This document shows positions 1 to 64,000 of a stretch of 64,000 nucleotides of DNA, one piece after another. This stretch comes from Dictyostelium discoideum (lineage: Eukaryota), in assembly GCA_000004695.1 (NCBI GenBank), contig CM000152.2, positions 6,272,001 to 6,336,000 of the forward strand, written 5' to 3'. The stretch's first letter is position 1, and each line of letters begins with the position of its first letter. The position numbers were made by a program, and so were the translations under genes. The notes beneath the pieces are model-generated. The model ran no database searches. It had not been told where the DNA came from and worked only from the letters and a program-made list of their open reading frames with translations.

Positions 1-12424: not shown

Positions 12425-13772
12425 ATGATAATGAACCTGTGTTTATAGATGGATTTACTATTTCTCTATTAACAAATGATGGATGTAAATCTGTATTTTT
12501 TGTAGTAGTAGTGGTGTTATTAGAAAAATCGGAATTGATATTAGAAAAAGCAGCATTGATATTAGAAGAAGCAGCATTGATATTAGAAAAAGCAGCATTG
12601 GTATTAGAAGAAGTAGCAGTGTTATTAGAAAAATTGGCATTGGTATTAGAAAAAGCAGCATTGGTATTAGAAAAAGCAGTACTGGTAGTAGCAATATTAT
12701 TAGTAGTACTTGTGGTATAAGTATTAGAAGAGGCGGCATTTGTATTAGAAAAAGCAGCATTAGTATTAGAAAAAGGAGCACTGGTAGCAGCAATATTAGT
12801 GGTAGAAGTTGGTTGTGGAGTTGGTTGTGGAGTTGGTTGTGGAGTTGGTTGTGGAGTTGGTTGTGGAGTTGGTTGTGGAGTTGGTGGTGAGTTTGGATTT
12901 TTACTTGCTGTATTTGGTATTGTTTCAGACATTAAAGTTGTTTTTTTTATTTTTCTCTTTGGATTTTCAATACCAAAAGACGGAATATCCTTCTCATCAT
13001 TAGTTGTTGCTGTTGTTGTTGTTGTTGTTGTTGTTGTTGCTGTGAGATGTGGTTGAGCAGTGAAATCTTCATCGTAACTATTATTTCTTTTTTTAGTTTG
13101 TGTGGTTTCACTAATTTTTGGCGATTTGCTGGGTGCCCTTTTAAAACTTGGATTTTTTATACCATTATTGAAAATACTTTCATTACTACTATCTTCGCTA
13201 TCACTTTTAAAAAAATCCGCATCACTATCGTAATAAAATTCATTAGTAATAATATTTTTTTTTTGTTGGTCATCTTCTTCATGTTCACCATCCGAGTCAT
13301 CTGAATCATCTGAATCATCAGAACCATCTGAATCATAACGTTTGTTATCTGATATTGATTCAAAATACTCTCTACAACTTTTTTTACAGGTAAACCAACC
13401 ATATGGTGAACTGGCAAATACCTTTTGAAGTTTTGCTGGTTTTGTTGATTTATTGCCAATACTTTTATACATTGAATCTATAACTGTTTTGAAATCTTCG
13501 TCATTAACTAAAATTCTTGATGGATCTTTTGCGAATGATCTAGGTGGAGCAATACGACCAGATAAATAGGCTACTCTATACTTGTTACTAAAACCATAAG
13601 AAATATTAAAATTTTTTATCCATTCTTCATATACGGAATTGACATTCTTCTTATTATTTTTGTTGTTTAATTGTGAATAAATATAAATATAAAGCTTTTG
13701 AACTGTTTCTTTATTTAAAATTATAAAATCATTTCCAAATGCCTTTGATATTTATTTAGGGTTGGGTTTTTT

Positions 13773-13810
<38 letters not shown>

Positions 13811-13925
13811 AAAATCTGTTTTTTTTTTTTTAAAAAAAAAAAATAAATAAATGATATAATAAACATACTTTAATAATGGTTTTAGAAGAACCCACTACTT
13901 TGACTCTTTGAGTTCTTTTTGACAT
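12231..13925 (-). CDS. Low-complexity protein of unknown function with (PTPQ)n, AFSNTNAA and DSDDSD repeats. Exons (minus strand) 13925..13869 and 13742..12231. The 5' exon is missed by the ORF track.
   Basis: The track ORF starts at an internal Met. The reading frame stays open upstream to an acceptor tcaaag|GCA at 13743/13742. An upstream mini-exon ATG TCA AAA AGA ACT...ATT AAA|gtatgt (MSKRTQRVKVVGSSKTIIK) at 13925..13869 joins in phase 0. The C-terminus is predicted coiled coil. Confidence 0.5.
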
Positions 13926-14113
13926 TTTTTTTTGTATTGTTTTTTTTTTTTTTTGGGTATGAACAAATTTAAATATCAAAAGAAAAAAAATGAAAAAAAA
14001 AAAATTGAAAAAAAAAAATTGAAAAAAAAAAAATAAAAAAAAAAGGCTTTTTTTTTAAGGGAAATCTATTGATCATATTTTTAAAATAATATCAAATACA
14101 TCTAGATCTGATA

Positions 14114-14151
<38 letters not shown>

Positions 14152-14179
14152 TTTCATTTTCGTTTATCTTTATTTTTAT

Positions 14180-14226
<47 letters not shown>

Positions 14227-14399
14227 GTAATTTATTTATTAAAATTGGTTTAGTTTATATAATTGTAACACTCAAAAATACAAAAATAGACATAAAATAT
14301 AAAAAAATGAGAGTAACTATTATTATTTTTGAATTATTGGTTTTTATATGGGGTTTAAAGTTGTTACTTTTTTTTTTTTAGTTTTAAAAATTTCTTATT

Positions 14400-14692
14400 T
14401 TATTGTTTTTTAAAAAAAATAAATGAGTGGACAGAAAAAAAATTAAATAGTTAATATTTTTTTTATTATTTTTTATTATTTTTTATTATTTTTTATTATT
14501 TTTTTTAATTTTTAAAATAAAAAAATGAATTCATATCTGGATTGTTTTATTTTATTTTTAATTTTATTTTTTTTGAAATCCAAATTTTACATCAAAAAAA
14601 TAAAATACTCCAAACATAATAGATTTTTTGTTTTTTTTTTTTTAAAAAAAAAGGTAGAGTATAAAATATAAAAAAAATTAATGTAAAAATCC

Positions 14693-14741
<49 letters not shown>

Positions 14742-14800
14742 GCAAAAATTTTATTTTTTAGAATTTAATTATTTATCACTGTATAGTTTTTTTTATTTAG
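14400..14800. repeat. Conserved non-coding blocks, copy 2 (see 11810..12110).
   Basis: Contains aaatgagtggacagaaaaaaaattaaatag, gaattcatatctggattgttttatt, and ggtagagtataaaatataaaaaaaattaatgtaaaaatcctat...aaaattttattttttagaatttaattatttatcact. Confidence 0.55.
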
Positions 14801-15373
14801 ATGGTTAAATTTATTTTTTTTCATATTTTATATGATTTTGTGTATTGGGTGCTATTCAGGGCAGTATATAAATCATTGTTTAAAAAAAAAAAAAAAAAAA
14901 TGAAAATTTTTTTTTTTTTTTTTTATATATATAAGTGTTGAGTTTGGGTGTTTCTATTAATAAAAATGGAAAAAAAAAAAAATAAAAGAAAATCATATTG
15001 ATTTTTTTTTTTCACCAAATAGCACAAAATTATTAAAGGTTATTGTATTGTGATAAAGTTTTTTTTTGTTTTTTAATTCAACCAATTACAATGCCTCCTA
15101 AATCACCAAAAAAAAAAAAAATTTAAAAAAAAAAATATAATTTCAAAAATTAAAAGATATTTCTGATTTTTTTTTCTTTTTTTCTAATTTTCGATTATTT
15201 TTAGATAATTGAAATATCTTTTTTTCAAAAAAAAAAAAAAAAACTTAAATTCCATTCTAAAATTAATCACACTTTTTTTTTTTTTTATAAATAAACATTA
15301 TTTAATGACATAATAATAATAATAATAATAATTAAAATAATAATAATCAATTATTTTTTATTTTTTAATTAAA

Positions 15374-15417
<44 letters not shown>

Positions 15418-15421
<4 letters not shown>

Positions 15422-16822
15422 AATTAACAGGAAATGAATCAATAAATAAATTAATTTATTCATATATTGGAATTAGATTATTATCATATTTATTTTTCTT
15501 TATTTTAAATTGTTTCCAAACAATAATGGAAGGGAAATTAATGAGAGAAAAGAAAAATAAAATTGTAACTCGTTTCTTTATTTTCTTTTCAATAAGTTTG
15601 TTTTGTTTTTTCAGAATAATCTCAACCTGTATGTTTTATTGGAGACCAGATGATTTTCAAGTTGGTACTGTTACATTTATATTTTTTACCCTCGGGACAG
15701 CAAGTGTATTTTCGCAGTGGGTTTTTATTTTACACTTTTGGTTACTTATTATGTATTCATTTTTCGTATCAGAAGATGTAAGAATAAATAGACTAAAACC
15801 AATTAATTATTCAACTGCTTTTATAATTTTTGCATTATTCTTATATATAACATTTATGTGTATTGGTGGAATGTTAATGGATTTAAAATTTGGTCAAGCC
15901 GTTGGATTCTTATGTTTATTAGTAATTTATTCAATTATGGTAATTGGTTTTGGTTCGGCATTATTAAATAATTTACAAAAACATAAAAAAAATACACCTT
16001 TTCAACATTATAAAGATATGATATTTAAAACTAAAATTTTATTAATAACTTTAATTTTAACATTTTCATTAACATTTATTGAAGAATTTTTATTTCAATT
16101 TAAATATGAATTAACATTTCAAAATAAACTTTTAAATAATTTTATAACAATGTGTATTGATACAAGTCAAATGATAGTTGTTATGTTTGTATTGGGTAAA
16201 AATTAATAAATTAATAACTTAATTAAAATTACCAAAATAAATAAAAATAAAAATTATTTATATTAATATTATTATAATTACAAATTATTAATAAAATATG
16301 ATTATTATTTTTAATTTTTAGCAAATGGAAAATTTAGGAATTATATTTTATTTAAACATGTTAAAACAACTTCATATAATTCAGATAAATCAAATAGTTT
16401 TGGTAAGTAACTTAAAAAAAATAATAATAATAATAATAATATTTATACTTATAAAAATCTTTTTTTCTTTTTTTTTTTTTTTATTATTTAAATATATTAA
16501 TTTAATAATAGATTCAATGTGGTCAAAATATAATAGAAGAAAATCATTATTCCCATCAAATTTAGAATTATCAGGTGGCACATTGTCATTATCAATGGAT
16601 ACATCAATTGAAATGGATAATGTAACATTTTCAATTAATTCAAATAATATTGAGAATTCAAGTACACAAAATGAATCAAATTCAAAAAATGTTATTACAA
16701 GTCCAAGTGTATATGATATTTCTTCATTATATAATGGAGAAAATTTGGGTGAAAATGAAACAGAGACTTCAACTGCTATTATTTTAAATTTAACCAATCA
16801 AAATGAAGATAATAACCTTTAA
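15418..16822 (+). CDS. Multi-pass membrane protein, paralog B of 10388..11681. Exons 15418..16195, 16322..16402 and 16512..16822.
   Basis: YSYIGIRLLSYLFFFILNCFQTIMEGK, WLLIMYSFFVSEDVRINRLKP and FGQAVGFLCLLVIYSIMVIGFGSALL are collinear with paralog A. The donor g|gtaaaa at 16195/96, the acceptor at 16320-21, the donor g|gtaagt at 16402/03 and the acceptor at 16510-11 give an ANGKFRNYILFKHVKTTSYNS junction identical in register to paralog A. Confidence 0.65.
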
Positions 16823-16834
16823 AGCACCAATGTA

Positions 16835-16865
<31 letters not shown>

Positions 16866-17242
16866 AATAAATAAATAATAATAAAAATTAAATATATTAT
16901 ATTGATAATATCGATATGCTATGAATAAATTGATAATGATCTTTATTTCATAATTTTTCTTTTTATATTCGATTAAAAACTGACATTAAAAACTCACACA
17001 GGTAGTTTTTTATCTTAAACATAATTGTTATTATTATTATTTACACAATTATATTACAAGAAATAATAATAATAGTTTAATTATATGTTTAGATTTATTT
17101 TGTATTTTACAAAAAAAAAATTTTTTTTTTTTTTTTTTATTTATTTTTTTTTTTTCTTTAAAAAATTATTTGAATAGTATATCGAATATGTACAAGATTA
17201 CCAATGGTTATATATATATATGTGAGTGTTTGTGTTTATTTT

Positions 17243-18537
17243 TTAAATTTGATAATATTCAAATTGATTAAAAACGTATTCTTCTAAAAATATCTCCATA
17301 TTTTTTATTAAGGTTAAAATTCTCATATTCACTAAATAACCACTATGTTCACTTGTAATAAACCCTAAAACCAAATTTAAAACTGATTCAATTCTTTTTT
17401 TAACACTTTCAATATCATTACTAATACTTTGATTATTTTCTTTATTGGTACTACCACTATCTTCACTATTATTTCCTTCATTATTATTATTATTATTGTT
17501 ATTGTTTGCATTTGTAATTGTATTTGTATTTGTATTTGTATTTGTATTTGTATTTGTATTTGTATTTGTAGTATTAAAAATAAGTTCTATATCATTGATA
17601 AACTATAAATTAAAAAAATGAATTAATAATTATATTTTAATTAAAAAGGAAATAATAAAAAAAAAAGAAACCTACAACTAAAGATTCTAATAATTTTGTT
17701 AAAATTAATTCAGATTCAAAAGAATTATCTTGTTTTTCATAATGTTCTTTAATAACTCTAACGGTTGTTTTAATATTTTCTAAAGAACTTTGAAATAATG
17801 ATAGGTTTCTAAAGTCGTGATTATTATATTTATCTTGATTTTCATGTAAAAATGTCCAATTTCTTTCGATTTCATCTATTTTTTCGTATTCTAACTTTTG
17901 TTTGTTTATAAACTCCCAATCCTCTTCGTCCAATAGTAATGTTGGTGCGCTACCAACATTTGTTGAGTTTGTACCATCCCTTTTACCCAAAATATATCTT
18001 ATTGGTTTTTCAATTAAATATTTACTATATGAAAAGATTTGAACTGCAAAGAATACTGGTGACATTATTACACCAGTTGCTCCTCCCAATATAAATCCCT
18101 TTGAAAAATTACTACCTCTTGTTATAATTGCTGGTGATATAAAAAATACCATTGATGCTAAAATTAAAAAAATAAAAAATAAAAAAATAAAAAATTAGTT
18201 ATTGTCTTTTATTTTTTTTATTTTTTTTTATATATATACATACGAAAGAAAGCAGTTGTTAAAGGTATACCAAATATAATATTAACAGAGATTGCAATTA
18301 GAGAATATAATAAACCTATAACGGAACCACACATAAAACCTTCAATTTCTTTCTCTAATGTTGCATAATCTTGACCACTTCTTGCTGCAAACTCTGGCAT
18401 TGACATATTAGAATCCCTAAATAAATCATAGGTTTTCTTTTTTTGTGGATCTGATAATATCTCGTAAACTGCATTTAATTCTTTAAACTAAATTAGAATA
18501 ATTAGAAAAATTATATAAATATATTAAAAAATAACTT

Positions 18538-18575
<38 letters not shown>

Positions 18576-18713
18576 CTTTTCGTCTGAACCTGGATTTTTA
18601 TCTGGGTGATATTTCATTGCCAATTTTCTATATGCTTTCTTTATTTGATCATCTGTTGATTCTGGTGTAACACCCAAAAACTCATACAAGTCTGGCAATT
18701 TTTGATTATTCAT
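17243..18713 (-). CDS. DnaJ (J-domain) membrane protein with four exons. Minus-strand exons are 18713..18576, 18487..18244, 18157..~17676 and 17602..17243.
   Basis: Exon 1 encodes [46 protein letters not shown], with the canonical HPD motif. Exon 2 encodes [23 protein letters not shown], the J-domain helix IV, followed by the TM segment [23 protein letters not shown]. Exon 3 carries another TM ([22 protein letters not shown]). Exon 4 is N/T-rich. GT donors and AG acceptors are found at each junction. My base count is off by 1 around the exon-3 donor at 17676, so that boundary is approximate (±1-2 nt). Confidence 0.7.
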
Positions 18714-19496
18714 TGTTTTTTTTTTTTTTTTTATTATTTAAAAAAATGTATGTGTTTTATTTTTTTTATTATTTTTTATTTATTTATGTGTAAATTATTA
18801 TTTGTGGTACTTTGGTATTTAGTTATTGATATACCTGATTATAGTACAAAACTATTTAAGTAATAAGTTTATAGAAAAAAAAATGTGATAAAAAAATAAA
18901 AAAAAAAGAGAAAAAAAGAAAAGGGAATACTAGTTTTATTTTATTTAAATATAAAAATATGGTGGGAATTATTATTTTTTTGTGTGTGTGGGATTAATTA
19001 ATTTTTTAATTTTTTAATTTTTTTTTTTATTTTTTTTTTTGAATAATAAAATTTTTTTTTTTTTTATTTTATTTTTTATTTTTTAATTTTTATTTTTTTT
19101 TATTTTTTTTTATTATTTTAAAATTTCTTTTTTTAAAGTTTGATTTCTACTTATAATAATAAGTTCCCTGAAAAAAAAAAAAAAAAAATGAAACCCCAAA
19201 TTAATCTAAAGAGATGGTTTATAAAAACTACCAGGTAATATAAGATTATTTTTCATATTTCCTAAAAAAAAAAAATAAAAAAAAATAATAAAAATAATAA
19301 TTTATTATTATTATCAAAATAAATATTTATTAATATCAAATTGGGTTCATTCATACCAATCAAAAAAAAAAATAATAAAAAATCAAAAAATCAAAAAAAA
19401 GATTATAAATTCTAACTCTTTTATTTTACATTTTATTTATAGTTTTTTTCTCTTAGATCAAAAAAAAAAAAAAAAAAAGCTTGGAAAAAAAAAAAG

Positions 19497-19530
<34 letters not shown>

Positions 19531-20038
19531 AAAATCCACAACGACACAAAATTTTCATTTTTATTTTTATTTTTTTTTTTTTTTTTTTTTTTATTTTTAC
19601 TATTTACCCCACACAAAACAATTAATATATTCACTTTATTTTTTTTTTATTTATTTTTTTTTATTTATATTGTTTTTTTTCATTTTTTATTGTTTTATTT
19701 TTATTAATATAAAAATATATATAGTAAAATAAATAAAAATATTCTTTTTTTTATTTTTTTTTAATATCACATAGTTTTTTTTTTGTACATAGCTATTTAT
19801 AAATTTTTTATGTTATTTTTTTTCTTTGATTCTCGCCAATTTTTCTTAATTTTAAAAAAAAAATATTAAAAAATATTAAAAAAAATAAAAAGATAAAAAA
19901 AATAAGAAAAACATACATTCACAAAATTCAATAATTGTAAAAAAAAAAATAAAAAAAATAAAATAACCACACAGCCAAAAAAAAAAAAAAAAAAAAAAAC
20001 CAAAAAAAAAAAATCACTTATACTATAAAAAAACAAAA

Positions 20039-20775
20039 ATGTCAAATGCAAATAACAATGGACAAGCAACAGCTAAAGGAGGATGTTGTGGTGGTGGTGG
20101 ATCACAAGATAATAAAGCAAATCAAAATAGTGGTATTGTAGTTTCAAACACAAGCACAGATAATAGAAATAAATTTGATAAAGGTTTTAAACTAGTTTTA
20201 TTAGGTGAAATGAATACTGGTAAAACTTGTATTTCCTCAAGATTAGTTAGAAATGAATTTGGTCCAACTGATTCAACTATTGGGTAAATATAAATATATA
20301 TTACAAGTTTTTTTTAAAAAAAAAAAAAAAAAAACTTTAACTAAAATTATTTATTTTATTTATTGTATTTTTTAGGGCTGCATTTTTAGTTAAAAGTATG
20401 GTAGTAGATAATATAAATATTAAGTTGGAAATATGGGATACTGCAGGACAAGAACGTTATAGATCTTTAACTCCAATGTATTATAGAGGTGCAGCTGCTG
20501 CAGTTGTGGTTTATGATATCACTAAAAAGAATACATTTGAAACTTTAAAGAGATGGGTATCAGAATTACAAAAACATGCATCACCAAATCTTATTTTAGC
20601 ATTGGCCGGTAATAAAGTTGATCTTCCAAATAGAGAGGTTCAAGTTGATGAAGTTAATCGTTATATCTCCGAATTGGGTAATGCTATTTTCTTTGAAACT
20701 TCCGCTGCTTCTGGTCAAAATATCAATGAATTATTCACTGAAATTTGTAGAAGATTAATTGAAAATTATAAATAA
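20039..20775 (+). CDS. Rab5/Rab21-subfamily small GTPase with an N-terminal Gly/Cys-rich extension and no C-terminal Cys motif. Exons 20039..20283 and 20376..20775.
   Basis: It carries the P-loop LLGEMNTGKT, STIGAAF at the exon junction (codon GG|G split between exons), WDTAGQERY, GNKVDL and ETSAASG, which are canonical Rab motifs. The N-terminus reads MSNANNNGQATAKGGCCGGGGS. The C-terminus reads ...EICRRLIENYK with no CC, CXC or CaaX. Confidence 0.8.
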
Positions 20776-21257
20776 TTATATTCATCATCATCATCATCAT
20801 CATCATTCAATCATTAATTAATATTTATACTCCCTCCCTTCCTCTTCTTTTTTTTTTTTATTATTTTTCATAATTATCTCCAAACTTTAAAATCCTTTTT
20901 AAAAAAAAGAAAGAAAACAACAATACAAAACAAAAAAAAAAAAAAAACAAAAAAAAAAAACAAAAAAAAAAACAAAAAAAAAAACAAAAAAATATTTATA
21001 TAATTATATACAAGAGTATATTTTTTTTTTTTATTAAACAATAATAAATTAAACCACCGAATTTTCGAATTTTCCATCTAATTTCTTTTTTTAGATTTTT
21101 TTTTTAGATTTTTATTTTTTGGATTTTTTTTTTTTTTTTTTTTGGAAATGTTTATTTGAAAAAGATATAAAGAAAAGTTTTTTTTTTTTTTTTTTTTTTA
21201 TTTCCTAGGAATTGTATTTTAAACTAGAAAGAAGTTAAACGTGGTTTTTTTTTGTTG

Positions 21258-21301
<44 letters not shown>

Positions 21302-21426
21302 ATTTTTATTATGAAAATAAGAAATATTAAAAAAAAAGATTTAATTTGATCTAATTTTCCAGTTTCACAAATATCTTTGAATGAATTTTTTGTTGGAAAA
21401 AAAAAAAAAAAAAAAAAAACAATTAA

Positions 21427-21767
21427 CTAATTTTTGAAATTTTTATGAGAGATCATATCTTCAATGATATCGGAATCCATAGAGATATTAATTTTCTTTT
21501 CTTTTCCAAGATCCTTTTCTCTTTCTCTTTCTTTTTCTCTTTCTCTTTCTCTTTCCTTTTCTTTTCTTTTTTCTCTCTCTTTTTCTTTTCTTCTTTCTCT
21601 TTCCTTTTCACTCTCTCTATGAGATGGTGAGGGTGATGTTGAAGAATGTTTATTACTATTACTACTACCACTTAGAATATTGTTTTGATTATTATTGTTA
21701 TTATTATTATTATGGTGATTCATAAAAATTCCTCCACTCATCATTCCATTGCTATTATTAAAATTGC

Positions 21768-21798
<31 letters not shown>

Positions 21799-22550
21799 AT
21801 TATTATTATTTATATTATTATTTATATTATTATTTATATTATTATTATTATTACTATTATTATGGTTGTTGTTGCTATTATTATTATTGTTAATATTATT
21901 AATAATATTATTAATACTATTGCTATTACTGGCACTGCTACTACTATTACTACTACTTTTTCTTTCTCCTCTATCTCTTGACTTTTCTTTATCTCTATCG
22001 CTTCTTTCGGATCTTTCTCTTGATTTCTCTTTATCTCTATCACTTCTATCACTTCTGTCGCTTCTTTCACCTTTATCTCTATCACTTCTTTCACTTTTAT
22101 CTTTGTCACTTCTATGACTTCTATCCCTGTCCTTATCACTTCTATCTTTATCACTTCTTTCTTTTCTTTTTTCTTTGTCTCCACTACTACTGCTACTACT
22201 GCTACTGCTACTACTTTTATGATGGTGGCTTCTATCCCTATCCCTGTCTCTATCTCTATCACTTCTATCTCTATCTCTGTCTCTATCTCTATCTCTATCT
22301 CTATCTCTATCTCTATCGCTTTTATCACTCTTAATATTTACACTTCCACTTCCACCACTACTTCCATTGATTTGAATCGGAGGAGGGGGTGCCATATTAG
22401 ATGAGTGAGATGAAGATGAAGTTGTATTATTTAATGGCTTGTTACCATTGTTTTTATTAATATTACTATTGTTATTATTACTATTGCTATGGTACTGTTG
22501 TTGCTGTTGCTGTTGTTGTTGTTGTTGTTGCTGTTGCTGTTGCTGTTGCT

Positions 22551-22581
<31 letters not shown>

Positions 22582-23253
22582 TTCATTACTTTGAAGTGCC
22601 GCTTTTGCATCTTCTAATTTCTTTTCTTTTTTTCTTTCAACTGATCTAACACTTGTGTAGGCAGTTGCCAATGATTTTGGAGTGATACCAGTCTCAGCCA
22701 ACATATTAACGATTTTTTTGTAAAGGTTTGCTCTAGATGTTTTCTCAATTATTAAACCAGGTGGTTGTTTACCAGATTTCTCTGCTTCAATTAATAGGGT
22801 TGAATTCTTTAATTCAATGATCTCTTTATTGGTTTTAACAATCTCAAATATGATTTCCCTAGCTTCTCTACCCCAAGTGTATTCGGTTGGTTTATCTGAA
22901 CCAGCAGTGACTGCAGCAGAAACTTGTTCATTAAATTCTCTTTTAATTAATTCTTCGAATGAATTGATAAGACCATTTAATTTTTCGATGATCTTTGATG
23001 ATTTATTTTGAGTTTTTTCACCATTTTCCTCCCATGCTTTCTTTAGATGATTTCTAATAGTTTTATCTTTAATACCCCATTTCATTGATAGTCTTGCCAA
23101 TACACTACCTGGTAAAAATCCTTGTGCATTGGTTCTTCTTAACATATCATATAATTGTGCTAATAATCCACTAACTTTTCTTGGTAATAATTTAATATCA
23201 TCTTTTGCTGCCAAACCTAACAAAAATAATAATAAAAATAATAATTAGTATTA

Positions 23254-23318
<65 letters not shown>

Positions 23319-24604
23319 CTTTTTTCTATATGAATATATTTAAAAAAAGGTAATACAATACAAGAATCAATTTCAGATTCTAATTTTACAATCAAATTTT
23401 CAATCTCTGGTGATTGAATATCTAATAATACAAGTTTTGGTTTTTTATTTATACTCAAAGAATCTTCACCAATTTTTCTTTTCTTTGAGGTTGAAGATGG
23501 TGCACTTCCACCATCAGTATCTCTATCACTTTTACTACTTTGGAAATATTCTTCTTCTTCCTCTTCTACTATACCACTATTTTGATTATTATTTTGATTA
23601 TTATTATTACTAATATTATTATTAACACTATTATTACTACTACTATTATTATTAACACTATTATAGCTATTATTACTATTATTGTTATTATTATTATTGT
23701 TATTGTTAATATTATTATTATTATTATTATCATTTTCAGTATCATTATCAATACTATTATTAGCATCATCGTCAACATCTTCTTTATAAGGATTATTTAA
23801 GCTTTGTTTTCTATATTCATCATAATCATCATCCTCTTCATCTTCATAATCTTCATCATAATCCTCATAATAATCGAGTGGTCTTTCTTTATGAGAGATA
23901 CTACCTTGGTTAACAAAGAATCCACCAAAGCTAGTTTCTAAATCTGCATCAAACTCTTGTACCTCTTCATCGTCTATGAATGAATCATCGTCATCATATT
24001 GATCCTCTGAAGAGGGTGAATCATCTTCATTGTAATTAATTGCTGAGCCTAATGTATTAATACGTTCAATTTTATCAATAACCTGTGTAAGTCTATTCTT
24101 TGGTTTCAATTGAGTCATTAGTTCTTTTTCAATTTCAAAACTTTCTTTCAAATCATTTGGTGCACCTGGTGCTCTATAAAAACCACTATTAATCTTTGTT
24201 TTGTTTTGCTCTTGAATATGCTTTTTAATCAATTCCTTATAATCTACATCTCCTCTTAAACTTTTTAAATTTACTTCAAATCTCATTGTTTTTAGTGTTG
24301 GTGCTGTTGCTGTTGTCGTTGTTGTTGCTGTTGTTGTTGTCGTAGTTGTTGCTGTTGCTGTTTTTGTTGTCGTGGCTACTTGTGTTTTATTGGTTGATTG
24401 TCCAATAGAATTTGGTGTTGTTGTTGCTGAAGCTGTTGTCATTGATGTTATTGGTGTAGTTGGTGTAGTTGGTGTGGTAGTGGTATTATTTGTTGATGTT
24501 TTTGGTGATCCATTTAATGATGTTGATGAAGATGATGTTAATTCTCCTATTGTTAATGTATCATTACAATTTGATACTATATCTTTTTTATTATTATTAT
24601 TATA

Positions 24605-24637
<33 letters not shown>

Positions 24638-24760
24638 GTTATTATAGTTATTGTTATAATTATTATTGATATTATTATTAATATTGCTATTATTTCTTGG
24701 TGGGGATGACCTAGTCTCCATTGCATCATCCAATTCAATGAAAATTCTTTCTTCAGACAT
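21427..24760 (-). CDS. Large low-complexity nuclear protein, possibly a ubinuclein/Hpc2-like HIRA-complex subunit. Minus-strand exons are 24760..23362 and 23216..21427.
   Basis: The ATG at 24760 was verified. The upstream ORF runs into a poly-K artefact, so I place a donor at t|gtattg (23362/61) and an acceptor at ttag| (23217), joining ...LESEIDS-C-LAAKDDIKLLPRK. The conserved block GFLPGSVLARLSMKWGIKDKTIRNHLKKAWEENGE...YTWGREAREIIFEIVKTN resembles the ubinuclein middle domain. An acidic DYYEDYDEDYEDEEDDDYDEY stretch and long RD/RS/RE dipeptide repeats are also present. Confidence 0.45.
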
Positions 24761-25509
24761 CTTTAATATATTTTGGACTTTATCTATATATTCAAGTATC
24801 TTTTTTTATATTTTTTTTTTTTTTTTTTTAAAAATCTTTTTTTTTTATTGAAATATAAACTATTTTTAAGTTTTATGATTTTGTGAAAATAAAAATAAAA
24901 ATAAAAAAATATATTTAAAGATAAAAAAAAAAAAAAAAAAAAAAAAAATTTTGGTGTGATAAAAAATTTATATGTATAAATTAAACAAATAAAAAAAAAA
25001 AAATAAACCTCACCAATGTGTCGGTTGTTTTGGTCAAAAATTAAAAAAATTAAAAAAAAAAAAAAATTTTGTCAATATTTAAATTAAATTTATCCAAAAA
25101 AAAAATAAAAAAAAAAAAAAATAAAAAAAAAAATAAATAAAAAAAATTAATTTTGGAATTAAAACCAAGAAAAACAAAATTTTTTTCCACAAATTATTGA
25201 AGTTCAAAATTTAAATCAAATTTATTTATTTTAAAAAATAGGGGATTAATATAGTAAAAAAGTTTTTATAAATTGATATATATTTATATACATTTATTTT
25301 TAAGGTAATTAATAGGTCATTCAATAATTATTTTTTTTCATTAAATTGTTTGGTAAAAGAAATGAAAAAAAATAAAAAAATAATAAAAAAACAAAAAATT
25401 TATTTTTTAGGAATCCTTTAAAAATTTATTATATTATGCTTATAAAATAAATAAAAAAGAATAAATTTATTTTAACAATAAAATAAATCAATAGAAATTT
25501 GTGGGTGGT

Positions 25510-25543
<34 letters not shown>

Positions 25544-25814
25544 CAATTTTTTTATTTTTAATTTTTTTTTTTTTTTTCATTTTCTTTTTTTTTTTTTTTT
25601 TTTTGATTTAAAAATCAAAAAAGAAAGCGGCATTATCAAATCTTAATTTGTAATATATATTTATATTATTTATTTGTTTGTTTGTTTTTTTTTTTTTTTT
25701 TTTTTGGGGGGAAAAAAAAAAAAATTAACAAAAAAATAAAAAAAATAAAAAAAAAAAAAAGAAATATATAATATACAATTGTTTATTTTAATTAATAAAT
25801 AAATTATAATATTA

Positions 25815-25854
<40 letters not shown>

Positions 25855-25856
25855 AA

Positions 25857-51599: not shown

Positions 51600-53290
51600 T
51601 TATTGTAATTCTTTTAATTCATGAAATTGAAAAATGAGGGATTCAACAAATTTATTTATTGTTTGAATTATTTCCGGAGGTTGATTTTCTGGATTTTTAC
51701 ATTCTAATTCCATTTCATGATATTCACGGTGCAGAGAATATGAATTTAGTATTAAATCAAACAAACCACCTAATATAAATAATTTAGTATATGAGTGGGA
51801 AGAGCTACCTCTAATTGTAGCATAGTAACGTTTGTCTGTGATGTCTACAAGGTTGTACCAGAAAATATATTGATCATGAATCATTTGGGAACGATTCTGA
51901 TGAGTACCAATAACTTTTATTTTTAAATCTTGTAGTTCCTTCTTGGAATAATTTTTGTTTTTATCATATATCCCACCATCTTGAGTGCTATCCAATGGTT
52001 CTAATATTTTTTTAATTTTGTCGTTTTTGTTAAGATTGTTGTTTTCTTTTTTGTATTTATCATTATATATTTGAGCTATGTGTTCAGCTGATAATTTCTT
52101 CAACATTTGTTCGTTCCAAAAAGGACCACATGGTGGTTTTACAAAGTTAGTTTTATATTTGTCATTTAATATTTCCAATGTTGTCCCATGCAATGTCTCA
52201 CCAACAAAAATTAGTTCTAATTCTTTTTTTGAAAAACGAAATAAATTTCCAATAGTTGCAAATTGTTCTATATTTAGATTATTATTAATTTCCACATATG
52301 GGTTTGAATATCTTGAATATAGATTTGTTGCAATGCAATTGATATGACCAGCGGTATTTTTGGTATACTCGTACAATAGTCCTGTGCTTTCATCATAAAA
52401 AAGGAATGTTTTATGTATGGTTAATAAAGGTTTGACGAATATTTTATTTCTTGAGGAACAGTCACGCCACTCTTCCTTGTTGAGGATAAAATACGACATT
52501 TCAATTCATCTAAACATTCTTTATTATTTACTAATGCAAAGGCACTATCGCAACATACGATTAAGTTATTCCTTGGATCCTCCCAATTATATTTTGAATG
52601 TAAATTATCCAAAAGGGTTTTTAATGAATTGAAAGGAGATTGACAGTTTTCTGGTGTTCTTGGACCATAACTAATTACATATGGACAATTACTAATATTC
52701 AATTTGGTTGTTAGACTATATGCTTCAATTCCGACTGAATGGGGTTTGCTATCATTATTAATCAATATATGATCTTTCCCATAATATGCGTATATTGTTT
52801 CATCACAATTGAGAACGTTACCAATATTAATATATTTCAATGCACTGTTCATAAATATTTCACAATACTCTTCAAATCTATGACTTTTCATATCCAAAAC
52901 ATTATGTACTGCTGAATATCTATTGTGATCCATCATTTTTAAATTAATTCAGGTGGTATCTTATCATTGTTTTTATTTGAATAAATATTTTTTAAATAAT
53001 CAGTTATAAATTTCCAGAATGTAATATCGGTTAAATCATTTAATCTTGAAATATCCTTCCCTTTATCTAATTTTTTCTCCCTCTCATGTCTAAGATTTGT
53101 ATTAATTAATGAAATTAAAAATTTTGATAAATCTTCATTTAATAACAATTTAAAAAAAAATAATTCATTATAAACCTGACCATTATTTTCACTTTCAATC
53201 TTTTCTCTATTTATTGATGATTTTCTTGGTGTAGTGTTTTCAACAATTTCGCTATAATTAATTGGTCATACTTTATTATTAAAAATAGAA
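51600..53290 (-). pseudogene. piggyBac-type (DDE_Tnp_1_7) transposase-derived gene, interrupted by at least two frameshifts and lacking an in-frame ATG at the 5' end. It is a decayed or domesticated transposase.
   Basis: Three consecutive minus-strand ORFs in different frames together span a piggyBac transposase. LNCDETIYAYYGKDHILINNDSKPHSVGIEAYSL corresponds to T. ni piggyBac LTIDEQLLGFRGRCPFRMYIPNKPSKYGIKILMM. IVCCDSAFAL...LKCRILSSTRKSGVTVP corresponds to ITCDNWFTSIPLAKNLL...IVGTVRSNKREIP. FLFYDESTGLLYEYTKNTAGHIN corresponds to ESTGKPQMVMYYNQTKGGVD. The frame shifts at ~52936-52941 and within 52421-52499. A K/N-rich insertion is present. Confidence 0.65.
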
Positions 53291-53569
53291 TGGTTAAATG
53301 TTCAATAAAAAAAAAAAAAAAAAAAAAATACACACACTTTCATTTTAATATTTGTTTTCGAAAATAAATATCTGAATTTTTATTAATTTTTTTTTTTTTT
53401 TTTAATTTTTTAAGGTGTAAAAAAATGTGAAAAATTTTTTTATTTTTTGTCAAAAAGTTTTAAATTTTTTAAAATAAAATGAAATGAAATAAAATAAAAT
53501 AAAAAAAGTTTTAAATTAATAAAAAAAATACTTATAATATATTTATTATTTAATTTTATAAAATTGAGT

Positions 53570-56516
53570 CTAACTTCTAGATGACCTTGAGGATGTTACC
53601 GTGGTTGATGGTTTTTGGAATTTTCTTTCTCTTTCTCTAATTTTTTCTTTTTCTCTTTCAATTTCTTTTTGTTTTTCAGCTTCTTTTTCTTTTTGTTTAA
53701 TTACTTTTTCATTTTCCCGATTCATTCTTTCAGATTTACTCATCATAGATTGTGATGGTGTTGATGAGGAAGAGGAAGAAGAAGGGGATACATTTGAAGA
53801 TTTTGAAGAGGATCTACCACTTTGTTCTCTTTCATTTCTTGTTGAGGATTTATCTGAATCTCTTTCATTATTCGATGATGTTGAAGATGATGTTGTTGAG
53901 TCTTTTGAATCTTCTTTCTTTCTTGATGATGATGATGATGATGATGGTTCACTTCTTTGTGATTCATCTTTTTTATTTGAATCTCTAGTTCTAGTGTTTT
54001 CATTTTTATCTGATCTATCTCTACTATTGGTAGAGGTTGAGGATGAGTCTCTGTCTCTGTTATCAGAGGTTTCTTTTCTGGCATTTGATGAGGTATCTCT
54101 ATCTCTATCTCTATCTCTGTCCCTGTTGCCACTACCACTTGATGAGTATGAATGATCAGAATCTTTTCTACCACCACTACTTGATTGATTACTATCTGAT
54201 GCTCTATCCTTACTTTCTCGTTTACTTCCACTAGTTGTTGAAGAATAATCCCTATTTTCTCTATCTCTATTTGAGTCGCTTTTACTTGATGGATAAGAGT
54301 CATTCTCTCTTTTACCACTACCACTTGAGGATGATGTTTCTCTATCTCTTGTTGAATCTCTATCGTAATGATCTCTAGAACTTCTATTATCTGATCTATC
54401 ATCTCTTTCTTTATCTCTTGTACTTTCGCTTCTTCTGTCGGATGATCTATCTCTATCTCTTTCTCTATCCCTATCTCTGTCTCTATCTCTTCTGCTGCTG
54501 CTGCTACTGTCATGGTCATCCCTATCTCTGTCTCTTCTACTGCTGCTGCTGCTATCATGATCATCCCTATCTCTATCTCTTCTGCTGCTACTGTTACTGT
54601 TGCTATCATGATCATCCCTATCTCTTCGGCTGCTACCACTGTTACTGCTGCTACCACTGTCATGATCATCTCTATCTCTTCTGTTGCTGCTACCACTATC
54701 ATGATCATCTCTATCTCTTCTGTTGCTGCTGTTGTTACCACTATCATGATCATCTCTATCTCTTCTGCTGCTACCACTATCATGGTCATCTCTATCTCTA
54801 TCCCTGTCTCTTCTATCATAGTCATCTCTATCTCTATCTCTGTCTCTTCTATTATCGTAGTCATCTCTTTCCCTTCTTTCTCTATCTCTTTCTCTATCTC
54901 TTTCTCTTTCTCTTTCATCGACATCGTCATCTCTTTTTCTCTTTTCACCATGATAATCACCACCGTATCTGTCAGGTGAACTACCACCACTTGACCATTC
55001 ATCTCTTTTTGATGAGGAATAAGGTCTACCACCACCACTACCACTGCCGCCGCTGCCGACACTACTACCACTACCGCCGCTACCATTTGGGGGTGGTGGA
55101 CCACCTTGATAAAAGTAAGGAGGAGGTGGACCGCCAATCATATTTGGAGGTGGTGCACCCCCTCTACCCATATAACCTCCTCTACCACTTGACATTGTAG
55201 CTCCATATGGAGGAGGTGGGAAAGGTGAACCTCTACCACCTCGACCCATATAACCTCCTCTCATTGGTGGAGAATAAAACTCTGGTTGCATTCCAATGGG
55301 TGGTGGTGGACCACCTCTACCACCTCTCATTGAAGCACCTACTGATCTCTTACCACCTCTACCACCTCTTGAATATGGATCAGCATAACCATATGGTGGT
55401 TGTTGTTGCTGTTGTTGTGGTGGTTGTTGATATGGATAAGGCATACCACCAAAATGTGGATGTGAACCACCACCACCACTGCCATTAACACCACCTCCAT
55501 TACCACCATGTTGTGAATTTGACAATGATGATGATGATAAAGATGATTGATGATGAATATTATTTGCAATATTACCACTATTTGTATTATTATTATTATT
55601 ATTATTATGAGAGTTTGAAGAAGAATTTAAATGTTGTTGATTCGATTGATTTGATTGACCTAAACTAATATTCTTAATGGTAGTAAGAGCATTATGATAA
55701 TTTTGTTGAGAAAGTAAACGAATTGTCATCTCTTTACCATTGATTTCTTTTTTCTCAGTTTTTGATTTTGCAAGTTGAGCTTGTTCAATATGTTCAAACT
55801 CTACAAATGCATAACCTTTTGATTTACCATTATTTTCATTTTCAAAGATCTTTAATGTAACAATCTTTCCAAACTCTAAAAATACATTTTCAAGTTGTTG
55901 GTCAGTTGTCCACCATTCTAATCCACTAATATACAATGCTGGTGATAAATCAGTAGTATCAGTAATTGTCGTTGTTGTTGTTGTTGATGATGATTCTCCT
56001 GATACTGTAGATGATGATCCATTATTTGTTCTATTATTGTTATTATTGTTATTGTTATTTGATGTTGAATTTTGATCATTTTCATCATATGTTCCTAATA
56101 TATTCTTTATATATATATAAAATGTAATTCAAAAAAATTAGAAAATTAATAATTTTAAAATTAAATAAAATAAAAATAAATTATGTAGTTACATCATCAT
56201 CATTTTCATCATAAGATTTTTCATCTTCAATTAATCTTATACTGTGAGTATTTTCTGTATCATCATCCATATTACTAGCACTTCTTCTTGATTTATTATT
56301 ATTATTATCATCTTCATCTTCATCATCATCTCTACGTGATGATCCATAATTACTATCACTATCTTCATGATTATTCGATTCACTACGTGTATTCATAGTT
56401 TCATCATTTTCATTTCTGTTTCTATATTTATTATCTTCTATTTCATCTTCTCCAAGTTCATCTTCTGTATGTTTCTTTTCATCTTTAAAGTCTCCATATA
56501 TATCATAATCTTCCAT
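53570..56516 (-). CDS. Cleavage and polyadenylation specificity factor subunit 6 (CFIm68/CPSF6) homolog. Minus-strand exons are 56516..56193 and 56104..53570.
   Basis: The RRM ALYISGLEWWTTDQQLENVFLEFGKIVTLKIFENENNGKSKGYAFVEFEH matches human CPSF6 (LYIGNLTWWTTDEDL...IKFFENRANGQSKGFALV). It is followed by a Gly/Pro/RGG region and a long RD/RS/RE-dipeptide C-terminus, as in CFIm68. The track ORF starts at a TTG. The true ATG is at 56516 (MEDYDIYGDF, compare human DHIDIYADVGEEF). A donor GAT|gtaact is at 56193/92 and an acceptor tataaag| at 56105, phase 0. Confidence 0.75.
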
Positions 56517-56939
56517 TATTCTATTTTATTTTATTTTCTTTATAAAAAATATATTATTATTATTGTTATTATTATATTTGATCGGTAATATTTGTTTATA
56601 AAGAAATGAAAAAAAAAAAAAATGAAAAAAAAAAAAAAAAATGAAAAAAAAAAAAAAAACAATTTAATTACACAATTTTAATTTGTCCCTTCAATTTCAA
56701 AAATAAATTAAAAAAAAAAAAAAAATTAAAAAAAAATTAAAAAAATGATTATGGTTTGTTAAAATTTTTTTATTTTTTTTTAAAATTTATTAATATTATA
56801 TTCACTAAAATGGAAATTTGTAGAGACCTAGAAGATTTTAAAAAAAGATTTTTTGTACCAAATTATTTATTGATAATAATTTCTCAATTCAAAGATGATG
56901 ACTTTACCAACAGCAGTTGAACTAGCTTGTTAATTATTA

Positions 56940-56970
<31 letters not shown>

Positions 56971-57063
56971 CCACAGTAAATAAAACTAATTAATACCAAT
57001 TGAATTATTAATTTTATCTTAATCCAGTTTATACTCTTAATTTTTTTTTATTTTTTTGTTTTT

Positions 57064-57099
<36 letters not shown>

Positions 57100-57216
57100 C
57101 GCTTTTTTGTGTTCATTTTTATTTTATTCCTTTTTTATTTTATATTACTTTATTTTTTTAAAAACATTTAATCTAGGTTTTTATTGTACAAACAATAATC
57201 TGAAACATTCATTTAA

Positions 57217-57945
57217 ATGTTTAGGATAGCTAAAAGTTTAAGAAGCAGACTTAGAACTTTTGAAACTATAAAAAACTATGATAAACAAAAAAGAAATGAA
57301 AAAAATCAAGAAAAATTTATTAATACCGCAGGAGTAACACGAGAAAACCTTGAATTAAAAATTAAAGAATCAGAAAATAGACATATACTTGAGAAATTTA
57401 TTACAGTTATTCCCAGCAACTATTCACCAATAATATTAAATAAAGAACAAAAACTAAAAATAACCGATAATAAGTACAAAAGATTACCTCGAGCACAACG
57501 AGATCAATTAAAATTACAATTACAAGAACAATCCACTTCATTCAGTTACATAAATATAGATGAAATTCAACAACAAAATGATAAAGATGATAAAGATGAT
57601 AACCAAATAGTAACATTAGTTGTTGAAGATAAAGAATATTTTGTTAAATTTAATAACTTTGCATTTTTAGCAGATGTTATCAAATCAGATGTTTTATATT
57701 TATGTGGTTTGGTTAAAGATTTACCAACAAATCTTAATAGAGATAGTTCATATTTACGAGATACATCACTATTAAAACGTTTTTATGCATTTGGTAAAAA
57801 CAAAAAAAGAGTACCCAGTACAGCATGTGCCAAATGTTTGTTTTTTAATTATGATAAAATAATATTGGAATCTTCAAAGAATATAAAAGAAAAAAAATCA
57901 AACCCCAAAAATGCTTCAAAAAAAAAACAAAATTCAAGAAATTAA
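57217..57945 (+). CDS. Hypothetical K/N-rich protein with an N-terminal presequence-like region, possibly mitochondrial. Single exon.
   Basis: The ATG at 57217 was verified. MFRIAKSLRSRLRTF is amphipathic and basic. No recognisable domain is present. Confidence 0.45.
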   Translation: MFRIAKSLRSRLRTFETIKNYDKQKRNEKNQEKFINTAGVTRENLELKIKESENRHILEKFITVIPSNYSPIILNKEQKLKITDNKYKRLPRAQRDQLKLQLQEQSTSFSYINIDEIQQQNDKDDKDDNQIVTLVVEDKEYFVKFNNFAFLADVIKSDVLYLCGLVKDLPTNLNRDSSYLRDTSLLKRFYAFGKNKKRVPSTACAKCLFFNYDKIILESSKNIKEKKSNPKNASKKKQNSRN

Positions 57946-58479
57946 TATTTTCTACCATAAAATAGCAATTCCTAAATAAAAAAAATAAATAAATAAAAAA
58001 ACTTAACTTTTTAAGTTAAAAAAAAAACATTCAAGTTGTGTTTAAAAAAAAAAAAAAAAAAAAAATATTTAACCTCAACCAAAAATAATAATAATAATAA
58101 CCAAATACAAAAATTCTAAATAACTTCTCAAACTAAAATAAAAAAATAATAATAACCAACAAAATAATAAATAAATTTGTATATATATATATTTTATTTT
58201 ATTTTGTTTTATTTTTTTTTATTTAAAAAATTAAATATCCCACAATAACCAGTTTTCATATTTAATTATTTTAATTTTTTTTTAATAATCTTTTATTTCT
58301 TTTTATTTTTTTTTTTATCATTTTCTATTATTATTTTTCATCTGCCACTCTTTTCATTTTTAACAAAATTTCAGAAAATTTTCCAATATCCTTTATCAAT
58401 AGACAAGTTTTAAAATATTTCCCAAGAATTTAAAATTTATTATTATTTTTTTTTTTTTTTTTTAATTTATAGGATTAAA

Positions 58480-58824
58480 ATGGAAGAAAAAAAAGAAATC
58501 GTTTATATCTATGAACAATCCACTGGAATCCTTTATGATGGAGAAGGACATGAAATTTGTAGAGGATATTCTGGTAAAGGTGAACACAAGAATCAACCAA
58601 GTTCTGAGGGTTTAGAAAATTATGGTCCAATACCCAGAGGTACATATTTATTGAAAAAACCCAAAGGTAAGGTAGTGATTGATTTAATACCACTCCAAAA
58701 ACTTATAAATGGTAGACATTCATTCCAAATTCATGGAGACAGTATAGAAAATCCAGGTACTGCATCCCAAGGTTGTATTATACTAGGAAAAGATGTTAGA
58801 TTGAAAATTTCTGAACAACCTTAA
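58480..58824 (+). CDS. Small (114 aa) protein with a bacterial-type DUF2778/Tlde1-like L,D-transpeptidase (YkuD) fold. Single exon.
   Basis: The ATG at 58480 was verified. YSGKGEHKNQPSSEGLENYGPIPRGTYLL matches the DUF2778 pattern (G.G...N.....KGPLP.G.W). HSFQIHGDSIENPGTASQGCIIL matches the catalytic His ... S.GC(I/V) motif of YkuD-type L,D-transpeptidases and Tlde1 effectors (FSIHGG...SAGCIDL). Confidence 0.6.
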   Translation: MEEKKEIVYIYEQSTGILYDGEGHEICRGYSGKGEHKNQPSSEGLENYGPIPRGTYLLKKPKGKVVIDLIPLQKLINGRHSFQIHGDSIENPGTASQGCIILGKDVRLKISEQP

Positions 58825-58859
58825 ACTAAAAAGTTAATTGTTGTTTACTTTTATAAACC

Positions 58860-59587
58860 AAATAACATAACAACAGATAGCACCCTTCCAACTCCATCAC
58901 CAATTTCAACTCCACATCCAACCTCTATTCCACATCCATTCTTTTTTCCTTCACCAATCTTAACTCCACCTTCAACCTCAACTCCATCATCAACCACAAC
59001 TGCATCATCAACTTCAACTCCATCATCAACCTCAACCCCCTCATCAACCTCAAGTCTAAAGAATTTCAAATATGCATCATTACTTAAACAACAATCTAAT
59101 AACTTAACAACATCGTCACATGACTATACACAACCACAAACAAAACAAATTCCAACTTCAAATCCCACCTATTACCCTGAACTACCATTTGCATTAAAAT
59201 CACCAGAACAACAAATGTTAGATATTGAATTAATGAAGTATAAATCTTTTTCTCCTAAACCACCATTGAATATGAATAATATAACACCATCGTCATCGTT
59301 GTCATCATCGACTTTTATTAAAACAGAATTACAAAGTAAACCAAATTTAAGTTCATATTATTCTTCCCCCCTCTTCTTCTTCTTTGTCTTCTTTTTCTTC
59401 TTTTTCCTCTTCTTCTTCTGATATCAATAGTATAAGATATTCAAAATATTTTCAAACATCCAATTCATCCTTAGAGAATGTATCCTGTGGTTCATCTTTT
59501 AAAAGTTTTGATACCAGAACTCCAAATCTCTCTCTATTTAGTGATCCTAAAAATTCCTCCATTGGTTTCTCTTATAAATTTGGTTAA
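58860..59587 (+). other. S/T/P-rich, mucin-like open frame with an apparent +1/-1 shift at a C/T homopolymer run around 59375. It may be a low-complexity coding region or pseudogene. No upstream start codon was identified.
   Basis: The frame LPTPSPISTPHPTSIPHP...PSSTSTPSSTSTPSSTSS...SPKPPLNMNNITPSSSLSSS stays open for about 170 codons. It then continues in another frame (SSSSDINSIRYSKYFQTSNSSLENVSCGSSF...) after the run ccccctcttcttcttc. Confidence 0.25.
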
Positions 59588-59684
59588 TAATTTTTTCATC
59601 CATCATTTTAGTAGTCCCAGGTAAAAAAAATGTCAAAAAATAAAACCTTCAGAATTAATTCATTCTATTGCAAAGTAGAAAAAT

Positions 59685-59726
<42 letters not shown>

Positions 59727-59836
59727 CTTCCTAGGATAATAGTTTTAAATAAAATGATTAGATATTTTAAATTCTTTTAGTTCTTTAAATTTTTGTTATT
59801 TATTTATTTTATTTTTATTTTATTTTATTTTATTTT

Positions 59837-60697
59837 TTAATTAATTAATTTTGGTTCAATTTTAACATAAATTAATTTTGAAGGCTCAGATTTTATTGGT
59901 CTTTTTAAATGGGTAATTAATATTTTTGTATGTTGTGGATTAAATTTATCAAATGATAATTCTTTAATGATTAAAGTTTGATCAGATAATAATGAAGCTT
60001 TAAGTTTACTATTTTCCACACCAATATATTCAATTGTAACTTCTGAATTATAGCTATAAAATATTAATGTTGAATTATTTACAAAATCTGATGGATTTAA
60101 ATCAATGATTTTTGAGATTTTATTATTCTCATCTTCATCATCATCAATATCATCAATATCATCAAATGAAATTACTTCTACCTTATGATTGATTTCACTA
60201 TCTTTACTAATTACACTAAAATCATAAGTTTCTTCAACTTCATTTAATTGAGAAGTTGCTATCAATGGTTGTTGAAAACAAATTGGTGAATTTGGTGAAA
60301 CTGAACAATTATTATCAATGAAATTATTTTTAACTGCTAATAGTGGTTGTTGTTGTTGTTGTTTATCATTATTTTCATTTGGTAAGAATACTGAATCAGT
60401 TTCATAACCACCATTAAAATTATAAGGTTTAAAATAATCTAAATCAATTGATTCATTTGGTTTTTGTCTATGGAATAATGATAATCTATTTCCTTTTAAA
60501 ATTAATAAACTTCTATTGTAACCATCAAATGTTGAAAATGGTCCTGCTGTACCAACTACTGCACGACTAATACGATAAGTGAATGAATCATTTAATGTAC
60601 TTCCAATTGGTTCAATATGAATTTGTGTTGATTTACCTTTTCCATTTCTCCAAACCATATGATCATAATCACATTTTTCTTTAATTTTCCAATACAT
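59837..60697 (-). CDS. HutD/Ves-family (cupin-like) protein. The N-terminal ~130 aa is the HutD domain. The C-terminal half is acidic and low-complexity. Single exon.
   Basis: The ATG at 60697 was verified. DYDHMVWRNGKGKSTQIHIEP...FTYRISRAVVGTAGPFSTFDGYNRSLLILKGNRLSLF follows the HutD consensus (DY..MPW.NGGG.T.EI...P...F.WR.S.A.V...GPFS.F.G.DR.L..L.G.G..L). Confidence 0.65.
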   Translation of the reverse strand: MYWKIKEKCDYDHMVWRNGKGKSTQIHIEPIGSTLNDSFTYRISRAVVGTAGPFSTFDGYNRSLLILKGNRLSLFHRQKPNESIDLDYFKPYNFNGGYETDSVFLPNENNDKQQQQQPLLAVKNNFIDNNCSVSPNSPICFQQPLIATSQLNEVEETYDFSVISKDSEINHKVEVISFDDIDDIDDDEDENNKISKIIDLNPSDFVNNSTLIFYSYNSEVTIEYIGVENSKLKASLLSDQTLIIKELSFDKFNPQHTKILITHLKRPIKSEPSKLIYVKIEPKLIN

Positions 60698-61060
60698 TTT
60701 TATTTTAAAATTATTATTATTATAATTATTATATATTATATAAATAAATTATAATTTAAATATTATTTGAATTTTTTTTTTTTTTTTTTTTTTTTTTATA
60801 TTAATGAAATTTTAAAATGAAATTTTCAATTTTTAATTACAGCGCAATTGTTAAAAGAAAAAAAAAAATAAAAAAAAAATAAAAAAAAAATTAAAAATTA
60901 AAATAAAAAAAAAAAATAAAAATTAAAATAAAAAAAAAAAAAAATCAAGAGAAGATTTTTTTTTTTTTTTTTTTTTATTTTACTTTTCTTTAAATATATA
61001 AATATAAGTATATATACATATATATATATATAAATATAAAATTTAAAAAAAAAAAAAAAA

Positions 61061-62356
61061 ATGAATTCAATTCAATTTCCAACACATGAAAAAATTATTG
61101 AAGCAGTTGATAAATTACAAAATGAAGCAATTGAAAAATTAAAACAAATGGTATCATTCGATTCTGTATTAGGTAATGAAAGAGATGTTCAATTATATGT
61201 TGAAGAAGTTTTCAAATCATTAGATTTAAAGGTTGATAGATTTGAAATTGATTTAGAAAAGATTAAACATTTACCAGGTTTTTCACCAGTCAATTGGTCT
61301 TATAAAGGAAAAGAGAATGTAATTGGTATTCATGAACCAGCACCAACTCAACATGCATCAAAACCAGAATCAGAGAGAAAATCATTAATTTTCAATGGTC
61401 ATGTTGATGTTGTACCAACAGGAAGAGATGCACTTTGGACTCAAAATCCATTCTCACCATATGTTAAGGATGGTCGTCTCTATGGTAGAGGTAGTGGTGA
61501 TATGAAAGCAGGTATCATTGCATTTATCATTGCCTATAAGGCAATTAAAGAATTGGGTTTTACTCCAGCCGCAAAAGTATTACTTCAAACTGTAGTCGAA
61601 GAGGAATGCACTGGTAATGGAACATTGGCTTGTTTAGAGAGAGGTTACCGTGCTGATGCTGCCATCATTCCTGAACCATTTCCAGAGATTATCACTGCTC
61701 AAGTTGGTTTAGTTTGGTGTAAAGTTAATGTACGTGGTAAACCAGCACACACATTGGAGATGAGTAAAGGTATTAATGCAATCGATGGTGCTATGTATCT
61801 TGTTGGTGAACTTAGAAAATTAGAGGCTGAATGGAACACTGTAAAACATGAAGCATTCTCTGACAAGTTTGACCATCCATTAAATTTCAATCTTGGTATG
61901 ATCAGTGGTGGTGAATGGACCTCTTCAGTACCATGTGAATGTTCATTTGATCTTCGTGCAGGTTTTTATCCAGGTACACCATTGGAAAAAGTTCGTAAAA
62001 CAATCATTGATACTATTGACCGTGCCGCTAAAGAAAAGAATTTACCATACACAATCGAATGGAATGGTTTCCAAGCTGAAGGTGTCACTCATAGTGCCTC
62101 TGGTGATATGATGAAACAATTGGGCGCCACTTATAAATCTGCACTTGGTACTGATGCCATTTATTCACCTGTACTTTGTACCACCGATAGTAGATTCTTT
62201 GAACTTTATTATAATATTCCTGCAACTTGTCTTGGTCCAGAATCAAAAGCAATTCACGGTATTGATGAAAGTGTCTCATTAGAAAGTTTAAGAGATATTA
62301 CAAGAGTTTTAGCTTGTTTTATTTCTGATTGGTGTGGTCTTCAACCACTTCATTAA
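61061..62356 (+). CDS. Peptidase M20 family metallohydrolase: an ArgE/DapE-type acetylornithine deacetylase or succinyl-diaminopimelate desuccinylase-like protein. Single exon, 431 aa.
   Basis: The ATG at 61061 was verified. NGHVDVVPTG, the metal-binding GRGSGDMKAG, and VEEECTGNGT (a catalytic Glu-Glu pair) match M20. The dimerisation-domain region and the C-terminal HGIDESVSLESL are also M20-like. Confidence 0.8.
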   Translation: MNSIQFPTHEKIIEAVDKLQNEAIEKLKQMVSFDSVLGNERDVQLYVEEVFKSLDLKVDRFEIDLEKIKHLPGFSPVNWSYKGKENVIGIHEPAPTQHASKPESERKSLIFNGHVDVVPTGRDALWTQNPFSPYVKDGRLYGRGSGDMKAGIIAFIIAYKAIKELGFTPAAKVLLQTVVEEECTGNGTLACLERGYRADAAIIPEPFPEIITAQVGLVWCKVNVRGKPAHTLEMSKGINAIDGAMYLVGELRKLEAEWNTVKHEAFSDKFDHPLNFNLGMISGGEWTSSVPCECSFDLRAGFYPGTPLEKVRKTIIDTIDRAAKEKNLPYTIEWNGFQAEGVTHSASGDMMKQLGATYKSALGTDAIYSPVLCTTDSRFFELYYNIPATCLGPESKAIHGIDESVSLESLRDITRVLACFISDWCGLQPLH

Positions 62357-62463
62357 AAATAAAAACTATTAATTTAAAAACTAATAATAATAAATAATAA
62401 TAAAATATTGTAAAAAAAAAAAAAAAACAATAATAATAGAAGTAATTTATTTTATTTTATATT

Positions 62464-63236
62464 TTATTTTTTAATTAAATTATCATTTTCATCAATTGTT
62501 AAAGAATCTAAACAACCAATTGTTGCTAAAACTTTTAAAATAAATTCATTAAATTCAGGTAACTTTTTACGATATTGTTGTAATAATTGTATTTTATCTT
62601 GATCTGAAGGTTGTTGATCAATTTCTATTATTAATTGTTGTAAACTTTTTACAGTGATAACACTATTTATATATTTTGAATTATCTAATTTTTGAAATTG
62701 TTCATCTGTAACTTTTTTAAAATAATTTAAACTTTCTGAAAATCTACTAACTTTTGAATTATCAATTGGTTCTTTTCTAATTTTAACTTTTTCATCTTCT
62801 GATTCTTCTCCTGATTCTTCTTCTTCTTCTTCTTCTTCCTCTTCCTCTTCATCTCCTTCTTCCTCATCTTCATTTTCAGATGATGGTGATGATGAATCTG
62901 AACTAGATTTTAATTCAATTTCTGATGTTGATAACTTTGGTTCATTCATTTTTATATCATTATCTAATATAGTATCATCTTTTTTATTTTCTTCTTTATT
63001 TATATTTATTTCTATAGGTGTTTCATGATTATTTACAAGTTCTTTATGTTTTGAAAAACATATTAATGAACAACTAAAAAATTATGTGTTAATATTGTGA
63101 ATAATTATTTATTATTTATTATAATAATAACTTACTATTTTATATTTTTACATTTCGGACAAGAATAAATAAATTTTTTTATATTACATATTGAACATAA
63201 TGGATTAGGGTTTTTTATTGTTAAATTATTTTCCAT
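62464..63236 (-). CDS. zf-HIT zinc-finger protein, ZNHIT3/Hit1-like, with an acidic poly-E region. Minus-strand exons are 63236..63136 and 63073..62464.
   Basis: The upstream exon is missed by the track. It encodes MENNLTIKNPNPLCSICNIKKFIYSCPKCKNIK-Y-CSLICFSKHKELV, a zf-HIT pattern (C..C......Y.CP.C....CS..C...H). The donor TA|gtaagt (63136/35) and acceptor ttttag| (63074) split codon TAT 2/1. The downstream exon is acidic (EEEEEEEEEEEE). Confidence 0.65.
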
Positions 63237-63375
63237 ACTAATATCTTTAGTTTTTTTTTTTTTTTCGACTGGTCATTATTTTTCGTTTTTTTAATTAAAT
63301 TTATTTTTTTATTTTTTTTTTTATTTTTTTTTTTATTTTTTTTTTTATTTTTTTTTTTCTAAACAAAATTAAAAA

Positions 63376-63408
<33 letters not shown>

Positions 63409-63772
63409 CTCCAAAACTAAATATTTAAATTATTATTATTTTATTTTTTATTATTATTATTTTTATTGTATATACAATTAAAAATAATTAATGTATATCG
63501 ATTTTTTTTTTATTTTTTTTTTTATTCGTAATTTTAAAATAACGCGATAATAATCTCGGTTCATTTTAAAATAAAAAATAAAAAAATAAAAAATTAAAAA
63601 AATATCTGAATTTGTGAAAATAACATGTTTTTAATTTTTTTTTTTTTTTAATTTAAAATTTTTTTTATTTTTTTTTTCTTTTTTTTTTTTAATTTATTTT
63701 ATTTTCACCATCAAAAACAATTTTTTTTTTTTTTTTTTTTTAATTTATTTTATTTTCACCATCATTAAAACA

Positions 63773-63884
63773 ATGGATAAAGCAAATGATTATTTAAAAG
63801 ATTATCAACCAGCTAAATTGGTTTTAGCAACTGCTGGCATAACAGCAGCATCAATTTTAGCATATCAAGCTATCACTGATAGAG
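63773..63884 (+). CDS. First exon of a gene that continues beyond the window. It encodes a short N-terminal TM-helix-containing peptide.
   Basis: ATG at 63773. The open frame MDKANDYLKDYQPAKLVLATAGITAASILAYQAITDR ends with the donor g|gtaatt at 63884/85. Confidence 0.35.
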
Positions 63885-64000
63885 GTAATTTTTTTAAAAA
63901 ATAAAAATAAAATAACAAATTAAAAAAAAAAAAAAAAATTATTATACTAAAATTTTATTATTTTATTTTTTTATTTTATTATTATTATTATTTTTATTAT

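Follow-up and report, generated by a model that had tools for sequence, protein, structure and literature searches.

Three collinear ORFs, each in a different frame, lie on the minus strand within a 64,000-nt stretch of Dictyostelium discoideum chromosome 3 (GCA_000004695.1, CM000152.2, positions 6,272,001 to 6,336,000 of the forward strand; hereafter the window). The initial annotation read them as most of a piggyBac-type transposase and left three explanations standing: a decayed element, an intermediate in domestication, or a gene broken by sequencing errors. Its account of the frames agrees with the ORF list, which places the three ORFs at 53148-52939, 52936-52421 and 52499-51600. Which of these explanations fits the locus, and if it is an element, to what kind does it belong?

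Identity and lesions of the sslA2 locus

The ORF at 50173-51255 (minus) corresponds exactly to DDB_G0282867, and the three ORFs are situated between this gene and an RRM/RD-rich gene ending at 53570. Among 5.8e9 proteins, the hand-merged translation matches only five protein clusters, all from D. discoideum or D. cf. discoideum, whose members supply the names SslA1 and SslA2. The peptides of the second and third ORFs are those of GenBank ABS29555.1, the deposited SslA2 protein (P0024; 424 aa), which joins the N-terminal part of ORF2 to most of ORF3 and shows both a copy-specific GKDHIL deletion and the segment ILNDKYK. Peptide identity and the position beside DDB_G0282867 place the locus in the SslA gene family and, by the match to ABS29555.1, identify 51460-53451 (minus) as the D. 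discoideum gene sslA2. The initial annotation had recognized piggyBac-type decay at this site and had missed the named gene.

SslA1 ('suppressor of smlA'; UniProt SSLA1_DICDI, GenBank AAM34288) is the product of the intact copies, and the identical protein is encoded at two AX4 loci. Counting factor reportedly regulates SslA protein levels, and a group-size phenotype is said to have been observed. SslA is named a regulator of group size in the title of Gao et al. (2007; Eukaryot Cell 6:1538), as cited in later literature, and the literature searched lists SslA1 among developmentally essential genes, as D. discoideum-specific and with 'Unknown' function.

The upstream neighbor of the locus (53570-55936, minus), a 788-aa ORF, has an RRM-like segment at its N terminus and also contains very long low-complexity tracts that are RD/RDRD or Ser-rich. 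GC content climbs to ~0.5 across this gene, which is unusual for the D. discoideum genome.

Intact copies of 2,257-2,266 bp serve as the yardstick for the window copy. By blastn and global alignment, the window copy differs from the intact copies L001 and L005 by 12 substitutions in 2,022 aligned bases, and it carries the following features, all on the minus strand (TIR, terminal inverted repeat).

51460-53451, minus: whole degraded sslA2 element copy, 1,992 bp, with outer limits set by the empty orthologous sites L009 and L010
53418-53451, minus: 5′ TIR remnant, GAC^AAAAAATAAAAAAATTTTTCACATTTTTTTA, with the tip CT and nine internal bases, TTTTAACAC, lost
53286-53287, minus: junction of a 246-bp deletion, with loss of the ATG, all 31 codons of exon 1, intron 1 and 7 codons at the start of exon 2
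53266-53268, minus: in-frame TGA, which is AGA (Arg) in NNKVRPINY of the intact copies
52939-53265, minus: first coding fragment, holding the N-terminal portion of the transposase fold (PINYSE...LINTNL...DKIPPELI*), including ORF 53148-52939
52949-52950, minus: frameshift 1, a 4-bp deletion equal to one AATT unit of the three-unit tandem GAATTAATTAATT
52421-52936, minus: second ORF, 171 aa, with NCDETIY, KPHSVG and CCDSAF
52778/52777, minus: 12-bp in-frame deletion inside the second ORF, with KDAI lost
52446-52447, minus: frameshift 2, a 1-bp deletion in which one T is gone (GAAATTAAA to GAAATAAA)
51600-52499, minus: third ORF, 299 aa, spanning the insertion domain plus the C-terminal portion of the catalytic domain; stop codon at 51602-51600
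51460-51503, minus: 3′ TIR, TAAAAAATGTGAAAATTTTTTTTATTTTTTGTGTTAAAAGTGCA, with the tip GTCAG changed to GTGCA
51457-51459, minus: TAA beside the 3′ end, the retained copy of a 3-bp target duplication whose 5′ copy is eroded to T

The first coding fragment matches the intact protein P0013 (the 605-aa form of SslA1), and P0014 is a gene model of that fragment. The codons for the first and second predicted catalytic Asp residues (52804-52802 in NCDETIY and 52549-52547 in CCDSAF) are both in the second ORF, whereas the codon for the third (51845-51843 in YNLVD) is in the third ORF.

The frame changes occur where the initial annotation had located them, and alignment to the intact copies resolves them into the loss of AATT at 52950/52949 and the loss of a T at ~52447. 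Likewise, the 246-bp deletion at 53287/53286 accounts for the missing ATG of the 5′ part. If these breaks were sequencing or assembly errors, as had also been considered, then sslA2 would be one intact ORF. The AT-rich composition of the region is in keeping with such errors, as is an A6/A7 run difference between L001 and L005 that is possibly of assembly origin. However, neither frameshift site lies in a long homopolymer, contrary to the earlier impression of A-rich runs; the first is the loss of a 4-bp unit and the second falls in a run of two T's. Moreover, 246 bp including the ATG are missing and a TGA is present. The locus is also covered by ABS29555.1 and by two ACTFIT gene models (ACTFIT_012088 and ACTFIT_012089; 400 aa and 106 aa), which carry the same 12-bp deletion and frame breaks: the ABS29555.1 peptide contains the shifted-frame segment WRDCSSRNK and the GKDHIL deletion, and an ACTFIT model ends in PPELI*. 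The recurrence of the same lesions in independent sequences excludes sequencing error for practical purposes, and we find an intact sslA2 reading frame scarcely credible.

Two ways of rescuing the reading frame were also considered and rejected. Programmed -1 frameshifting at the two junctions lacks a slippery heptamer, and both this and short introns across the junctions conflict with the simple deletions seen relative to intact paralogues. The ABS29555.1 model itself starts at the ATG at 52936 and uses a GT..AG 'intron' to skip frameshift 2. This published model thus requires a non-homologous 'intron', whereas in our reading sslA2 is a truncated and frameshifted copy, such that the 424-aa SslA2 and the 400-aa and 106-aa ACTFIT models are artifacts of forcing a gene onto a pseudogene.

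Both element tips are damaged in the window copy. Judging from the loss of the promoter-proximal exon, both TIR tips and the reading frame, this copy can make no transposase, and it is probably no longer mobilizable. Taken by itself, the sslA2 locus is just an ordinary pseudogene that belongs to a named gene, and the initial description of a decayed transposase gene copy with genuine frameshifts holds.

Relation of SslA to piggyBac transposases

Direct searches do not reveal what SslA is. The PF13843 search proposed in the initial annotation yields no match at E<=10 for the fragments or the hand-merged 516-aa protein, at E<=1 for intact P0013, or at E<=0.01 for P0007, and a PDB sequence search with the three ORFs and the hand-merged protein returns nothing relevant. 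A phmmer search of 1.84e9 representative proteins, in contrast, collects 51 relatives of SslA. The nearest of these outside D. discoideum are from the dictyostelids Synstelium polycarpum (1.8e-24) and Tieghemostelium lacteum (6.4e-24), and the UniRef name of the T. lacteum protein is piggyBac-derived domain-containing. Although SslA itself falls short of the PF13843 gathering score of 22.4, two close relatives exceed it (P0030 with 38.7 bits and P0028 with 27.1 bits), and 22 of the 51 relatives pass or approach it.

A profile built from the family finds Trichoplusia ni piggyBac (6x67/6x68) with E=1.6e-12, and the alignment sets the DE..G..KP..G block on piggyBac D268 and YN..VD on the D447 region. 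To avoid circularity, a second profile was built exclusively from PF13843-negative members; its single PDB match is again 6x67 (E=4e-4). An AF2 model (pLDDT 87, pTM 0.80) has 6x67 as its top Foldseek match (E=1.6e-7). Residues D201, D290 and D525 (P0013 numbering) are invariant in the family alignments, and the alignment of D201 with piggyBac D268 suggests that these residues form the DDD triad of the superfamily. The motif blocks named in the initial annotation prove to be invariant or nearly invariant columns of the alignment, with the putative first, second and third Asp residues in DE..G..KP..G, CCDSAF and YNLVD, respectively.

Remote sequence similarity and fold together establish homology between SslA and piggyBac transposases, which is visible only via intermediates, profiles or structure. 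SslA1 is thus a very divergent member of the piggyBac superfamily, with a modeled RNase-H-like fold, an insertion domain and an aligned DDD triad from which catalytic activity would be expected. The C-terminal Cys-rich (PHD-like) domain is absent, as the protein ends ~40 residues past the catalytic domain without a Cys cluster.

Classical lists of D. discoideum DNA elements contain DDT, Tdd and thug only. The initial annotation placed a piggyBac-type element outside the classical families DDT and Tdd, and a 2026 preprint agrees, stating that piggyBac is 'not reported in D. discoideum'. In a survey of 157 piggyBac-like elements, Entamoeba is the only member of the Amoebozoa listed, and the rare non-TTAA flanks found there, in five single-copy elements, are put down to mutation.

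Copies, termini and target sites of the 2.26-kb unit

Intact or partial copies from eight further loci, each with different neighboring genes, were compared with the window copy. Homology among loci with unrelated flanking genes is confined to ~2.2-2.4 kb, which defines a repeat unit of ~2.26 kb carrying one gene only (two exons, one intron). The aligned ends show that this unit is bounded by TIRs of ~45 bp, 5′-(C/T)TGACTTTTAACACAAAAAATAAAAAAATTTTTCACATTTTTTTA and its complement. Intact elements have the ends 5′-CTGACTTTTAACAC...GTGTTAAAAGTCAG-3′, with terminal bases CTGAC...GTCAG in L006-L008 and T as the first base in L001, L004 and L005. Every copy retains conserved TIRs at its ends, and homology stops exactly there. 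Their remnants persist in the window at 53451-53418 and 51503-51460, where the initial annotation had seen no obvious inverted repeats.

At L004, a solo 3′-TIR tip (9796-9837) abuts the 5′ TIR of the resident copy and creates the perfect 28-bp palindrome GTGTTAAAAGTCAATTGACTTTTAACAC, which could be the remnant of a second element or the footprint of an aberrant transposition.

The initial suggestion of a lone, immobile copy does not survive comparison among genomes. AX4-type genomes have two further intact and nearly identical copies, which are sslA1, and D. cf. discoideum has at least five sslA loci. The copies L001 and L005 are identical at 2261 of 2264 positions, and those at three D. cf. 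discoideum loci (L006, L007 and L008) are 99.9-100% identical. These last three have in common one premature TGA (L006 11409-11414, with L007 and L008 stopping at the same place; KPP*GPFWNEQ, with Cys in intact copies). Near-identity combined with a common nonsense codon presumably reflects mobilization in trans after inactivation, and suggests that an already defective copy was amplified in D. cf. discoideum by transposase supplied from elsewhere.

Orthologous sites without the element are found as well. The D. discoideum strain ACTFIW and D. cf. discoideum both lack the element at the window site; the spacer there is ~290 bp rather than 2.3 kb, and the same host flank, AATTTAAAACTTTTT, runs directly into an A-run. 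The L006 site is empty in D. citrinum. At the sslA1 site L005, the element is absent from ACTFIR and D. citrinum together with ~1.1 kb of surrounding DNA, such that this locus gives no clean empty site. Overall, copy number differs between strains, and presence or absence varies at three loci. The sslA element family has been recently mobile in the D. discoideum complex, judging from near-identical copies at different loci and from orthologous sites that are empty elsewhere.

Several individual copies have features of their own. The ~1.1 kb around sslA1 in AX4-type DNA that is absent from ACTFIR (L005 9217-9816 and 12083-12593) contains two ~60-bp direct repeats (GTGCATAGAT(A/T)AATCTTTCC..., at about 9583 and 9691) and a small acidic ORF, and the sslA1 copy at L005 may be nested in another insertion. 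At ~10448, within GAGGGAG(A)nTTAGAT, L001 has A7 where L005 has A6, which breaks the L001 frame. A strain mutation and a homopolymer assembly error are the two candidate causes of this difference, which accounts for the odd 'intron' in model P0006. Finally, L002 9674-11781 (D. discoideum ACTFIW) represents a second, older SslA lineage with ~80% DNA identity, an open 594-aa frame (P0007) and ends so diverged that they are hardly recognizable as TIRs. This copy may have been domesticated or may be a fossil.

Might the sslA genes instead be domesticated, immobile PGBD-like host genes that act in group-size signaling, with copies produced by segmental or gene duplication and sslA2 as a dying paralogue? 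Published genetics naming SslA a group-size regulator (in a title, as cited) would agree with this, as would the listing of SslA1 among developmentally essential genes and the lack of the Cys-rich DNA-binding domain of canonical piggyBac. Duplicated host genes, however, would not be expected to retain TIRs at the ends of every copy with homology ending exactly there, to sit among different neighboring genes at each locus between 3-bp flanking repeats, to vary in number and in presence at three loci between strains, or to carry one nonsense mutation at three loci. The gene is also restricted to D. discoideum. Given these observations, we consider domestication quite unlikely, and favor a transposon whose copies include sslA1 and sslA2.

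The target site of this transposon was sought by a grid search over boundary offsets of 0-4 and duplication lengths of 2-8. The sole model with at least two perfect cases is (C/T)TGAC...GTCAG flanked by TAA, which is perfect in three of six complete copies and has one mismatch in each of the remaining three. The TTAA duplication typical of piggyBac is present in no copy, and no 4-bp model fits any copy. One empty site, that of L006 in D. citrinum, is informative at base level, albeit across species and with one mutated base. There, the empty site reads TTTTTAATGTTTT (core TTTTTAATG) and the filled site reads TTTTTAA-(element)-CAATGTTTT, with CAATG after the element, which indicates that one TAA became two and that one was later mutated. 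The window reads CTTTTT-(element)-TAAAAAAAA, whereas the empty sites read CTTTTTAAAAAAAAA. With TAAAAAAAA preserved on the right and all five T's preserved on the left, at least the T was duplicated. The 5′ junction of the window copy is itself eroded, and the rest of the left TAA copy went with the eroded tip.

We hypothesize that SslA1 transposase would bind the ~45-bp TIRs, excise the element and reinsert it at T-A-A (TWA-type) sites, where a 3-nt stagger, in place of the TTAA cut of piggyBac, would generate the 3-bp duplication.

SslA elements among eukaryotic transposons

A relative of SslA from GC-rich DNA broadens this comparison. P0034 (E=1.7e-12 against SslA) is present on 35 metagenome contigs, and the ten that were examined (L014-L023; JGI metagenomes 3300076638-3300077502) are 57-60% GC. 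All ten have one and the same ~2.3-kb, one-gene element, whose TIR is ~40 bp long (GCCGTGCTGGCTACCCC...). The sequence C-W-G abuts the element on every distinct flank (CTG five times and CAG twice on the 5′ side; CTG six times and CAG twice on the 3′ side), counted per side since the contigs are chimeric across the repeat, with the same left but different right flanks. A trinucleotide belonging to the TIR would appear as CTG at one end and as CAG at the opposite end; this is not the pattern observed, which argues that CWG comes from the target.

The same contigs contain a conserved 69-aa ORF just 5′ of the transposase ORF, which is probably a first exon. An exact scan of metagenome contigs with the 17-nt TIR tip of this relative gave 101 stretches, none with the extended TIR, and these were set aside as chance matches; L090 is an unrelated large palindrome.

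Duplications of 3-bp TWA and CWG are the hallmark of PIF/Harbinger and NuwaI. This raises the prospect that a PIF/Harbinger-type transposase moves the 2.26-kb unit, with SslA as cargo or an accessory factor, and DDE_Tnp_4 genes do occur beside or fused with SslA copies. In P0019 (ACTFIZ_004225, on a 20-kb contig), a PF13359 transposase (E=8e-19, ending at profile position 125 of 158) is fused 5′ of a full SslA ORF, and at L003 a DDE_Tnp_4 gene (13749-15045) is 1.7 kb from the SslA copy. It may be that Harbinger elements, or their vicinity, serve as insertion sites for SslA elements. No SslA TIR motif was seen around the L003 Harbinger gene, PF13359 is found in 0 of 51 SslA family members, and the unit lacks a Myb/SANT-like second ORF. 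Furthermore, SslA-type proteins across very distant hosts keep the full piggyBac fold and the aligned DDD triad, and the GC-rich relative has the same one-gene, TIR-bounded layout. We therefore judge mobilization by a Harbinger enzyme very improbable.

All three rival explanations are weaker than the reading of sslA2 as a transposon copy. We are confident, short of certainty, that sslA2 is a polymorphic and now inactive insertion of a cut-and-paste transposon of 2.26 kb in the D. discoideum species complex, whose product SslA1 belongs to a divergent part of the piggyBac superfamily and whose insertion duplicates 3-bp TAA. Several observations count against this explanation: SslA itself has no direct Pfam or PDB match, the target-duplication model is imperfect in three of six copies, a single cross-species empty site with one mutated base is informative at base level, and the 5′ junction of the window copy is eroded.

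Under the transposon explanation, a published developmental gene must be read anew, since sslA1 and sslA2 are transposon copies. As a consequence, the cause of the sslA1(CR11) phenotype may be the dosage of transposase or some effect carried by the element, and not a dedicated signaling protein, and the status of sslA1 as a 'D. discoideum-specific developmentally essential gene' has a simple explanation. The group-size role said to have been described by Gao et al. (2007) could mean that SslA also has, or has acquired, a host function. The D. discoideum mobilome, for its part, gains a piggyBac-superfamily element.

The SslA element family looks new within the piggyBac superfamily, with TAA duplicated rather than TTAA, and CWG in the GC-rich relative. 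SslA1 is 'Unknown' in the literature searched, and earlier informal annotation may exist in Repbase or dictyBase curation, which lie outside that literature. More tentatively, and with somewhat more doubt than conviction, we propose that SslA-type proteins constitute a distinct, unrecognized piggyBac-superfamily clade in dictyostelids and a GC-rich eukaryote, that they cut with a 3-nt stagger at YWR (TAA/TWA or CWG) like PIF/Harbinger/Nuwa and so link two IS4-like eukaryotic superfamilies, and that SslA, known from the counting-factor pathway, acts as transposase for an element that is still mobile. If true, a 3-bp TAA/CWG duplication made by a piggyBac fold would mean that this fold is not bound to the 4-nt TTAA stagger, with implications for the encoding of target choice and for the engineering of piggyBac-type tools with other target sites.

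Compared with T. ni piggyBac and piggyBat (PF13843; PDB 6x67, 9c0f), SslA elements have the same apparent DDD triad, DE..G..KP..G and YN..VD motifs of the same kind, and one ORF flanked by TIRs. The terminal bases 5′-C...G-3′ of piggyBac are seen in L006-L008, with T first in L001, L004 and L005. SslA elements differ in a sequence too divergent for PF13843, a 3-bp TAA rather than 4-bp TTAA duplication, TIRs of ~45 bp rather than the usual 12-19 bp, a missing C-terminal Cys-rich domain, and a gene with one intron. With PIF/Harbinger and NuwaI (PHIS) they have in common the 3-bp target duplications, TWA (as TAA) in the Dictyostelium copies and CWG in the GC-rich relative, but SslA is not a DDE_Tnp_4 protein, has no Myb/SANT ORF, and is nearest to piggyBac in fold. 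The SslA1 and SslA2 proteins, described in the searched literature as novel or of 'Unknown' function, are by sequence those of a piggyBac-superfamily transposase gene in a TIR-bounded, polymorphic element. Like PGBD1-5, PiggyMac, Tpb2 and Kobuta, SslA is a piggyBac-derived protein with a reported cellular phenotype. Whereas those domesticated genes are fixed at single orthologous loci and have lost their TIRs, the sslA copies have retained theirs and differ between strains in number and position.

Follow-up and report, generated by a model that had tools for sequence, protein, structure and literature searches.

Three bacterial-type genes within 4 kb of the Dictyostelium discoideum genome: probably a chance neighbourhood of separate gene histories

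Introduction

T6SS Tae amidases have reportedly been transferred to animals and other eukaryotes, where they are carried as dae genes. The dae genes are reported to be conserved, secreted, and functional. For the bacterivorous amoeba Dictyostelium discoideum, the list of horizontal gene transfer (HGT) candidates of Eichinger et al. 2005, in the form cited by the D. giganteum genome preprint, includes the cell-wall-degrading peptidases M15 and S13. Tlde1a (PDB 7UMA; Pfam PF10908, Tlde1_dom) is a 171-aa T6SS effector of Salmonella Typhimurium, and phrog_24118 comprises stand-alone proteins of ~120 aa from Erwinia/Dickeya jumbo phages and prophages. For phrog_24118, context and domain fusions suggest a putative role in lysis or as a virion lysin. 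The Tlde1-like family consists of ~120-aa YkuD-fold cysteine peptidases of phages and bacterial toxins, whose bacterial members cleave or exchange the D-amino acid that ends the stem peptides of peptidoglycan. Bacterial HutD has been implicated in limiting formylglutamate accumulation (PMC8034625). The PRK06837/NF005306 deacylases include PDB 3pfo, which carries the annotation of putative acetylornithine deacetylase.

Here, we describe a window of 64,000 nucleotides (D. discoideum contig CM000152.2, positions 6,272,001 to 6,336,000) in which genes of these three kinds are neighbours. Within the literature library searched, no paper paired DUF2778 or HutD with Dictyostelium.

Results

The three ORFs were recovered exactly where the initial annotation had placed them: a Tlde1-like, YkuD-fold ORF (58480..58824, plus strand; 114 aa followed by a TAA stop), a HutD/Ves-family cupin gene (59837..60697, minus strand; 286 aa), and an M20A ArgE/DapE-family (PRK06837-type) metallo-deacylase gene (61061..62356, plus strand; 431 aa). 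Each is a single uninterrupted ORF in the D. discoideum genome, in agreement with the claim that all three are intronless. Domain calls were judged by the Pfam curated cut-offs and the NCBIfam cut-off, and the proposed assignments all exceeded the former: DUF2778/Tlde1_dom (PF10908; 51.5 bits versus a cut-off of 30.1, E = 1.7e-13), HutD (PF05962; 80.4 bits versus 25, with the match confined to residues 10-104, corresponding to profile positions 3-93 of 181), and Peptidase_M20 (113 bits) with M20_dimer (59 bits). The initial annotation had called the domains typical of bacteria, and the families are indeed mostly bacterial or phage types. The window is AT-rich, the genes flanking the three are ordinary eukaryotic ones, and the codon usage is indeed amoeba-like, with a Dictyostelium-like GC3 of 7-17%. 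All three proteins lack both a hydrophobic N-terminus and an N-terminal signal sequence, which speaks against their joint action on cell walls in phagosomes.

The catalytic core of the Tlde1-like ORF is intact. It keeps 35 of 37 conserved positions, with the catalytic His85 (codon 58732-58734) and Cys99 (codon 58774-58776) lying in the motif H85...S96-Q97-G98-C99. Given this core and a confident AF2 model of the truncated protein, the 114-aa product could still fold and act; its predicted structure resembles BFVD phage structures with TM values of 0.79-0.89. The best family match was phrog_24118 (99.6 bits, E = 2.6e-28, positions 2-110 of 121), and neither phmmer nor the family profile gave a sequence-level match to 7UMA. 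Homologs are encoded in 58 cultured phage genomes (43-47% identity), one homolog locus lies in a prophage context, and relatives are fused to PG_binding_1 and RHS domains. Identity to any known relative is at most 55%, and the sole close relative among 1.84 billion representatives came from another D. discoideum strain. A tblastn search with the ORF found nothing at the D. citrinum, D. firmibasis, D. purpureum, and P. violaceum loci. No annotated Tlde1-like protein of D. discoideum was found in public protein collections; judged from protein databases, the gene appears to be unannotated and single-copy.

Two features of this ORF had escaped the initial annotation: it stops inside the domain, and its frame remains open beyond that point. 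The TAA stop (58822..58824, plus strand) is premature. In the family alignment with the read-through translation, it occupies a conserved Asp/Glu position inside the Tlde1 domain, four residues ahead of the conserved final L-x-V-V strand, and at this site GAA (Glu) is found in the other D. discoideum strain. The terminal L (89%) and V (98%) conserved columns are missing from the 114-aa ORF, and the missing last strand, KKLIVV, is encoded directly past the stop (58828-58845). The former 3′ part of the gene (58825..59421, plus strand) stays in frame with the Tlde1 ORF for 198 open codons, a length that for this composition has P ~4e-5 and was reached in 1 of 5000 shuffles. This tract is S/T/P-rich with an 18-nt periodicity (repeat family D4), has a GC2 of 54% and a GC3 of 17%, and belongs to a region (58825-59836) of 28% GC, compared with 5-14% in true intergenic DNA. 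Judging from the reading frames, the tail may continue in the +1 frame at 59372..59587 (plus strand; SSSSLSSF...GFSYKFG and a stop) after a C6 run at 59366-59371; the other strain has one C fewer in this run, which would restore continuity of the tail.

The second-strain allele carries lesions of its own, namely a +2 bp frameshift giving a 130-aa product, leucine in place of two conserved prolines (P50L and P92L), and further frame-shifting indels in the tail. The pN/pS between the two alleles is 0.40, a value derived from 5 substitutions only and compatible with constraint as well as with its absence. The gene once encoded a complete domain, to which a long S/T/P-rich tail was joined. In the window allele the GAA-to-TAA change takes away the tail together with the final conserved strand, and the 2-bp insertion has much the same effect in the other strain. 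With lesions in both alleles, the most likely state of the Tlde1-like gene is that of a relic in decay, as opposed to a functioning antibacterial enzyme.

The Tlde1-like ORF and its tail lie in a D. discoideum-specific segment of ~1.9 kb (57946..59797, unstranded), delimited by blastn synteny. It is flanked by the 3′ ends of HutD and of a 242-aa ORF (orf242; 57217-57945). The blastn alignment with D. citrinum stops at 59797 and resumes at 56802, leaving 300 bp there versus 3 kb here, and in D. firmibasis the orf242 ortholog is kept, 183 bp from HutD. At the four syntenic dictyostelid loci, D. purpureum included, the breakpoints are clean; the HutD-M20 pair is kept and the Tlde1-like ORF is absent.

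The HutD protein has a recognisable N-terminal barrel, beyond which come an insert of low complexity and a C-terminal half that has diverged; its matches to PDB 1yll (E = 5e-8) and 5fcc (E = 7e-7) cover residues 5-104 only. Orthologs were found in D. citrinum, D. firmibasis, D. purpureum, P. violaceum, and others, and a word-indexed search returned matches from dictyostelids only. An intron occupies the identical position in D. purpureum and P. violaceum. HutD is a putative small-ligand-binding cupin, spread across dictyostelids and ancestrally intron-containing. The HutD and M20 genes stand head-to-head in five dictyostelids (D. discoideum and the four species named above), and in the latter four the neighbours of the pair are zf-HIT, PLP-decarboxylase, and TCTP genes. 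The two genes are divergently oriented at every dictyostelid locus examined, and the 363-bp spacer between them in D. discoideum (60698..61060; 5% GC) is presumably a bidirectional promoter. HutD was found within 8 kb of M20 at 0 of 24 bacterial loci, and none was found beside the Balamuthia M20. The pairing probably arose inside eukaryotes, with no inheritance of a bacterial operon.

The M20 protein, 100% identical to D. discoideum ACTFIR_000960, passes the cut-off of NCBIfam NF005306 ('ArgE/DapE family deacylase'; 493.6 bits versus 376) with a match along the entire protein; it is not an ArgE or DapE equivalog, as its scores fall far under those cut-offs. Its metal-ligand motifs are intact (H114, D147, E181/E182, E205, and H399) and align with those of PDB 3pfo (267 bits). 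It is predicted to be a di-metal deacylase of the cytosol that acts on N-acyl-amino acids or peptides and belongs to the PRK06837 ArgE/DapE subfamily. Identities are 74-84% to dictyostelid orthologs, 47-56% to homologs in Ceratiomyxa, Balamuthia, and Rhodelphis, and ~50-55% to those in Azospirillum, Caenispirillum, and Roseospira. The gene is thus distributed across Amoebozoa and beyond, Rhodelphis being a non-amoebozoan (Archaeplastida), and few eukaryotic lineages occur among the best 120 matches. In trees built by neighbour-joining only, in which most sequences taken as bacterial carry no label, the eukaryotic M20s (all dictyostelids, Ceratiomyxa, Balamuthia, and Rhodelphis) formed one clade in 99 of 100 bootstraps. 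When rooted with gammaproteobacterial and SAR324 homologs, this clade sits among alphaproteobacteria-like sequences, so any acquisition must be ancient. The Balamuthia M20 has several introns and eukaryotic neighbour genes.

Discussion

We consider it probable that three bacterial-type genes with separate histories became neighbours here by chance, the Tlde1-like gene being most likely a relic. The initial annotation had proposed instead an old, ameliorated HGT island, the products of which jointly process bacterial cell-wall or peptide material in a bacterivore. Three mainly prokaryotic or phage domains do lie inside 4 kb with ameliorated codon usage, Tlde1-family enzymes target peptidoglycan stem peptides (PMC9638812), and acyl-amino acids are substrates of M20 enzymes. 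However, the phyletic distributions differ gene by gene: the closest homologs of M20 are eukaryotic and its descent looks vertical, the same applies to HutD only within dictyostelids, and it does not apply to the Tlde1-like ORF. With three separate histories the island reading fails. The linkage is seen neither in the 24 bacterial loci nor in Balamuthia, introns occur in orthologs of HutD and M20, and the neighbours of bacterial M20 genes are catabolic and transport genes, not cell-wall genes. A functional unit is likewise contradicted by a Tlde1-like gene truncated in one strain and frameshifted in the other and by the lack of signal peptides in all three proteins. The one-island model is therefore largely refuted, and we regard it as highly improbable. 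For M20, we favour a single acquisition by eukaryotes, long ago, from an alphaproteobacterium-like source, for which the mitochondrial ancestor and an early transfer are both possible, and which would have been followed by vertical passage through Amoebozoa. We lean only slightly against the alternative that M20, and possibly HutD, are vertical eukaryotic genes from the mitochondrial ancestor or LECA, lost in most lineages, with no HGT into amoebae at all. The single eukaryotic clade that includes Rhodelphis, the Alphaproteobacteria as nearest labelled bacterial relatives, and the Balamuthia introns would all fit it. Against it stand the patchy sampling, with a handful of eukaryotic lineages among the best 120 matches, and, for HutD, sampling confined to dictyostelids; moreover, neighbour-joining trees cannot separate endosymbiotic from later transfer or from eukaryote-to-eukaryote spread.

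The timing and present state of the Tlde1-like gene invite similar weighing. With a GC3 of 15.7%, it must have stayed long in an AT-rich genome, which is awkward for a purely D. discoideum-specific insertion; it is equally possible that the gene came from an AT-rich donor or was acquired earlier and then lost twice. That the gene with its tail was already there before D. discoideum, D. citrinum, and D. firmibasis diverged, or earlier still, and was then deleted in the relatives, seems to us rather doubtful, although it would explain the fully Dictyostelium-like GC3 and the low identity to every known relative and would allow time for a Dictyostelium-style S/T/P tail to evolve. Furthermore, the D. 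citrinum gap (56802-59797) also takes out the orf242 that D. firmibasis keeps, so deletions do happen at this site. On the other hand, this history needs at least two independent losses versus one gain, the tight 183-bp junction in D. firmibasis holds no remnant, and AT-rich family members exist as possible donors (P0152). Another reading makes the ORF a working domesticated antibacterial or digestive enzyme, a captured phage or toxin L,D-peptidase like the 'domesticated amidase effector' genes of animals. The 114- and 130-aa forms could then represent a functional phage-like architecture that has shed an unneeded tail, as both alleles stop within ~15 codons of the domain boundary, phage homologs are likewise ~120-aa stand-alone proteins, the catalytic His and Cys are preserved along with almost every conserved residue, the fold is confidently predicted, and the 130-aa allele has a hydrophobic L-T-L-L-L that may substitute for the last strand. 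We nevertheless find this unlikely, because the conserved L and V columns are missing from the window allele, the other has Leu at two conserved prolines, a signal peptide for phagosomal or extracellular delivery is absent, and neither an ortholog in the four related species nor an annotated protein in public collections was found. The decaying relic remains our preferred reading. The bacterial or phage nature of the family elsewhere might also suggest contamination, which the initial annotation had discounted, or an assembly artefact. However, the ORF has AT-rich third positions and poly-A/T Dictyostelium DNA surrounds it, synteny of HutD and M20 extends to four other dictyostelid genomes, and the assembly of an independent strain has the ORF with the same flanks at 99% identity; this second-strain contig refutes both ideas, the chance of which we take to be negligible.

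Compared with Tlde1a, to which it is 21% identical, the amoeba protein is shorter (114 aa, ~125 if restored), ends before the last strand, and has Gln97 in place of the second motif His (H129); it belongs to a eukaryotic host, with no T6SS and no adjacent immunity gene. Its identity to phrog_24118 proteins extends over the entire length, with GYSG, GPIPRG, HGDS, and ASxGCI as common blocks. Those proteins end in the conserved L-x-V-V strand with no tail, whereas the amoeba gene had an S/T/P-rich extension of at least ~200 codons, now cut. Like the dae genes, it is a peptidoglycan-cleaving domain of interbacterial warfare in a eukaryotic nuclear genome, but the fold and bond specificity differ (YkuD-fold L,D-peptidase here, NlpC/P60-type amidase there), and it is lineage-restricted, without a signal peptide, and marked by disabling lesions. 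The candidates of Eichinger et al. 2005 are likewise bacterial-type Pfam domains in a bacterivorous amoeba; Tlde1/DUF2778, HutD, and the M20 described here are not in the list as quoted in the preprint. In Pseudomonas HutD (PDB 1yll, PA5104; 5fcc/5v00 from P. fluorescens), the N-terminal cupin matches the amoeba HutD; only the first ~100 residues of the latter align, and the dictyostelid proteins add the low-complexity insert and divergent C-terminal half and have no hut operon context. Finally, M20 agrees with the PRK06837/NF005306 deacylases in its full-length, above-cut-off match, its ~50-55% identity to alphaproteobacterial members, and its alignment with the 3pfo metal ligands; in contrast to the bacterial members, it is a eukaryotic nuclear gene within a eukaryote-only clade.

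Three adjacent genes of different age

The initial annotation described three bacterial-type genes side by side: a Tlde1-like ORF (58480-58824, plus strand, 114 aa), a HutD gene (59837-60697, minus strand, 286 aa), and an M20 peptidase gene (61061-62356, plus strand, 431 aa). The three ORFs lie exactly there, each uninterrupted, and their Tlde1/DUF2778, HutD, and M20 domain assignments hold, all scoring above the Pfam cut-offs (for HutD over the N-terminal half only). Codon usage is amoeba-like, as had been described, with a GC3 of 7-17% in a window whose ~22% GC is Dictyostelium-like. However, the proposal that the three genes arrived as one transferred island is wrong, since linkage, distribution, and, for M20, nesting speak against it. 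A dictyostelid-HutD profile, which retrieves every dictyostelid copy, found HutD within 8 kb of M20 in 0 of 24 bacterial loci and found none beside the M20 gene of Balamuthia; the phage and prophage Tlde1 loci hold neither HutD nor M20. Nor is there a common phyletic distribution: M20 is present in Amoebozoa and Rhodelphis, HutD in dictyostelids, and the Tlde1-like gene, across the loci and databases searched, in D. discoideum only. Furthermore, M20 does not lie inside a bacterial clade that excludes other eukaryotes. These neighbours appear to differ in age, from species-specific to pre-Amoebozoa. Bacterial-type domains lying side by side are not evidence of an island, a tempting misreading that is corrected here.

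The M20 deacylase and its ancestry

The M20 protein has a 100% identical D. discoideum counterpart on record and matches NCBIfam NF005306 (PRK06837; 'ArgE/DapE family deacylase') with 493.6 bits against a cut-off of 376, its residues 8-429 aligning to profile positions 7-426 of 427. Pfam identifies Peptidase_M20 and M20_dimer in it, the latter with 59 bits. The metal-ligand motifs are intact in alignment with PDB 3pfo (H114, D147, E181/E182, E205, and H399); the ligand roles of these residues follow from known structures of DapE and ArgE. When scored with the equivalog models for those two enzymes, the protein fell far short of the cut-offs (e.g., 119 vs 298 and 120 vs 362), and its identity as ArgE (acetylornithine deacetylase) or as a DapE equivalog was rejected on these scores.

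Orthologs with 74-84% identity occur in D. purpureum, P. violaceum, Tieghemostelium, and Synstelium, and homologs with 47-56% in Ceratiomyxa, Balamuthia, and Rhodelphis, while Azospirillum, Caenispirillum, Roseospira, and other Alphaproteobacteria have homologs with about 50-55%. The Balamuthia copy is genuinely a nuclear gene, with its coding sequence in five blocks and with Yip1 and an F-box/RhoGEF gene as neighbours. In neighbor-joining trees, all of the labelled eukaryotic M20s and six unlabelled short metagenomic contigs made up one clade. When the tree was rooted with gammaproteobacterial and SAR324 homologs from a genome scan, this clade was nested among alphaproteobacteria-like sequences and was free of bacterial members in 99/100 bootstraps. 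These trees argue for a bacterial-type enzyme that would have entered eukaryotes once, before Amoebozoa diversified, and descended vertically since.

The neighbours of bacterial M20 genes, judged from translations, are apparent LysR-type regulators and peptide/amino-acid ABC transporters, and the bacterial setting of this enzyme appears to be catabolic, not cell-wall. In a more distant, gammaproteobacterial group (Saccharospirillum, Oceanospirillum, Nitrincola, and SAR324; loci L013-L029), the M20 homolog is found within a conserved gene cluster, in which two CoA-transferase subunits, a class-III aminotransferase, a thiolase, and an amino-acid ABC transporter were recognized by eye from translations. 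This content suggests a dedicated catabolic pathway for some N-acyl or amino compound.

HutD and the conserved HutD-M20 pair

HutD matches Pfam PF05962 with 80.4 bits (cut-off 25), only profile positions 3-93 of 181, the N-terminal half, being covered; the Pseudomonas HutD structures PDB 1yll and 5fcc match its residues 5-104. Past the N-terminal ~100 residues, a variable low-complexity insert is followed by a C-terminal half that is conserved among dictyostelids and predicted to be beta-rich. This half may be the second beta-barrel of a bicupin, though the AF2 model is unreliable (pLDDT 43). A word-indexed homolog search, which is insensitive and gave 6 matches each for HutD and the Tlde1-like ORF, returned HutD orthologs from D. 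citrinum (89%), D. firmibasis (84%), D. purpureum (54%), and P. violaceum (39%), plus two more dictyostelid sequences. The D. purpureum and P. violaceum genes each contain an intron, identically placed after WRIS[Q/S], with in-frame stops within (10139-10199 in syntenic locus L005 and ~10139-10228 in L006). It is missing in D. discoideum, D. citrinum, and D. firmibasis, a distribution pointing to lineage-specific loss in the D. discoideum group.

HutD and M20 stand head-to-head in 5/5 dictyostelid species examined, with shared zf-HIT, PLP-decarboxylase, and TCTP neighbours, and no histidine-utilisation (hut) gene lies near HutD in the loci examined. Consecutive gene numbers in a EukProt dictyostelid suggest an identical arrangement. 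The spacer between the two genes in the window is 363 bp long with 5% GC. From the loci compared, this pairing does not appear to be bacterial. Pseudomonas HutD has been implicated in preventing formylglutamate build-up (PMC8034625), making a functional tie to the adjacent N-acyl-amino-acid deacylase an attractive idea. The pair could be a eukaryotic module disposing of N-formyl/N-acyl glutamate from histidine breakdown, although we hold this to be a weaker reading than that of an active Tlde1-like enzyme. The deep conservation of the head-to-head pair offers a cheap lead towards the function of HutD proteins.

A phage-type Tlde1 domain

The Tlde1-like ORF matches Pfam PF10908 with 51.5 bits (gathering score 30.1, E=1.7e-13), and its predicted YkuD-type fold superposes on Tlde1a. 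The catalytic His85 and nucleophilic Cys99, invariant in 82 family members, are kept, as are 35 of the 37 strongly conserved columns that the ORF spans. The motif H-x(n)-(S/T)-H-G-C-h has been defined for Tlde1 (PMC9638812). Whereas the Salmonella effector Tlde1a has S-H-G-C with H129, the amoeba ORF has S-Q-G-C with Gln97 and lacks the second motif histidine; across the phage-type subfamily this position varies among Q, E, K, H, R, S, D, T, and L. Neither a T6SS context nor a Tldi1-type immunity gene was found beside the ORF, its neighbours being HutD and an uncharacterised 242-aa ORF, with zero secretion-system genes. However, such a context and an adjacent immunity gene define the Salmonella effector, not the Tlde1 domain.

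The best family match is phrog_24118 (99.6 bits, E=2.6e-28, residues 9-111 on profile positions 2-110 of 121). Its phage proteins are of a single domain and ~120 aa, whereas the ancestral amoeba gene would have borne an extra tail. Full-length homologs with 43-47% identity, all annotated hypothetical, were present in 58 cultured phage genomes, from Erwinia and Dickeya jumbo phages, one Yersinia phage, and one Citromicrobium phage; the Erwinia jumbo-phage neighbourhood comprises hypothetical proteins throughout. A metagenomic homolog lies inside a prophage, 3′ of tail-spike-like and Ig-domain structural genes, flanked by small hydrophobic ORFs and with an integrase downstream. Exhaustive phmmer, used for the Tlde1-like ORF, gave 1433 relatives at E<=1e-3, and some relatives are fusion proteins that also carry a peptidoglycan-binding domain, RHS toxin repeats, or (as a weak match) a pesticin/lysozyme domain. 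A scan of IMG/VR with the single ORF did not find relatives, and PADLOC defence models gave zero matches to the Tlde1-like, HutD, and M20 proteins.

The best-scoring relatives outside Dictyostelium (P0133, P0134, P0136, P0141, and P0189, one of them from a Caulobacteraceae MAG) have two tandem Tlde1-type domains or DUF5675 plus Tlde1; the tandem architecture is not described in the Salmonella effector literature consulted. Two other relatives have a eukaryotic look. P0145, from a TARA ocean metagenome contig (L007), joins a Tlde1 domain to an S/N/Y-rich low-complexity tail. P0151, for which an exact-sequence look-up returned no record, starts with MGNKSS, a myristoylation-like motif, followed by an S/P-rich N-terminal region and a Tlde1 domain. 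In view of these eukaryote-like sequences, the Tlde1 domain may occur in other protists.

Two alleles with different lesions

The stop of the Tlde1-like ORF (TAA, 58822-58824) comes before two columns that the family conserves at its C-terminal end, L (89%) and V (98%), leaving the domain incomplete. When the read-through translation was aligned with the family, the TAA fell at a conserved Asp/Glu position, and the missing strand (T-K-K-L-I-V-V) is encoded just past it. A second D. discoideum strain has GAA (Glu) where the window allele has TAA. Past the stop, the frame remains open for 198 S/T/P-rich codons (P~4e-5 given composition; equalled by 1 of 5000 shuffles), with a codon-position structure in the S/T/P tract (GC2 54%, GC3 17%); the GC content of 58825-59836 is 28%, vs 5-14% in real intergenic DNA. 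The simplest reconstruction would be an ancestral gene with a complete Tlde1 domain and a long Dictyostelium-style tail.

Besides the nonsense mutation, the window allele shows an apparent +1 change in a C-run towards the end of the tail. The second-strain allele has a 2-bp insertion five codons past the Glu, two 1-bp deletions in the tail, Leu for two conserved prolines (P50 and P92), and C27S. The pN/pS between the two alleles is 0.40, from five substitutions only, which are too few to interpret. No upstream exon or signal peptide is evident in the sequence, and an upstream exon supplying a signal peptide was rejected, the 500 bp upstream being 13% GC without a coding-like frame. An intron splicing out the TAA was also rejected, as the sole GT...AG options delete the invariant Arg107 helix and no annotated protein has that form.

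A segment specific to D. discoideum

An exact-sequence look-up of the 114-aa product gave no record, and searches of 5.8 billion clusters and 1.84 billion representatives turned up a single close relative, a 130-aa ORF on the contigs of the other D. discoideum strain. With tblastn, none of the four syntenic loci (D. citrinum, D. firmibasis, D. purpureum, and P. violaceum) showed a copy. In blastn with low-complexity filtering, the D. citrinum alignment stops at 59797 and picks up again at 56802, with clean breakpoints, and in D. firmibasis the ortholog of the 242-aa ORF is retained only 183 bp from HutD. These breakpoints mark the segment ~57946-59797 as specific to D. discoideum. Neither a target-site duplication nor transposon ends turned up in a repeat search of its flanks, which gave only poly-A/T and the 18-nt periodicity of the coding tract. 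At 58886-59071, the S/T/P tract consists of imperfect tandem copies of an 18-nt (6-codon) unit, TCA-ACT-CCA-TCA-TCA-ACC with variants (families D4 and D11), a pattern typical of mucin-like, low-complexity coding regions in Dictyostelium.

The 242-aa ORF (57217-57945, plus strand) is lysine/asparagine-rich and has no Pfam domain. A shorter, 155-aa ortholog adjoins HutD in D. firmibasis, and none exists in D. citrinum; kept in one species and gone in the other, it indicates that the HutD 3′ flank is prone to both deletions and insertions. A second ~2-kb segment (51447-53446), holding adjacent/overlapping minus-strand ORFs of 299 aa (51600-52499) and 171 aa (52421-52936) with no Pfam match, also has no counterpart in the D. 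citrinum syntenic locus; it could have been inserted in this lineage or be what is left of a mobile element. The local GC peak is due to a seemingly ordinary 788-aa minus-strand ORF (53570-55936, ~39% GC), in which an apparent N-terminal RNA-binding region precedes a very long stretch of Arg/Asp/Ser-rich repeats; its ortholog is a gene of 861-863 aa in D. citrinum and D. firmibasis.

Origin and fate of the Tlde1-like gene

As would fit a transfer, every close relative of the Tlde1-like ORF is a phage, bacterial, or unlabelled metagenomic sequence. Although restricted to a single species, the ORF has fully ameliorated codon usage and shares <=55% identity with anything known. The gene may have been acquired earlier and then lost twice, and the D. 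citrinum deletion did take the neighbouring ORF too. The donor could also have been AT-rich, as some family members are. Alternatively, the gene might have moved in from elsewhere in the genome. As for its present state, with differing lesions in two strains, we consider it somewhat probable that the gene came from a phage or bacterium and is now decaying. That the short 114- and 130-aa products are still active, as a captured phage/toxin-type L,D-peptidase in use and strain-polymorphic antibacterial or digestive enzymes, would accord with the retained His and Cys, but given the truncated domain it seems unlikely.

A 2026 D. giganteum preprint quotes the classic list of D. discoideum HGT candidates, which names ThyX, TerD, OsmC, PP_kinase, peptidase M15/S13, Endotoxin_N, several DUFs, CnaB, Dyp_peroxidase, and IucA/IucC; Tlde1/DUF2778, HutD, and this M20 are not among the entries quoted there. 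The literature searched contained no paper linking DUF2778 or HutD with Dictyostelium. The Tlde1-like gene is apparently a previously unreported and unannotated phage-type L,D-peptidase gene, seemingly caught during loss. Together with the conserved HutD-M20 pair, it makes up the remaining, modest interest of the locus.

Eukaryotes that feed on or combat bacteria can gain new immunity or digestion genes by taking up bacterial enzymes that cleave cell walls, a known route for which few cases have been documented. The present locus supplies a Tlde1/YkuD-fold example, seemingly mid-loss, with two differing disabling alleles in two strains, and is of use in estimating the failure rate of such captures. 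Conceptually it parallels the domesticated amidase effectors of animals; in contrast to them, the Tlde1-like gene is without sign of retention and has another fold. Were its short products active after all, it would be, as far as we found, the first YkuD-fold peptidoglycan effector to be domesticated by a eukaryote, a counterpart to the dae amidases.
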